From contig CAVRVY010000003.1 of the NCBI GenBank assembly GCA_963724765.1, forward strand, positions 512,001-576,000: a stretch of 64,000 bases of DNA, read 5' to 3'. Below, one piece after another: positions 1 to 64,000 of the stretch. The first letter of the stretch is position 1; every line of letters starts with the position of its first letter. Under the pieces are notes generated by a model. That model had not been told where the DNA came from, ran no database searches, and was given only the letters and a program-made list of their open reading frames with translations. The translations under genes and the position numbers were made by a program. Source of the DNA: an uncultured delta proteobacterium. GTDB lineage: Bacteria > Desulfobacterota > Binatia > Binatales > Binataceae.

Positions 1-410
1 CATCCCGCTGCCCGACAATTCGGTCGACGTGATCATCTCGAACTGCGTTTGATCAACCTTTCGGGCGACAAGATCGGGGACTGGCGGAGGCGTTTCGCGT
101 GCTGCGCCCCGGCGGGCGCTTCGCGGTCTCGGACGTGGTAGTGCGCGGCGAGGTCCCGGCTGCCATCCGCCGCAGCGTCGAGTTGTGGATCGGATGCGTC
201 GCCGGAGCGCTGGAGGAATCCGAGTATCGGGCGAAATTGAGCGGCGCCGGGTTCGAGCAGGTCGAGGTCGAGCCGACCCGCATCTACCGCGCAGAGGACA
301 CGATCGAGCTTTTCGCCCAGGCAAATCTCGACGTCGAAAAAGTCGCGCCGATGGTCGAGGGAAAATTCATGAGCGCCTTCGTCCGCGCGCGCAAGCCTTA
401 CGCCAGATAG
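1..410 (+). CDS. arsM: Arsenite S-adenosylmethyltransferase, C-terminal part (5' truncated by window edge; apparent indels at about 48-75)
   Basis: Motifs IPLPDNSVDVIISNCV / INLSGDK / AEAFRVLRPGGRFAVSDVV ... LWIGCVAGAL ... FMSAFVRARKP; the first three pieces lie in different frames. Confidence 0.85.
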
Positions 411-1477
411 CCGGCGTGCTGCAGATATTCGGCGAGCAGCACGGCGCCGCGTCCGGCGCCCATCGCCGCGTTGTGCGTGACCAGCACGTACTTCACGCCG
501 TTGGGCAGGACTTCATCGGCGCGAATCCGTCCGACTGAGGTCGTCATCCCGCGCTCGGCATCGCGGTCCAGCCGCGGCTGCGGGCGCATCGGGTCGCGAT
601 GCACGGTTATCATGTGCCGCGGCGAGTTGGGTAACCCGAGCGCTGTAAACTCGCGCCCGAAAGTTTCGAACGCCTCGCTTACCGCGTCGAGACCGGCCGC
701 CATCTTGAACGACACCGCGACCGTCTCCGTGTGGCCGTTTAGCACCGCGGCGCGCGTGCAGGTCGCGCTCACGCGAAGCGGCAGTTCCGCGATACCGCCC
801 TCAGCCATGCGGCCGAGGATCTTGCGCGTCTCGATCATCACCCGCTCCTCTTCGCGCGGGATGAACGGGATGACGTTCTCCACGATGTCGAGTGCGGGCA
901 GGTCGCGCCCGGCGCCCGAGATACCCTGCATCGTCGTCACCATCGTGGCCTCGACGCCGAAGCGCGCATCGAGCGCCTTCAGCGTGATCGCAAGGCCGGT
1001 CGCAGTGCAGTTGGGCAGCGTCGCGATATAGCCTTTCCATCCGCGCCGGCGGCGCTGCTCGTTCACGATCGCGAGATGGTCGAGGTTGACGCCCGGGATT
1101 ACCAGCGGCACGTCGGGCTCCATCCGATGCGGCCGGGCGGTGCTGATGGTGGGAACCTTGGCGGCGTAAATCGGCTCGAGCTCGCGCGCGGCCTCGGATT
1201 CGACGGCGGCAAAAACCACGCCGATCCCGCTAAGGGCGAGCGACTTCGCGTCCTGCACTTCGAGGCCGAGCGCGTCGGCCGGCGGCTCGCATCCGCCGAC
1301 GTACCATCGCCGCACGCCGCTTTGCGCGTCGGTTATCGCCTCGGCAAAGCTCTTTCCGGCAGAGCGCTCGGAGGCGGCCAACGCGGCGATTTCGAAATAC
1401 GGATGGCCATCGAGTGCGGCCAGCACCTGCTGGCCGGCAATTCCGGTGGCGCCAACGATTGCGGCTTTGATCTTCAT
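398..1477 (-). CDS. asd: Aspartate-semialdehyde dehydrogenase (archaeal/fungal-like subtype)
   Basis: GATGIAGQ Rossmann motif, ASERSAGK, catalytic PNCT, QGISGAG, RPQPRLDRD, HN...GA. Confidence 0.88.
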   Translation of the reverse strand: MKIKAAIVGATGIAGQQVLAALDGHPYFEIAALAASERSAGKSFAEAITDAQSGVRRWYVGGCEPPADALGLEVQDAKSLALSGIGVVFAAVESEAARELEPIYAAKVPTISTARPHRMEPDVPLVIPGVNLDHLAIVNEQRRRRGWKGYIATLPNCTATGLAITLKALDARFGVEATMVTTMQGISGAGRDLPALDIVENVIPFIPREEERVMIETRKILGRMAEGGIAELPLRVSATCTRAAVLNGHTETVAVSFKMAAGLDAVSEAFETFGREFTALGLPNSPRHMITVHRDPMRPQPRLDRDAERGMTTSVGRIRADEVLPNGVKYVLVTHNAAMGAGRGAVLLAEYLQHAGYLA

Positions 1478-1584
1478 CTTAAGAGTCGAGTGCCTGAAAG
1501 TTTGGAGCTACAGATTATAGATGCCGGCCGAAGCGATCCATACGGCACGCGCGAATCGGGGAGAGGAAGGGCAGAATGGATCTT

Positions 1585-2235
1585 TCAGACTCGTTCGACC
1601 AGCCAGTCGCGGACCGTTTCGAGCAGTTCGTCGGCCGCCTCGGTAAAGCGATGGCCGACGCCGGGAAAAAGCTTGAGCGTCCGGGGCTCCTGCGCGCGTT
1701 CGTAAAGCCGCTCGGAGCATTCGTGCGGCAAAATCGTGTCAGCGGTGCCGTGCAGCAAGAGCAGCGGGCGCGGCGCGAGTTCGGCGACCGTGTGCGCGCC
1801 GAATAGCTGGCTCGAGACCGCGATCACCGTCGCCACCATCGGCGCGAGCGTGCCCGCGTTGATCGCGACCGCGCCGCCGAAGGAATGGCCGATGAGCGCG
1901 GCGCGTTCGTACTGCAGCGCCTTGAGAAACGTCAGCCCCGCCATCGTGTCGAGCATGCATTCGCCGAACTCGTTGGGCATCCGGTAGTTCAGCCGCATCA
2001 CGGTGATTCCGACCGGCGGCAACTCCACTCCCAGCCGCGCGTAGAGCATCCCGGGGCCGTCGAAACCACCGATCGCACCGCTGATGCAGAGCACCGCGCG
2101 GCCGGGCGCTTCAGCAGCGTGCACGATGAGCGAGATCTCGCCGCGCGTGGTTCTCAGCTTCAGGCTGCGCGCGCCGACGATTTCGTCGCCCGGCTCGACG
2201 CCGATAATATGCAGGCTGAGTTCGTCGTCGCTCAT
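1585..2235 (-). CDS. Alpha/beta hydrolase (dienelactone hydrolase-like)
   Basis: GHSFGG nucleophile elbow, LLLHGTAD, GVGH. Confidence 0.8.
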   Translation of the reverse strand: MSDDELSLHIIGVEPGDEIVGARSLKLRTTRGEISLIVHAAEAPGRAVLCISGAIGGFDGPGMLYARLGVELPPVGITVMRLNYRMPNEFGECMLDTMAGLTFLKALQYERAALIGHSFGGAVAINAGTLAPMVATVIAVSSQLFGAHTVAELAPRPLLLLHGTADTILPHECSERLYERAQEPRTLKLFPGVGHRFTEAADELLETVRDWLVERV

Positions 2236-2262
2236 CGCGCCTCAGCGCGCCCCGCTTCAAGC

Positions 2263-3135
2263 TCACACATACAATGTCGCGAGGCGACGCAGCTCGGCCT
2301 GGTAATTCTCCGGCCGCAGCGCCGCCTCCAGCATCATGATGACGAAGCGATGCGCTCCAGCCCCGGCATACTGAGCCAGGCCGGCCTGCACGTCGGCGCG
2401 CTCGCCGCGCATCTCGCGCCGCATGATCGTGATGTCCATCCGATCGAAGTCGCTGCCGGCGGCGGCGCACTCAGCGCGCAGCTTGATGAGCTCATCCTTG
2501 AGCTGCGCTGGCGTAAGAAAAATCGGGCACCATCCGTCGCCCCATCGCGCGACCCAGCGGAGCGCGTTTTTGTCCTTGCTGCCGATTATAACCGGGGGGC
2601 CGCCTTTGCGCGCGGGTTTCGGATAGCATCGCACCGGCGGGAACTTGATGTAGCGGCCGTCGAACGAGGCCTCGTCCCTGGTCCACAGCTCGCGCATCGC
2701 GGCCACGTACTCGCGCGTCTGGGTCCATCGATGAGCAAAGTCCACGCCCAGGATTTCCGACTCCTCGCGCAGCCATCCCGCGCCGATGCCGAGGATCACG
2801 CGCCCGCCCGAGAAGCGGTCGAGCGTCGCCAGTTCATTGGCGGTCAGCAGCGGGTTGCGCTCGGGCACCAGCAGGACGCCGGTCGCCACCATCAGGCGCG
2901 TGGTGACGGCCGCCGCCATCGCCATCGCCACGAACGGATCGCACATGTGGTAGTAGATTTCCGGGATGCCGCCCTCGCCGGGACGCGTCTCGGGCAGTTG
3001 TGTTACGGTATGAACCGGCATCACCGAGTGATCCGGTATCCACAGCGACTCGAAGCCGAGCGCCTCGGCGGCGCGGGCCAAGTCGGCCGGATTGGCGCTG
3101 CGCTCATTGGGCGCGACCAGAAGTCCGATCTTCAT
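2263..3135 (-). CDS. LLM-class F420-dependent oxidoreductase
   Basis: AEALGFESLWIPDH, DPFVAMA..AAVT, LDRFSGGRVILGIGAGW, PKP. Confidence 0.88.
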   Translation of the reverse strand: MKIGLLVAPNERSANPADLARAAEALGFESLWIPDHSVMPVHTVTQLPETRPGEGGIPEIYYHMCDPFVAMAMAAAVTTRLMVATGVLLVPERNPLLTANELATLDRFSGGRVILGIGAGWLREESEILGVDFAHRWTQTREYVAAMRELWTRDEASFDGRYIKFPPVRCYPKPARKGGPPVIIGSKDKNALRWVARWGDGWCPIFLTPAQLKDELIKLRAECAAAGSDFDRMDITIMRREMRGERADVQAGLAQYAGAGAHRFVIMMLEAALRPENYQAELRRLATLYV

Positions 3136-3240
3136 TATTACTCGACGGCCGTGGCTAAGTGCGGCGCCCTAACCTCCGGCCCCTTGCCTAAAGGAGAAAC
3201 CGTCGCATAACCCACGCGCTCGGGAGACTCCGCTGGGCAT

Positions 3241-3624
3241 CTACGACTTCTTCGGTGCGGTCACCTCCGTGAAAGCGCGGATCGCTTCGACCGCGCTCGG
3301 CACGCCGCTGTACTGCGAAAGTTGAAAGATCATTTCCTTAAGTTCGGTATGCGTGATGCCGAGGTTGAGCGCGCCGCGCATGTGAACCCTCAGCTCCGCG
3401 CCGCGCCCCAGCGCGATCAACGCCGCCATCGTGATCATCGAGCGTGTCTTGATCGGCAATCCCGGGCGGGCCCAGATGCCGCCGAACAGTTCGTCGTTGA
3501 GGAACTTGCCGAAGTCGGGATCGAAACCGCTTAGGAAGTCATTGCCCGCCTTGGCGCCCTTCTCGCCCCACAACTGGGTGCGTATCGCCATCCCTTTTTC
3601 ATGCTTGTCGTCGGCCATTTCCAT
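3241..3624 (-). CDS. Carboxymuconolactone decarboxylase family protein
   Basis: FGGIWARPGL..KTRSMIT, ELRVHMRGALNLG, YSGVP. Confidence 0.85.
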   Translation of the reverse strand: MEMADDKHEKGMAIRTQLWGEKGAKAGNDFLSGFDPDFGKFLNDELFGGIWARPGLPIKTRSMITMAALIALGRGAELRVHMRGALNLGITHTELKEMIFQLSQYSGVPSAVEAIRAFTEVTAPKKS

Positions 3625-3715
3625 TTCTCCTTGGAATAGTAACTGAGAATAGCTACTGATGTGAACCAGTAACCGGTGCGAAACTGTATAATGCGCGCGG
3701 CCCGGTGCAGCGGTC

Positions 3716-4615
3716 TTATGACGAGCTGCGAACTTTAACTCCGGCGCGCTCTTCCTGGATCATGAACGTCGCCGACGAATCTTTCTCGCCCCAGCCCTTG
3801 TTCAGCGCCTCCAGGAAATCCTGCTCGGCAAGCGCCGCCATCGGCATCGGCACCTTGAGCTCGCGCGCAAGCTCGGTGGCGAGACCCAGGTCCTTATGCC
3901 CCAGCCTTAAGGCGAAAGTCGCGCGGTCGAAACCACCGCGAAAGACCATCTTGCCCACCGCCGCGTTGAGCACCATGCCCTGTCCATAAGCGCCGCCCTG
4001 CACCGCGCGCAGCAACGCTTCAGGCGACACGCCCGCCTTGACGCCCATCGTAAAGGCCTCGGCGATTAGTTGAGTCGAGCACATCGCAATCATGTTGTGG
4101 ACCAGTTTCGCGACCGAGCCGGCGCCGATGTCGCCGATGTAAGTCACCTTGTCGCCAATCGCGTCGAGCACTGGCTTGACCTCGTTGTAGTCGGCCTCAC
4201 TCCCGCCGACCATCACGGCCAGCGTCGCCTTGCGCGCCCCGACGATGCCGCCACTGACGGGCGCGTCGAGCATCCGGATGCCCCGGGCCTTCAGGCGCGC
4301 GTGGACCTGGCGCACCACCGTGGGCGAGTTGGTTGAGAGGTCGATATAAAGGCTGCCGGGCGCCATCGCGCCGATCAGTCCGCCCTCTCCCAGCACCACC
4401 GCCTCGACCTCCCTGGGCCCGGGCAGCGAAGTGAAGACGACCTCGGCTTCCTTTGCGGCGGCGGCCGAGCTTTCAGCCCATTTGGCGCCGGCGGCCAGAT
4501 GCGGTTCGGCGACCTGGCGGCGGACGTCGTTGACCGTCACCTGGTGGCCCGCCTTCATCAGGTTGAGCGCCATCGAACCGCCCATGTTGCCGAGTCCGAT
4601 AAATCCGATTCGCAT
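3716..4615 (-). CDS. NAD(P)-dependent beta-hydroxyacid dehydrogenase (3-hydroxyisobutyrate dehydrogenase family)
   Basis: IGFIGLGNMG, LDAPVSGG, AGSVAKLVHN, KDLGLA. Confidence 0.9.
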   Translation of the reverse strand: MRIGFIGLGNMGGSMALNLMKAGHQVTVNDVRRQVAEPHLAAGAKWAESSAAAAKEAEVVFTSLPGPREVEAVVLGEGGLIGAMAPGSLYIDLSTNSPTVVRQVHARLKARGIRMLDAPVSGGIVGARKATLAVMVGGSEADYNEVKPVLDAIGDKVTYIGDIGAGSVAKLVHNMIAMCSTQLIAEAFTMGVKAGVSPEALLRAVQGGAYGQGMVLNAAVGKMVFRGGFDRATFALRLGHKDLGLATELARELKVPMPMAALAEQDFLEALNKGWGEKDSSATFMIQEERAGVKVRSSS

Positions 4616-4738
4616 AACTACCTCACGTGCCGGAAAAAATTGCGGCGTGCGAGCCGCAGAAAGCTCCGGTAGTAAGCACTCTTAAAGCATCGCTGGCCAA
4701 ATCCCGCAAGGCAAAGCGATCGCAGGAGCGCCAGTCGC

Positions 4739-4795
4739 CAAACTGACCGACAACTAAGCGGCAAACTGGCCGACAACTGAACGACAACTGACCGA
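4739..4795 (+). repeat. Five degenerate tandem 11-12-bp repeats (consensus CAACTGACCGA)
   Basis: caaactgaccga caactaagcgg caaactggccga caactgaacga caactgaccga. Confidence 0.65.
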
Positions 4796-4807
4796 TAGGT
4801 CCGGCGG

Positions 4808-4836
4808 TTGACTTTGCGCCGACGCTTGGATAACCG
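4808..4836 (+). promoter_or_regulatory. Putative sigma70 promoter of the SAM-riboswitch operon
   Basis: TTGACT-17 nt-TAACCG, 14 nt upstream of the aptamer. Confidence 0.5.
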
Positions 4837-4850
4837 TAATGAGCCTGATG

Positions 4851-4962
4851 GCCTTATCCAGAGCGGCGGAGGGACTGGCCCGATGATGCCGCAGCAACCG
4901 GCCCACCAAGGGTGCTGGTGCTAACTCCAACGAAGCCCGAAATAGGCTTCGGTAGATAAGGC
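4851..4962 (+). ncRNA. SAM-I (S-box) riboswitch aptamer
   Basis: P1 gccttatc...gataaggc; conserved core ATCCAGAG-CGGCGGAGGGACTGGCCCGATGATGCCGCAGCAACC...GGTGCTAACTCC. Confidence 0.95.
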
Positions 4963-4975
4963 GAGAGTACTCGTA

Positions 4976-5011
4976 CCCTCGTCCTTATCCGGGAGGAGGG
5001 TTTTTTGTTTT
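4976..5011 (+). terminator. Intrinsic terminator of the riboswitch expression platform
   Basis: ccctc..tcc/gga.gaggg hairpin followed by TTTTTTGTTTT; the internal ccttatc can pair with the P1 3' strand gataagg (antiterminator). Confidence 0.85.
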
Positions 5012-5079
5012 ATTCCCCTCGCAGCGCCACCGGATGAAATGTCCCGGTTGAAACAACTGGGCCCGGGCGTGAGAACGAG

Positions 5080-5796
5080 TTGGGAAAACAGGCGATTCTA
5101 GTAGTCGGGATGGGAGGCCTGGGTGTGCCGGCCGCGTGCGCGCTCGCGCGCGGCGGAGCCGGGCGGATCGGCATCGTCGATCCCGACCCGGTCGAACTTT
5201 CCAATCTCGCGCGCCAGGTAATTTACGGCGCGGCGAGCCTCGGACGGCTCAAGGTCGAGGCGGCTGCGGTGCGGCTTATTGAAGATCATCCGGATCTCGT
5301 CATCGAGACTTACCCGGTCGCACTCGACGCCATCAACGCCGCCGAATTGATCGCACGCTACGATTTCGTGATCGACGCGACCGACGATCCCGCGGCCAAG
5401 TTTCTAATCAACGACACCTGCCTCGCGATGGGTCGGCCGTTCGTTTACGCCGGCGTGCTGGGGATGACCGGCCAGGCGATGACGGTAGTGCCGGGGCGCA
5501 CGGCGTGTCTGCGATGCCTGTTCGAGCAGCCGCCGGAGCCGGGCGAGATCGCGACCTGCCGTGAGGCGGGAATAATCGGACCGGTCGCGGCGGTGATTGG
5601 CGAGATCGAGGCGGCCGAGGCGTTGCGCTGGCTTGGCGGCGGCGTGCCGGAGCTGGCGGGAAAAATCCTGACCTATGACGGGACCGCGAGCGGGCGCATC
5701 CGCACGCTTGAAGTGAGCGCGCGCGCCGGATGCGTGTGCGGCGCAGCCCGGCGTGCAGAGAACGCGGCGGCGTGGGCGCCGGCGCGCAACCAGTAA
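5080..5796 (+). CDS. ThiF/MoeB/HesA-family adenylyltransferase (E1-like), intact catalytic motifs but no N-terminal RYSRQ helix
   Basis: VVGMGGLG, DPDPVELSNLARQ, DATD, CLRC...TCREAG, CVC; TTG start with an in-frame stop at 5035-5037. Confidence 0.9.
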   Translation: MGKQAILVVGMGGLGVPAACALARGGAGRIGIVDPDPVELSNLARQVIYGAASLGRLKVEAAAVRLIEDHPDLVIETYPVALDAINAAELIARYDFVIDATDDPAAKFLINDTCLAMGRPFVYAGVLGMTGQAMTVVPGRTACLRCLFEQPPEPGEIATCREAGIIGPVAAVIGEIEAAEALRWLGGGVPELAGKILTYDGTASGRIRTLEVSARAGCVCGAARRAENAAAWAPARNQ

Positions 5797-5809
5797 GAGG
5801 ATCTATGCG

Positions 5810-7072
5810 ATGAGCTACGTCACCAACCTCAAGTGCCGCGAGTGCGGCCAGGAATATCCGATCAAGCCGCTGCACGTATGCGAGGATTGCTTCGGCCCGC
5901 TCGAGGTTACTTACGATTACGCGAAGATTCGCGAGGCGATCTCGCGCGCGACGATCGCGGCACGCCCGCACAATCTCTGGCGCTATCGCGAGCTGCTGCC
6001 GGTCGACGGCGAACCCGAGGCGGGGCCGTTTTCGGGCTTCACGCCGCTGTTGCAGGCGCGTCGGCTTGGCGCCGAGCTGGGGCTCAAGAAGCTCTACATC
6101 AAGGACGACACGGTCAACCATCCTACGCTCTCATACAAGGACCGCGTGGTGTCGGTGGCGATCACCAAGGCGCGCGACTTCGGCTTCACCACGGTCTCGT
6201 GCGCCTCGACCGGCAATCTGGCGACCGCGGTCGCGGCGCATGCGGCGCGCGCGGGGCTTAAGTCGGTGATCTTCATGCCCGAGGGGGTCGAGTCGGGCAA
6301 AATCGTCGGCTCGTCGATTTACGGCGCGCGGGTGATCACGATTCGCGGCAACTACGACGACGTCAACCGGCTGTGCAGCGAGATCGCCGACAAGTACGGA
6401 TGGGCCTTCGTCAATATCAACCTGCGTCCCTACTACACCGAGGGCGCCAAGACCTTCGGCTTCGAGGTCGCCGAGCAACTCGGCTGGAAACTGCCCAACC
6501 ACATCGTGCTGCCGACCGCGGGCGGCACGATTTTGCCCAAGGTGGCCAAGGCCTTCAAGGAACTCAAGGAAGTCGGGCTGATTCATGGCGGCGAATTCAA
6601 GATTCATTGCGCGCAGGCGGCCGGGTCGGCGCCGGTCGTGCACGCGCTGCACAAGAACACCGACCTGATCACGCCGGTCAAGCCCGACACCATCGCCAAG
6701 TCAATCGCGATCGGCAACCCGGCCGACGGCTTCTACGTGTTGCGCGCGGTGCGCGAGTCGGGCGGATGGGGCGAGATGGCGAGCGACCCCGAGATCATCG
6801 ACGCGATCAAGCTGCTCGCGCGCACCGAGGGCATCTTCGCCGAGCCGGCCGGCGGCACCACGCTGGCCGTGACGCTGAAACTCATCGCCGCGGGGCGCAT
6901 CAAGGCCGATGAGAGCGTGGTAGTCTCGATTACCGGCAACGGTTACAAGACCCTGGAGGCGGTCGCCCGCAGTATCGAGCAGCCGCTGGTGATCGAAGCC
7001 CGGCTGAAGGACTTCGACGCAATCTACGAGAGTCTCGGCGACGGCAAACGCTCGCTCAAGGGCGCGGCCTGA
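5810..7072 (+). CDS. thrC: Threonine synthase-family PLP enzyme (by context possibly an O-phosphohomoserine sulfhydrylase, MetM-like)
   Basis: N-terminal CxxC..CxxC, NHPTLSYKDR (PLP Lys), CASTGN, IAIGNPADG, EGIFAEPAGG, ITGNGYK. Confidence 0.85.
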   Translation: MSYVTNLKCRECGQEYPIKPLHVCEDCFGPLEVTYDYAKIREAISRATIAARPHNLWRYRELLPVDGEPEAGPFSGFTPLLQARRLGAELGLKKLYIKDDTVNHPTLSYKDRVVSVAITKARDFGFTTVSCASTGNLATAVAAHAARAGLKSVIFMPEGVESGKIVGSSIYGARVITIRGNYDDVNRLCSEIADKYGWAFVNINLRPYYTEGAKTFGFEVAEQLGWKLPNHIVLPTAGGTILPKVAKAFKELKEVGLIHGGEFKIHCAQAAGSAPVVHALHKNTDLITPVKPDTIAKSIAIGNPADGFYVLRAVRESGGWGEMASDPEIIDAIKLLARTEGIFAEPAGGTTLAVTLKLIAAGRIKADESVVVSITGNGYKTLEAVARSIEQPLVIEARLKDFDAIYESLGDGKRSLKGAA

Positions 7073-7163
7073 CCGCGCGGCGCCGCGCTTGTAAAGCCAT
7101 GTGGCGAGGCATATTCATCAAACGCTAGTCTCTGGGCTAGTCTGAGAGGTGGAACTTTCGATC

Positions 7164-7442
7164 ATGCCAGTCAAGGTACGAGTACCGACCCCATTACGCA
7201 GGTTCACCGGGGGCATCGACGAGGTTGCGGCCGCGGGCGAATCGGTCCGCGCGGTTATCGAGGACCTCGAAAAGCGCCATCCGGGGATGCGCGAGCGGCT
7301 GCTCGACGACAAGGGCGAGCTGCGCCGCTTCGTCAATATTTATTTGAACGGCGACGACATCCGTTTCCTCAACCAGCTAAACTCACAGGTCAAGGATGGC
7401 GACGATATTTCAATCGTCCCAGCGATCGCCGGCGGCGAGTAA
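7164..7442 (+). CDS. MoaD/ThiS-family ubiquitin-like sulfur carrier, C-terminus AIAGG-E
   Basis: VRVPTPLR, LRRFVNIYLNGDDIRF, ISIVPAIAGGE*. Confidence 0.92.
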   Translation: MPVKVRVPTPLRRFTGGIDEVAAAGESVRAVIEDLEKRHPGMRERLLDDKGELRRFVNIYLNGDDIRFLNQLNSQVKDGDDISIVPAIAGGE

Positions 7443-8442
7443 CGAAGAATTCGTGCCGGCGGCGCGGGCGCACAGCGTGCTCGAGCTGATCGGCAACACG
7501 CCGCTGCTCGAAATCACGCGCGTGACCGAGGGGCTGCTGCGCCCCGGCGTGCGGATTTTCGCCAAGCTCGAGGGCTTCAACCCCGGCGGCTCGGTTAAGG
7601 ACCGCGCCGCGCGCCACATGATCGAGTTCGGGCTCAAGCGCGGTGAGTTGCGGCCGGGCAAGGTGATCATCGACTCGACTTCGGGCAACACCGGGATCGC
7701 GCTGGCGATGGTCGGCGCGGCAATTGGCTATCCGGTGGAAATCGTGATGGCCTCCAATGTCAGCCGCGAACGCAAGAAGATAATCGAGGCCTTTGGCGCC
7801 AAGCCGATCTACTCCGATCCGCTGGAGGGCTCCGACGGCGCGATCACGATGGCGCGCAAGATCATCGCCGACAACCCCGAGCACTATTTCAAACCCGACC
7901 AGTACAACAACGAGGCCAACGCGCTCGCCCATTTCGATACCACGGGGCCCGAAATCTGGCATCAGACGCGCGGCCGCGTCACTCATTTCGTGGCCGGAAT
8001 CGGCACTGGCGGCACCGTGATGGGCACCGGGCGCTACCTCAAGTCGCAAAATCCGACGGTCAAGGTGATCGCGGTGGAGCCGGACGACGCGATGCATGGG
8101 CTGGAGGGGCTCAAGCACATGGCCTCGTCGATCGTGCCGGGCATCTTTCACGCCGAAGAACTCGACGACCGCCTCGCGGTCAGCACCGAGGACGCCTACG
8201 AGATGGTTTACGCGCTGGGGCAGATCGAGGGTGTGCTGGTGGGACAATCGTGCGGAGCGGCGCTGGTGGCCGCGTTGCGGGTCGCGTGTGGGTTGCGCGA
8301 GGGATGCGTGGTGACCGTGTTTCCGGATTTCGGTGACAAGTACCTGTCCACCAATCTGTGGATCGGATGGGAACAGTGGCGCAAGGAGCGCCTGCTAAAG
8401 CTCGTCAGCAAATGGAACGCCTCCGCGAGCGCTACTACCTGA
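7396..8442 (+). CDS. Cysteine synthase family PLP enzyme (CysM/CysK-like); true start may be GTG 7453
   Basis: LIGNTPL, KLEGFNPGGSVKDR, STSGNTG, GIGTGGT, PDFGDKYLST. Confidence 0.9.
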   Translation: MATIFQSSQRSPAASNEEFVPAARAHSVLELIGNTPLLEITRVTEGLLRPGVRIFAKLEGFNPGGSVKDRAARHMIEFGLKRGELRPGKVIIDSTSGNTGIALAMVGAAIGYPVEIVMASNVSRERKKIIEAFGAKPIYSDPLEGSDGAITMARKIIADNPEHYFKPDQYNNEANALAHFDTTGPEIWHQTRGRVTHFVAGIGTGGTVMGTGRYLKSQNPTVKVIAVEPDDAMHGLEGLKHMASSIVPGIFHAEELDDRLAVSTEDAYEMVYALGQIEGVLVGQSCGAALVAALRVACGLREGCVVTVFPDFGDKYLSTNLWIGWEQWRKERLLKLVSKWNASASATT

Positions 8443-8657
8443 CCTACCCCAAGTCGCTCATCCGCGAGCCGCTGCTGTACCACCTGGTCAAGAAGTTCGA
8501 CCTGGTGTTCAACATTCGCGGCGCGAGCGTCTCGGAAGAGATGGGCCTGGTCGCGGTCGAGTTCGAGGGATCGAGCGAACAGATCGAGCGCGCACTCGCG
8601 TGGCTGCGCCAAAGCGGCGTCACGGTAGAGCCGATCGAAAAGAACGTAATCGAGTAG
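8412..8657 (+). CDS. Stand-alone NIL-domain protein
   Basis: LTYP....EPLLYHLVKKFDLVFNIRGASV....G.....EG....IERALAWL...GVTVE pattern; overlaps the upstream gene end. Confidence 0.8.
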   Translation: MERLRERYYLTYPKSLIREPLLYHLVKKFDLVFNIRGASVSEEMGLVAVEFEGSSEQIERALAWLRQSGVTVEPIEKNVIE

Positions 8658-8736
8658 TTGCGCGCTCAGGGCCCCGTGGCCATCTTACTTCGCGAAGCTC
8701 TTCGGCCCGGCGCGTATTCGCGGCGCTCGCCTGTAT

Positions 8737-9432
8737 ATGCCACTGACCGATAAGCAGATCGAACGCTACAGCCGCCAGATAATCGTCCCCGGCGTCGGCG
8801 GACTCGCACAGGACCGGCTGCTCGCGTCTCGCCTTGCGATCGTGGCCGCGCCTGCGGACGCAGCCGGCGCGCTTGCCTACCTGGCCGGCGCGGGAGTCGG
8901 GCGAATCGCGGTGCATCCGGTCGGCGACCGCGCGCGGTACCGCGCGCTGCTTGAGCGGATGGGCGACCTCAACCCTGATGTAAGCATCCGAATGGCGAAC
9001 GACGACTCATCCGAGGCATCCGACCTGATGCTGGCGCTGATCGGCGACCCACACGTGGCCGAAGCAGCGGCGCACGTCTGGCGTGCGCCGCGCGTCGATG
9101 CGCAAGACGCGCACGCGCATCGTTATGGCGCCGCTATCGTCGCGAGGCTCGATACGCCGGGACGAATCGCACTTCTGCCGGAGCCACCGCCCTGTCTGCT
9201 ATGCGCCGACGCGGATTTGCTGAGTCTGCCACGCGCGCGCGCTGCGAATACCGGCGCGATCGCGATGGTCGCGGTGACCGAGGCGTTCAAGCTGCTGGCC
9301 GGCTATGCCGGCCAGCAGCCGACCGCCCGGCTTATCGAGTTCGATGGCTATGTCAGTCGGGCGCGCGCGCTTGGGCGGCGCGTAAGCGGCGGCGGCGATA
9401 AAACGCGCTGCGCTTGCGAGGCGGCGTCTTGA
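8737..9432 (+). CDS. Degenerate ThiF/MoeB-family protein (pseudo-E1)
   Basis: LTDKQIERYSRQIIVPGVG..AQDRL, YLAGAGVGRI, LNPDV, PCLLC, EAFKLL, CAC; GxGxxG and SNLxRQ motifs absent. Confidence 0.8.
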   Translation: MPLTDKQIERYSRQIIVPGVGGLAQDRLLASRLAIVAAPADAAGALAYLAGAGVGRIAVHPVGDRARYRALLERMGDLNPDVSIRMANDDSSEASDLMLALIGDPHVAEAAAHVWRAPRVDAQDAHAHRYGAAIVARLDTPGRIALLPEPPPCLLCADADLLSLPRARAANTGAIAMVAVTEAFKLLAGYAGQQPTARLIEFDGYVSRARALGRRVSGGGDKTRCACEAAS

Positions 9433-10313
9433 GCGCCGCGCCGCGGCGCGATGCCACTGAAGCCGGCGCGACGCGCGGTCTCGGCGCGTCGCGCCGGCGC
9501 GTCGTCGCGGGACACGCGCTCTGGATGTTCGACTTCGACAACACGCTCGCGCCACTCGAGCCGGCCGTCGATTGGGCCGCGAGCCGGCGCGAGTTGCAAG
9601 CCTGGCTCGCCGCACAGGGCGTGGCCGAGGCGCTGTTCGAGGAATTTCCGGGCGGCAACCTGGTGCTGTACGAGGCGCTGCGCGCGCGTCTTTGCGAGGG
9701 CGGCGACGCCGCCCGCGCCGTGCTGGCGCGCGGCGAGTTGGCCGCCGCTAAAAGCGGCGGCCAACTCGCCGGCGACCCCGGCAGCCCCGGGAGGGGCGGC
9801 GGCCGCACGGCTGCCGCCCCTCCCGGGGCGATCCTCGGCGGCGCCTCGGCCATCATCGAGCGCCACGAACTCGCCGGCGTCGGCGCGGTCGCGCCCGCGC
9901 CCGGCGCGATCGAGCTGCTCCGCACGCTCCGCGCCGCGGGCGCCGCAGTCGCAGTCGTCACGTCGAATTCGTCGCGCACGGTCGCGGCGTGGCTGCGGGC
10001 ATGGCAGGCGAAGGAACTGGTGGACCTTGTAGTCGGCCGCGATAGCGGCCTTGCGCTGAAGCCGTCACCCGCGATGGTCGAGCGCGCGCTTGCCGCTTGC
10101 GCCGCTCGGCCCGGCGATGCCGCCTTTGCCGGCGACAGTGAGGCCGACCTCAACGCCGCCAGGGCCGCCGCGGTGCGCTTTTATGGCGTCAATGCCAAGC
10201 CCGAGGGGCGTGACCGGCTGACCGCGCTTGGCGCATCGCCGGTCTTCTCTTCGCCGTCCGCGATGGCGATCTATCTCGATCTGCCGATCATCGAGCGTGC
10301 ATCGACTGATTAG
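9429..10313 (+). CDS. HAD-superfamily hydrolase (phosphoglycolate phosphatase-like); start uncertain
   Basis: FDFDNTL motif I, VTSN, KPSP, GDSEAD. Confidence 0.8.
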   Translation: MSAAPRRDATEAGATRGLGASRRRVVAGHALWMFDFDNTLAPLEPAVDWAASRRELQAWLAAQGVAEALFEEFPGGNLVLYEALRARLCEGGDAARAVLARGELAAAKSGGQLAGDPGSPGRGGGRTAAAPPGAILGGASAIIERHELAGVGAVAPAPGAIELLRTLRAAGAAVAVVTSNSSRTVAAWLRAWQAKELVDLVVGRDSGLALKPSPAMVERALAACAARPGDAAFAGDSEADLNAARAAAVRFYGVNAKPEGRDRLTALGASPVFSSPSAMAIYLDLPIIERASTD

Positions 10314-10325
10314 AGCAAGTGGCTG

Positions 10326-10374
10326 TTGCACTGGACAAGGAATTTACATAACTTAAGTGACTTGATTAGTAATC
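10326..10374 (+). promoter_or_regulatory. Putative sigma70 promoter of cysC-sat with a downstream palindrome
   Basis: TTGCAC-17-TAACTT; GATTA-G-TAATC at 10364-10374; AT-rich. Confidence 0.5.
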
Positions 10375-10401
10375 TATCTTGAAGGAGTGTCATTCGGCAC
10401 G

Positions 10402-10947
10402 ATGAGTGACGGCTTTACTTTGTGGTTCACCGGCCTGTCCGGGGCGGGCAAGTCGACGTTGGCGGAGATGGCCGCCGAGGAATTGCGCCGGCGCGGATAC
10501 CGGGTCGAGGTTCTTGACGGCGACGAGGTGCGCACCAACCTCTCCAAGGGACTCGGGTTTTCCAAGGAGGACCGCGACACCAACATCCGGCGCATCGGGT
10601 ACGTCTGCAGGCTGCTCGCGCGCAACGGAGTGATCGCGATCGCGGCGGCGATCTCGCCCTACCGCAAAATCCGCGACGAGGTACGCAGCCTGCACGAGCG
10701 CTTCTTCGAGGCCTACGTCGAGTGCCCGCTCGACACGCTGGTCGAGCGCGACGTCAAGGGCCTGTACAAGAAGGCGCTGGCGGGCGAACTCAAGGGCTTC
10801 ACCGGCGTCTCCGATCCCTACGAGCCTCCGCTGAAGCATGAGTTGACGATCACCACCACCCGCGAAACACCGCAGGAGAGCCTCGCCCGGCTGCTCGGCA
10901 GCCTCGAGGCGTGCGGCTATATCAGCCGCGAGGGAGCGAAACGATGA
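10402..10947 (+). CDS. cysC: Adenylyl-sulfate kinase
   Basis: [45 protein letters not shown]. Confidence 0.95.
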
Positions 10948-12119
10948 GCGTCGGCGCAAGCGATTCGATAACTGCACACGGCGGCGGTGCGCTGGTCGAC
11001 CTTAACGCTCCCGCAGCGGAGCGCCGCGCAATTGCGCGCCACGCTGAAGGGCTCAAGACGGTTCGGCTGAGTGCGCGCGACCTGGCCGACCTGGAGATGC
11101 TGGCCTCGGGCGCCTTCTCGCCGCTTACAGGTTTCATGGGCGAGGCGGATTACGCGCGCTCGCGCGACGCGATGCGTCTGGCGTCGGGCGTGCCCTGGTC
11201 GATTCCGATCACGCTTGGAGTGGCTGAGGCCGAGGCGCGCGCGCTAAGGCCGGGCGAGGAGATAACGCTTGCCGATAATGATGGCGGCCGGCTGGCGATT
11301 ATGAAACTCGCCGAGGTTTACAGCGTCGATCGCGCGCGCGAGGCCGAGGCGATTTTCGGCACCGCCGACCCCGCCCATCCGGGAGCGGCCAACGTGCTCG
11401 CGACGCCGCCGTGGTGCCTGGGCGGAAGCGTGGTGCTGTTCAGTGAGATTCCCGGCCGGACCTTTGTGGAGTACCGGCTCGAGCCGCGTCAGACGCGCGC
11501 CGCGTTCGCCGAGCGCGGATGGCGCAAAATCGTCGCTTTTCAGACCCGCAACCCGACCCATCGCGCGCACGAATACATCCAAAAGGCGGCGCTGGAGATT
11601 TGTGACGGGCTGCTGCTTCATCCGTTGGTCGGCGAGACCAAGGGCGACGACGTCCCGGCTGCGGTGCGGATGGAGACCTATAAGGTGCTTCTGGAACTGT
11701 ACTATCCGCGCGAGCGCGCGATGCTGTCGGTGATGCCGGCACACATGCGCTACGGCGGACCGCGTGAGGCCATCCTGCACGCAATCATAAGGCGCAACTA
11801 CGGCTGCACCCATTTCATCGTCGGCCGCGATCACGCCGGTGTAGGCAATTACTACGGCACGTATGATGCGCAAAAGATTTTCGAGCGTTTCAGCCCGGCC
11901 GAAATCGGCATCACGCCGCTGACCTTCGAGAATACTTTCTACTGCAAGCGATGCGGCGGGATGGCGTCGTTCAAGACCTGCCCGCACGAGGACGCCGACC
12001 GGCTACTGCTATCGGGGACCAAGGTGCGCGAGATGCTGCGCCGCGGCGAGGCGCCGCCGCCCGAGTATACCCGTCCCGAGATAGCGGCCATCCTGGCGCG
12101 CGCGATGCGCGTGGGCTGA
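10944..12119 (+). CDS. sat: Sulfate adenylyltransferase (ATP sulfurylase)
   Basis: [49 protein letters not shown]. Confidence 0.95.
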
Positions 12120-12199
12120 AAGCCAATCGCGAGCGGCCCTCCGTTACTGGCGCGAGCGCGCCTGCAAGTGCTGCGCGGAGCGCCGTTCGCCGGCGCGCC

Positions 12200-12574
12200 T
12201 TAGTTGTCGTCGCCGGAGGACGGCGCGGCCGGCGTAGTGCCCTGGTCTCCATTGTCGCCGGACTGCTGTTGGGAGGACGTATCGTCGTCATCGGCGGGCG
12301 GCTGCTGCATGTCAGCCGGTGGCTGCTGGGCCGAATCGGGGTCGTCCGGCGGCTGGCCGTTATTCTGCGTCTGTCCGCTTTGATCGTCGCTGTCATCATC
12401 GGCGTTGGGCGCCGCCGGCGCATCCGCGGAACCCGGCACAGCGACGGTACCGTCGTCTTGCGCAAGCATCGCCGGCTGCGGCGCCCCGCCACGCAGCGTG
12501 AGGCTGCATGGGCCAGGCGTTACGCATATTGCGACCACCGCACTCATTGCCCAGCTCATCGCTAGCGACTTCAT
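12200..12574 (-). CDS. Hypothetical secreted low-complexity (D/Q/P-rich) protein
   Basis: Signal-peptide-like MKSLAMSWAMSAVVAICV followed by an acidic disordered tail with QQPPAD repeats. Confidence 0.6.
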   Translation of the reverse strand: MKSLAMSWAMSAVVAICVTPGPCSLTLRGGAPQPAMLAQDDGTVAVPGSADAPAAPNADDDSDDQSGQTQNNGQPPDDPDSAQQPPADMQQPPADDDDTSSQQQSGDNGDQGTTPAAPSSGDDN

Positions 12575-12663
12575 CTGTTTCCGCTTGTGATTTCCTGTAA
12601 GGACGCACCGGCGTCCTGGTTCATGGCGGCGGCTCGAGCGCGGTCCGCCGCGGTCCAAAAATT

Positions 12664-13080
12664 CTATTGCAACGGCGGTTCCTCGCTCTCCGGCGACTCC
12701 ATCACGGGCGATCCGTGATGCGACACCATCCACCATCGGCCCTGGGCGCGTTCGAAGACATTGGTCGCCAGTACTCGCGAGCGGGCCACGCCGTCGTAGC
12801 CGCGCTGGAGGAGATTTTCCTCGACCACGACCACCGCTAGATCGCCGCTGGTCATGACCTGCAGATCGCCGAGCTCGAACTTCATCTCGAAGACGTTTTC
12901 GAAGATCCGTTCCCAGCTATTCATGATCGGGCCCCATCCGATGAGCCGCGCCCATCCGGGATGGATGCAGACGATGCGCGGGTCGCGCAGCCACACCTCG
13001 CCCATTGCGTCGGTGTCGAGGCTTTCAAAGGCTCGGTAAAATGCGCGATTCGCTTCGAGGATCGATTCCCGATCGGACAT
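12664..13080 (-). CDS. NTF2/SnoaL-like domain protein
   Basis: ANRAFYRAFE, CIHPGW, SWERIF, ATNVF, W.MVSHHGSP. Confidence 0.85.
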   Translation of the reverse strand: MSDRESILEANRAFYRAFESLDTDAMGEVWLRDPRIVCIHPGWARLIGWGPIMNSWERIFENVFEMKFELGDLQVMTSGDLAVVVVEENLLQRGYDGVARSRVLATNVFERAQGRWWMVSHHGSPVMESPESEEPPLQ

Positions 13081-13221
13081 AGACCGCCCCTGAGCGACGG
13101 CTGCGGAGCTTCCTGCAGTGTAGTGAGTTGGCTGCGGATGCGCCAGAGAGTGTTGCCTGGCGGGACTGGCCGGCCGGCTTACTCGGCGCTGGGGCGCCGC
13201 GGCAGGCCCTGCGAACGCTTC

Positions 13222-15168
13222 CTATCCGCTGAAGGAAGCGGCGGGCGCGAGGCGGTCCAGATACGGGTTCTGGAACGACCTCCAGGCCTGCAGACGGAGC
13301 TTCTCGCGCTGCGTCAGTACCGCATAGGCGGGATCGGAACTGAGATTGTGATGCTCGTAGGGGTCGGTTGTCAGGTCGTAAAGTTCCGCGCGATCCAGAT
13401 TGAAGTCGTAGATGTATTTCATGTTCCCGTCGATCAGCCCCAATATGTAATTCCCATTGCCCGAGAACATGTAGACCCGCCGATCACGCGACTGAGTAAA
13501 AAGATTCGCACCCTGCCATTGCGCTGGCTCGCGCATGCCCAGCAGGCTCAGCAGGGTGGGCGCAATATCGATCTGACGGCCAGCGCCTTTCATCTCGCGC
13601 TCATGCGGGAATAGGCGCGGGTTGATGATGAGCAGCGGCACCTGCAGCTCTTCGTTGTAGACGGTGAAACCGTGTACGGTCTGACTGTGTTCGTCGAACG
13701 CCTCGCCATGATCGCCGGTTACCACCAACAAGGTATTGTCGGCGAGCCCCATTGTTTGCAGCCGCGCGGCCAATTCTCCGATCAGGGTGTCCATCGATCG
13801 CACCGCGTTCAGATAGCGGCCGAGATTGGGATCGCTCACTCCATAGTCCCGATCGTCAGCCGCGACGTAGGGGTGATGCGTATCCATGGTCCATAGAGAA
13901 AGCAAGAAGGGCTTCGACTTGTGCGCATTGATCCAGTCGATCGCGGCCGGCAGCAATGGCGTGTCCTGCGGCAGGCTCGAGTCGCGATGCTCTGCGGCGA
14001 CCGTCGCGAAACCATGACTGAGCAGGAACTCGGCGCGGCGATCTTCTCCGATCGAGCCCGAATCGAGAAATCCCGTGGCATAGCCGCGCTGCGCCAGTAA
14101 CGCCGGCAGTCCGGCTGCCGCGAGCTCCGGCCGCCAGCGCGGGACGGGAAACCATGCCAGCCGTGGATACAGCGAACAGAACAGCGCCGTCATCGCCGCG
14201 GAGGTATTGCCCTGCGCCGCGTATACGTGGTCGAAGAACGCGCTATGCGCCGCGAGCCGCTCGAGCTGGGGAGTATCGTGGTAAGGCGCACCGTAAAGGC
14301 CAAGGTCGCGCGTACCAACGGACTCCATCACGACCATCACCACGTTGAGCGCGCGCGACGGCCGGCGAGCCGGGCGTAACATCACCGGCGTCAGCGTGGG
14401 CGGGGCCGCGGGCCGCTCTCCAGCGGGCAGGAAGTCATCGAGGAACGCAGGCGGAATCGATACCGGGAGCTTGGGAAGGCGCTCGAACAGCGGAGACACA
14501 AATGCCCATTCCGCATTGAGGGCCGCCGGCGGATAGGAAAGATAACGCACGGCCCACGCGTGAGCGCCGACCACGTATACGCAGATCAGCGCAAGCGCCA
14601 GGGACGAATAGAATCTCTCCCGCGCGCGGCGCAGGAAATCGGGCGCCAGCCGCGAGAGACTCTCGGTGACCAGCACCAGCATCAAAATCCCGATCACCAC
14701 CCACAGGTACGGTCCGCAGCCTCCGAGAGCGTCAGGGATCGATCTTTCGATCATGCGTAAGTTGTCGGAAAGAACGAATAGCTTGTAGGTCGCGTCGGTA
14801 TGAATGTAGGAAAAGACCACTGTGTCGACGGAAGTATAAAGTACAAGCAACAGGACAAAGTACCAGACGGCGCGGGTGATGCTTCCGCGCAGGTACCGAT
14901 TGCGCGCGAGGGCGAGTAAACCGTACGAGACCCATCCCAGGACGGTCAGCGCCATAACGTCCTGGTACGCGAGCAGCGGAAGATAGGGCCACAGGTCGGA
15001 GCGCCAGACGCAGTAGACGATCTCGATCCGCTGCCTTGCCATCACGGCGGCCAGTCCGAGGAGCGCCGCGAACAGGAACTCGGAGTCGGTTACGCGGCGC
15101 GGCGTGAGAGAGAATTGATCTGCCGAAAGACGGGGACCAGTAAACGGCATTCGAGTGGATGATTCCAT
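13222..15168 (-). CDS. Membrane-anchored sulfatase/LTA-synthase-family protein
   Basis: Several N-terminal TM helices; NVVMVVMES, THHPY, TGDHGEAF, VPLLI, QIDIAPT, ELYDL..DP.E. Confidence 0.85.
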   Translation of the reverse strand: MESSTRMPFTGPRLSADQFSLTPRRVTDSEFLFAALLGLAAVMARQRIEIVYCVWRSDLWPYLPLLAYQDVMALTVLGWVSYGLLALARNRYLRGSITRAVWYFVLLLVLYTSVDTVVFSYIHTDATYKLFVLSDNLRMIERSIPDALGGCGPYLWVVIGILMLVLVTESLSRLAPDFLRRARERFYSSLALALICVYVVGAHAWAVRYLSYPPAALNAEWAFVSPLFERLPKLPVSIPPAFLDDFLPAGERPAAPPTLTPVMLRPARRPSRALNVVMVVMESVGTRDLGLYGAPYHDTPQLERLAAHSAFFDHVYAAQGNTSAAMTALFCSLYPRLAWFPVPRWRPELAAAGLPALLAQRGYATGFLDSGSIGEDRRAEFLLSHGFATVAAEHRDSSLPQDTPLLPAAIDWINAHKSKPFLLSLWTMDTHHPYVAADDRDYGVSDPNLGRYLNAVRSMDTLIGELAARLQTMGLADNTLLVVTGDHGEAFDEHSQTVHGFTVYNEELQVPLLIINPRLFPHEREMKGAGRQIDIAPTLLSLLGMREPAQWQGANLFTQSRDRRVYMFSGNGNYILGLIDGNMKYIYDFNLDRAELYDLTTDPYEHHNLSSDPAYAVLTQREKLRLQAWRSFQNPYLDRLAPAASFSG

Positions 15169-15307
15169 CTTGAAACCGAGCTTACCGTTGATTTTAGTGT
15201 CTTACAATTCAATTTCTACTATGAGATGACAAATAGAGTTATAAGATTGTCAAAGCATAAATAGAGATAGCGCTGCGGAAATTTGTTCAACACTGCTACG
15301 TTTGGGA

Positions 15308-17212
15308 TTAATGAGCGGAATTAGCAGCAGGACTTTCGAAGCGGGCCAGGTAACGATTCTGGAATGACACCCAGGCCTCCAGGCGAAGGTGCGCCCGCTG
15401 CATCAGCGCCGCGTACGTACTGTCGGAGGCGAGGTTCCTGGTTTCGCCGGGATCGGTCACCACGTTGTAGAGTTGCGCGCGACCGCGTTGAAAATCGTAA
15501 ATGTATTTGAAATCGCCCTCGACCAATCCGAATGTAAAATTCCCGGTGCCTGCGAAAAGGTAGGCGCGCGCGGGCGGCTTAGCGCCGAGCAGGTCAGCGC
15601 CCTGCCAAGTGCCGGGAGCGTTGAAGCCCAGCAGCGCCAACAGAGTCGGCGCGATGTCTATCTGGCGGACGATACGCTTGACCGTCACTTCGTGCGGGAA
15701 GAGCGTCGGATTCACGATCAGCAACGGCACCTGCACTTCCTCGTTGTAGACGGTTCCGCCGTGGATCAGTTGGCCGTGCTCGCCGAACGCCTCGCCGTGA
15801 TCGCCGGTAATCACCAGCAGCGTGCGGTCCGCCAGCCCCATGCTCTGCAATGCCGCGGCGAGTTCTCCAACGATGGCGTCGGTTGCGTGCACCGCGTTGA
15901 GATAGCGATTTTGGTACGCGTCGCGGACGCCGTAGTCGCGATGCTCGGCCGCCAGGTACGGATGATGCGTATCCTGCGTCCAGATCGCTAAAAAGAATGG
16001 CCGCGAAGGATCGGCCTCAATCCAGCTCAGTGCCTGCGCCTTCAGATCAGCGTCGGCGGGCGCGTCATAGTCGCGCGCTTTGTCGATCACCTGACCGAAT
16101 CCGCGGCTGCGCACGAATTCGCCCTGGCGATCGAATACGAGCTGGCCCGAATGCATGAATGCGGTACGGTAGCCCTTGCTCGACAAAACCGCCGGCAGCC
16201 CCGGAATCGCCAGCGCCGGCGCGAGCTGGGTCAAACTCGGCCAGTCGTGATCCGGATAGACCGAGGCGAAGAGCGCTCCCAGGGCGGCCGAGGTCTCGGC
16301 CTCCGCCACGTAAGCCCGGTTGAAAACGAGCGCGTGGCGGGCTAACTCGACCAGGTTGGGCGTATCGTCAAACGGTGCTCCGTAGAGCCCAAGCCGACGC
16401 GCACCGACAGATTCCATCACCACCATCAGAACGTTAAGCGGTCCGTGCGACGCCGTCGCCTCGAACCCCGCGCCCACCAGCGGCCCCGCCCCGGACGCGG
16501 GACGCATCCCCGGGGGCTGAAAATCCGCGAGATAACCGGCAGGGATGGCGTCAGTCACTACCGGCGTGTGGAGTTCGAACGCCGACGACATCAGGGTCCA
16601 CTGCGGATTGAAGGACGCCAGTGAAAAGGGCACGTGACGAACGGCCCAGCTATGCGCGCCGACGAGAAAGATCGCGGTGAGCAGGAGGCCGGCGGCGGAG
16701 TGGAAGCCGTGGCGCAATCGTCGCACGGCGCCGGGCGCGAAACGCTCAAGACCCATCGCGATCAGCACGGTGTACACGGGGGCCATCGCCACCGCCGCTA
16801 TCAGGGCGGGTGTCGCGACCGCGTCAATCGACGATTGGATGCCGCGCAGGTTATCGGCGGCCGCGATCAGGCCAAAGGTCAGCGGCCTTCGGATGACGAG
16901 ATAGATGATGGTGCTCAGATAGGTATATAGCGCGAGCACCAGACAGATGGTCCATCCGGCGATCGCGACCAACCGCCGCGCCCGCGACCGTTTGGCGATA
17001 GCGAAGAGTCCGTAAAAGAGCCAGGCGATGGCCGCCAGCAGGAAAAGATCCTGGCAGGTCGCGAGCGGCAGCAGCGCGATCAATCGCCACGAGAGAAGCG
17101 TATGAAGACTTCTGAGCGGGGTGACTATCGTCACGATCGCGAGCGCGATGAAGCCGGCGAACAGGCATTCGGCGCTGTCGCCCCGCGGTCGCGCGGGCGC
17201 ATCAGCCAGCAT
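15308..17212 (-). CDS. Membrane-anchored sulfatase/LTA-synthase-family protein (paralogue)
   Basis: TM helices; NVLMVVMES, THHPY, TGDHGEAFGEHG, QIDIAPT. Confidence 0.85.
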   Translation of the reverse strand: MLADAPARPRGDSAECLFAGFIALAIVTIVTPLRSLHTLLSWRLIALLPLATCQDLFLLAAIAWLFYGLFAIAKRSRARRLVAIAGWTICLVLALYTYLSTIIYLVIRRPLTFGLIAAADNLRGIQSSIDAVATPALIAAVAMAPVYTVLIAMGLERFAPGAVRRLRHGFHSAAGLLLTAIFLVGAHSWAVRHVPFSLASFNPQWTLMSSAFELHTPVVTDAIPAGYLADFQPPGMRPASGAGPLVGAGFEATASHGPLNVLMVVMESVGARRLGLYGAPFDDTPNLVELARHALVFNRAYVAEAETSAALGALFASVYPDHDWPSLTQLAPALAIPGLPAVLSSKGYRTAFMHSGQLVFDRQGEFVRSRGFGQVIDKARDYDAPADADLKAQALSWIEADPSRPFFLAIWTQDTHHPYLAAEHRDYGVRDAYQNRYLNAVHATDAIVGELAAALQSMGLADRTLLVITGDHGEAFGEHGQLIHGGTVYNEEVQVPLLIVNPTLFPHEVTVKRIVRQIDIAPTLLALLGFNAPGTWQGADLLGAKPPARAYLFAGTGNFTFGLVEGDFKYIYDFQRGRAQLYNVVTDPGETRNLASDSTYAALMQRAHLRLEAWVSFQNRYLARFESPAANSAH

Positions 17213-17521
17213 CGGCGGCTCCCAGTGTGTTGAACCGGAAACCGATGGCGATGCGAAAGTGACGAGGAAGTTCAGCCTTCAATGCGATACTCACGAGCGG
17301 CAGGCGAATTCTATCGTCCCCCCCTTGGAGTAGCAGCCTAGTGGTTTCTACTGGTGATTCCAATGCGTACGACACGATTTGACGGCCGGCTTTCACGGGT
17401 CATCCGCGACGCACGAAAGCGCGACGACCGGACGCCGCCGACCGCTCAGGTGTGGGTGGCAACGGTCGACCGCGTCGGCGCGGGCGCGCAGGCGCGAGGC
17501 GCCGCACGAAGCGCATGTGCG

Positions 17522-19264
17522 CTAGCGGCGGCGCGGCATCACCGGCAGGCTTAAATATGAAGCGAAGCTGCGCTCGTGCATCACGCTCTGCAGCGCGGGG
17601 CGCATTTCGGCGTCGGTGAATAGCTCGTGCCCGGTGTTGGGATTGCGGTCGAAGCGCGGAAAATTCGACGAACTGATTTCCAGCCGAACGCGATGGCCGG
17701 CCTTGAACACGTTGGCGGTCGCCCATAGATCGATCTTGAACTCGTAGATCTTGCCCGCGACCATCAGCTTGGGTTCGCTCTGCGACTCGCGCACGCGCGC
17801 GCGAATAATTCCGTCGGTCAGATTGCGCGCGAAGCCGCACGGCCCGGCGTCGACCAGCTTGGCGGTGAAATCGGTGTCGGGCGCGGAGGACGACGCGTAC
17901 AGCGTCATCGTCACCGGCCCGATGACTTCGAGGTCCTCGCTAAGCGGCTCGCTCGAGTAGACCAGCACGTCGGCGCGATGCTCAACCAGGCTCTGGTCGA
18001 GCGCCCCACCCATCTGCGCGTTGGCGTAGCAGCAAAGCCCGCCGCCCGCGGTCGGCACCGGGTTGAGCGGATTGTAGATGAACGAATCCGGCGGCTCGTC
18101 GCCCGGCGCTTCGGTGGCGAGCGCGCCGTCGCCGTAGGCGCTGTTGGCTTTGCCGCGGCTGTGCAGGTAGTACCGGCGCATCTCGGCGCCCGGCGGAGGC
18201 CATTCCTTCTCGTCGCGCCATTCGTTGACGCCCATCACGAACAGCCGTACCGGCGCGTCCTTGTCGACGCCGTTGTCGACGCCCTTCAGCCAATGGTCGA
18301 ACCATCGCAGTTGCGTGCCGTCGTAGTCGATCGCCACCGGGCCGGAGCGAAATCCGTAATCGACCTGGCCCACCAGGCTCGAGAACGGGACCGCGTGATG
18401 CCACGGGCCGGCTAGCAGGCGCTGCCCGGCGCGAGCGGGCGCCGAGGCGCCGCGCGCGCGCATCCCGAGATAGTTGCGCAGCGTCCCGCCCATGAAGATG
18501 TCGTGCCATCCGCCGACGTTGAGCGCCGGCACGTCTATCCTGTCGTACTGCTCCTCGATACAGATCGCGCGCCAGTAGTCGTCGTAGTAAGGATGCGCGA
18601 GCCAATCGTAGAAGTACGGCGCGCCGATGCGGAAAAGTGGAAACTCGCTGAGCGGCGCGAACTCCATCCGCTCGCGCATCACGTCGATACTGCCCAGCAG
18701 CGCGTTCAACTCCTCGGCGGCCTTGGGATTGCCCGCGCGCTCGCGGATCAGGCGGCTCAGTCCGAGCGTGATCATCAGCCAGCTCACGCTGAAGAACAGC
18801 TCAAACGCGCCGCCCTGGTAAACCCATCCGTCGTGGTAGTCGCTCGCCGTGATCGACGGCACCATCGCCTTGAGGCTCGGCGGACGCTGCGTCGCGGCGA
18901 GCCATTGCGTCGCGCCCATGTATGACGCGCCGAAAGTGCCGACCTTGCCATCGGCCCATGGCTGACGTGCGATGAATTCGATCGTGTCGTAGCCGTCGCG
19001 CGCCTCGTCGACGAAGCATCGAAAGGTCCCCTGCGAGGCGAACAGCCCGCGGCAGTCCTGGACCACGACGTTGTAGCCCGCGCGCGCCGCGCGGACCACG
19101 TCGAGCGTGTTGAGTGTGATCGGCGGGAAGGACTTGTCGTACGGCGTGCGGTTGAGCAGCACCGGCAGCTTCTCGGATCCCTCGGGCCGGTAGAGGTCGG
19201 CCTTCAGCACGCATCCGTCACGCATCGGGATGTCGATGTCTTTATCGATGATGATTCTGGACAT
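17522..19264 (-). CDS. CocE/NonD family hydrolase
   Basis: MRDG..L.ADLYRP, RTPY, QDCRG...S.G, GASY.G, GGWHD, GPW.H, SSNFPRFDRNPNTG. Confidence 0.92.
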   Translation of the reverse strand: MSRIIIDKDIDIPMRDGCVLKADLYRPEGSEKLPVLLNRTPYDKSFPPITLNTLDVVRAARAGYNVVVQDCRGLFASQGTFRCFVDEARDGYDTIEFIARQPWADGKVGTFGASYMGATQWLAATQRPPSLKAMVPSITASDYHDGWVYQGGAFELFFSVSWLMITLGLSRLIRERAGNPKAAEELNALLGSIDVMRERMEFAPLSEFPLFRIGAPYFYDWLAHPYYDDYWRAICIEEQYDRIDVPALNVGGWHDIFMGGTLRNYLGMRARGASAPARAGQRLLAGPWHHAVPFSSLVGQVDYGFRSGPVAIDYDGTQLRWFDHWLKGVDNGVDKDAPVRLFVMGVNEWRDEKEWPPPGAEMRRYYLHSRGKANSAYGDGALATEAPGDEPPDSFIYNPLNPVPTAGGGLCCYANAQMGGALDQSLVEHRADVLVYSSEPLSEDLEVIGPVTMTLYASSSAPDTDFTAKLVDAGPCGFARNLTDGIIRARVRESQSEPKLMVAGKIYEFKIDLWATANVFKAGHRVRLEISSSNFPRFDRNPNTGHELFTDAEMRPALQSVMHERSFASYLSLPVMPRRR

Positions 19265-19475
19265 CAGATGGGCTCCCTTGTCCGCACGTGGGATCTTGGT
19301 CCCGCTGCGGCGCCGGTGCCGGCCGTTTGCGCTCGCGCGCGGCGCCGTTTAAGGTCGCTTGTAGTCCGACGACCCCGGGTCTTCAAGCAAAACCTGCCGC
19401 GCGGGCCTCGCGCGGGACATTCGTGAGCCGGACGCATGAGCCGGACGAAGATATAAGACGGGCAAAGAGGTTGCG

Positions 19476-19580
19476 ATGGCGACGGAACGACAGCGTGAAA
19501 TCAAGCGGCGGCGCAAGCGGCGCGAGAAGCGACTCAAGGCACTGACTCGCGAGGCGCGCAAGCATAAGAAAAAGCGTTAA
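19476..19580 (+). CDS. 34-aa highly basic small protein MATERQREIKRRRKRREKRLKALTREARKHKKKR (resembles DUF6800-type peptides)
   Basis: Translated by hand; AGAGG SD upstream; below the ORF-track length cutoff. Confidence 0.65.
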   Translation: MATERQREIKRRRKRREKRLKALTREARKHKKKR

Positions 19581-19632
19581 TACCAGAGAATCCGCTGGCA
19601 AGTGAACCGCCCGCAGCCCTCCGAAACACAGC

Positions 19633-19661
19633 TTGCACTATTTGAGCACCGGCTTTATAAT
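19633..19661 (+). promoter_or_regulatory. Sigma70 promoter upstream of the peroxiredoxin gene
   Basis: TTGCAC-17-TATAAT in an AT-rich patch. Confidence 0.65.
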
Positions 19662-19851
19662 AGAATAGTTAACGAGCCTGATTTGTCATTAATTAAATCA
19701 GTGCGCGGGCAGCGTGAATACCAGAAATAGATGAATTACTTGTGCGATGGCGCTACGCTCAGCCCGCTCGCAGGCCCTCGAGACACAGGCTTGCTTTTGA
19801 CCGGGCAGCGACGCGCGACGCACATTAAAATCCGAAAGCGAGGTAGCGGCT

Positions 19852-20493
<642 letters not shown>

Positions 20494-20701
20494 GCTTCGA
20501 GTCGCGGGCATAAGTTGCGCGACGCGCTCGATGCGGCCTCAAAGGACCCATCATTGTCTCGCAATCTGGCGCTTGATCTCGCAACGCCGCGCTTGCCTCG
20601 GCGGTGAGCGCGGCGTTACATTTAAATTAGATTGAACGTCCATCAATTCTGACTGCACTCGATCGCGCTCGATCCAATTTTCGAACGCGCAGCGCGGCCC
20701 G

Positions 20702-22204
20702 ATGGAGTACAAGGGCATAGAGGGTTCCCCTCAACCGCCAGTGATCGCCGCTGCCAGACCGCATCCGCTGGGCCCCGGCCGGTTGATCGTGATGTCCAAT
20801 CGCGCGCCGATTCGGGTTGTGCAGGAGGCGGGCCAACAGCGAATCGAGCCCACCGTAGGCGGCGTCGGCAGCACCTTTCTACGCCTGCTGGAGCATCAGG
20901 GCGGCCTGTGGATCGCATGGTCGGGCACACAGGCGAAGACCCCCGGACGGCTCATGATGCCGCCCGAGAGCGACCCGCCACGCTTCGAAATCGTGTTCTG
21001 CCCGCTGAACGAACGCGACGTCTCGCATTACTACTATGGGATGTGCAATCGGGGATTGTGGCCGTTGATGCATTTCATGACGGCGAGCTGTCACTTTAAC
21101 ACGCTGCACTGGCGCTACTACGAAGCGGTCAACCGCAATTTCGCCGAAATCGCCGCCAAGGAGGCCAGCGACGACGACGTGGTATGGGTGCAGGATTTCC
21201 ATCTTGCGCTGGTCCCGCGCCTGTTGCGCGAGCAGCGCCCACGCATCCCGATCGGGCTTTTCTGGCACGTCCCGTTTCCGCCCGAGCAGATTTTTCGCGT
21301 CTTTCCGTGGCGCTCGGAACTGCTCGAGGGGATGCTCGGCGCTGACCTGGTCGGCTTCCATACGCGATCCTACGTCATCCAGTTTCTCAACTGTTGCGAG
21401 CGCATTCTGGGTCTGCGTGTCGACCGCTCACGCGATGAGGTCGCAACCCATCGCGGGCCGGTGCGAGTCGGTGTCTTCCCGCTCGGCATCCCGGCCGACT
21501 ATTTCGCCGGGCTCGCCGCGAGCCCGCGCGTCCAGGATCGCTCCGAGCGCATCCGCCGCGCGCTGCGCACGCCGTACGTCGTGCTCGGCGTCGACCGGCT
21601 CGACTACACCAAGGGCATCCTGGAGCGCCTGCTCGGCTTCGAGCGTTTCCTCGAAGCCAACCCGGCCTACCATCGGCGCGTCACGCTGGTGTTGATCGCG
21701 GTGCCCTCGCGCACCAAGGTCGCCGACTACATGGCGCTCAAGCGCGAGCTGGACGAGCTGGTCGGCCGCATCATCGGCCACTTCTCTTCCGAGGGCTGGG
21801 TCCCGATTCGCTATCTCTATACGCAATTCGGCGCCGAGGACTTGGTCGCCTACTACCAGGCCGCCGATATCGCGCTGCTGACCCCGCTGCGCGATGGGAT
21901 GAACCTGGTCGCCAAGGAATACATCGCCGCGCATCTCTCCGATAACGGCGCGCTCATCCTGAGTGAGTTTGCCGGCGCGGCCGAGGAACTCACGCAGGCG
22001 CTGCTGGTCAATCCTTACGACATCGACGCGATCGCCGCGCGTATCAAGCAGGCACTCGAGATGAGTCCGGCCGAGCGCGCGGCCCGGATGCACGCGATGC
22101 GCACGCAGGTGCATCGCAACAACCTCGAGCACTGGTCGGGGCTCTTCCTCAATGCGCTGCTGCCGGAGCGGAACTTTGCCGCAGAGGCCTCGGCCGGCTC
22201 CTGA
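20702..22204 (+). CDS. otsA: Trehalose-6-phosphate synthase
   Basis: [54 protein letters not shown]. Confidence 0.95.
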
Positions 22205-22229
22205 GGCGCCGCCGCTTCTGCCGGCCGCG

Positions 22230-22997
22230 ATGCTCGAGCAACTCGCCGCCCGCAGCCCACTCCTGCTCTGTCTCGATTACGACGGCACCATCTCTGAACT
22301 GGTCAGCCGGCCTGCGATGGCGCGTCCGGTTGAGGGCGTAGTGGCGGCGCTCAAAGCGCTCGCGGCACTCGGCGAGCGTATCGCCGTCGCGATCGTCAGC
22401 GGCCGCCCGATCGCCGAATTGCGCCGGATGACTGGGCTTGGGCATGCGGTGATGTACGCCGGCGTACACGGACTCGAAATCGCCGGGCGCTCGCGTGCGG
22501 CCGGCGGGGATGAAATCCGCGTACCTGATGACGTGGCCCGATGCGTCCCGGAGCTGGATCGCGTGCGCGCATGGCTCACGCACAATGTCGCGCCCGAGGC
22601 CGGTTTCGAGGTCGAAGACAAGCGACTGTCGCTCGCCCTGCACTATCGCAACGCCGAACCCGCCGCGGCTGCCGCACTGCGCGCTCGCTTCGAGGAGTTC
22701 GTGCGAACGGGCGCGCCGCATCTGCGCGCCGCGCACAACAAGATGGTGGTCGAGGCGCTGCCCGCCGCGGCCTCCAAGGGCGAAGCGCTTCGCGCGCTCG
22801 GTCGCGAAGCCGGCGCCGCATTTGTGCCGGTTTATTTTGGCGACGACCGCACCGACGAGGACGCCTTCGCCGAAGTGCTTTCGCGCGGAGTCGGAGTGCT
22901 GGTGGGCGACGCGCGTCCTTCGCTCGCGCGCTGGCGGGTCGATAATCCCGCCGCCGTCGCACGCGTCTTGACCGCGCTCGCGAAGTCGCTCGCGTAG
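22230..22997 (+). CDS. otsB: Trehalose-6-phosphate phosphatase (start uncertain)
   Basis: LDYDGT, VSGR, EDK....ALHYR, KGEA, GDDRTDEDAF; follows otsA. Confidence 0.92.
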   Translation: MLEQLAARSPLLLCLDYDGTISELVSRPAMARPVEGVVAALKALAALGERIAVAIVSGRPIAELRRMTGLGHAVMYAGVHGLEIAGRSRAAGGDEIRVPDDVARCVPELDRVRAWLTHNVAPEAGFEVEDKRLSLALHYRNAEPAAAAALRARFEEFVRTGAPHLRAAHNKMVVEALPAAASKGEALRALGREAGAAFVPVYFGDDRTDEDAFAEVLSRGVGVLVGDARPSLARWRVDNPAAVARVLTALAKSLA

Positions 22998-23191
22998 ATT
23001 TTTTGACCGCGCGTGTGACTGCGCTCGCGCAGTAAAATTGCTGATCTCAATTCTTCCATAAGTGTCTTGGAGCATCAGGTCAGAAGCGCGCGACCATTGG
23101 CTCCTCAGTAATCCGCACTCCGCGGCGCTTGCCTCTATCCGGCAGCGCTGCAAGAGTAGCGGGCACCGTTTATCAGAGGATCATTCAGCCG

Positions 23192-24355
23192 ATGCCCAAG
23201 ACGAAACTGTTTCCGGTAACCGTGGTCGGTTCGTGGACGCGCCAACCGTGGCTGGTCGCGGCGTTGCGTCAACGCCAGGCGGGCGAAATCACCGGCGCCG
23301 AATTTGACCTGGTAGCCGACGACGCCGTGCTCGCCGCGATCAAGTACCAGGAGGACGCCGGTGTCGATATCGTCGCCGACGGCGAGATGCGCCGCGACAA
23401 TTTCTATTCCTTCGTGGTCGACAAGCTCAACGGGATGCGCCTGATGAAGCTCTCGCAGTTGCTCGATTACGTGAAGGACCGCGCCGGTTTCGAGGAAATC
23501 CTGCGCGCGCTCGACGTCCCGGCGTTCGCGATCAAGAGCCCCATCGCGGTCGAGAAAATCAGCGAACGCGAGGGTCTGTGCGTCGACGAGGCCAAATTCC
23601 TCAAACAACATACCAAGCACGCGACCAAGATTCCGATCCCCGGCCCCTACCTGCTCACCCGCTCGAGCTGGTTCGAAGGGCTCTCCGACAAGGCCTATCC
23701 GACGCGCGAAGATCTCGCGCGCGACGTGGTAAAAATTCTGCGCCGCGAAATCATGCGGCTCAAGGAGCTGGGCATCGACTTCATCCAGCTCGACGAACCC
23801 TCGCTCTCGCAGGTGGTCTACGGCGACGAGGCCGAGCAGACCTTCATGTGCGCGGCGCTCGGCTCGCGCACCGATCCGACTCACGAGCTGGAATTCGCCG
23901 TGCGCCTGATGAACGAGACCGTCGAAGGAATCGACGGGGTGCATTTCGGCGTGCACGTCTGCCGCGGCAACTGGAGCCGCAAGGAGAACGTGCTGCTTGC
24001 GGGCAACTACGGTCCGCTGCTGCCGTGGCTGATGCGCATGAATGTTCATCAGCTGGTGCTCGAGATGGCCACGCCGCGGGCCGGCGAGATCGAGGTGTTC
24101 AAAGAATATCGCAACGAGAAGGAGCTGGGCCTGGGGGTCAGCAACCCGCGCACCGATGAGATCGAGTCGCCCGCGGAAATAGTGAAGCGGGTCAAGGAAG
24201 TGCTGCGCTACTTCGACCCCGACAAAATCTATCTCAATCCCGACTGCGGCTTCGGAACCTTCGCCGAGCGCTGCGTCAACAGCTCGCCGGTCGCGTTCCA
24301 CAAGCTGCAGGCGATCGCGGAAGCGGCCGAGATGCTGCGCAAGGAATGCGGCTGA
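23192..24355 (+). CDS. Cobalamin-independent methionine synthase II family (MetE catalytic domain only)
   Basis: VVGSW, AGVDIVADGEMRR, QLDEP, HVCRGN, NPDCGF Zn ligands. Confidence 0.88.
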   Translation: MPKTKLFPVTVVGSWTRQPWLVAALRQRQAGEITGAEFDLVADDAVLAAIKYQEDAGVDIVADGEMRRDNFYSFVVDKLNGMRLMKLSQLLDYVKDRAGFEEILRALDVPAFAIKSPIAVEKISEREGLCVDEAKFLKQHTKHATKIPIPGPYLLTRSSWFEGLSDKAYPTREDLARDVVKILRREIMRLKELGIDFIQLDEPSLSQVVYGDEAEQTFMCAALGSRTDPTHELEFAVRLMNETVEGIDGVHFGVHVCRGNWSRKENVLLAGNYGPLLPWLMRMNVHQLVLEMATPRAGEIEVFKEYRNEKELGLGVSNPRTDEIESPAEIVKRVKEVLRYFDPDKIYLNPDCGFGTFAERCVNSSPVAFHKLQAIAEAAEMLRKECG

Positions 24356-24424
24356 ACAATCGGCCCCGGCAAATCGAATCCGGCCGCGAACCCAACGAGA
24401 AAATTACCGCAGGAGCTGATAAAT

Positions 24425-24958
24425 ATGGCAGACGAAAAGATGCTCAATGGCCTGCGTCCCGACAAAATCGTCGCGATCACCGATTCCATGCGCGACGATC
24501 CCGAAGTGCTCAAGGGCGTCACCGGGCCGTGGAAGTCGCGCGTGGTATGGCAGGGCGGCTTCCGCGCCAAGGCCTACATGCGCAAGCACGTGGTCGAGAT
24601 GGACGAGCCCGAGGGCCTCGACGCCACCGACGCCGCCGCCAGCGCGCACGAGCAGTTGCTCTCCGCGATGGGCAGTTGTCTAACGGTCGGCTTCGTACTT
24701 AACGCGACCAAACGCGGCGTGCGGATCCACGACCTCGAGGTCGCGCTGGAGGGCAACTTCGAGAACATCCTGAAGTGGGCCGGCCACAGCACCACCGGCA
24801 ATCCCGGCTATCCCTCGATCAAGGCCAAGCTGTTCGTGCGCGCCGACGCCGACGAAAAGACGCTCAAGGAACTGTGGCGGCTCGCCGTCGAAGGCTCGCC
24901 CGTCACCCAGACCATCGCGCGCCCGACCGAAATCATCACCGAGTTCGAGAAGGTCTGA
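24425..24958 (+). CDS. OsmC/Ohr-family protein
   Basis: MDEPEGL..TD, EQLLSAMGSCL, V.LEG, SPV..TI. Confidence 0.82.
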   Translation: MADEKMLNGLRPDKIVAITDSMRDDPEVLKGVTGPWKSRVVWQGGFRAKAYMRKHVVEMDEPEGLDATDAAASAHEQLLSAMGSCLTVGFVLNATKRGVRIHDLEVALEGNFENILKWAGHSTTGNPGYPSIKAKLFVRADADEKTLKELWRLAVEGSPVTQTIARPTEIITEFEKV

Positions 24959-24990
24959 AGCGGGCGAAAATCCGGCCGATCGTAAAATCG

Positions 24991-25764
24991 ATGATACGGT
25001 TAGCGGGTGCGCAAGCGGTCGCCGAGCGAATTGGGAAAGCCGATTTCGTAATCGTCGACCCGCGCCGCCCGATGAAGTATCTCTCGGGCCATCTAAGCGG
25101 CGCGATCAATCTGCCCGTCTATCGCGCGTTCGGCGACAACGGCAGCCTGCTGGAGGCGGCGGCGCTTGCCGACTGGCTCGGGGCAGGCGGAGTCGGCGAG
25201 GGCGTCACTCCCGTGCTCTACGATTCGCCGCAGGGTCAGAACGCCGCGATGCTGGCCTGGATCATGGAGTATCTGGGCGCGCCGGAGATTTTCCTGCTCG
25301 ACGTTTTCTTCGAGCGCTGGAAGCGCGAGGAGCGCGAGGTCGCGTATCGCCCGGTCGAACCGGCAAAACGGCGCTTCATCCCGCGCCTGAACCAGCGGCT
25401 GCGCGCGACCCTCGACGAAGTGCGCGCCGACACCGCCGATCGCCTGGTCGATTTCCGCTCGCACGAAGAGTTCATCGGCGAGCGCGACCTCGACGGCCAT
25501 CCCGGCCATATTCCGAACGCGGTCAATCTCGTTTGGCGCGATCTGAACGGGACCGAGGATCGGCTGCTCGCTCCGCGCGAACAGCTCGAGCGCCAAATCG
25601 CGGCGGCCGGTATCGCGCACGGGCAGAAGGTCGTGGCCTATTGCCGCAGCGGGCCACGCGCCGCGCTCGGCTACCTGGCGCTCACGCAAGTGGGCTACAA
25701 TGCGCGGCTGTTCGACGGCTCGTTCGCCGAATGGGCCCGCGCCGGGATGCCGGTCGAGAAGTAG
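24991..25764 (+). CDS. Two-domain rhodanese/sulfurtransferase (SseA-like)
   Basis: YLSGHLSGA, GHIPNA, YCRSG.RA, FDGSFAEW. Confidence 0.9.
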   Translation: MIRLAGAQAVAERIGKADFVIVDPRRPMKYLSGHLSGAINLPVYRAFGDNGSLLEAAALADWLGAGGVGEGVTPVLYDSPQGQNAAMLAWIMEYLGAPEIFLLDVFFERWKREEREVAYRPVEPAKRRFIPRLNQRLRATLDEVRADTADRLVDFRSHEEFIGERDLDGHPGHIPNAVNLVWRDLNGTEDRLLAPREQLERQIAAAGIAHGQKVVAYCRSGPRAALGYLALTQVGYNARLFDGSFAEWARAGMPVEK

Positions 25765-25788
25765 TTCGGCCGTTTCATCGATGTGCGG

Positions 25789-25968
25789 CTAGAACAGATG
25801 GATTATCCATAGCCCAGCCAGCAGCGAAACGACGCCGATCAGGCCGTTGCGCACAAGCCGTCCAAATTTCTCCTGTTCTTCTTCCGCGTGAGAGATTCTG
25901 TAGCCACAGCGCGAGCAGCGGTCGCGGTCAATTCGTCCTACTTTGCACCTTGGACAGAGAATCCTCAT
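25789..25968 (-). CDS. 59-aa zinc-ribbon protein with a C-terminal TM helix: MRILCPRCKVGRIDRDRCSRCGYRISHAEEEQEKFGRLVRNGLIGVVSLLAGLWIIHLF
   Basis: Translated by hand; GGAGG SD, CxxC..CxxC, hydrophobic tail; below the ORF-track cutoff. Confidence 0.75.
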   Translation of the reverse strand: MRILCPRCKVGRIDRDRCSRCGYRISHAEEEQEKFGRLVRNGLIGVVSLLAGLWIIHLF

Positions 25969-26434
25969 AGGCTGCCTCCGACGAAAGTCCTGTCGAAGTC
26001 TCGAGCCAGGCTCTGACCGGGCTCGGAAAATCCTGCTCTATGTCTGGTCCACTGACGCATCGCCTGAGAATTGATAACGATCAGTCGAACGGGGTTAAGC
26101 GTACAGGACTGCTGCGTTTGCGAGAATGAAATTGCGAATTCGTCAACTCGTTGCAAGAATTAACAAACACCAACGGCCGCTAGCCAAGGCATCGCTACGC
26201 AGAAAACTACTTGCATTCAGATCGCAAAGTATTCAATCACGTATTAAAAATGACTCAGGTGTGCGCCTTCTAGCGCTTATCATCATCAAAGCGGAGCCAG
26301 GATAGATTTCCGGCAGATGAAATTTTGATCCGGGTAATCATCTCCATAGCGGATTGGGCCGCAAGGTCGGCGCTCGTGGATCTCACTTTCCGGATGCGTT
26401 GACAAAGCAGCCATTCCACCGGAAGATCATCCTG

Positions 26435-26632
26435 ATGGCCAGAATTACCGTAGAAGATTGTCTGGAAAAGATTCCCAACCGCTTCGAACTCGTGCTGGGA
26501 GCCGCCAAGCGTGCCAAGCAACTACTCAAGGGTGCCCGCCCGCTGGTGGAAACTGACAACAAGGAAGTCGTCACGGCGCTTCGCGAGATCGCCGCGGGCA
26601 AGGTTTCGATCGAAAGGCCCGAAGAGGCCTGA
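26435..26632 (+). CDS. rpoZ: RNA polymerase omega subunit
   Basis: [28 protein letters not shown]...ALREIAAG. Confidence 0.96.
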
Positions 26633-26781
26633 TAGACGTCTGCATAGACCTCTGATAGAGGTCCTGACCGCCCCCTGATTCCTTGACCCGCCCAGGCGCT
26701 GTCGGACCGCGGGAACCGCGGGGCCTCAGCAGGCGATGGCGTCGCAGGCGCGGAAGTTCTGACCGTTCCGCGGAGCATCAG

Positions 26782-27969
26782 GTGGCGCGCAAACCATCCC
26801 GTCGCAAATCCACGGCCGATCACAAGGCCGATCCGATTCGAGTCGCCGCCCGTGCGACGCGCCGGCGCCGCACGGCTGCGGCGGCCGACGATGAAACGGC
26901 CCCGGTAGTCGAGGCCGAAATCGTCGAACCTAAAATCGTGAATCCCAAAATTGTCGACGATAATAGCCCGGGCGAAGCGGCGCCGCTGGCCGAGCTCGGT
27001 GAGATTGGCGAACTGCCCGAGGGATTCGCACGGGCCGGCGGTGGCGAGGCCGCCGTCGAGATCAGCGCCGAGGGTGGGCCCGAAGCGGCGCAGGACGCCG
27101 CTGAAGAGAGCGGCGGCGCGCTGGTCGCATTCGATCCGCTGGGCCGCTACCTTACCGAGATTCGGCGCTTTCCGCTGCTCAACCGCGAAGAAGAAATCGA
27201 AATCGCCAAGCGCTACGCGAAGCATCACGACCCGGCCGACGCCTATCGGCTGGTCACCGCCAATTTGCGCCTGGTGGTCAAAATCGCCAGCGAGTTCGCC
27301 CACGCCTCGCGCAACCTGCTCGACCTTATCCAGGAGGGCAACGTCGGCCTGATGGAGGCCGTGCGCAATTTCGACCCTTACCGCGGCATCCGCTTCCCGT
27401 CGTACGCGGTGTGGTGGGTGCGCGCCTACATCTACCGCTTCCTGATCAATAACTGGCGGCTGGTAAAGATCGGCACCACGCAGGCCCAGCGCAAACTCTT
27501 CTTCAACCTGCGCAAGGAGACCGAACGGCTGGAGGCCGAAGGCTTCACCGCGCAGCCGCTCCTGCTCGCCCAGCGCATGGGGGTCAAGGAAAGCGAAGTG
27601 CGCGAGATGCAGGAGCGAATGGCGCATAGCGAGGTCTCGCTCAACCAGCCGGTGCGCGAGGACGAGGCTGTCGAGTTGCTCGACGTGATTCCCGACAGCT
27701 CCGACACGCCCGAAGAGGCCGCCGCGCATGACGAATGGCGCACCTTCGCGCACGAAAAGATCGATCAGTTCGCGAGCACGCTCAAAGACAAGGAACTCGA
27801 GATCTTCCGGAGCCGGCTGCTCTCCGAAGATCCGCCTACCCTGCAGGAGGTCGGCGCCAGGTTCGGGATTAGCCGCGAGCGCGTACGCCAAATCGAGGCG
27901 CGGCTGAAAAAACGGCTCAAGCTCTTTCTCAAGTCACAGGCTTCCGATATCGAGCAGGCGGGGCCGTAG
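26782..27969 (+). CDS. rpoH: RNA polymerase sigma-32-family factor with a long N-terminal extension (start estimated)
   Basis: [29 protein letters not shown], RpoH box [25 protein letters not shown]. Confidence 0.85.
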
Positions 27970-28082
27970 TCAGGGGCCGTAGTCGCGCGCCCGGGCCAGA
28001 CACCCCCCGTTGCTCCATCGCAACGCGGACGCGATAATGGCGTTGGGAAAGGGGGAGTGGGCGGCGCAGGCGGCCAGGCTTT

Positions 28083-28814
28083 ATGCGAGAGCGAACGTGC
28101 GCCCTGGTGGTGGTGGGCAATGAAGTCCTGTCAGGAAAGACACAGGACTCCAATTCGTATTTCGCTGCCCGCCAGTTGCGCGCCGTCGGCGTCGCGCTGC
28201 AACGGATCACGGTCATCCCCGACGAAATTCCGCTCATCGCTGAAGAGGTCAATTATTGCGCACGGCGCTACGACGTCGTGCTGACCTCCGGCGGCGTCGG
28301 CCCGACCCACGACGACGTCACGATGGACGGCGTCGCCGCGGCCTTCGGCCGCAGGCTCGCGATGCATCCGGAGCTCGAGCGCCTTATCCGCACGCACTTC
28401 GCCGATCGCCTTACGGCCGCCGCGCTCAAGATGGCGGCTGTGCCCGAAGGCGCCGTGCTTAATTCGGCGGGCGACCTGCGCTTTCCGACTATCCAGCTCG
28501 AGAACGTCTACATCCTGCCGGGCATCCCGCAAATCTTCGAGGCCAAGCTGAGCGCGCTGCTAGGCCGCTTCGCGACCTATCCTTATTACATGCGTACGAT
28601 CTATACTTCGGCCGGCGAGGGCGCGATTGCGGAACATCTTAACCAATGTCTTGCGCGCTACCCCGATCTTCTGCTGGGCTCTTATCCACGGGTCGGGGAT
28701 CCGGATTACCGGGTGAAGCTGACGCTCGAATCCAAGGACCGCGATTATCTGGAGCGAGCCTTTGCGCATTTGATCAGTCTTTTGCCGGGTGAGGTGGTGG
28801 TGAGGACCGAATAG
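28083..28814 (+). CDS. CinA-like molybdopterin-binding-domain protein
   Basis: GNEVLSGKTQDSN, TSGGVGPTHDDVT, LPGIP, GSYP. Confidence 0.88.
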   Translation: MRERTCALVVVGNEVLSGKTQDSNSYFAARQLRAVGVALQRITVIPDEIPLIAEEVNYCARRYDVVLTSGGVGPTHDDVTMDGVAAAFGRRLAMHPELERLIRTHFADRLTAAALKMAAVPEGAVLNSAGDLRFPTIQLENVYILPGIPQIFEAKLSALLGRFATYPYYMRTIYTSAGEGAIAEHLNQCLARYPDLLLGSYPRVGDPDYRVKLTLESKDRDYLERAFAHLISLLPGEVVVRTE

Positions 28815-28855
28815 TTTTTCATTCAGTCTATGTGGGGGAGGAGGAGGAAAGGGTT

Positions 28856-29506
28856 ATGAAGAAAGTTACGTGTCTGTTGGTGATGTTGGCGGCGGCGGCA
28901 ATAGCGCTGCCCGCGATGGCCCAGAGCCCGAATAACATCGGACAGAACCCCAATAACGCCGTCGTCGGCTCGCAGCCCGGCCAGGCGCAGGTGCCGCAGC
29001 CGTCCGATGGCAATGTCAACTGGAAGGGCGTGGGAATCGGCGCCGGCACCGTGGCCGGCAATATTCTGTACGTGCCCGCCAAGCTGGCCTACGGAATTCT
29101 CGGCGGAATTACCGGCGGAGCAAGCTACCTGCTGACCGGCGGCAATACGCAAACCGCCAATACCATCTGGCGCAGCTCGCTCGGCGGTGACTACGTGCTC
29201 ACGCCCGACATGGTAGCCGGACAGAAGCCGGTTCATTTCAGCGGGCCGACCATGACGACGCCACCGCCCGCGCCATCCACGTCGACGGCGGCGTCGGCAG
29301 GGAGCTCGGCGATGAACTGGACGCCGACGCAGTCTGCATCGTCAGCCGGGACGAGTTCGGTCAGCAGCGCGCCCATCGCCGGGAGTTCGACGACGGGCTC
29401 CGCGATGGCTCAGCCGGCGGATCATGGCACGGGGCCGGTTAGCTCGGGCAGAGCCACGAACGGCGGGGTCGCCGCGCCGCCGCTGCCGGGCACCAGTATC
29501 GAATAG
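28856..29506 (+). CDS. Hypothetical exported protein with a Gly-rich hydrophobic core and an S/T/P-rich tail
   Basis: Signal peptide MKKVTCLLVMLAAAAIALPAMA; strong GGAGG SD. Confidence 0.75.
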   Translation: MKKVTCLLVMLAAAAIALPAMAQSPNNIGQNPNNAVVGSQPGQAQVPQPSDGNVNWKGVGIGAGTVAGNILYVPAKLAYGILGGITGGASYLLTGGNTQTANTIWRSSLGGDYVLTPDMVAGQKPVHFSGPTMTTPPPAPSTSTAASAGSSAMNWTPTQSASSAGTSSVSSAPIAGSSTTGSAMAQPADHGTGPVSSGRATNGGVAAPPLPGTSIE

Positions 29507-29634
29507 ACTGGCAGAGTCCTGCGGTTGACCTGAGGCGAATTCCGGCGCTCTCGCGATGCGGGAGGGACGCCGGGATTCGCGAAGTTGCTCCCGGCTTGAA
29601 TTAATTTAGGCGACTAAGAACAGAAATAGCCCAA

Positions 29635-29985
29635 ATGAAGCAGGCACGTTTTCTCTGGAAATCGACCTGAACCACCTGCCGCAACGCAAGAGGTTTCTTG
29701 CGTGACGAACTAAAGGTGGAACTCGACGAGCGCGACTACGCCAAAGCGCCGCTCGGCGCGGGAGAGCTGAAGGCTCTTTTCGCCGGACGCGACCCGCGCG
29801 ACTTCCTCAACCCGAAGAGTCCGGTTTTCAAGGCGATGGGGCTCAAGGACAGGAAATTGACAGCGGCCGAGGCGCTGGCGCTGATGGCGAAAGAACCGAA
29901 CCTGATCAAACGTCCGCTGATCGTCGCGGGCGGCGAAATCGTCGCCGGCTTCGACCGGGAGCGCTTGCGCGCGCTGCTATCGTAG
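29635..29985 (+). CDS. ArsC/Spx-family thioredoxin-fold selenoprotein (UxxC, Sec at TGA 29668-29670)
   Basis: MKQARFLWKST-UGA-TTCRNARGFL... is in frame with ORF 29698..29985 (PNLIKRPLIV...GFD); SECIS-like hairpin downstream. Confidence 0.85.
29684..29703 (+). promoter_or_regulatory. Bacterial SECIS-like hairpin
   Basis: Perfect 8-bp stem ACGCAAGA/TCTTGCGT with a GGTT loop; the loop starts 22 nt after the UGA. Confidence 0.75.
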
Positions 29986-30074
29986 GATTTTTCGCTCGCG
30001 GAATTTTGCGCGGAATTTTGTTTGACGGGACTCGCGGCGCGCGGACCGCGCCCCACTGTTTGGGCAGTGGGCCG

Positions 30075-31130
30075 CTACGCGCGTTCAGCTCGCTCGGCTT
30101 TATCGGCGCGCTCGGGCTTCTCGGGCTTTTCGGACTTGTCGGCTCTTTCAGACTTGTCGGCTCTTTCTAACTTGTCGGCGCGCTCGGCGCGAGCCTCACT
30201 GCGGCTGTTATTGCCTTCGCCCTTCTCGGCGCGCGTCCCCGGTGAATGAATCTTCGCCGTGGTCAGAACCTCGACGAATTTCCGCACCGCCGGCGAAAGC
30301 TCCCGTCCGCGCTTGTAGATAATGGCGAGCGGTCGGGTAAAGGTGCCCTCGGCAAATTCGAGCATCTTGAGCGAGCCCCGGGTAGTCTCGTGCTCGACCG
30401 TGGACAGCGGCACAATCGCCACGCCCTGTCCGATTTCGACCGCGCGCTTGATGGTCTCGATGTTGTCGAACTCCATCGTGTACTGGGGCTTAACGCCGTA
30501 TTCGCGCAAAATGCGGTCGGAAGCCTTGCGGGTGGCGATATCGCGTTCGTAGCCGACGAATTTCTGCCCAACCAGGTCGCTCACGCTGACCTTGTTATGC
30601 TTGGCCAAAGGGTCGTCGGGCGGGACCACCAGCACCAGTTCGTCATGCCGAAAGGCGATCGTAACGATCTGGCTGCGCTTGGCCGGGTAGGCGACCACGC
30701 CGAGATCGATTTTACCCTCGACTAGGTCCTCATAAATCTTGTTGGAGCGCAGGTACTCCAGATGCACGTTTACTTGTGGGTAAGTGCGCAGGAACTCGGT
30801 CAGGTATGGCGGTAACTCGTGCAATCCGACGCTATAGACCGTGCCGACCCGGATCGAACCCGCCACCACCGAACCGATTTCGCGCAGCCGGTTTTCCAAC
30901 TCCATAAATCGGCGCACGATTTCCTTGCTCGAGTTATAGAGTATCTGCCCGGCCGGAGTCGGTTTGACACCCGCGCGCGCCCGTTCTAACAATCGACACT
31001 CGTACTTCTCCTCCAGGCTGCGCACTTGCTGGCTGACCGCCGACTGGGTGACGAAGTTTTGCGAGGCGGCATAAGAAACGCTGCCGCTCTCGATGATGTC
31101 GCAGAAGACCTTAAGTGTCTCGATATGCAT
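30075..31130 (-). CDS. LysR-family transcriptional regulator with a charged repetitive C-terminal tail
   Basis: HTH SGSVSYAA....TQSAVSQQVRSLEE, PTPAGQ.LY, MEFDNIETIKRAVEIGQG. Confidence 0.92.
   Translation of the reverse strand: MHIETLKVFCDIIESGSVSYAASQNFVTQSAVSQQVRSLEEKYECRLLERARAGVKPTPAGQILYNSSKEIVRRFMELENRLREIGSVVAGSIRVGTVYSVGLHELPPYLTEFLRTYPQVNVHLEYLRSNKIYEDLVEGKIDLGVVAYPAKRSQIVTIAFRHDELVLVVPPDDPLAKHNKVSVSDLVGQKFVGYERDIATRKASDRILREYGVKPQYTMEFDNIETIKRAVEIGQGVAIVPLSTVEHETTRGSLKMLEFAEGTFTRPLAIIYKRGRELSPAVRKFVEVLTTAKIHSPGTRAEKGEGNNSRSEARAERADKLERADKSERADKSEKPEKPERADKAERAERA
30078..30195 (-). repeat. Coding 9/18-bp tandem repeats (ERADK[S/L/A], EKP)
   Basis: acttgtcggctctttc repeated; cgggcttctcgggctttt. 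Confidence 0.7.
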
Positions 31131-31247
31131 ACGAATTAGGTTCTTATATAAGGTTAATTGATACCTGGAGCGGAGGCAATATGGCCGCCGGCTGCCGCAA
31201 TTGACCCTCCAGTTACTGCCCCGGCATTTCTTCTCAGGAGTCACAAG

Positions 31248-32417
31248 ATGGCGGATTCATTAAAAGATTTGGATTTTTTTGACCTTGACGAGATGCTCGG
31301 CCATGAGGAACGGATGGTCCGCGATATGGTACGCCAGTTCGTCCAGCGCGAGGTCCTCCCGACTATTGAGCGCAACTTTGCCAGCGAAACTTTCCCCAAG
31401 GAGCTGGTGCCGCAGATGGCCGAGCTTGGATTTTTCGGCGCTAATCTCAAGGGTTACGGATGCGCCGGCATGAACAACATCGCCTACGGCCTGATCATGC
31501 AGGAACTCGAGGCCGGCGACTCGGGCTTGCGCTCGTTCGCTTCTGTGCAAAGCGCGCTCGCGATGTACTCGATTTACGCGTGGGGCTCGGAGGCGCAAAA
31601 ACGCCGCTACCTGCCCGAGATGGCCAAGGGCAAGCTTATCGGATGCTTCGGACTGACCGAGCCCGACCATGGCTCGGACCCCGGCGGGATGGAGACGCGG
31701 GCGCGGCGCGACGGCGACGGATGGGTGCTCAACGGGACCAAGCGCTGGATCACCAACGGCTCGATCGCCGACGTGGCGGTGGTCTACGCCAAGGTTCCCG
31801 AGGGCATCACCGGCTTCCTAGTCGAACGCGGCAAGCCCGGCTTCACCACTAGCGACATCCATGGCAAGTTCTCGATGCGCTCGTCGATAACTTCAGAACT
31901 GGTATTTGAGGATGTCCGGCTTGATGATTCCGCGCGACTACCCGAGGCGCGCGGCCTGCGCGCGCCGCTCTCCTGCCTGACGCAAGCGCGTTACGGAATT
32001 TCATGGGGCGCGATCGGCGCCGCGCGTAGCTGTTATCATTGCGCGCTGGACTATACCAAGTCGCGCAAGCAGTTCGCGCGTCCGCTCGCCGGCTATCAAT
32101 TGGTCCAGAACAAGCTGGTGACGATGCTCACCGAGATCACCAAGGCGCAACTGATATGCCTGCGTCTGGGGCAGCTCAAGGACGCGGACAGGATGCGGCC
32201 CGAACAGGTATCGTTTGCCAAGCGCAACAACGTCGGGATGGCCCTGGATGTCGCGCGGATGGCCCGCGACATGCTGGGCGCCAATGGAATCGTGAACGAG
32301 TACCCGGTCATCCGCCACATGCTGAACCTGGAAACGGTCAACACCTACGAAGGCGCCTTCGACGTGCAGACGCTGGTGCTGGGCCGCGACATCACCGGGC
32401 TTAGCGCTTTCGACTGA
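31248..32417 (+). CDS. gcdH: Acyl-CoA dehydrogenase, glutaryl-CoA dehydrogenase-like
   Basis: DSGLRSFASVQS, GCFGLTEPDHGSDP, KRWITNG, CLTQARYGISWG, LGANGI..EY, VNTYEG. Confidence 0.85.
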   Translation: MADSLKDLDFFDLDEMLGHEERMVRDMVRQFVQREVLPTIERNFASETFPKELVPQMAELGFFGANLKGYGCAGMNNIAYGLIMQELEAGDSGLRSFASVQSALAMYSIYAWGSEAQKRRYLPEMAKGKLIGCFGLTEPDHGSDPGGMETRARRDGDGWVLNGTKRWITNGSIADVAVVYAKVPEGITGFLVERGKPGFTTSDIHGKFSMRSSITSELVFEDVRLDDSARLPEARGLRAPLSCLTQARYGISWGAIGAARSCYHCALDYTKSRKQFARPLAGYQLVQNKLVTMLTEITKAQLICLRLGQLKDADRMRPEQVSFAKRNNVGMALDVARMARDMLGANGIVNEYPVIRHMLNLETVNTYEGAFDVQTLVLGRDITGLSAFD

Positions 32418-32514
32418 GCGGTCGGCGCAAATCGGCTTGAGGAATTGGCGGTGACGGTATCGGGAATTTGAAGTATCCTGAACCGGCTGATAGTTACCCG
32501 CAGGAGGTGACGGT

Positions 32515-33048
32515 ATGCCTTCGTTCGTTCCGATCAACGGACTGCATCATTTCGCCTATCGATGCCGCGACGCGGAGGAGACTCGCCACTTTTACGAGGA
32601 CATCCTGGGCCTGCCACTGGTCCACGTCATCCGCCAGGACCGGGTGCCGAGCACGCGGGAGTATTGCCCGCACGCGCATATCTTCTTTCGCATGACCGAC
32701 GGCTCCTGCGTCGCATTCTTCGATCTCGGCGACAACCAAATCGCCGCAGCTTCGCCCAACACACCCGAATGGGTGAACCATCTCGCGCTGCGCGTAGGTT
32801 CGCTCGCCGAACTGGACGCCGCGCGCACGCGGCTTGAGGCCGCCGGTATCGACGTGCTCGGCCCGACCGACCATCACTTCATCAAGTCGATCTATTTCTT
32901 CGACCCCAACGGGATTCGGCTGGAGCTGACCACCCCGGTCATCGCCGCCACTGACCCGACGCTTGCGAGGTACGAGCGCGACGCCCACGACGAACTGGCG
33001 GCGTGGGAGCGCGAGAAGAGTCAGCGCCATTGCGCCGAGGTCCGCTAG
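32515..33048 (+). CDS. VOC/glyoxalase family protein
   Basis: LHHFAYRCRDAEETRHFYEDILG, NHLAL, SIYFFDPNGIRLE. Confidence 0.9.
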   Translation: MPSFVPINGLHHFAYRCRDAEETRHFYEDILGLPLVHVIRQDRVPSTREYCPHAHIFFRMTDGSCVAFFDLGDNQIAAASPNTPEWVNHLALRVGSLAELDAARTRLEAAGIDVLGPTDHHFIKSIYFFDPNGIRLELTTPVIAATDPTLARYERDAHDELAAWEREKSQRHCAEVR

Positions 33049-33097
33049 CGCCGCGAGCGAGGACGGCCGTCTGCACGGCCCTGGCGGGACGCGATCG

Positions 33098-33979
33098 TCA
33101 AATCGAGCGGGCTCGTTCGACCGCCGGCGCGAGGCGGCGCACCGCTTCGAGTGCTTTTCCGTCGGCGGACTCCGCGATCATTTTCTGCGAGAGAAAGATG
33201 AGCCGGCTCGCGCCGGCCTCGCGGTAGCGCTTCACCTCGTCGGGCGACGGGCCATACTCGCCGGGGTCGACCAGCGGCGATATCTGGATCGAGCCGGGGT
33301 CGCGGCCGCGCTCGGCCGTGAGCCTGCGGAGTTCGACGACATTGGCTTTCAACTCCTCGGCGCTCGCGACCAGCGGCATCCATCCGTCATACGTGCGCGC
33401 CACCCGCTCCAAGCCCTTGGGGCCATGCGCTCCGAGCAGCACGGGTGGACCCGCCTTCTGAATCGGCTTGGGCTCCGAACGGAGCGCCGGAAACTTGATG
33501 ATCTCGCCCTGGTAGGAAGCCTCGCGCTGGGTCCACAGGATACGCATCGCCTCGACCGTTTCGCGCGTGCGTTTCCATCGCTGGCCGAAGTTCGCACCCA
33601 TCGCCTCGGTTTCCTCGCGCAGCCATCCGGCGCCGACGCCCATCAGAAACCGGCCGCCGGAAAAGAGATCGAGGCTCGCCGCGACCTTCGCCGTCATCAG
33701 CGTCTCGCGTTCCGGCAGCAGGCAAACTCCCGTGCCGAGCTTGATCTTTTTGGTCACGGCCGCGGCGATAGTGAGCGCGATGAACGGATCGGCCCATCGC
33801 GCATAATGGTCGGGAAGCTTGTGGTCAGGTGTGAAAGGAAACGGGGTCTTCATGCCGACCGGGATCACTGGATGCTCCGCCATCCAGAGCGATTCGTAAC
33901 CCAATTGCTCGACGGTACGAGCGATCTCGGCGAGGTCGCCACATTGCGCCGTCGCCGCCATCAAAAAGCCGATGTCCAT
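33098..33979 (-). CDS. LLM-class F420-dependent oxidoreductase
   Basis: GYESLWMAEH, DPFIAL, SLDLFSGGRF..GVGAGWLREE; paralogue of 2263..3135. Confidence 0.88.
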   Translation of the reverse strand: MDIGFLMAATAQCGDLAEIARTVEQLGYESLWMAEHPVIPVGMKTPFPFTPDHKLPDHYARWADPFIALTIAAAVTKKIKLGTGVCLLPERETLMTAKVAASLDLFSGGRFLMGVGAGWLREETEAMGANFGQRWKRTRETVEAMRILWTQREASYQGEIIKFPALRSEPKPIQKAGPPVLLGAHGPKGLERVARTYDGWMPLVASAEELKANVVELRRLTAERGRDPGSIQISPLVDPGEYGPSPDEVKRYREAGASRLIFLSQKMIAESADGKALEAVRRLAPAVERARSI

Positions 33980-34131
33980 TCTTTATATTCCTTGTCGTAT
34001 ATGGCTGGCTGAAATCCGTTCGAAGTCAGACTTGGATATACCTCAGCTTGCCGGCCTTTGCACGCGAGCGACGCGGGGTCTGCCCCGGCCCACGTCCGGC
34101 GTGCTAAATAGCGTGACGGAGGACAGGCGCG

Positions 34132-34950
34132 ATGGAACTCAAGGGCAAAAACGCGATCGTCACCGGGGCGGCGCGAGGAATTGGGCGCGGTATCGCGCTC
34201 AAGCTCGCCGCGGCCGGCGCCAACGTGGCGCTGGTCGACCTTGGTAGTCCCAAGGACCCGGCGCTGACCTACAACCTCGCTGCGCATGGCGAACTCGCGA
34301 GCGCGGTCGACGAGATAAAGTCGCACGGCGTCAAGGCCGCGGCGATCCTGGCCGACGTGACGCGTCTAGCCGACTGCGAGCGGATGGCCGCCGAGACCGT
34401 GAAGGCGCTGGGCTCGCTCGACATCCTGGTCAACAACGCCGGCATCGTCGCGGTCGGACCGGTGGCCGAGTTTTCCGAGCAGGCGTGGGACCGCGTGATG
34501 GCGGTCAACGCCAAGGGACCTTTTTTGTGCTCCAAGGCCGCGATTCCACACCTCTTGCGCAACAAGGAAGGCGCGATCGTCAATATCGCGTCGATCGCCG
34601 GAAAGACTTCGCGCGGCGGCCTCTCAGCGTATTGCGCGAGCAAGTTCGCGGTGATGGCGCTCACGCAGGCGCTCGCCGAAGAACTCGGCCCGGCCAACAT
34701 CAGGGTCAACGCGGTATGTCCGGGACTGCTGCGCACCGCGATGTGGACCGACGTGCTGAATCAGTACCTGAGCAAAGCGTGGGGCGGTGGCAACGCCGAG
34801 TCGATGTTCGACAATGCCGTCGGCAGCATGTGCTACCTGCGCCGCGAACAGACGCCCGCGGATATCGGCGAGGCGGTGGTTTACCTGGCGCGGGCCGACA
34901 ACGTAACCGGCACTTCGCTGGTGGTGGCGGGCGGCGCGGAAATTCATTAG
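34132..34950 (+). CDS. SDR oxidoreductase with a mycofactocin-SDR-like insertion
   Basis: TGAARGIG, NNAG, YCASK; insertion DLGSPKDPALTYNLAAHGEL. Confidence 0.88.
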   Translation: MELKGKNAIVTGAARGIGRGIALKLAAAGANVALVDLGSPKDPALTYNLAAHGELASAVDEIKSHGVKAAAILADVTRLADCERMAAETVKALGSLDILVNNAGIVAVGPVAEFSEQAWDRVMAVNAKGPFLCSKAAIPHLLRNKEGAIVNIASIAGKTSRGGLSAYCASKFAVMALTQALAEELGPANIRVNAVCPGLLRTAMWTDVLNQYLSKAWGGGNAESMFDNAVGSMCYLRREQTPADIGEAVVYLARADNVTGTSLVVAGGAEIH

Positions 34951-35034
34951 AAGTGCTTTATAGGGGAACTGCGCATCGCAAGCGGCGCCATGCGACGGTT
35001 CGCGCGTAAATCCGGCGCCGCCCAGGAGGTCCAG

Positions 35035-35427
35035 ATGCATAAGCCGACTGATTTTTCTCATGCCGCGTTCAGGATCGCCGACGTCGACAAGAGCCGCGAA
35101 TTCTACGAGAAGGTGCTCGGCCTCAAGCCGATCCCGCGCCCCGACTTCAGTTTCAAGGGGATGTGGTACGGAATCGGCAGCGGACAGATCCATCTGATCG
35201 TCAGCAAGAAGCACGACGGCCCCGACCCGACCGGTCCGCATATCGCGATCGAGGTCGACGATCTCGACGCGACCAAGGCCTCGCTGAAGGAAATGGGCGT
35301 GCCGTTCCTCGACGGTGACGCGATGCGCGCAACGCTCAAGGAAGAAGACCGGCGCCGCCTCGGCCGTCAGATCTGGGTGCTCGACCCGGATGGCAACACG
35401 GTCGAGTTGCGTAAAAGCGACATGTAG
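35035..35427 (+). CDS. VOC/glyoxalase family protein
   Basis: HAAFRIADVDKSREFYEKVLG, HIAIEVDD, DPDGNTVEL; GGAGG SD. Confidence 0.9.
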   Translation: MHKPTDFSHAAFRIADVDKSREFYEKVLGLKPIPRPDFSFKGMWYGIGSGQIHLIVSKKHDGPDPTGPHIAIEVDDLDATKASLKEMGVPFLDGDAMRATLKEEDRRRLGRQIWVLDPDGNTVELRKSDM

Positions 35428-35642
35428 GCCGCACGCTCGCGGCTTTCCGGACCCTCCTGCAACCGCGCGGAAAGTGCATGGAAAAGTTTCCCTGCCCTTA
35501 CCTGCGGGGCGAGGTGGGAGTTGAGCGAAGGCCGCGAGCACCACATCGCGGAGCGCCATCCTTGCGAAATGATCTGTTTGAGCTGCCGGTGACGGCAGAT
35601 CTCCGCCTGGTCGCCAACGAGTAGCATTCCCGGGGTATTTCG

Positions 35643-36092
35643 ATGCCCAACATCAAGTCGATTTTTCACATCAACGTCAACGTCACTGATTTCGAGCGCT
35701 CGCTGAAATTTTACGAGATGCTCGGTTTCCACGTGGTGCGCGACTTCGGTGACTTTGGCGACGCGCACTTGGCGCGCGGGCTCGGCGCGCAGGAATGCCG
35801 CGGACGCGCGGTGCTGATGATTCTCGGCGACGATTTGCATACGACGCGCCTGGACCTTATCGAATGGAAGGTTCCCCCGACCGAGGGCCGCCCCTACCCG
35901 CATCTGTTCAATGCCGGCTTCTGCCGTATCGCGCTGCGCACCAAAACGCTGCGCACCGACTACGAGGAGCTCAAGAACCGCGGCGTGAAGTTTCTCTCCG
36001 AGCCGCAAATGTTCCATGCGTTGGACAGCGAGGCAGGCTTCGTCTGCATGACCGACCCGGACGGAACGGTCGTCGAACTAATCCAGACCTGA
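35643..36092 (+). CDS. VOC/glyoxalase family protein
   Basis: HINVNVTDFERSLKFYE.LG, DPDGTVVEL. Confidence 0.88.
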   Translation: MPNIKSIFHINVNVTDFERSLKFYEMLGFHVVRDFGDFGDAHLARGLGAQECRGRAVLMILGDDLHTTRLDLIEWKVPPTEGRPYPHLFNAGFCRIALRTKTLRTDYEELKNRGVKFLSEPQMFHALDSEAGFVCMTDPDGTVVELIQT

Positions 36093-36163
36093 GATGCGGT
36101 CCTGAGATGAGAATGAGATTGCAGGCCTCAAACCTCTGACGCTGCCCGCCAGAGGTTCCGGTC

Positions 36164-37594
36164 TCACACTCCCGCGAGCTTGCGCGCGTAGGCCGCCACG
36201 CTCTTGAAATCGTACTCGCGGTAGGCCTGGAGCTTTTCCGCCTCGAAGCCGCCCTCGGCGTGCACCGCCAAAACCTCCTGGTAGCCGCCGAAATCCGACG
36301 CCGTCAGATCGCCGATCAGATTGAGCAGCCGCAGGCGCTTCTCGGCGTCGAAGCCCTTGGCGCCGCCCATGTACTTCAGCACGTACGCGCGCGTCGCCTC
36401 GCTGGTCAAATCCTCGGCCGCCGGCGCCGTGACCAGCAGTCCGCCCGCGAGGTCCTGCACGATTTGCACCGCCTGATGGTAGTTGTGCGCGAAATGGTAC
36501 TTGGCGATGTTGGTGAGCAGCGTGTTGGGCACCGCGAGCCCGTCCTCGATGGTGCAAGAGTTGGCCGCATGTTCGATGAGCCCGCGCACGGTCGCGTGAT
36601 AGGCGGCCAGATGGGTTAGCTTGTCGCGCACGTGGGCCGCGCGCAGCACGCCGTTGGCCTCGGCGATCGCGTAGCCCGCCCCCGCCATCAATTCGAGCAG
36701 CGGCAGCTTGTATGAGACCGCGGTGAAGCGATGGTAGCGCACGAAGGTCAGCGCCAGCAGTCCTGCAAAATCGATCTCGCCGCACAGGAAGACGCGCTCC
36801 CTGGGCACGAAGACGTTGTCGAACACGGTCAACGTCTCCATCATCTTGTGCCCCGCGCTCAGCGGATGCTCGAACTGATTCTTGGGGCTCGAGCCGTGCG
36901 GGCTCGCGATAAGCTTGAGGCCGGGCGTGTTGATCGGCAGCGCGAAGGCGACCGCATAGGCCTTGTCCTCGGCCTTCATCGCGCGCGTCGGCAGTACGAT
37001 GACCTCGTTGGTGTTGGTCGAAACGGAGGTATGGACCTTGGCGCCGCTTACCACGATACCGTCGGGACGCTCCTCGACCACGCGCACGTAATAGTCGGGA
37101 TGATCCTGCGCGGTGGGTCCGAGCGAGCGGTCGCCCTTGACGTCGGTCTGCGCCACCGCGACCGCGAGGTCGTTGTCGCGACAGTAGCGATGGTACTTGG
37201 CGACGCGCTCGCGGTACTCGGGCTTTCCCGCAGCCGCCATCCGCTCGCCCAGGATGTGGAGCGCGTAGAGCGCGTCGGTGCCGATCTCCTTGATCAGCAC
37301 GACCAGCGTCGCGCCTTCGCGGGTCGAGGCCGCTATAAGCTCACTGCGCTTGAGCAGGTCATCGGAGTTGCGCGGCAGATGGAAGTAGCGGCTGTACTCG
37401 CCGCCGCCGTCGCGCATCACGGCGAGGGGACGGTACTTGGGATCTTCGGCCATCCGGTAGTCGATACAGGCGTGCTCGACCGCGATTCCGATCACGGGAT
37501 CTTTGGTAACGTCGGCGACTTTTTCGCCGCGCAAATAAACCGCGCGCCCGTCGCGCAGCGATTCCTTGTACTGCTCCGGTGTTCTCAGTCCCAT
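36164..37594 (-). CDS. 4-hydroxyphenylacetate 3-hydroxylase / 4-hydroxybutyryl-CoA dehydratase family flavoprotein
   Basis: LRTPEQYKESLRDGR.VY..GE, AQTDVKGDRS, GIVVSGAKVH, VFDNVFVPRERVF, DLAGG. Confidence 0.85.
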   Translation of the reverse strand: MGLRTPEQYKESLRDGRAVYLRGEKVADVTKDPVIGIAVEHACIDYRMAEDPKYRPLAVMRDGGGEYSRYFHLPRNSDDLLKRSELIAASTREGATLVVLIKEIGTDALYALHILGERMAAAGKPEYRERVAKYHRYCRDNDLAVAVAQTDVKGDRSLGPTAQDHPDYYVRVVEERPDGIVVSGAKVHTSVSTNTNEVIVLPTRAMKAEDKAYAVAFALPINTPGLKLIASPHGSSPKNQFEHPLSAGHKMMETLTVFDNVFVPRERVFLCGEIDFAGLLALTFVRYHRFTAVSYKLPLLELMAGAGYAIAEANGVLRAAHVRDKLTHLAAYHATVRGLIEHAANSCTIEDGLAVPNTLLTNIAKYHFAHNYHQAVQIVQDLAGGLLVTAPAAEDLTSEATRAYVLKYMGGAKGFDAEKRLRLLNLIGDLTASDFGGYQEVLAVHAEGGFEAEKLQAYREYDFKSVAAYARKLAGV

Positions 37595-37828
37595 CGTGAT
37601 TCACCCTGTTCCCTGCTGATTTCGCGCCGCCGCCGCGCGCCTCGCGGCACTCGACTTGGACAACTCCGACAGGCCAATATAGGAGCCTGCGGCGGCCACG
37701 TCCAACAGACGCGAGCAACGATCGACGGACGCAGGTAGCGTTCAGAAGAAGCAAGACCGTCCGCGCCGGCGCGCACCGGCCATCGGCCAGCGCCATACAA
37801 CCAGTTTTGCTACATGGGGGGTCAGGCG

Positions 37829-38620
37829 ATGGCGTCTGCCAAGATGTTCGAGAAGATGTTCGATCTGAGCGGCAAGGTGTCCATAGTCACCGGAGGCAAC
37901 CGCGGGATCGGGCGCGGACTCGCGCTGGGGCTGGCGGAGGCCGGGGCCGCGGTCGCAATCCTCGCCCGCGACGAGCAAAAGAGCCAGGACACGCTCAATG
38001 AACTGCTGGCGCTCGGCGTCCCCGCAATGGCGCTGCGCGTCGACCTCAAGCAGCGCCGCGAGCTCAAGCCCGCCTTCGACGAGGTCGAACGCAAGCTCGG
38101 ACCAGTCGATATCATGGTCAACAACGCCGCCTACGCGACGCTCACCAGCGTGGTCGATACCTCCGAGGAGGACTGGGACGGCGTGCTGGCGGTCAACCTC
38201 AACGCCGCGTTCCTGTTCTGCAAGTACGCCGCGCAATCGATGATCAAGCGCACCAAGGGCGGCAAGATAATCAACGTCACCAGCCTCGCCTCCGCCTTCG
38301 GCAGCGGAGTCTTTCCGTCCTACGCGGTCACCAAGGGCGGGCTCGCACAGCTCACCCGCTCGCTCGCGATCGAGCTTGCACCGCACAATATCCAGGTCAA
38401 CGCGCTGGCGCCCGGATGGGTCTCGACCGACATGACCGAATGGCTCCGCAGCGGCCCCGAGTACGAGTGGCTACTCAAGGAAATGATTCAGCGCACGCCG
38501 CGCGGGCGTTTCGCCGAAGCCGAAGAGCTAAAGGGCGCGATGATCTTTCTGGCCTCTGCGGCCTCCGACAACATGACCGGCGCCGATTTTCTGATCGACG
38601 GCGGGTTCTCGATTCGCTGA
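37829..38620 (+). CDS. SDR oxidoreductase (KduD/gluconate 5-dehydrogenase-like)
   Basis: TGGNRGIG, NNAA, YAVTKGG, IQVNALAPGW. Confidence 0.9.
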   Translation: MASAKMFEKMFDLSGKVSIVTGGNRGIGRGLALGLAEAGAAVAILARDEQKSQDTLNELLALGVPAMALRVDLKQRRELKPAFDEVERKLGPVDIMVNNAAYATLTSVVDTSEEDWDGVLAVNLNAAFLFCKYAAQSMIKRTKGGKIINVTSLASAFGSGVFPSYAVTKGGLAQLTRSLAIELAPHNIQVNALAPGWVSTDMTEWLRSGPEYEWLLKEMIQRTPRGRFAEAEELKGAMIFLASAASDNMTGADFLIDGGFSIR

Positions 38621-38666
38621 CGCGGGCCCGCGCGCCAACGCGCGAGCGGCCTGGGGAGATGCGGTT

Positions 38667-39431
38667 ATGACGGCGCCTGAGATGTTCAACCTTGACGGCC
38701 GGGTCGCGATCGTCACCGGCGGCAACGGCGGAATCGGCCGCGGGATCGCCTTGGGGCTGGCGGCGGCCGGCGCGGCTGTCGCGGTGCTCGCGCGCAATGA
38801 GGAAAAGAACGAAGCGGTGCTCGGCGAGTTGCGCGCGCTAAGCTCCGCGTCGATCGCGCTCAGGCTCGACGTGACCGACCGCGCCGCGCTCGCGCCCGCG
38901 ATGGCGGAGGCCGAGCGCAAGCTCGGCCCGGTCGATATCCTGGTCAACAACGCGGGTATCGCGCTTCCCGGCGGCGTGCTCAAGGTTGATGCCGCGACCT
39001 GGGACCGCGTGATCGAAACCAACCTGAACTCGGGCTTCCTGCTCTCGCAGATCGCGGCGCGCTCGATGGCGACGCGCAAGCACGGCAAAATCATCAACAT
39101 CGGCAGCGAGTATTCGCACTTCGGCAATCCGATCGCGCCGTCGTATGCGGCCTCCAAGGGCGGGCTCATCCAACTGACCAAATCGATGGCGGTCGAGCTG
39201 GCGGCGCATAACATCCAGGTCAACGCGATCGTGCCGGGATGGATCGAAAGCGAGATGACCGCGCCGATCAAAGGACGCTCGTTTTACGACGACATCATCA
39301 GGCGTACGCCGGCCGGCCGTTTCGGCACGCCCGAGGAGTGCGCGGGCGCGGCAGTGTTTCTCGCCTCGCACGCCTCCGACTTCGTAACCGGCGCGACCAT
39401 CGTCGTCGACGGCGGCTACGCGATTCGCTGA
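38667..39431 (+). CDS. SDR oxidoreductase (tandem paralogue)
   Basis: TGGNGGIG, NNAG, YAASKGG, IQVNAIVPGW, DFVTG...VDGG. Confidence 0.9.
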   Translation: MTAPEMFNLDGRVAIVTGGNGGIGRGIALGLAAAGAAVAVLARNEEKNEAVLGELRALSSASIALRLDVTDRAALAPAMAEAERKLGPVDILVNNAGIALPGGVLKVDAATWDRVIETNLNSGFLLSQIAARSMATRKHGKIINIGSEYSHFGNPIAPSYAASKGGLIQLTKSMAVELAAHNIQVNAIVPGWIESEMTAPIKGRSFYDDIIRRTPAGRFGTPEECAGAAVFLASHASDFVTGATIVVDGGYAIR

Positions 39432-39434
39432 CCC

Positions 39435-40538
39435 ATGACGACGATCTATCGCGCGGAGGTGATCGGTTCGATGCTGCGGCCGGGATGGCTCAAGCAGGCG
39501 CGGACCGACTTCGCCGCCGACCGCATCTCGACCGCCCAGTTCAAGCGGGTCGAGGACCGCGCAGTCGACGAGGCGATCGCGCTCCAGGAGCGCTGTGGCG
39601 TCGACATCGTGAGCGACGGCGAAATGCGCCGCTCGGGCTTCGTCGCGCCGCTCACCGATTACGTCGAAGGCTTCGAGGCGGTCGCGTTCGACACGCGGCG
39701 ATGGCAGGGCGGCGGCGGGATAGGCGGCGAAACCAATCTCGCGGTGCCGCTCACTGTGACTGGCAAGCTCCGCCGGCGGCGCTCGCTGGCGGCCGAGGAA
39801 TTCATCTACGCGCGCGCCCGCGCGAAACTCCCGCTCAAGGCGACGCTGCCGAGCCCACTGATGCTCGCGATGCGCTGGTCGCCGGAACATTCGGCGGCGG
39901 CCTATCCCGAGCCGTTCACGCTTTTCGCCGACGCCGTCGATATTTTGCGCGCCGAGGTCGCCGAGTTGGCGAGCCTCGGGTGCGAATATATTCAGGTCGA
40001 CGCGCCGGAACTGGCCACGCTGGTCGATCCGTCGACGCGCGAGCGCGTTTTCGAGGCGCATGGCATTTCGACCACGCGGATGCTCGGCGAGGGCGTCGAG
40101 ATGCTCAACGCGCTCGCGGACGCGTCCGGCGTCACCTTCGGATTGCATCTGTGCCGTGGCAACAACGCCGGTCATTGGCTGAGTACGGGCGGCTATGAAG
40201 CGATCTCGAAGGAGGTCTTCGCGCACGCCACGCGCTACGACATTTTCCTGCTCGAATACGACAGCCCGCGCGCGGGTTCATTCGAGCCGCTCGCCGACGT
40301 TGCGCGCGACAAGCGCGTGGTGCTGGGGCTGGTGTCGACCAAGAGCGACGTGCTCGAGACGCCGGCGGCGCTGATCGCGCGAATCGACGAAGCCGCGGGC
40401 TATTTTCCACGCGAGCAGATGGCGCTCTCGACGCAGTGCGGCTTCGCCTCGGTGCTCGCGGGCAATCCGATCGCCGAAGCGACGCAGGAGAAAAAGCTGC
40501 GGTTGGTGGCCGAGGCCGCGCATCTGGTTTGGAGCTGA
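39435..40538 (+). CDS. Cobalamin-independent methionine synthase II family protein
   Basis: RAEVIGSMLRP, DGEMRR, YIQVDAPE, HLCRGN, LEYD..RAG.FEPL, STQCGFAS. Confidence 0.88.
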   Translation: MTTIYRAEVIGSMLRPGWLKQARTDFAADRISTAQFKRVEDRAVDEAIALQERCGVDIVSDGEMRRSGFVAPLTDYVEGFEAVAFDTRRWQGGGGIGGETNLAVPLTVTGKLRRRRSLAAEEFIYARARAKLPLKATLPSPLMLAMRWSPEHSAAAYPEPFTLFADAVDILRAEVAELASLGCEYIQVDAPELATLVDPSTRERVFEAHGISTTRMLGEGVEMLNALADASGVTFGLHLCRGNNAGHWLSTGGYEAISKEVFAHATRYDIFLLEYDSPRAGSFEPLADVARDKRVVLGLVSTKSDVLETPAALIARIDEAAGYFPREQMALSTQCGFASVLAGNPIAEATQEKKLRLVAEAAHLVWS

Positions 40539-40710
40539 CCCCCCCTCGCGGCGGTTTTGATACGGCGCATCTGACTTAACCTCCTCCCCCGTGTTTTTGG
40601 GGAGGGAATTAAAAGTCGATTCGCACGTAAAAACGGCGGGCGGGCGGCCTTTAACAGCAGGCACGTAACCGCGTATCATCCCGCATCATGTCGAGATCGT
40701 GGGCGACATC

Positions 40711-42354
40711 ATGAAGCGCATGGGCTGTATCGCGCAGCGCGCTGTCACCAGCCGCGATCGCAAAGCTTCGCGCGCCGCCGACCCCGCCACCGGCGGGCGA
40801 GTCGAGCTTCCGTCGCTCAAGCCGCTGCGCGTGCTGGTCGCCGGCGAAGTAATCCTCGACCGCTACATCATGGGCGACGTCGCGCGCATCTCGCCCGAAG
40901 CGCCGATTCCGATCCTGCAAGTCAAGCGGATCGAGGAGCGGCCGGGCAATGCGGGTTTCGTGATGGCAAACCTGCGCGCGCTGGGAGCGCGAGTGAGCGC
41001 GCTCAGCGTGGTCGGCGCCGATCGCAACGGTGCTTTGCTGCGCGAGATGTTCAGCGACCTCGGGATCGAGACGCGCTCAGTGCTGGTCGACCCCGATCGC
41101 CCGACGATCGTCAAGGAGCGGATGCTGGGGTCGGTGCAATCGGCCAACCGTGCCACCCAGCAGCTTCTGCGCGTCGACCAGGAAGCTCCGCATCCGCTCA
41201 GCCCGGCCAAAGAGCGCGCGCTCACGCGCCATCTCGAGCGCGAGCTGGCGCGGGTCGACGGCGTGCTCATCTCGGACATCAACAAGGGCCTGCTGACGCC
41301 GGGGCTCCTGCGCCGGCTTATCGACGGCGCGCGCCGCCGCAAGGTCCCGGTCATCGTCGATCCGCGCCTGAGCGAGGATTTCTCAATCTATAGCGGCGCG
41401 ACCGCGCTCACACCCAATCGTTACGAGACCGAGTTCGCCACTGGCACCCGCCTGGTCGACCGCGACGCGTGGATGCGCGCGGCGGATGAGCTGATGCGCC
41501 GGCTGAAACTCGACGCCTGCCTGGTGACTCTCGACCGCGACGGCATGTATCTTAGCGAGCGCCGCGGCCCGCATACTTATATCGCGACCACGCCGCGCGC
41601 GGTCTACGACGTGACCGGCGCGGGCGACGTGGTGCTGGCGGTGTTCGGCCTGTTTACGATCGCGGGGCTGAGTTTTGCCTCGGCGGCGCGGCTGGCGAAT
41701 CTCGCCGCGGGGATCGAGGTCAGCCGGCTCGGCACCGAGATAATCTCGCGCGAGGACCTCGCGCGCGCTCTCAACCCCGGACCCGAGAGCGCGCAGCGCA
41801 AGATCGTCGCGGTCGAGGAACTGCGCCCGGCGCTCGAGCGCCATCGTAACGCGGGCCGGCGAGTGGTCTTCACCAACGGATGCTTCGACCTGCTGCACGC
41901 CGGACATATCGAGATGCTCTCGTTCGCGCGCGCGCAGGGCGATGCGCTGGTGGTGGGAGTCAACAGTGACCGCAGCGTGCGCCTCATCAAGGGCGATAGC
42001 CGCCCGATCTATCCGGCCGTCGAGCGGGCGCTGATTCTGGCCGCGCTCGAGGTGGTCGATTACGTAGTGGTGTTCGACGAGACGCGCGCCGAGCGTATCG
42101 TCCGCGCCGTCCACCCCGACGTGCTGGTTAAGGGCGAAGACTGGCGCGACAAAACCGTCGATGGGCAGATCTTCGTGGAATCCTACGGCGGACGCGTCGC
42201 GCTTGCGCCGTTGTTGCCCGGTTACGGTACGACCCTGACCGTCGAGCGCCTGCGCGCCACCCCGGCTCGCGGCGCCGCCGCCGAGTCAGCGCTTAAGGGC
42301 GCGAAAGCCAAACCGCGCGGCAAGAAAGCTCATCGCGCGCTCAAGCTCCGGTAG
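40711..42354 (+). CDS. hldE: Bifunctional heptose-7-phosphate kinase / heptose-1-phosphate adenylyltransferase
   Basis: RISPEAPIP, TPN..E, YDVTGAGD, FTNGCFDLLHAGH, NSDRSV..IKG..RP. Confidence 0.9.
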   Translation: MKRMGCIAQRAVTSRDRKASRAADPATGGRVELPSLKPLRVLVAGEVILDRYIMGDVARISPEAPIPILQVKRIEERPGNAGFVMANLRALGARVSALSVVGADRNGALLREMFSDLGIETRSVLVDPDRPTIVKERMLGSVQSANRATQQLLRVDQEAPHPLSPAKERALTRHLERELARVDGVLISDINKGLLTPGLLRRLIDGARRRKVPVIVDPRLSEDFSIYSGATALTPNRYETEFATGTRLVDRDAWMRAADELMRRLKLDACLVTLDRDGMYLSERRGPHTYIATTPRAVYDVTGAGDVVLAVFGLFTIAGLSFASAARLANLAAGIEVSRLGTEIISREDLARALNPGPESAQRKIVAVEELRPALERHRNAGRRVVFTNGCFDLLHAGHIEMLSFARAQGDALVVGVNSDRSVRLIKGDSRPIYPAVERALILAALEVVDYVVVFDETRAERIVRAVHPDVLVKGEDWRDKTVDGQIFVESYGGRVALAPLLPGYGTTLTVERLRATPARGAAAESALKGAKAKPRGKKAHRALKLR

Positions 42355-43968
42355 CCGCATCCACCACGCAATCCCCAGATAGACCGCGCCGTAAGTGGGC
42401 AGCACCGCGAGCGCCATCAGCCGCGGTCCGGCATGCCCCATGCCAAGCTTCACCGCCCATCCGGCCGCGCTCGCGACCAGCGCGATCGCCCACAGCCGCG
42501 CCACGAGCCCGCGTCCCAGCCCCGTGTGACCGATTCTCGAATTGAGTTTCCATCGCAACAGCGCGAATTCGACCCACGCGGCAATTCCGGCCGAGGCGGT
42601 CAGACCCGCCACGCCCCAGCGCTGGGCGATTCCGATCGCGGGCGGCAGCGGAATCGCGCACAGGTATCCGAATCCCAGCGTCAGGGTGAAGCGGACGAGC
42701 GCGAACTTAAGCGGCGTGCGCGTATCCTCAAGCGCGTAGAAGGCCGAGTTGTACAGCCGGCCCATCGTCGCCGCCAGCATCCCCACCGCCGACCCGGCCA
42801 GCACCGCCCATACGTACACCGCGTCGCGATGGGTGAAGCTGCCGGACTGAAAGATCAGCGCCGAGACCACGTCGCCGAGAAACAGAAACGCCGCCGCCGA
42901 GGGCACGACCAGAAAAGCGATCTGCCGCAGGCCCGCGTCCAGGCGCAGCCGCAAAAGCTGCGATACTTCCTCGAAGGTGCCGGCCGCGCGCGACATGCTC
43001 GGCAATTCGGCCGCCGCGACCGACATCCCGAACAGGCTTATCGGCAGCAGGTACAGGATGCTCGCGTAGCTGAGCGCCGAGACCGCGCCGGTGGGTAGCA
43101 GGCTCGCGAGCAGGTTGTCGACGTAGCCGGAAATCTGGCTCGCGCCGCGCCCGGCGACGACCGGGGTGAGATTGCGAAAGACCGTGCTCAGAGCCGTGCG
43201 CGTGCGTGCAAAATCGATCCGTAGGCGGCCGACCAGCGCCAGGGTTTGCGGCGCCTGCACCGCTATCTGCAGGAACGCGCCAACGACCGCGCTCCACGCG
43301 AGGTCGATCGCCAACGCATCCTGCGAACGGCGGGGCCCGTAGTAGATAAGCGCGGCGATGATCGCGAGATTCCATGCGACCGGCGCGGTATAGGAAGCGA
43401 AGAAGCGATGATGGCTGTTGAGCACGCCGAGACACCAGGCCGATAACACCAGCAGTCCCGCGCCGGGGAACAGGATGCGCACCAGCGTGACCGTGAGCTC
43501 GCGCTTGGCGCCGGTGAATCCCGGAGCGATCACTGCGATCAGCCACGGCGTGGCCCACACTCCCAGCGCGACCAGGATCGCAACCCCGAGCGCGAGCAGC
43601 GTGCCCACGCCCCACGCCAGAGTCTCGGCCGTCTCTGCGTCGCCCTCGCTTAAGAGCTTGCTGTAGACCGGGATGAAGGAGGCCGAGAGCACGCCCTCGC
43701 CGAAGAGGTTTTGCAGGATATTGGGAATGCGGATGCCGGCCTTGAAGGCGTCGGCGGCGTCGGAGTTGCCGAGATAGTGCGCGAAGACGCTTTCGCGGAC
43801 GAGGCCGGCGATACGGCTCAGCAGGATACCGGCCGCGACCAGCCATGCGAGGTTGGGGCCCAGGCGCGCGGCGAGAAGCCGGCCGGCGGCGGAATCCGCG
43901 GGCGCGGCGGCATGCGGTCCTGGCGCCGCTGGCTGATTGTGCGAGCCGGTTACGATGTTGAAGCGCAC
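42286..43968 (-). CDS. murJ: Lipid II flippase MurJ/MviN (start uncertain)
   Basis: SRIAGLVRE, DAF....RIPN..QNLFGEG.LSASFIPV, LPISLFG, FYALEDTRTP; about 14 TM helices. Confidence 0.92.
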   Translation of the reverse strand: MRFNIVTGSHNQPAAPGPHAAAPADSAAGRLLAARLGPNLAWLVAAGILLSRIAGLVRESVFAHYLGNSDAADAFKAGIRIPNILQNLFGEGVLSASFIPVYSKLLSEGDAETAETLAWGVGTLLALGVAILVALGVWATPWLIAVIAPGFTGAKRELTVTLVRILFPGAGLLVLSAWCLGVLNSHHRFFASYTAPVAWNLAIIAALIYYGPRRSQDALAIDLAWSAVVGAFLQIAVQAPQTLALVGRLRIDFARTRTALSTVFRNLTPVVAGRGASQISGYVDNLLASLLPTGAVSALSYASILYLLPISLFGMSVAAAELPSMSRAAGTFEEVSQLLRLRLDAGLRQIAFLVVPSAAAFLFLGDVVSALIFQSGSFTHRDAVYVWAVLAGSAVGMLAATMGRLYNSAFYALEDTRTPLKFALVRFTLTLGFGYLCAIPLPPAIGIAQRWGVAGLTASAGIAAWVEFALLRWKLNSRIGHTGLGRGLVARLWAIALVASAAGWAVKLGMGHAGPRLMALAVLPTYGAVYLGIAWWMRLPELERAMSFLAARFGFRALKR

Positions 43969-44231
43969 TCCTTTGGGGCGTCGCGCTAGAGTATAGCGGC
44001 GCGCCGCGACGGCTTGTAGGCGGTACCTCCACAATCGAGCGCACCGGGCGACGCCGCATCGACGCCACCGCGCGCGCGCTCGCTTGTGCCGACCGGCGGG
44101 CGTGTCTAAGCTCCTGAATTCGGCGCGGCCAACAGCGCGCAAGGGAGGGCAAGCCCACGTTCGCGGTCAGCAATACGGCATCACCGGACCGTTTCGATAT
44201 CGAGCAATGGATCAACCTCGAGGCGATCCAG

Positions 44232-44552
44232 TTGCTCGTCCATCACGCGAGCGCCGTGATCGCCGCGATCGTTATCTTCGCGCTGGTCGCGCGGCTCGCA
44301 ATCTGGCTGCTGCCGCACGGCTTGGTCCGCAAGGTCGTGGTGGTCATCGACGACGTCGTTTTGATCGGGCTGCTGCTGTATTTCGGCTACGAGATGCTTG
44401 TCTACCTCTGGAACCGGCGGCCGCCGCTGCAGCGCAACTCCGCGATCGGAGCCGCTCTCGCCACCGTCGAGGCTTACCTGCCGCCCCCGATCGCGAAGCC
44501 TTTGGGCGAGGTCGCATACGCGCTCGTGCGGCTTATCGCCGTCCCGTGGTAA
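44232..44552 (+). CDS. Hypothetical small membrane protein (start uncertain)
   Basis: Two to three hydrophobic segments; co-oriented upstream of hemW. Confidence 0.55.
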   Translation: MLVHHASAVIAAIVIFALVARLAIWLLPHGLVRKVVVVIDDVVLIGLLLYFGYEMLVYLWNRRPPLQRNSAIGAALATVEAYLPPPIAKPLGEVAYALVRLIAVPW

Positions 44553-44600
44553 CCGGCGCCTCGCGGGCATAAGCTTTAAGCAAGGCCGGGGCGGCCCGCG

Positions 44601-45788
44601 ATGCTCACCGGGAACGACAATAGCCACGGGGCGAAGGCCTTTTCGCTCTACCTGCACATCCCATACTGTCAATCCAAATGCCCGTATTGTGATTTCAACT
44701 CGCATGCCGTGGCGAGCTGGCCTGAGGACGATTATGTTCGCGCGCTCGTAGCAGAGATCGAGCGCCGCGCCGGCGAAGATCCGTGGGCGCGACGGCGGCT
44801 CAAGACGATCTTCTTTGGCGGCGGCACGCCGTCGCTGTTTCGGCCCGAGTCGATCGCTGCAGTCCTGGCCGCAGCCGAGCGCAACTTCGGCCTCGAGCGC
44901 GGCGCCGAGGTCACGCTGGAGGCTAATCCTGGGACGATCGACGCGGCCAAGCTTGGCGGGATGCGCGCGGCCGGGATCAATCGAATCAGCTTCGGCGCGC
45001 AATCGTTCAACGATGAGCGGCTTAAGTTTCTCGGCCGTATCCACGGCGCGGCGGAGACTCGCGAGGCTGCCCGTCTCGCGCATCGCGCGGGCTTCGAGCG
45101 CCTCAACCTCGACCTCATCTTCGCGGTCCCCGGGCAGAGCGTCGATGAAACGCTCAACGACATCGCGGAGGCCGCCGCGCTCGGTCCCGATCATATCTCG
45201 GCCTACAACTTGACCTTCGAGGAAGGCACCGCGTTCTTCACCGAGATGAAGCGCGGACGAATCCGGCCGATCGACTCCGACCGGCAGGCCGAGTTCTACG
45301 CTGCGGTGCGCGAGGAACTGCCGCGGCGCGGCTATAAGATGTACGAGATTTCCAATTACGCGCCGCCCGGCCACGAGGCCCGGCATAATCTGAGTTATTG
45401 GCGGCTGGAGAGTTACCTGGGCCTCGGCGCTGGAGCGCATAGCTTCGCGCGCGAGGACAGTGGCGGCGGCGGCCGGCGATGGTGGAACGAGCGCATGCCC
45501 GCTCGCTACGTCGAGCAGGCGCTTAAGGGCGGCCTTGCGGAGGCGGGCGGCGAGACGGTTGACGCCACAAGCGCGCGGGGCGAGTTCGTGTTTTTGAATT
45601 TGCGGCTGCGCGACGGATTTGCGCTCGCCGATTTCGAGACGCGCTTCGGCGAGAGCTTTGACTGCGTGTTTGGCGCGCGCGCCGCGCGGCTCTTCGAGGG
45701 CGATCTACTGGTTCGCGACGACGGCCGGATTTATCTGAGCGAGCGCGGCCTGGAACTCGCCGATTCGGTCTTCGCTGAGTTCATCTAG
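44601..45788 (+). CDS. hemW: Radical SAM heme chaperone HemW (HemN-like)
   Basis: LYLHIPYCQSKCPYCDFN, GGGTPS, EANP, YEISN, HNLSYW. Confidence 0.9.
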   Translation: MLTGNDNSHGAKAFSLYLHIPYCQSKCPYCDFNSHAVASWPEDDYVRALVAEIERRAGEDPWARRRLKTIFFGGGTPSLFRPESIAAVLAAAERNFGLERGAEVTLEANPGTIDAAKLGGMRAAGINRISFGAQSFNDERLKFLGRIHGAAETREAARLAHRAGFERLNLDLIFAVPGQSVDETLNDIAEAAALGPDHISAYNLTFEEGTAFFTEMKRGRIRPIDSDRQAEFYAAVREELPRRGYKMYEISNYAPPGHEARHNLSYWRLESYLGLGAGAHSFAREDSGGGGRRWWNERMPARYVEQALKGGLAEAGGETVDATSARGEFVFLNLRLRDGFALADFETRFGESFDCVFGARAARLFEGDLLVRDDGRIYLSERGLELADSVFAEFI

Positions 45789-45953
45789 CGGATTTCGATC
45801 CTCAGATTCGCCATCGCTTACCTGCTCCGTCGGCGCGGTTCAGAACTATCAGTGGATTCGTGAGCGCACGGGGCTTGCTCCATCGGTGCGGGTGCGCTAC
45901 CTGAGTTCCCACACCTACCCGTATTAATTTCGCCGTCGTGCCCGAGGCCAAGC

Positions 45954-47168
45954 TTGGCGCCGAATAACGATATCGAGGATCAGTTCTCAAGCGCGGTAAA
46001 ATCCGCGCTCGACTCGCCAGTACGGGTCGCCCCGCCTTCCGAGGCGGTCGCCTTACCGGCGCAGGCGGACCGCCCGAGGAGGCGCATCCGCGCATGGGGC
46101 CGCGCTCTGCTAGGTCTGGCCTTAGCTGCGATAGCGGCAGTCGTCGTTGTTACGGTCCTGCACGTACGACGCGGTAGCGTGGCGCCGCCCCCAGCCGCCG
46201 AGATAGCTGCCGCGGCAGCGGAACCGACGCCGGCTGCAACAACGGCCGCAACACCAGCGGCGACCCCGGCGGTCAGCGCCTCGACGGCTCCCACGACGAC
46301 CGGCTCATCAGCGGCCATCCCCTCCGGCGCATCTTCTGCCACGGCGGCCAGCGTATCGCCCGCCGCCGAAGAATCAACGGCTGCCATGCCTGCGGTGACG
46401 GTCCAGGGATCCGGTACACCGGCTTCAACGTTGAGTATTAACAACGAACTGCAACAACCCCTCACCACGCCCTCCGCTCCGCCGCGCCACGCGCAAGTCT
46501 CACGCACGCGCGGGACCGCGAGTGGGTCAAGGAGGTCTTCCACATCAGCTCAAACGCGCCATCGGGCAACAGCGGAAGCGCTCGCTTCTGCCCGCGGCTT
46601 ACAATCCGGCTTGCCAAACCGATCTGCAAAAGCGCAAACCGCGCGGGCAAGCGGGAGCTCTCCGATTGGCGATGCCGAAAAGCAGGCGTCAGCCCGCAAG
46701 CCGTCGCCCGCAAGCCCGGTCTCTGAATCGCGGATTCCTGCGATCGCTGCCGTCGCTCCAGCGACTCGAACGACCGCTGAAAGCGCGAACGCGCCCGCTG
46801 CTTCAACCTTACCGGCGCGATCCGTGCTGGTTTCATCGCCGGACCACTCGGTGTACTGGGCGCTCGAAGACTCCGGGACGATTTTCCGCTCGACTGACCA
46901 AATGAGCTGGCAGCAACAAGGTAGCGGCGTGCGATTCGATTTGTTGGCCGGCCAGGCGCCATCAAACACGGTCTGCTGGGCGGTCGGACGTCACGGCACG
47001 ATCTTGCTCACGACCGACGGCAAGCGATGGCAGCGAATAAAATCGCCGACCAATGCCGACATCGTTGGCGTGTCGGCCCTCAGCGCCGATGTCGCTGACA
47101 TCGTTGTTGCTGACGGTTCACACCTTAGCACTATCGACCGGGGCAGCTATTGGATGCCGACCATCTGA
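45954..47168 (+). CDS. Single-pass membrane protein with an A/S/T/P-rich linker and a C-terminal Ycf48/BNR-like beta-propeller fragment
   Basis: TM ALLGLALAAIAAVVVVTV; GTIFRSTD..SW, WAVGRHGTILLTTDGKRW. Confidence 0.65.
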   Translation: MAPNNDIEDQFSSAVKSALDSPVRVAPPSEAVALPAQADRPRRRIRAWGRALLGLALAAIAAVVVVTVLHVRRGSVAPPPAAEIAAAAAEPTPAATTAATPAATPAVSASTAPTTTGSSAAIPSGASSATAASVSPAAEESTAAMPAVTVQGSGTPASTLSINNELQQPLTTPSAPPRHAQVSRTRGTASGSRRSSTSAQTRHRATAEALASARGLQSGLPNRSAKAQTARASGSSPIGDAEKQASARKPSPASPVSESRIPAIAAVAPATRTTAESANAPAASTLPARSVLVSSPDHSVYWALEDSGTIFRSTDQMSWQQQGSGVRFDLLAGQAPSNTVCWAVGRHGTILLTTDGKRWQRIKSPTNADIVGVSALSADVADIVVADGSHLSTIDRGSYWMPTI

Positions 47169-47254
47169 GCGAGCCCGGCCTTGGAACTCGCCGACTCGAT
47201 GTTCTCCGAACTCAATCCAGCGAGCGGCCAACCCATGCCGAGCGAAAGTCGTAG

Positions 47255-48892
47255 TCAGCCGAGGCGGGCGGCGACGATTTCGGCCACGCGCGCGGGCGTG
47301 GTGAGGCGGATGAAAACTCCCAGCCGCGGTCCACGCTCCTGGCCCAGAAGAACGCGATAGAGCAGCGGAAAAATCTTTCCCGGCTTGTCGTAGTGCTGGC
47401 GGCCGAGTTCGTAAATTGCCTTTTCGATCTCCTCGGCTTCCGCCTCGGCGTTTTGCGCAAGCCAGGCGCTGAGCGCGCGCAACTGCTCTCGCTCGCCGTC
47501 GCTGGGCGAATAGTGATATTTGGCCGGCTCGATGAAGTCGCGGTAGAAATTGAGCGCACATTCCATCAGGTCGCGCGTCATCTTCATCGTGTCCGCGTCG
47601 CCCTCGATCGCGGGATCGTAGTGCACCAGGTAGCGCCAGATAAGCTCGCGCTCGCCGCTGCCCAGCGCTCCAACCAGGTTCATCACGAGGCCAAAGCTGA
47701 GCGTCGAGTTGAAACGCCGGGCGCTTTGGCTTTGCAGTACGAACTCCAACGGCGAGTTGCGCCGCGCACGCTCGTCCGCGGCGCTCCATTTACGCAGCTC
47801 TTCGAGATATTCGTCGGTGTACTGCGGAATCGATTCCAGGAAAAGTTTGCGCGCCCGCCGCGGATTCAGAATCAGGAAATACCTGAGCACTTCGATCGGC
47901 GCGTAACGCCGCCACTGCTCGACGCCAACCCCGCGGCCGATCGACTTCGATACCTTGTGCCCCTCCTCGTCGAGATACATCTCGAACGCGAAGCCGAGCG
48001 GCGGCCGGCCGCCGAGCAGGCGCAAAATCTGGCCCGAGAGCCGCGCCGAATCGATCAGGTCCTTGCCATAAAGCTCGTAATCGACCTGCAGCACGTACCA
48101 TCTGAGCGCCCAGTCGACTTTCCACTGCACCTTGGCCCTGCCGCCGAGCACGCTCTGCTCGCCCTTGAAGCCGCAGCCCTCGGCGCCGCCGAAACTGCGC
48201 TCACAGGAAAACTCGACGGTGGCGCGCTCGGAATGGTACGCCGTCACCAGGGTCGAGTTGATCTGCCCGCACGCGGGACAGAGCGGCATCACGGGCGACC
48301 ATCCGGCGCGGTTCTCTTCGCGCAGCGTCGGCGTGACGATACGAATTATCTCGGCGTGTTTGGCGAGGATCAGTTTGAGCGCGTCGTCGAAACGGCCGCT
48401 TGAGTACATCTCGCTCGAGCGCATCAGCTCGTAGCTGACCTCGACCGGCTCGAGGAATTTTTCGAGCAGTCCGATCATGTGCGCGCCGAAGCTTGGATGG
48501 CATCCGCCAAAGGGGTCGGGAATCCGCGAGACTGGCTGACCAAGAAAGGCCGCAGTCGCCTCGCGGTTGGGGATGCTTTCGGGAACCTTGCGCAGCCCGT
48601 CCATGTCGTCGATGAAAACGATGAGCCGGCTGAGACGGCGGTAAGCGGCGGCGCCGGGGTCGGCTTCGCCGAGGGTTTCACCCAGAACCTGGCCAAGGAT
48701 CTTGAAGGCATGCTGGACGTAGGCGGGGCGCAGCACTTCGCCCATCGTGCCCAGGTGCGGCAGACCCGAGGGACCGAAGCCGCTTTCGAAGATTACCTCG
48801 CGATCGGTCGGGTAATTGCCGACCCGCTCGGCGAGCCGCCGGGCCTCTTCATAGGGCCAGAGGTCGAGTTCCGTTCGCTCGGCGGGCGCCAT
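47255..48892 (-). CDS. lysS: Class I lysyl-tRNA synthetase
   Basis: WPYEEA, ESGFGPSGLPHLG, DDMDGLRKVP, KVQWKVDW, GKD, KVSKSIG, GPRLG. Confidence 0.93.
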   Translation of the reverse strand: MAPAERTELDLWPYEEARRLAERVGNYPTDREVIFESGFGPSGLPHLGTMGEVLRPAYVQHAFKILGQVLGETLGEADPGAAAYRRLSRLIVFIDDMDGLRKVPESIPNREATAAFLGQPVSRIPDPFGGCHPSFGAHMIGLLEKFLEPVEVSYELMRSSEMYSSGRFDDALKLILAKHAEIIRIVTPTLREENRAGWSPVMPLCPACGQINSTLVTAYHSERATVEFSCERSFGGAEGCGFKGEQSVLGGRAKVQWKVDWALRWYVLQVDYELYGKDLIDSARLSGQILRLLGGRPPLGFAFEMYLDEEGHKVSKSIGRGVGVEQWRRYAPIEVLRYFLILNPRRARKLFLESIPQYTDEYLEELRKWSAADERARRNSPLEFVLQSQSARRFNSTLSFGLVMNLVGALGSGERELIWRYLVHYDPAIEGDADTMKMTRDLMECALNFYRDFIEPAKYHYSPSDGEREQLRALSAWLAQNAEAEAEEIEKAIYELGRQHYDKPGKIFPLLYRVLLGQERGPRLGVFIRLTTPARVAEIVAARLG

Positions 48893-48932
48893 CAGCGATC
48901 GTTCCTTACGGCGTTTATATTCCTTATGACTA

Positions 48933-49145
48933 TCATATCTTGCCCTTGAGCACGCGCGCCAACGCCTCGTGCAGCCAGGGATCGATCTGGAGGTCGCGGT
49001 TCTTTTCCGAGGCGAGACGCAACTTCACGCCGCAATTGGCACATATAAAGGCGTCTTGGCTAAATCCTGCACGGTCCTCCACGGCCAAATGCAGGAACCA
49101 TTCGTTTATCGGACGCCGGCAGATTTCGCAACTTTGTTCGCTCAT
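48933..49145 (-). CDS. 70-aa small zinc-finger-like protein
   Basis: CEIC...CANC pair; co-oriented just upstream of lysS. Confidence 0.6.
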   Translation of the reverse strand: MSEQSCEICRRPINEWFLHLAVEDRAGFSQDAFICANCGVKLRLASEKNRDLQIDPWLHEALARVLKGKI

Positions 49146-49376
49146 CGTATGGCAGACACGGGGGCGCTCGATGGTTATACCATTGATAGGGTCAGGGAGG
49201 GCGTGTTAGAGGTTTTTTCTCCAGACCAGTCGGCTGCCGTGGTGGAACCTTCGGGTTACATACTACCCTAAACCTCCTAAGGATTCGGGGCCTCCGGAGC
49301 GGCGGGCGGCTTCGGCGTGGGCCAGGGCTGGAACGGCCGAGCTGCTTTAGGCTCATTGGCGAATTTTTCCTGCTTC

Positions 49377-50393
49377 ATGGACGATCATCTGACAAAGCAC
49401 AAAATCAAGGAACTGCGGGCGTTGGTATCAGAGGGCGACCGGGTCGCTATCCTGTTGCAGGACGATCCCGATCCCGACGCGATGTCGAGCGCGATTGCGC
49501 TGCGCACGCTCCTGGGCCGCAACAAGCTCACCACGCCGATCTTCAGCTTCACTCCGGTCACCCGGCCGGAGAACAAGACCATGATGCATCTGCTGGAGAT
49601 TGAGATCGCGCCGGCCGACACCGAGGAACTCGCCGCGTTTGACCGGGTGGCGATGGTCGACGTGCAGCCGCCCTACTTCAACGGCCGCCTGCGCCGCGCC
49701 GACATCGTAATCGACCATCATCAGGGCTACGCGCCGAACAACGCCGCCTTCCAGGACGTACGCCCCGGCTATGGCGCCACCGCCACCATCATGACCGAGT
49801 ACCTGGTCGCTGCCGACGAGCGGATCAGCGAGCGCCTGGCCACCGCGCTGCTCTACGGCATCCGCAGCGACACGCTGATGCTCAAGCGGCGGGTGACCGA
49901 CAACAACATCCAAGCCTTCACCCAACTCTACCCGCACGCCAACTACAGCCTGTTGCGCCAGATCGACCGGCCCGAACTGCCCACGCGCTTCGCTCGCGTG
50001 CTGGCGCGGGTGATGCGCCGCTTCGAGGTCCACGACGGCGTCGCGCTGTTGCATCTCGGCCGCGTCGAGCGCGACGACCTGATCGTGCAGATGGCGGACT
50101 TCTGCCTGCAGTTCGAAGGCGTGGAATGGGTGGTGGTATCGGGCAAACTCGACAACAACCTGGTGATCGCGGTACGCAATCACGGGATCGGGCGGCGCAA
50201 TGCGGGCGAGGTCGTGCGTAAGCTGTTCGGCGAGATGGGCAGCGCCGGCGGCCATCGCAACATGTCCAAGGCGGTGATCGCGCTGAAGGATTGGCGCGCG
50301 AAAGAGCATACGCTGCGCGACAGCGCAATCGAAGCCCGCCTGCGCGAACTGTTCGAGGCGCAAATCAGCGGCGACAACGGCGCCGACGACTGA
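49377..50393 (+). CDS. DHH-family phosphoesterase (NrnA-like)
   Basis: DPDPDA, IDHH, GI.SDT, SAGGH. Confidence 0.88.
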   Translation: MDDHLTKHKIKELRALVSEGDRVAILLQDDPDPDAMSSAIALRTLLGRNKLTTPIFSFTPVTRPENKTMMHLLEIEIAPADTEELAAFDRVAMVDVQPPYFNGRLRRADIVIDHHQGYAPNNAAFQDVRPGYGATATIMTEYLVAADERISERLATALLYGIRSDTLMLKRRVTDNNIQAFTQLYPHANYSLLRQIDRPELPTRFARVLARVMRRFEVHDGVALLHLGRVERDDLIVQMADFCLQFEGVEWVVVSGKLDNNLVIAVRNHGIGRRNAGEVVRKLFGEMGSAGGHRNMSKAVIALKDWRAKEHTLRDSAIEARLRELFEAQISGDNGADD

Positions 50394-50480
50394 TCCGCAT
50401 ACGTCTGGCGAAACCTGCACATGCCTTTAACTGCGCGAGGCCGGTTTACGGCCCGCGCGCCAGCGTCTATCGTGGAGTTG

Positions 50481-50753
50481 ATGAGCGTGCTGGAGGGGAC
50501 AGTGGAGGTTGTCAACCGTCTGGGCCTCCATCTGCGCGCTGCAACCAAACTGGCCGAAACCGCGCGCAGCTTTCAGTCCAAGCTGACTATCGTGGGGAAG
50601 GACGGCCAGGCCGACGCGCGCAGCGTGATCAACCTGATGATGCTCGGCGCGGCGATCGGCGCGCGGCTCAAAGTGCGCGCCGAGGGCCCGGACGCGCGCG
50701 CCGCGCTCGACGCGATCCAGCGCCTGTTTCAGGATCGCTTTGGCGAAGACTGA
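50481..50753 (+). CDS. ptsH: HPr phosphocarrier protein
   Basis: NRLGLHLRAA (His15-like), DARSVINLMMLGA (Ser46-like), F..RFGE. Confidence 0.92.
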   Translation: MSVLEGTVEVVNRLGLHLRAATKLAETARSFQSKLTIVGKDGQADARSVINLMMLGAAIGARLKVRAEGPDARAALDAIQRLFQDRFGED

Positions 50754-51096
50754 ACATTGCGGCGAAAACGGAACGTTCCGACTAAGTCGGACGGAAGTTG
50801 ACTGACCGGTTTCGGGGCAACCCGGGGAGATTAGCGCCAAGAATTGATCGGCTGAACTGCTGACCGCCGAGCACGTGACGGTCAGCGGGCCAGTGCCTTG
50901 ATCGCACGTCAGCGGTTGGCTATACCAGTGCATCGTTCTTAGTTCCGGATGGAATACCTGCATTTATCGAGCGTTGTGCGGCGAGCGCTCGCTCTGCAAC
51001 CAAATCAAACATTACGTTGCCGCTGGGCCGGGTGAGCCTGCTGAGCACCGAGGCGGCCGTTTGCAAAGACCGGCAGCCCCAAGGAGACATCGCTAA

Positions 51097-52284
51097 ATGC
51101 CGCTCAAGGACTTTCTCTTCACCTCGGAATCAGTTTCCGAAGGCCATCCCGATAAGATGTGCGACCAGATCTCGGACGCCGTGCTCGACGCGCTTATCGC
51201 CGAGGATCCCAACTCGCGCGTGGCGCTGGAGTCGCTGGTCAAGACCGGGCTGATCGTGCTGGCCGGCGAGATCACCAGCCGTGCGCATCCGGACTTCGTG
51301 CGGATCGCGCGCGATACCGCGCTCGAAATCGGCTACAACCACATCGACACCGGCTTCGACGGCAACAACTGCGCCGTGCTGACCGCGATCGAGCCACAAT
51401 CGGTGGATATCTCGCAGGGCGTCACCGAGGGCGAAGGCCTGCACAAGGAGCAGGGCGCCGGCGACCAGGGCTTGATGTTCGGGTTCGCCTGCGACGAGAC
51501 GCCGGAGGAAATGCCGCTGCCGATCGCGCTCGCGCATCGGCTGATGGAGAACCTCTCCAAGCTCCGCCACCAGGGCAAGGCGGATTTCCTGCTGCCCGAC
51601 GGCAAAAGCCAGGTCACCGTACGTTACGTGGGCGGGCGCCCGGTCGAGATCAGTACGGTGGTGGTCTCGGCCCAGCATCGCCGCGATGTCGGCCATGCGA
51701 CCGTGCGCGAGGCGGTGATCGAGGAGTTGATCAAGCCGACCATCCCCAAGCAGTTCCTGACCAAGGACACGGTAATCCACGTCAACCCGACCGGCAGCTT
51801 CGTGATCGGCGGTCCGCATGGCGACTGCGGGCTGACCGGGCGCAAGATCATCGTCGACACCTACGGCGGCTACGGCCGCCACGGCGGCGGCGCGTTCTCC
51901 GGCAAGGACCCGAGCAAGGTCGATCGCTCGGCCTGCTACATGGCGCGCTACGTGGCCAAGAACGTGGTCGCAGCCGGGCTCGCAACCAAGTGCGAAATCC
52001 AGGTGGCGTACGCGATCGGTGTGGCCGAGCCGGTTTCGATCCTGATTGACACTTTCGACACGGGTGCGGTGCCGGACCAGAAGCTGTCCTCGGCGCTGCG
52101 CGAGCTGTTCGATTTTCGGCCCGCCGGGATCATCAAGACCCTCGGTTTGAAGCGGCCGATCTACAAGGCCACCGCCGCGTACGGCCATTTCGGCCGCGTG
52201 CCGCACAATGGGCTCTTTCCGTGGGAGCAGACCGACATGGTCGACGCATTGCGTAGCGCATTTGGGCGCGACAGCGGCCGTTAA
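51097..52284 (+). CDS. metK: S-adenosylmethionine synthetase
   Basis: [46 protein letters not shown]. Confidence 0.97.
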
Positions 52285-52368
52285 GTTAATCAGAACAACG
52301 TCGTATTGAAGCCTGGGGCGCGCGGCGCACTCGCGTACGCACGCCCTTTGAAATTCGGAGAAGATCAG

Positions 52369-53682
52369 ATGGAGGCGAAAGCCAACAAGCGTAAAGCCAC
52401 GTCCCTCGCGTCACGCAACGGGCGCGCCCTGCCCCATGACGTGCGCGACCTCGGACTGGCCGAGGCCGGACGGCGCAGGATTGAGTGGGCCGACGAACAG
52501 ATGCCAGTGCTGCGGATCATCCGCGAACGCTTCGCCAAGGAGAAGCCGCTGCGCGGCCAACGCCTGAGCGCCTGTCTGCATATAACCACCGAGACCGCCA
52601 ATCTGCTGCGCACACTCAAGGCCGGCGGCGCCGAAGTGCTGTGCTGCGCCTCCAATCCGCTCTCGACCCAGGACGACGTCGCGGCTGCGCTGGTCAAGGA
52701 ATACGGCATCCCCAGCTACGCCGTGCACGCCGAGGATCGCGACACCTATTACAGCCATCTGCGCGCCGTACTCGAGGCCCATCCGACCATCACAATGGAC
52801 GACGGCGCCGACCTGGTGAGCCTGCTCCACACCGAGTTTCAGGACCAGGCCTCCGAAGTACGGGCCTCGATGGAAGAGACCACGACCGGCGTTATCCGCC
52901 TGCGCGCGATGGAGCAGGACCGCGCACTGCGCATCCCGGTCGTCGCCGTCAACGACGCCCAGACCAAGTACCTGTTCGACAACCGCTACGGCACGGGCCA
53001 ATCGACGCTCGACGCGATCATCCGTGCGACCGGCGTGCTGGTGGCGGGCTCGGTGTTCGTGGTGTGCGGCTATGGATGGTGCGGGCGCGGCGTGGCGTCG
53101 CGCGCGCGTGGCCTCGGCGCCAACGTGATCGTGACCGAGGTCAACCCCATCCGGGCGCTGGAGGCGGCGCTCGACGGCTACCAGGTGATGCGGATGGCGG
53201 AGGCGGCGCGGGTCGGCGACATCTTCGTCACCGTCACCGGCGACAAGGACATCATCGGCGCCAACCATATGACCGCGATGAAGGATGGTGCAATCATCTG
53301 CAACTCGGGTCACTTCGATGTCGAGATCGATCTGCCCGCGCTGCGCAAGCTGGCGCGCCGCGTCGATCGCCAGGCCGAGCGTGAAGTCGAGACCTTCCAT
53401 CTGCGCAACGGGCGCAAGCTTTACCTGCTCGGCCAGGGGCGGCTGGTGAATCTCGCCTGTGCCGGAGGCCATCCCGCGCAAGTGATGGACATGAGCTTCG
53501 CCACCCAGGCGATGGCCGCGGCGTGGGCCGCGGGGGCGCAACTCGAGGTCAAGGTGCATAACGTGCCTTTGAAGATCGAGGACGAAGTCGCGGGCATGAA
53601 ACTGGCCGCGATGGGAATCAAGATCGACCGGCTTTCAGCCGAGCAGAAGCACTACCTGGCAAGCTGGCAAAGCGGGACCTAA
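52369..53682 (+). CDS. ahcY: S-adenosylhomocysteine hydrolase
   Basis: CLHITTET, SNPLSTQD, EETTTG, FDNRYGTGQS, GYGWCG, GRLVNL..GHP..VMDMSF. Confidence 0.96.
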   Translation: MEAKANKRKATSLASRNGRALPHDVRDLGLAEAGRRRIEWADEQMPVLRIIRERFAKEKPLRGQRLSACLHITTETANLLRTLKAGGAEVLCCASNPLSTQDDVAAALVKEYGIPSYAVHAEDRDTYYSHLRAVLEAHPTITMDDGADLVSLLHTEFQDQASEVRASMEETTTGVIRLRAMEQDRALRIPVVAVNDAQTKYLFDNRYGTGQSTLDAIIRATGVLVAGSVFVVCGYGWCGRGVASRARGLGANVIVTEVNPIRALEAALDGYQVMRMAEAARVGDIFVTVTGDKDIIGANHMTAMKDGAIICNSGHFDVEIDLPALRKLARRVDRQAEREVETFHLRNGRKLYLLGQGRLVNLACAGGHPAQVMDMSFATQAMAAAWAAGAQLEVKVHNVPLKIEDEVAGMKLAAMGIKIDRLSAEQKHYLASWQSGT

Positions 53683-53741
53683 GCAACAATTCGAGCGGAC
53701 ACCCTCAGCGCGGCCGCGCGCGGGCCGCGGGAGGGCCGCGT

Positions 53742-54440
53742 CTAACTGCTGCCCGGCAGCCAGCCGCGGCGGCGCGCCAGTTCGCCGCCGGCGAAACATA
53801 TCACGATCAGCGCAAGCGCGAGGAAAAAGCGCGGCGAGGTCGGATGCCATAGCGCGTCGCCCAGGAACGCGAACAGGATAGTCCCCGGGATCATCCCGAT
53901 CATGCTCGCCCAGAAATAGTCGCGGAAAGTTATTGGCGAGGCGCCGGCCAGCAGGTTGAGCGCGTTGTAGGGAATGAGCGGCACCAGCCGCAGATAGAAA
54001 ATGATCTGGAAACCGTGGCGTCCGATGTGCGCCAGAAGCTTTTCGAATCGTCCCCCGACCACGCTCTGTACGAACGACCGGCCCAGAAAACGGCCCGCGG
54101 CAAACGCAATCAGCGCTCCCGCATCCGCTCCCAGCAGCGAGTAGACCGAACCCCACAGCGTCCCGAACGCCAGCCCGCCCGCGATCGTCATCACCGCGCC
54201 CGGCACCAGGAACGACGGACCTACCGCGTAGAGCAGCATGTAAACGACCGGCCCCCAGATGCCCCAGCTCAGCACCTCCACCTTGACCAGGCTCGGATTC
54301 TCGAACCATTCGGTATGCGCCCACAAAAGCCACAGCGAGCCTCCAACCAGGATCAGCACGATCAGGATCTTGACGATCCCCAGCGCAGTGAGCAGACGGG
54401 GCTGATCCTCGGGAGTTGGTATTGGACTGATAGCTGCCAT
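53742..54440 (-). CDS. TVP38/TMEM64 (DedA superfamily) membrane protein
   Basis: PG..MTIAGGLAFG, LRLVPLIPY..LN, IGMIPGT. Confidence 0.9.
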   Translation of the reverse strand: MAAISPIPTPEDQPRLLTALGIVKILIVLILVGGSLWLLWAHTEWFENPSLVKVEVLSWGIWGPVVYMLLYAVGPSFLVPGAVMTIAGGLAFGTLWGSVYSLLGADAGALIAFAAGRFLGRSFVQSVVGGRFEKLLAHIGRHGFQIIFYLRLVPLIPYNALNLLAGASPITFRDYFWASMIGMIPGTILFAFLGDALWHPTSPRFFLALALIVICFAGGELARRRGWLPGSS

Positions 54441-54650
54441 CGCCGAGCCGCGCGGGCGGCCGATTAATGATACGGGCCGCTATGGCACACAGACAAGGCC
54501 GTCGGCCGTGAGAGTTTCGTTTTCGTGGTCCCGATGCGCGGTCGCGCTACAGTCGGCCTAAGTGGGCGTCGGCCGCTGCCGGAGGAGCTGAATTTATTCT
54601 TATGATCTCCTAAGGAAAGCTAGGAGGCGCGGGAGAAAGGCCGGAGCGAC

Positions 54651-55610
54651 TCAGCGCGCGATGTCGTTGTGGCGCACCTGGACGGCGACGCCCTCCAGGC
54701 CCAGGCGGTGCGCGAGTTCGGTCGCCAGCGTCGGCGATCGATGCCGTCCGCCGGTGCATCCCAGGCCGATCGTCAGGTAGCTTTTTCCTTCGCGCCGGTA
54801 GAGCGGCACCAGGAAGCCGAGCAGCCGCACGAACTCGTCGACGAAGCGTCGCGCCTCCGGCTGGTTCATCACGTACGTCCGCACTCGCTCGTCCATCCCG
54901 TCCAGCGGCCTCAGTTCCGGCACGAAAAACGGGTTGGGCAAAAAACGCACGTCCAGCACCAGGTCCATCCCGACCGGGATCCCATACTTGTAGCCGAACG
55001 AGACCAGCGCGATCGTCATCGCTGACCCGCTTGCAGCGCCCAATACCGCCGTCGTGATGACCTCGCGCAGCTCGTGCACGGTGAGCGCGCTGGTATCGAT
55101 CACGCGGTTGGCCCGCTCGCGCATCTCGGCCAGCGCCAGGCGTTCGCTGCGGATGCCGTCGGTCACCGAGGCGCCGCGCTCGGCCATCGGATGCGGCCGG
55201 CGGCTCTCGGAGTAGCGCCGCACCAGGACCTCGTCGGAGGCGTCGAGAAAAAGCACTTCGGGACGAAAGCCCGCGCGCTCGAGCTCGTTGAAGACACGCG
55301 GCCACTGCGGAAAGAACAGCCGCTCGCGCGCGTCGATACCGAGCGCGACGCCGGCGAGCTCCGGGTCGCGCCGGGTCGCCAGCCGCATCACCGACTCGGC
55401 CAGCGCGACCGGCATATTGTCAACGCAGTAAAAGCCCAGGTCCTCGAGCACCCGCATCGCGGACAGCCGCCCCGAGCCCGAGACCCCGGTGACGATGATG
55501 AGGCGCGGATTCCGATCGGAACTGACGGACGTGGTGGAATTGCCGAAAGTGGCGGATATGGCTGACGCGGAGGTTGCGTCTGCCTTGCGCGCCCGCCGCC
55601 GCAGAGCCAT
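54651..55610 (-). CDS. rapZ: RNase adapter RapZ (YhbJ)
   Basis: VTGVSGSG, EDLGFYCVDN, RYSESRRPHP, SFGYKYG, DVRFLPNP, GCTGGRHRS. Confidence 0.93.
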   Translation of the reverse strand: MALRRRARKADATSASAISATFGNSTTSVSSDRNPRLIIVTGVSGSGRLSAMRVLEDLGFYCVDNMPVALAESVMRLATRRDPELAGVALGIDARERLFFPQWPRVFNELERAGFRPEVLFLDASDEVLVRRYSESRRPHPMAERGASVTDGIRSERLALAEMRERANRVIDTSALTVHELREVITTAVLGAASGSAMTIALVSFGYKYGIPVGMDLVLDVRFLPNPFFVPELRPLDGMDERVRTYVMNQPEARRFVDEFVRLLGFLVPLYRREGKSYLTIGLGCTGGRHRSPTLATELAHRLGLEGVAVQVRHNDIAR

Positions 55611-55640
55611 CGCAGTCCAAGGCGCCGGCAGCACCTCGAC

Positions 55641-56102
55641 TCAGTGCCGGGCGTCTTCCTCCTTGATGAGGCGAAAAATCTCGGCCGCGTCGGGCGCGTT
55701 GCTGAGCCGTTCGCGAAACGCCGGGTCCTTCATCAGGCGCGATACCCGCGCGAGCGCCTTGAGATGCAGGCTCGCCGAATCCTCGGGCGCGACCAGCAGA
55801 AAGAACAGATGCGTGGGGCCGCCGTCGAGCGAGTCAAAATCGACGCCACGTCGATGGCGTCCGAAGACCCCGATGATGTTGGTGACGCGGGCAAGCTTGC
55901 CGTGAGGGATGGCGATGCCGTCGCCGATCGCGGTCGAGCCCAGCCGCTCACGCTCGGCGAGCACCGCGGACAGCGCCGCGGGATCAACCTCGCGGTGTTT
56001 GCTGGCGAGGTACTCGGCCAGCTCATGCAGCACTTCGGGTTTGGTGTTGCCCTTGAGCTCAGGCAATACCATTTCAGGATTCAGGATATCGGTAATTTTC
56101 AT
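55641..56102 (-). CDS. ptsN: PTS EIIA (nitrogen-regulatory type)
   Basis: RERLGSTAIGDGIAIPHGK, GVDFDSLDG.P, HLKALARVSR; position in the rpoN operon. Confidence 0.9.
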   Translation of the reverse strand: MKITDILNPEMVLPELKGNTKPEVLHELAEYLASKHREVDPAALSAVLAERERLGSTAIGDGIAIPHGKLARVTNIIGVFGRHRRGVDFDSLDGGPTHLFFLLVAPEDSASLHLKALARVSRLMKDPAFRERLSNAPDAAEIFRLIKEEDARH

Positions 56103-56205
56103 TGCCTACTTAGCGCACCCGATTATTGCATTGAGCGGAGGGTCCGGCGAGCCGGTATGGCCGCGAAGAATCGCCAGCGCGCGCGGCTCTGATAAGCGGG
56201 CGCAC

Positions 56206-56652
56206 CTACGAGTGGGAATCGCTCTCCGCTTCCTCAGCCGCGCTCAGGACCTCGCCCGCCGATGGGGCACGCCATTTCTTTGCCTCGATCTTCTCCACAT
56301 GTTTCTTGAGTTGCCGCTGGACCTTGTCCGCGAGCAGGTCGATGACCGAGTAGAGGTCCTTGGTCTCCTGCTGCGCCGCGACCACGGCCAGACGGCCTGA
56401 CTTGACCGTAACTTCGCCGCACTGGCGGTATTTATCAACTGAGAGGATCAAATGCACCGTGCACGGGCGCATCAAAGCTTTGGCCACGTGGCCGAGCTTG
56501 CGTTCCCCGTACTGGCGGATCGCCTCGGTCGGCTCGACGTGACGGAAGGTCACGGTGACCAGCGCGACCGGCCGCGCCTTGAGCTGCACGCGGCGGCGAA
56601 GTTTGCGTTCGGCCACCCGGTTGCGCTTGCCCGCCGGTTCTTTCATCGCCAT
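56206..56652 (-). CDS. hpf: Ribosome hibernation promoting factor
   Basis: VTFRHVEPTEAIRQY, DLYSVID...DKV.RQLKK; follows rpoN. Confidence 0.88.
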   Translation of the reverse strand: MAMKEPAGKRNRVAERKLRRRVQLKARPVALVTVTFRHVEPTEAIRQYGERKLGHVAKALMRPCTVHLILSVDKYRQCGEVTVKSGRLAVVAAQQETKDLYSVIDLLADKVQRQLKKHVEKIEAKKWRAPSAGEVLSAAEEAESDSHS

Positions 56653-56713
56653 CTAACCACCCCTTTTGGCCATCCCTTTTTCGCGCGCGCTCTTTGCAGT
56701 TGCGACAAGGAGG

Positions 56714-58282
56714 TCAGTTGACCTTCTTGCGGCGCGCCGAAGGCAGGATGCCGAGCGCCTGGCGGTACTTGGCCACCGTGCGGCGCGCGATATTGATCTG
56801 GTCCCGGCGCAGAACTTCGGCGATGGCCTGATCCGACATCGGATCGTGATGTTGCTCGATCGCCACCATCGCGCGGATTTTTTCCTTGACCGTTTCGGCG
56901 CTGACGTCCTCGCCGCTTACAGCTTTGACGCCCGAGGTGAAGAAGAACTTCATCTCGAAGATGCCCTGCTGCGTGTGGGCGTACTTGTTGGCGGTGGCGC
57001 GGCTGATGGTCGACTCGTGCATCCCGATGTCCTCGGCCACGTCCTTGAGCACCAGCGGCCGCAAATGGGTGATGCCGTGGTCGAAGAACGCGCGCTGGAA
57101 CTTCACGATCGAGCTCGCGACCTTGAAGATCGTTTGCTGGCGCTGGTAGATCGACTTGACCAACCATCGCGCCGAGCGCAGCCGCTCCTGCAAATATTCC
57201 TTGGTGTCATCGGCGACCGCGCTGTCGCTCAGCACACGCTGGTAATAGCCAGCCAGCCGCAGCCGCGGCACCGCACCATCGTTGAGCAGCACCACGTAGT
57301 CCTCGCCCATCTTGTGGATGAAGACGTCGGGCACGATGTAGGCCGGCTCCTGGCCGCCGTAGTCGCGGCCCGGCTTGGGTTCGAGCAGCGAAATCACCTT
57401 GGCCGCCTGCCCCACCATCTCCATCGATACCCCGAGAGCGCGCGCGATCTCGGCGTAGCGATGCTTCTCGAGCAGGTCGAGATGGTTGAGCACGATACGC
57501 GCCGCCAGCGACTCTTCCATCCCGATATTGCTGAGCTGCTGGTAGAGGCACTCGCGGAGATCGCGCGCCGCCACTCCCGGCGGATCGAATCGTTGCACAC
57601 GCTTGAGCACCCGCTCGACGCTGGCCGCATCAGTCTCGAGTTGGGCTGCCAGATCTTCGACCGGCGTCTCCAGGTAGCCGTCGTCGTTCAGGTTGTAGAT
57701 GATGGTCGCGCCGATGATCTGATCGTTGTGCTCCAGCGACGACATCCTGAGCTGCCACATCAGATGCTCTTCGAGCGAAGTGCGCCGGGTGAGCGTGTTC
57801 TCCAGGGTCTGGCGGCGTTCGTCGTCCTGCTCAGATTCCTGGTTGTCCTGCCAGTTGTTGGAGTAATTCTCGAGATATTCGCGCCAGTCGAGCTTGTCGA
57901 GGCGGCCGTCCTCCTTGATCTCCGTCGTGGCGTCGCGCGCCTCGCTCGTCATCCCCTCGACCGTCGGCTGCTCGTCGCCATTGCCATTCCATTCCGACTC
58001 GGCCGCGGCCGCGCCCAACTCGGGCTCGGGCGGCAACAGGTCGGGCTCGGAGCCCGGCGTGGGATCGGGCGCCGCAGCCATCCCATCGTCGGCCGCGGTC
58101 GCGGTGGGGCTGCGCTCCTCGACCATCTCCAGCAGTGGATTGGATTCCAGTTCGGTCTGGACGACCGCTTCCAGCTCGGGCAGGGACAGTTGCAGGATCT
58201 TGATCGCCTGCTGCAACTGCGGCGTCATCACGAGCTGCTGGCGCAGCCGCAGGTCTTGTCCTAATTTGAGTTCAGGCGCCAT
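56714..58282 (-). CDS. rpoN: RNA polymerase sigma-54 factor
   Basis: QQLVMTPQLQQAIKILQL, MHESTISRA, RpoN box ARRTVAKYR. Confidence 0.97.
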   Translation of the reverse strand: MAPELKLGQDLRLRQQLVMTPQLQQAIKILQLSLPELEAVVQTELESNPLLEMVEERSPTATAADDGMAAAPDPTPGSEPDLLPPEPELGAAAAESEWNGNGDEQPTVEGMTSEARDATTEIKEDGRLDKLDWREYLENYSNNWQDNQESEQDDERRQTLENTLTRRTSLEEHLMWQLRMSSLEHNDQIIGATIIYNLNDDGYLETPVEDLAAQLETDAASVERVLKRVQRFDPPGVAARDLRECLYQQLSNIGMEESLAARIVLNHLDLLEKHRYAEIARALGVSMEMVGQAAKVISLLEPKPGRDYGGQEPAYIVPDVFIHKMGEDYVVLLNDGAVPRLRLAGYYQRVLSDSAVADDTKEYLQERLRSARWLVKSIYQRQQTIFKVASSIVKFQRAFFDHGITHLRPLVLKDVAEDIGMHESTISRATANKYAHTQQGIFEMKFFFTSGVKAVSGEDVSAETVKEKIRAMVAIEQHHDPMSDQAIAEVLRRDQINIARRTVAKYRQALGILPSARRKKVN

Positions 58283-58297
58283 ATTGAGCGTCGCTGA

Positions 58298-59329
58298 CTA
58301 AGGCGACTTAGCGACGGTAGTCTTATTATCGCGGGTTTTCTGCTCCGCAGGGAAGAACACCGCGCGTGCTCCCTCAACCTCGCTTTTGCCGGTGTCAAGG
58401 TGCACCGTTATCTTGCTGCCGGTGACCTGGTCTTCGCCGTCGTGCACCACGGGACTGCCGGTCAGTATTACGATATGTTTGGCTTGGTCGAGCACGGCGT
58501 GGTCGCCTGTAGCCCATCGCGTGCCCTGACTCATCCGCACGTTGGCGTTGGCGACCATCTCTTTGACCTCGTGGAAGTCCTTGCCATAGGTCACCGTCAG
58601 CGTATCGCTGGTCAGGAGCGCGTCGGCCTGAGCCGCATGGACGTGGCCGCGAAAGGTCACAACGTTGCCCTTGTAATCGAGATCGAGCGCGTCCGATCTG
58701 ATATCGATCGGGCCTTTGTTGCCTGAGAACTGGAGCGAGGAGAACGGGGCGTCCTGGCCTTGGCTGTCCTGGTCACCCTTCGAGCCGGCGCTGGCATCCT
58801 TGGAATCCGTCTTAGCCGATGCCGTCTGCGTGGCGCTTTTGGAATGCGTGCGATGCCCCCCCCTAACCTTGGCGTGCGCGGTGGGCGTGGAAAGAGCCGC
58901 CGGAGCGCCGGCGCTTTCTTCCGCGGCCGGCGCGGCGGAACTCGCAGCGCCGCCGCTGCTGCCCGCGGCCGGCGCCACGCTCGAGGGCGATGCCGGCGCT
59001 GACGCCGCGGCTGTGTTATCCGCCGCCGCCGGCGCGCCGCCTGAGGCGGCGTCGCCCGGCGTCTTGCGGATGCTCGCGCCCGGCGAAGCCGCGCCAGATG
59101 CCGCTACGGCGGGAGCCGCGGTCGTCGCGGCATCCGGCGCGGGGGATGCGCTCTGCGCGAGCGCGCCAGCCGGCGCGCTCGCGCAGAGCGCCAGCGCTAT
59201 CGCGGATGCGCCAAGCACCCTGGCCAACCCGCTGAACGGGTTGATCAGCGATGCGCTGCGGTGGCGTCGGCGCCACGCGAGGCGATGCCCGCGGGCCACG
59301 CTGTTACGATTTGCCTGATTTGAGATCAC
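58298..59329 (-). CDS. lptA: LptA/OstA LPS transport periplasmic protein with a long Ala-rich linker (start uncertain)
   Basis: PIDIRSD.L, F.GHV.A.Q, A.ANV..Q, ILTGSP, G.KI. Confidence 0.82.
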   Translation of the reverse strand: MISNQANRNSVARGHRLAWRRRHRSASLINPFSGLARVLGASAIALALCASAPAGALAQSASPAPDAATTAAPAVAASGAASPGASIRKTPGDAASGGAPAAADNTAAASAPASPSSVAPAAGSSGGAASSAAPAAEESAGAPAALSTPTAHAKVRGGHRTHSKSATQTASAKTDSKDASAGSKGDQDSQGQDAPFSSLQFSGNKGPIDIRSDALDLDYKGNVVTFRGHVHAAQADALLTSDTLTVTYGKDFHEVKEMVANANVRMSQGTRWATGDHAVLDQAKHIVILTGSPVVHDGEDQVTGSKITVHLDTGKSEVEGARAVFFPAEQKTRDNKTTVAKSP

Positions 59330-59909
59330 TGCTTTTCTTTGGAACCACCACGGTGTTGGTCTGACTCAGCAGGGTGAAGTTGCGCTCGTTGGGATGGCCG
59401 GTCAGGCCCACGCCGGTAACCCTCAGCCCCTGGCCTTGGACCTCGACCTCACCGGGAGCGTTCACCATGTCCTTGTCGGGAGCAAAGGTGGCTTCTCCGG
59501 TTTTCAGCACGAAGTCGCCATAGTTAATTTTGAGCCCGCCGCTTAAGTGGGCCTGGTTGATGTGATTGCCGGTCACTGAAATCTCCGCACGCGGCGCGAT
59601 GACCTCGACATTCTTGCCGTCTTTCGAGACCATCGATAATTCCGCGTCAGTCAGCAACAGAGAAGTCTTGTCGTGCGAGTAACTCGCATCGCGCGCGCTC
59701 AGACGCCATTGACTCAGCCCGCCGCTCATCTGCGTCCACTTGAGATTGTGCGCGTGCAGCAGCGCGCTGGGCACCAGGCCTGCCATCTGCTGCACGGTCG
59801 TTGCTGGGGAGCGATGACGCACGACATAAATCGCAACCGCGAGCACCACGGCAAGCGCCGCGGCGCCGAACAGTCCCATCGCCTTGGCCACCCGCTTCGG
59901 ACTCATCAC
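59304..59909 (-). CDS. lptC: LPS export protein LptC
   Basis: N-terminal TM, W.L.A..A, beta-jellyroll pattern, G.GL; upstream of lptA. Confidence 0.78.
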   Translation of the reverse strand: MMSPKRVAKAMGLFGAAALAVVLAVAIYVVRHRSPATTVQQMAGLVPSALLHAHNLKWTQMSGGLSQWRLSARDASYSHDKTSLLLTDAELSMVSKDGKNVEVIAPRAEISVTGNHINQAHLSGGLKINYGDFVLKTGEATFAPDKDMVNAPGEVEVQGQGLRVTGVGLTGHPNERNFTLLSQTNTVVVPKKSSDLKSGKS

Positions 59910-59960
59910 ATCGCTCCACCAATGAGGCTATCAGCGGGGGTTTGGGGTGTAAATCAATCC

Positions 59961-60293
59961 TTACCGGCGCGGGCGCGAGCGCTCGCGCCGCGCCCTGAAA
60001 CGGGCCATCAACCAAGTCAGCGCCAGGGCCCACAGCAGGCTGTTCGGCACCGACAGCGCCAGGAAATAATCGTCCGTTCGCGATCCCGCCAGATGAACCA
60101 GCGGCATCCCGAGCACCCCGAACAACAGATACCAGGCCGCGTCGCGCGAAGAGTTGGCCCACGCCATCGCCTGCGCGATCCAATGCGCGACGAAAAAACC
60201 GACGAACACCGTCGCGGTCGCCAGGTTGTCCGCCAGCGCCAACCAGGCGGAGCGGGGACTGTCCTTGATTGGCCGCGCCTTGATGCGCCGCAA
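59961..60293 (-). CDS. Hypothetical membrane protein (about 3 TM helices)
   Basis: Hydrophobic segments; fills the gap between kdsA and lptC on the same strand. Confidence 0.6.
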   Translation of the reverse strand: MRRIKARPIKDSPRSAWLALADNLATATVFVGFFVAHWIAQAMAWANSSRDAAWYLLFGVLGMPLVHLAGSRTDDYFLALSVPNSLLWALALTWLMARFRARRERSRPRR

Positions 60294-60298
60294 TTTGG

Positions 60299-63556
<3,258 letters not shown>

Positions 63557-63740
63557 CGAGGGGACTCCGAACGGGCTGTGTAGGAACCGAAAGACTCTGA
63601 GCGCAACCGCACAATAATTAGTAGCTGGCGGCGCCCCATGATGTCAATTTCGCGCCCGGATTTTGCTCCACAGCGCGGCGCGCGTGGCGCAGACAATGCG
63701 AGGTTTTCTTCGTTCTGTGGCCCTTCAGCTTGGCCTCTTT

Positions 63741-63851
63741 GGTCATCGTACGCGACGAAGCGTCGCTTCGGTTCAGGATGACGTAACGCCGTGGATTAGC
63801 GCGGAGGACCGCGAAATTCTTCGACTCCGACAGCCTTCGCTCAAGATGACC
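63741..63851. repeat. Degenerate REP/MITE-like palindromic element
   Basis: Termini GGTCATC...GATGACC; two internal copies of cttcg(g)(c/t)tca(g/a)gatgac. Confidence 0.5.
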
Positions 63852-64000
63852 GAAAAAGGGCGCCTGTTAAAGCGGCATCGGCGGCGCGACGCGACGGAAT
63901 TGCCGGCGTTCCTTCAGGCCGCGCGCGCAAAGAGCGCGTGCGCGCGGGTCAGCTTGCCTTGCGGTTGCGCGTGCGGCGCATCCGGAGCTTGCGCCTGCGC

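What the first reader, a model, noticed from the sequence alone, without database searches (positions are those of the whole stretch)
5080..9432. Complementary MoeB/ThiF pair: candidate bacterial heterodimeric E1 (active subunit plus pseudo-enzyme), as in eukaryotic SUMO/NEDD8 E1s
Seen: ThiF-1 (5080-5796) has GxGGLG, DxDxVxxSNLxRQ, DATD, Zn cysteines and the crossover-loop Cys (TCREAG). It starts directly at the first beta strand; an in-frame stop at 5035 rules out an N-terminal RYSRQ helix. ThiF-2 (8737-9432) is the mirror image: it keeps a clean LTDKQIERYSRQII..VG...Q.RL N-terminus and Zn ligands (CLLC, CAC) but has lost the glycine loop (VAAPADAA), the SNLxRQ segment and the loop Cys. Established: in homodimeric E. 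coli MoeB the RYxRQ arginine (Arg14) completes the partner subunit's ATP site in trans. Eukaryotic Aos1/Uba2 and APPBP1/Uba3 divide labour the same way, with the inactive subunit donating that arginine. Inference: neither protein works alone, and they form an obligate one-active-site heterodimer that activates the operon's ubiquitin-like carrier. I do not know of this being described for a bacterial sulfur-relay E1, but I cannot search the literature.
Basis: partly seen in the sequence, partly recalled or inferred. Interest (0 to 1): 0.88.

Follow-up and report, generated by a model that had tools for sequence, protein, structure and literature searches.

The report
Split two-gene E1 enzyme in Binatia
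Two neighbouring ThiF/MoeB-type genes in a sulfur-amino-acid operon have each lost what the other keeps, so they probably work as a one-active-site pair like the eukaryotic SUMO and NEDD8 activating enzymes, and relatives still show the earlier evolutionary stages.

Summary
ThiF-1 (5080-5796) is a motif-complete ThiF/MoeB adenylyltransferase that lacks the roughly 28-residue N-terminal helix carrying the trans-acting arginine. ThiF-2 (8737-9432) keeps that helix nearly invariant and keeps the ThiF fold, but has lost the glycine loop, the SNLxRQ segment and the loop cysteine.

Both genes sit in a SAM-riboswitch-controlled operon of a Binataceae genome, together with a ThrC-like enzyme, a ThiS-like carrier, CysM, NIL, HAD, CysC and Sat.

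Across class Binatia the two defects go together. Of 37 operon-head ThiFs, 24 lack the helix and all 24 have a degenerate tail ThiF-2. The other 13 keep the helix, and none of them has a degenerate tail (11 have no tail, 2 have an intact second copy). This corresponds to only about three independent changes.

ThiF-2 is under purifying selection (dN/dS 0.16-0.57). A predicted ThiF-1/ThiF-2 complex scores 0.92 against 0.00 for the best control, with the ThiF-2 helix lying on the ThiF-1 phosphate-binding segment. Similarity to solved homodimers may inflate that score.

Strict mutual dependence is not shown, because published work finds this arginine non-essential in MoeB, ThiF and APPBP1. I class this as a new variant of a known kind.

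The parts
4851..4962 (+). SAM-I riboswitch aptamer at the head of the operon
   Evidence: Rfam RF00162, 94 bits against a gathering score of 44.4, full model 1-108
4975..5011 (+). Intrinsic terminator of the riboswitch expression platform
   Evidence: Hairpin of -16.9 kcal/mol, z-score -3.68, followed by UUUUUUGUUUU. An alternative pairing with the 3' side of P1 is seen. The simple consensus scan did not list this hairpin.
5080..5796 (+). ThiF-1: the catalytically complete E1-like adenylyltransferase that lacks the N-terminal arginine-finger helix
   Evidence: Pfam ThiF 212 bits over profile positions 20-234. PDB alignments start at ThiF residue 30 and MoeB residue 33. In-frame stop at 5035. 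Invariant across 46 relatives: G12 G13 G15, D34 D36, S41 N42 L43 R45 Q46, K58, D99 T101 D102, C143 C146 C160 C218 C220.
5807..7072 (+). ThrC-like PLP enzyme with an N-terminal zinc-ribbon-like motif; candidate carrier-thiocarboxylate-dependent homocysteine synthase (MetM-like)
   Evidence: PALP 242 bits plus a short Cys-rich N-terminal match. NCBIfam threonine synthase NF006050, 328 bits. The MetM role is an inference from a passage of the GapMind preprint.
7149..7442 (+). ThiS/MoaD/SAMP1-like sulfur-carrier protein, ending ...GGE
   Evidence: Pfam ThiS 59.2 bits. NCBIfam SAMP1 63.4 bits against a cut-off of 60. Translation.
7396..8442 (+). CysM-like cysteine synthase
   Evidence: TIGR01138 cysM, 368.5 bits, which is below that model's 394 cut-off. 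PALP 234.8 bits.
8358..8657 (+). Small NIL-domain protein (the real start is probably later than 8358)
   Evidence: Pfam NIL 59.2 bits. Relatives align only from residue 13-25 onward.
8737..9432 (+). ThiF-2: an E1-fold pseudo-enzyme that keeps the N-terminal RYSRQ helix
   Evidence: Pfam ThiF positions 1-49 only. AF2 model pLDDT 88.1, best PDB fold match E. coli ThiF at TM 0.68. Invariant across 50 relatives: L3 Q7 I8 R10 Y11 S12 R13 Q14 I15 G21 Q25 L28. dN/dS 0.16-0.57.
9414..10313 (+). HAD-family phosphatase; its start overlaps the end of ThiF-2
   Evidence: HAD_2 68.2 bits. It follows ThiF-2 in most related loci. Two fused ThiF-2::HAD proteins exist in metagenomes, P0331 and P0384.
10387..10947 (+). 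Adenylylsulfate kinase (CysC)
   Evidence: Pfam APS_kinase 203.5 bits
10911..12119 (+). Sulfate adenylyltransferase (Sat)
   Evidence: Pfam ATP-sulfurylase 326.4 bits and PUA_2 164.8 bits

Best explanation
ThiF-1 and ThiF-2 are diverged copies of one duplicated operon E1 gene. Together they form a heterodimeric E1-like adenylyltransferase with a single active site.

ThiF-1 binds ATP and the ThiS-like carrier and adenylates the carrier's C-terminus, which is then converted to a thiocarboxylate. ThiF-2 cannot bind ATP. It takes the place of the second subunit of the ancestral homodimer and lays its conserved N-terminal helix, with R13 equivalent to MoeB Arg14, onto the phosphate-binding segment of ThiF-1.

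The carrier thiocarboxylate then feeds the CysM-like enzyme (cysteine) and the ThrC-like enzyme (homocysteine). The whole operon is switched off by SAM.

Shown here: the complementary sequence defects, their co-variation across relatives, selection on ThiF-2, and the retained fold.
Inferred: physical heterodimerisation, contact of the arginine with ATP, the carrier as substrate, and the metabolic role.
For: 1. Complementary anatomy.

2. The N-terminal 30 residues are the most conserved part of ThiF-2. Mean column identity is 0.86 for residues 1-20 against 0.47-0.57 for residues 81-140, over 117 sequences. R10 and R13 are invariant in 50 sequences.

3. The pseudo-enzyme state holds family-wide. 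Of 119 cluster representatives of at least 190 aa, 111 keep Y.RQ at the N-terminus, 2 have GxGxxG at the expected place, and 0 have [ST]N[LIVM]xRQ.

4. Synteny:
- ThiF-1 is in the same cluster in 18 of 19 loci chosen by a ThiF-2 match; the 19th is cut by its contig end.
- It is in the locus in 66 of 80 loci from named MAGs. Of the other 14, 10 are cut by contig ends.
- For the remaining 4, all 4 genomes hold a ThiF-1 orthologue of 59-65% identity.
- In genus g3 the two genes are directly adjacent (L040, L042, L043).

5. Natural experiment:
- Of 37 operon-head ThiFs, 24 lack the helix and 24 of those 24 have a degenerate tail.
- 13 keep the helix, and 0 of those 13 have a degenerate tail.
- Families f3, f14 and f16 have a single full-length ThiF and no tail.
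- Family f6 holds both states. G005 and G108 have two intact copies. In G076 the head lacks RYxRQ and the tail is beginning to degenerate.

6. Gene tree: heads form one clade (98*) and tails another (99*), with the intact f6 tails basal among tails.

7. dN/dS is 0.16-0.57 for ThiF-2 (11 pairs) and 0.17-0.40 for ThiF-1 (9 pairs).

8. Predicted complex:
- Score 0.92, best of 3 controls 0.00. That mark was reached by 58 of 80 solved complexes and 2 of 110 mismatched pairs.
- The runs agree in at least 97% of contacts, and partner pLDDT is at least 83.
- The interface includes ThiF-2 residues 6, 9-14, 16-18 and 20, and ThiF-1 residues 40-41, 43-45, 47 and 49-52.

9. In families where the tail has shrunk to 120-179 aa, what aligns with ThiF-2 is the N-terminal helices with the first strand-helix-strand, plus a C-terminal helix. 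That helix corresponds to ThiF-2 residues of about 174-190, the best-predicted interface helix.

10. The trans role of the arginine is established for MoeB, ThiF and APPBP1 (passages).
Against: - No experiment. The heterodimer rests on one structure prediction whose pass may come from likeness to the solved MoeB and ThiF homodimers. My own alignments and a riding ATP also differ from the tool's calibration.
- A ThiF-1 homodimer was not modelled, so hetero- versus homodimer preference is untested.
- The arginine finger is reported as non-essential in MoeB and ThiF and is absent from E. coli TcdA. APPBP1 R15A only slows the reaction. Loss of the helix therefore need not disable ThiF-1.
- The co-variation reduces to a minimum of 3 changes per trait and 2-3 independent pairs, with sign test p = 0.5.
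- The tree used the quick search. Tails sit on long branches and many forks are unsupported.
- Two rare ThiF-2::HAD fusions hint that ThiF-2 may also, or instead, partner with the phosphatase.
- The genome has a canonical JAB - ThiS - ThiF+rhodanese cluster elsewhere that could in principle serve this carrier.
- Neither subunit has a rhodanese domain, so the sulfur donor is unknown.
Confidence: 0.65

Rival explanations
1. ThiF-1 works on its own as a homodimer without any arginine finger, as E. coli TcdA does. ThiF-2 has a separate non-catalytic role, for example as an adaptor that holds the HAD phosphatase, the carrier, or the PLP enzymes near the E1.
For: The finger is reported as dispensable in MoeB and ThiF and absent in TcdA. 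ThiF-1 keeps every catalytic motif. ThiF-2 and HAD overlap, are adjacent in most loci, and are fused in P0331 and P0384.
Against: This does not explain three observations. The most conserved part of ThiF-2 is exactly the helix that ThiF-1 lost. A degenerate tail is found only where the head lacks the helix, 24 of 24 against 0 of 13. Minimal 120-aa tails keep the helix. The prediction places that helix on the ThiF-1 phosphate-binding segment.
Confidence: 0.2
2. ThiF-2 is a decaying duplicate with no function, kept only by operon inertia.
For: It evolves faster than ThiF-1: 67% against 86% identity to the same-genus relative. It has lost its catalytic motifs. In some families it is shortened to 120-179 aa.
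Against: The frame is intact in all 24 genomes with a helix-less head. dN/dS is 0.16-0.57. The N-terminus is invariant across 50 sequences. There are 101 representatives at E<=1e-30 in a library clustered at 50% identity. The model folds confidently.
Confidence: 0.03
3. ThiF-2 is an enzyme or sulfur-relay component of another kind, for example using its CxxC pairs, and is not a partner of ThiF-1.
For: C153, C156 and C225 are invariant in the 50-sequence alignment. The operon lacks a rhodanese, so a sulfur-transfer step is unassigned.
Against: These cysteines correspond to the structural zinc site of ThiF and MoeB. They are missing from some orthologues (L039 tail) and from all the short tails. 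No other family matched ThiF-2. The best fold matches are ThiF, Uba4 and MoeB.
Confidence: 0.07

Closest known systems
Eukaryotic heterodimeric E1s: NAE1(APPBP1)-UBA3 and SAE1(Aos1)-UBA2
   Same: Both are built from two paralogous MoeB-like adenylation-fold subunits, only one of which binds ATP. The inactive subunit gives one N-terminal arginine to the active site: APPBP1 Arg15 is 1 of 15 ATP-contacting residues (passage). The SAE1 detail is recalled and was not checked.
   Different: The Binatia pair has no catalytic-cysteine domain, no ubiquitin-fold domain and no E2. It belongs to a sulfur-carrier pathway, not to protein conjugation. It arose independently, by an operon duplication inside one bacterial class.
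Yeast Tcd1-Tcd2 (ThiF-family tRNA ct6A dehydratase), PMC13139853
   Same: A ThiF-family heterodimer in which only one site is active and the inactive partner supplies the arginine finger (passages).
   Different: It is eukaryotic and its substrate is tRNA. Both of its subunits keep the N-terminal region. The defect in Tcd1 is a single missing ATP-binding arginine, not loss of whole motifs. Here the active subunit has also lost its own helix.
Bacterial BilD E1 of Bil antiviral operons (10.1101/2023.09.26.559546)
   Same: A bacterial E1 with one inactive and one active adenylation domain forming a pseudo-dimer (passages).
   Different: BilD is a single fused chain with a CYS domain, works with an E2, and acts in defence. 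That preprint states that all other known bacterial E1-like proteins, naming MoeB and Cap2, are homodimers. The Binatia pair is two genes in primary sulfur metabolism.
E. coli MoeB and ThiF homodimers (PDB 1jw9, 1zud)
   Same: Same fold and motifs. ThiF-1 matches at E 2.3e-40 and 6.1e-35. The ThiF-2 model matches at TM 0.68 and 0.64. Both use a trans N-terminal arginine.
   Different: Those enzymes are symmetric with two active sites. Here the two required elements are divided between two polypeptides.
Carrier-thiocarboxylate routes to cysteine and homocysteine (Mec-CysO-CysM-MoeZ; MetM-MetO of Streptomyces)
   Same: A ThiS-like carrier, a CysM-like enzyme and a ThrC-like enzyme are clustered with an E1. 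The pathway description comes from a passage of the GapMind preprint citing Hasebe 2024; Hasebe 2024 itself was not read.
   Different: In those systems the E1 is MoeZ, a full-length ThiF fused to rhodanese. This genome has such a cluster on another contig, but this operon uses the split, rhodanese-less pair and adds NIL, HAD, CysC and Sat.

Membership tests
ThiF/MoeB/E1 adenylation-domain superfamily (PF00899) | Significant match to the family profile | tested here: met
   ThiF-1 scores 212.2 bits. ThiF-2 scores 31.6 bits against a cut-off of 28.1, over profile positions 1-49 only.
ThiF/MoeB/E1 adenylation-domain superfamily (PF00899) | The E1 Rossmann-like fold | tested here: met
   ThiF-2 model has pLDDT 88.1. 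Best PDB matches are E. coli ThiF (TM 0.68), Uba4 and MoeB (TM 0.64). ThiF-1 was not modelled alone; its pLDDT in the complex is 90.
Catalytically competent MoeB/ThiF-type adenylyltransferase | Glycine-rich nucleotide loop, DxD, SNLxRQ arginine, lysine, and DxTD aspartate | tested here: met
   Applies to ThiF-1 only: all are present and invariant in 46 relatives. ThiF-2 does not meet this feature: the loop is AAPADAA and the SNLxRQ block is deleted, and 0 of 119 family representatives have the SNLxRQ-type motif.
Catalytically competent MoeB/ThiF-type adenylyltransferase | Own N-terminal helix with the trans-acting arginine (MoeB Arg14, ThiF Arg11) | tested here: not met
   Applies to ThiF-1: it is absent, with the alignment starting at MoeB residue 33, a stop at 5035, and 0 of 120 relatives with RY.RQ. 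ThiF-2 has it, with R13 invariant.
Heterodimeric E1 of the NAE1-UBA3 / SAE1-UBA2 kind | Two paralogous adenylation-fold subunits, only one with an ATP site | tested here: met
   (heads and tails are sister clades).
Heterodimeric E1 of the NAE1-UBA3 / SAE1-UBA2 kind | The inactive subunit places an arginine in the active subunit's ATP site | tested here: inconclusive
   The prediction puts ThiF-2 residues 9-14 against ThiF-1 residues 40-52. However, ATP was not scored and no coordinates were available.
Heterodimeric E1 of the NAE1-UBA3 / SAE1-UBA2 kind | Physical heterodimer | not testable with these tools
   Only a prediction is available: score 0.92 against 0.00 for the best control. The pass may reflect likeness to solved homodimers.
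Heterodimeric E1 of the NAE1-UBA3 / SAE1-UBA2 kind | Catalytic-cysteine domain, ubiquitin-fold domain and a cognate E2 | tested here: not met
   Neither protein has a domain beyond ThiF, and no E2-like gene lies in the operon. It works like such an E1 at the adenylation step but is not a member of the canonical E1 family.
MetM/MetO-type thiocarboxylate homocysteine pathway | ThrC-like synthase, ThiS-like carrier, Mec (JAB) protease, and MoeZ-type E1 | tested here: inconclusive
   The ThrC-like enzyme and the carrier are present. A JAB protease and a ThiF+rhodanese protein occur only in another cluster of the genome. No MetM-specific model was available.
SAM-I riboswitch (RF00162) | Covariance-model match above the gathering score, with an expression platform | tested here: met
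   94 bits against 44.4; terminator.

The most novel reading that the evidence does not exclude
Class Binatia preserves, in living genomes, the whole route by which a symmetric MoeB-type homodimer becomes an asymmetric one-active-site heterodimer:
1. A single full-length E1 (families f3, f14, f16).
2. A duplicated pair with both copies intact (f6: G005, G108).
3. The head copy loses its arginine-finger helix. The tail copy's site can then no longer be completed in trans and starts to decay (f6: G076).
4. Full pseudo-enzyme tails (f1 and most families).
5. Tails reduced to a 120-aa helix donor plus interface helix (f17).

This would have happened at least three times in parallel. It would be a bacterial, experimentally tractable replay of the origin of eukaryotic E1 asymmetry by duplication and complementary degeneration.
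Probability: 0.45. Interest if true: 0.85.

Novelty: new variant of a known kind. Interest (0 to 1): 0.72.

Why it matters
Textbook accounts derive the asymmetric eukaryotic E1s from symmetric MoeB/ThiF-like homodimers, but no intermediates are known. Here a two-gene, one-active-site E1 appears inside ordinary bacterial sulfur metabolism, and relatives hold the ancestral, duplicated-intact and transitional states.

These proteins are small, soluble-looking and easy to express. They would allow direct tests of:
- whether loss of the trans helix in one copy is what makes the partner's site dispensable
- how much the arginine finger really contributes
- how small a pseudo-subunit can become

There is also a practical point for annotation. 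ThiF-2 proteins are labelled 'hypothetical' or 'adenylyltransferase' in public records and should not be counted as active E1s. Pathway tools that expect a MoeZ in carrier-dependent cysteine or homocysteine synthesis would miss this variant.

Tried and rejected
- The consensus promoter/terminator scan found neither a promoter nor the riboswitch terminator on the + strand. Folding showed the terminator.
- Metatranscriptome check: the four RNA runs hold only 5-7% of the sampled words. Their contigs, mostly 88-95% alike and therefore from relatives, lie on the ThrC-like, carrier and CysM genes, with next to nothing on ThiF-2. ThiF-2 of relatives is too diverged to be laid at this likeness. This says nothing about expression of ThiF-2, and I draw no habitat conclusion from it.
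- Search for fused forms among longer proteins: only one hit at E<=1e-15, a ThiF-2::HAD fusion. No ThiF-2::ThiF-1 fusion was found, which the tool itself calls weak evidence.
- ESM Atlas: the nearest clusters are mostly Candidatus Binatota. One 79-member cluster is labelled mostly Myxococcota. I did not follow it up, so a wider range is neither shown nor excluded.
- The search for related loci returned only the best 80 of 513 confirmed stretches, all from Binataceae, Binatus or 'delta proteobacterium' MAGs. Occurrence outside Binatia was therefore not tested properly.
- The sign test on independent pairs has too few pairs to mean anything (p = 0.5).
- Two ThiF-1 dN/dS pairs failed on an in-frame stop in my coordinates and are not counted.
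- Rows dropped before the 37-head tally: L040, L042, L043 and L145 were dropped because the script needed a CysM hit to orient the operon, and L049 has no head on its contig. By eye, L040, L042 and L043 fit the pattern, with a helix-less head next to a tail. L145 has a full-length head, but its contig ends before the tail position.
- Five tails shorter than 190 aa were left out of the tree.
- A ThiF-1 homodimer prediction, the obvious control, could not be run because the cap is one complex job.
- Literature: searches listed no paper describing a two-gene heterodimeric ThiF/MoeB-type E1 in a bacterial sulfur-carrier pathway. The library lacks most subscription journals, and supplements were closed and not consulted. 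Lake 2001, Hasebe 2024 and Krishnamoorthy & Begley 2011 were not read; they are cited only through passages of other papers.

Full report
WHAT IS THERE

The window comes from a genome whose closest public proteins are labelled Candidatus Binataceae. On the + strand lies one operon, in this order:
- a SAM-I riboswitch (4851-4962, 94 bits)
- its terminator (hairpin 4975-5001, -16.9 kcal/mol, then a U-run)
- ThiF-1 (5080-5796)
- a ThrC-like PLP enzyme (5807-7072)
- a ThiS/MoaD/SAMP1-like carrier ending in GGE (7149-7442)
- a CysM-like enzyme (7396-8442)
- a small NIL-domain protein (8358-8657)
- ThiF-2 (8737-9432)
- a HAD phosphatase (9414-10313)
- CysC (10387-10947)
- Sat (10911-12119)

CHECK OF THE OBSERVATION

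ThiF-1 matches Pfam ThiF from profile position 20 to 234 at 212 bits. It aligns to E. coli ThiF from residue 30 and to MoeB from residue 33. The in-frame TGA at 5035 is real. The 14 codons between it and the TTG start hold no start codon and no RYxRQ, and the riboswitch terminator ends at about 5011. There is therefore no room for the missing helix.

ThiF-2 matches ThiF profiles only over its first 50-60 residues. Aligned with the genome's two full-length paralogues, it shows:
- AAPADAA in place of the glycine loop
- a deletion of the DxDxVxxSNLxRQ block
- no crossover-loop cysteine
- a complete N-terminal helix region

By the alignment offsets, ThiF-2 R13 corresponds to MoeB residue 14 and E. 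coli ThiF residue 11. Passages of PMC13139853 name these as the trans-acting arginine fingers. The ThiF-2 model is confident (pLDDT 88.1, pTM 0.86). Its best PDB fold matches are E. coli ThiF (TM 0.68), Uba4 and MoeB (TM 0.64), so it is a ThiF-fold protein and not a chance match.

IS THiF-2 A LIVE GENE?

- It has 612 relatives at E<=1e-3 among the candidates scored. The best 120 share 45-100% identity.
- A profile search of 1.84 billion cluster representatives finds 101 at E<=1e-30.
- Of 119 newly listed representatives of at least 190 aa, 111 keep Y.RQ near the N-terminus, 2 have GxGxxG where the loop should be, and 0 have an SNLxRQ-type motif.
- In an alignment of 117 sequences the first 20 residues are the most conserved stretch (mean 0.86, against 0.47-0.57 for residues 81-140).
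- In 50 diverse sequences L3 Q7 I8 R10 Y11 S12 R13 Q14 I15 G21 Q25 L28 are invariant.
- Pairwise dN/dS (Nei-Gojobori) is 0.16-0.57 for ThiF-2 in 11 pairs and 0.17-0.40 for ThiF-1 in 9 pairs.

ThiF-2 is therefore a conserved pseudo-enzyme whose best-kept part is the piece ThiF-1 lacks. Conversely, 0 of the 120 best ThiF-1 relatives have RY.RQ in the first 60 residues, against 117 of 120 for ThiF-2.

LINKAGE

- In 19 loci picked through a ThiF-2 match (13 from the same family, 6 from other families of the class), ThiF-1 lies in the same cluster in 18. The 19th contig ends inside the ThrC-like gene.
- No ThiF-1 orthologue has an RYxRQ motif anywhere in its upstream open frame.
- In three genomes of genus g3 the two genes are directly adjacent, followed by HAD-CysC-Sat.
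- In 80 loci from named MAG records, all Binataceae, Binatus or 'delta proteobacterium', 66 hold ThiF-1. Ten of the other 14 are cut by contig ends upstream.
- The remaining four genomes each have a ThiF-1 orthologue of 59-65% identity elsewhere, in one case about 930 kb away on the same contig. One of these four genomes is flagged unpublished.

THE NATURAL EXPERIMENT

A class-wide search with ThiF-1, compared with the ThiF-2 search, showed that in some families both queries hit the same gene. I fetched 22 more loci and found the following.

- Families f3, f14 and f16 (12 loci): the operon-head ThiF is full length, with an N-terminal helix much like that of ThiF-2 and all catalytic motifs. In the 11 loci that reach far enough downstream there is no tail ThiF. 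In those genomes the ThiF-2 query found only the head itself and MoeZ-like genes.
- Families f2, f4, f5, f12, f13, f15 and f17, and f1, f7, f8, f10, f11 and f18: the head lacks the helix and a degenerate tail with the conserved helix is present. The one f9 locus (L049) shows the degenerate tail, but its contig ends before the head position.
- Some tails are very short: 120 aa in f17, 153 in f15, 161 in f12, 163 in f4 and 179 in f13. What they retain aligns with two parts of ThiF-2: the N-terminal helices plus the first strand-helix-strand, and a C-terminal helix matching roughly residues 174-190. That alignment lies in Ala-rich sequence and is tentative.
- Family f6 holds both states. G005 and G108 have a full-length head and a full-length, motif-complete tail. 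G076 has a head without RYxRQ and a tail that keeps the helix and glycine loop but has changed SNL to TAL.

Tally over 37 heads: 24 lack the helix and all 24 have a degenerate tail. The other 13 have the helix, and none has a degenerate tail (11 have no tail, 2 have an intact tail). Four loci were dropped from this tally for technical reasons. Three of them fit the pattern by eye, and the fourth cannot be judged (see Tried and rejected).

The gene tree was built with IQ-TREE quick search under LG+C20, with 61 rows, and rooted on the genome's own MoeZ-like paralogues. It shows:
- Heads form one clade (SH-aLRT 98*) and tails another (99*), with the intact f6 tails basal among tails. This fits one duplication.
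- The full-length heads of f3, f14 and f16 form a clade (97*) sister to all other heads (89).
- The heads of G076 (helix-less) and G108 (with helix) are sisters (95*).
- Each trait needs at least 3 changes. The 2-3 independent pairs all agree, but that is far too few for a test (p = 0.5).
- Tails are on long branches and many forks are unsupported, so the order of events is a reading and not a result.

PREDICTED COMPLEX

ThiF-1 (46-row alignment) was folded with ThiF-2 (50-row alignment) and a riding ATP.
- Score 0.92 in all three runs; best of 3 controls 0.00.
- That mark was reached by 58 of 80 solved complexes and 2 of 110 mismatched pairs.
- The runs agree in at least 97% of contacts, and partner pLDDT is at least 83.
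- The confident interface includes ThiF-2 residues 6, 9-14, 16-18 and 20 (the RYSRQ helix) and ThiF-1 residues 40-41, 43-45, 47 and 49-52 (the SNLARQ phosphate-binding segment).
- The lowest-error contacts join ThiF-1 residues 167-176 to ThiF-2 residues 174-184.

This is the geometry expected from MoeB and ThiF homodimers. For that reason the pass may be partly remembered from solved structures, and the calibration did not cover my own alignments or a small molecule. It shows the pair can be modelled as such a dimer. It does not show that the pair prefers this to a ThiF-1 homodimer.

MECHANISM PROPOSED

- ThiF-1 is the only catalytic subunit. It binds ATP and the carrier and forms the carrier acyl-adenylate.
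- ThiF-2 occupies the second position of the ancestral dimer and supplies the N-terminal helix with R13 in trans. There is one active site per dimer (inferred).
- The adenylate is converted to a thiocarboxylate by an unidentified sulfur donor. Neither subunit has a rhodanese domain. Sulfide from the sulfate-assimilation genes in the operon, or the invariant ThiF-1 C160, are possibilities (inference only).
- The carrier thiocarboxylate then serves the CysM-like and ThrC-like enzymes. This is by analogy with the CysO/CysM and MetM/MetO routes described in a passage of the GapMind preprint.
- The carrier ends in GGE and would need trimming. A JAB protease is encoded only in a second, canonical cluster on another contig, in the order PALP - JAB - ThiS - ThiF+rhodanese - PALP.
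- SAM control fits a role in methionine supply.

WHAT WEAKENS IT

- The arginine finger is reported to be non-essential in MoeB and ThiF and absent in E. coli TcdA.
- APPBP1 R15A only slows NEDD8 activation.
- So 'neither works alone' does not follow from the missing helix. ThiF-1 might work as a homodimer, with ThiF-2 serving another purpose.
- Two rare ThiF-2::HAD fusions (P0331 of 447 aa; P0384 of 507 aa) point to a link with the phosphatase.
- Against that rival stand the strict co-variation of the two defects, the concentration of conservation on the helix, and the survival of the helix in the smallest tails.

COMPARISON WITH WHAT IS KNOWN

- It works like NAE1-UBA3 and SAE1-UBA2 at the adenylation step, but lacks their cysteine and ubiquitin-fold domains and has no E2. 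It is not a member of the canonical E1 family.
- Yeast Tcd1-Tcd2 is a published ThiF-family heterodimer with one active site.
- BilD is a published bacterial E1 with a fused inactive plus active domain. The same preprint states that other known bacterial E1-like proteins are homodimers.
- A 2025 review describes MoeB and ThiF as homodimers with two active sites, and a RiPP review lists only homodimeric ThiF-like enzymes.
- Four full-text searches listed no paper on a two-gene heterodimeric E1 in a bacterial sulfur-carrier pathway, within a library that misses most subscription journals.

VERDICT

The heterodimer and pseudo-enzyme reading is well supported by comparative and predicted-structure evidence, but obligate dependence is not shown. 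I class it as a new variant of a known kind, with added value from the evolutionary series preserved in relatives. Interest 0.72.

Noticed in passing
window 4851-5011: A SAM-I riboswitch with a terminator controls an operon that starts with an E1-like gene and includes cysteine-synthesis and sulfate-activation genes as well as methionine-related ones.
   Followed up: partly
window 9414-10313; P0331, P0384: The HAD phosphatase overlaps the end of ThiF-2 by 19 nt and follows it in most relatives. Two metagenomic proteins are in-frame ThiF-2::HAD fusions. A weak, below-cut-off NCBIfam match to the HAD pyrophosphatase PpaX suggests it might remove the pyrophosphate made by the E1 and by ATP sulfurylase. 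This is speculation.
   Followed up: partly
L161 6494-6667 region (f17), L160 (f15), L158 (f12), L162 (f4), L159 (f13): The tail ThiF-2 proteins are reduced to 120-179 aa. They keep the N-terminal helices and what seems to be the dimer-interface helix.
   Followed up: partly
L157 (G005), L165 (G108), L164 (G076), all family f6: One family contains genomes with two intact full-length ThiF copies in the operon, and one genome in a transitional state.
   Followed up: partly
L055 3616-9491 (G000 contig C1): A second, canonical cluster in the same genome, in the order PALP - JAB/Mec-like protease - ThiS-like - ThiF+rhodanese (390 aa) - PALP - hexapeptide transferase. A rhodanese+ThiF gene of 409 aa also lies next to thiC on contig C2 (L056).
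   Followed up: partly
window 7149-7442: The carrier ends in GGE, so one residue must be removed before adenylation, but no JAB protease is in this operon.
   Followed up: partly
window 8358-8657: A stand-alone NIL-domain protein is conserved between CysM and ThiF-2 in most relatives, and its function is unknown. NIL/ferredoxin proteins are linked to a different homocysteine route in Desulfovibrio and methanogens (PMC5764234, passages).
   Followed up: no
window 7396-7442 and 8358-8442: Listed ORFs overlap: the carrier with CysM by 47 nt, and CysM with NIL by 85 nt. The true CysM and NIL starts are probably further downstream than the longest ORFs.
   Followed up: no
rank 3 cluster: One ESM Atlas cluster similar to ThiF-2 (79 members) is labelled mostly Myxococcota. 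The family may reach beyond Binatia, or the labels may be old MAG taxonomy.
   Followed up: no
window 13222-15168 and 15308-17212, - strand: Two adjacent paralogous ORFs of about 640 aa with hydrophobic N-terminal halves lie downstream of the operon. They were not analysed.
   Followed up: no
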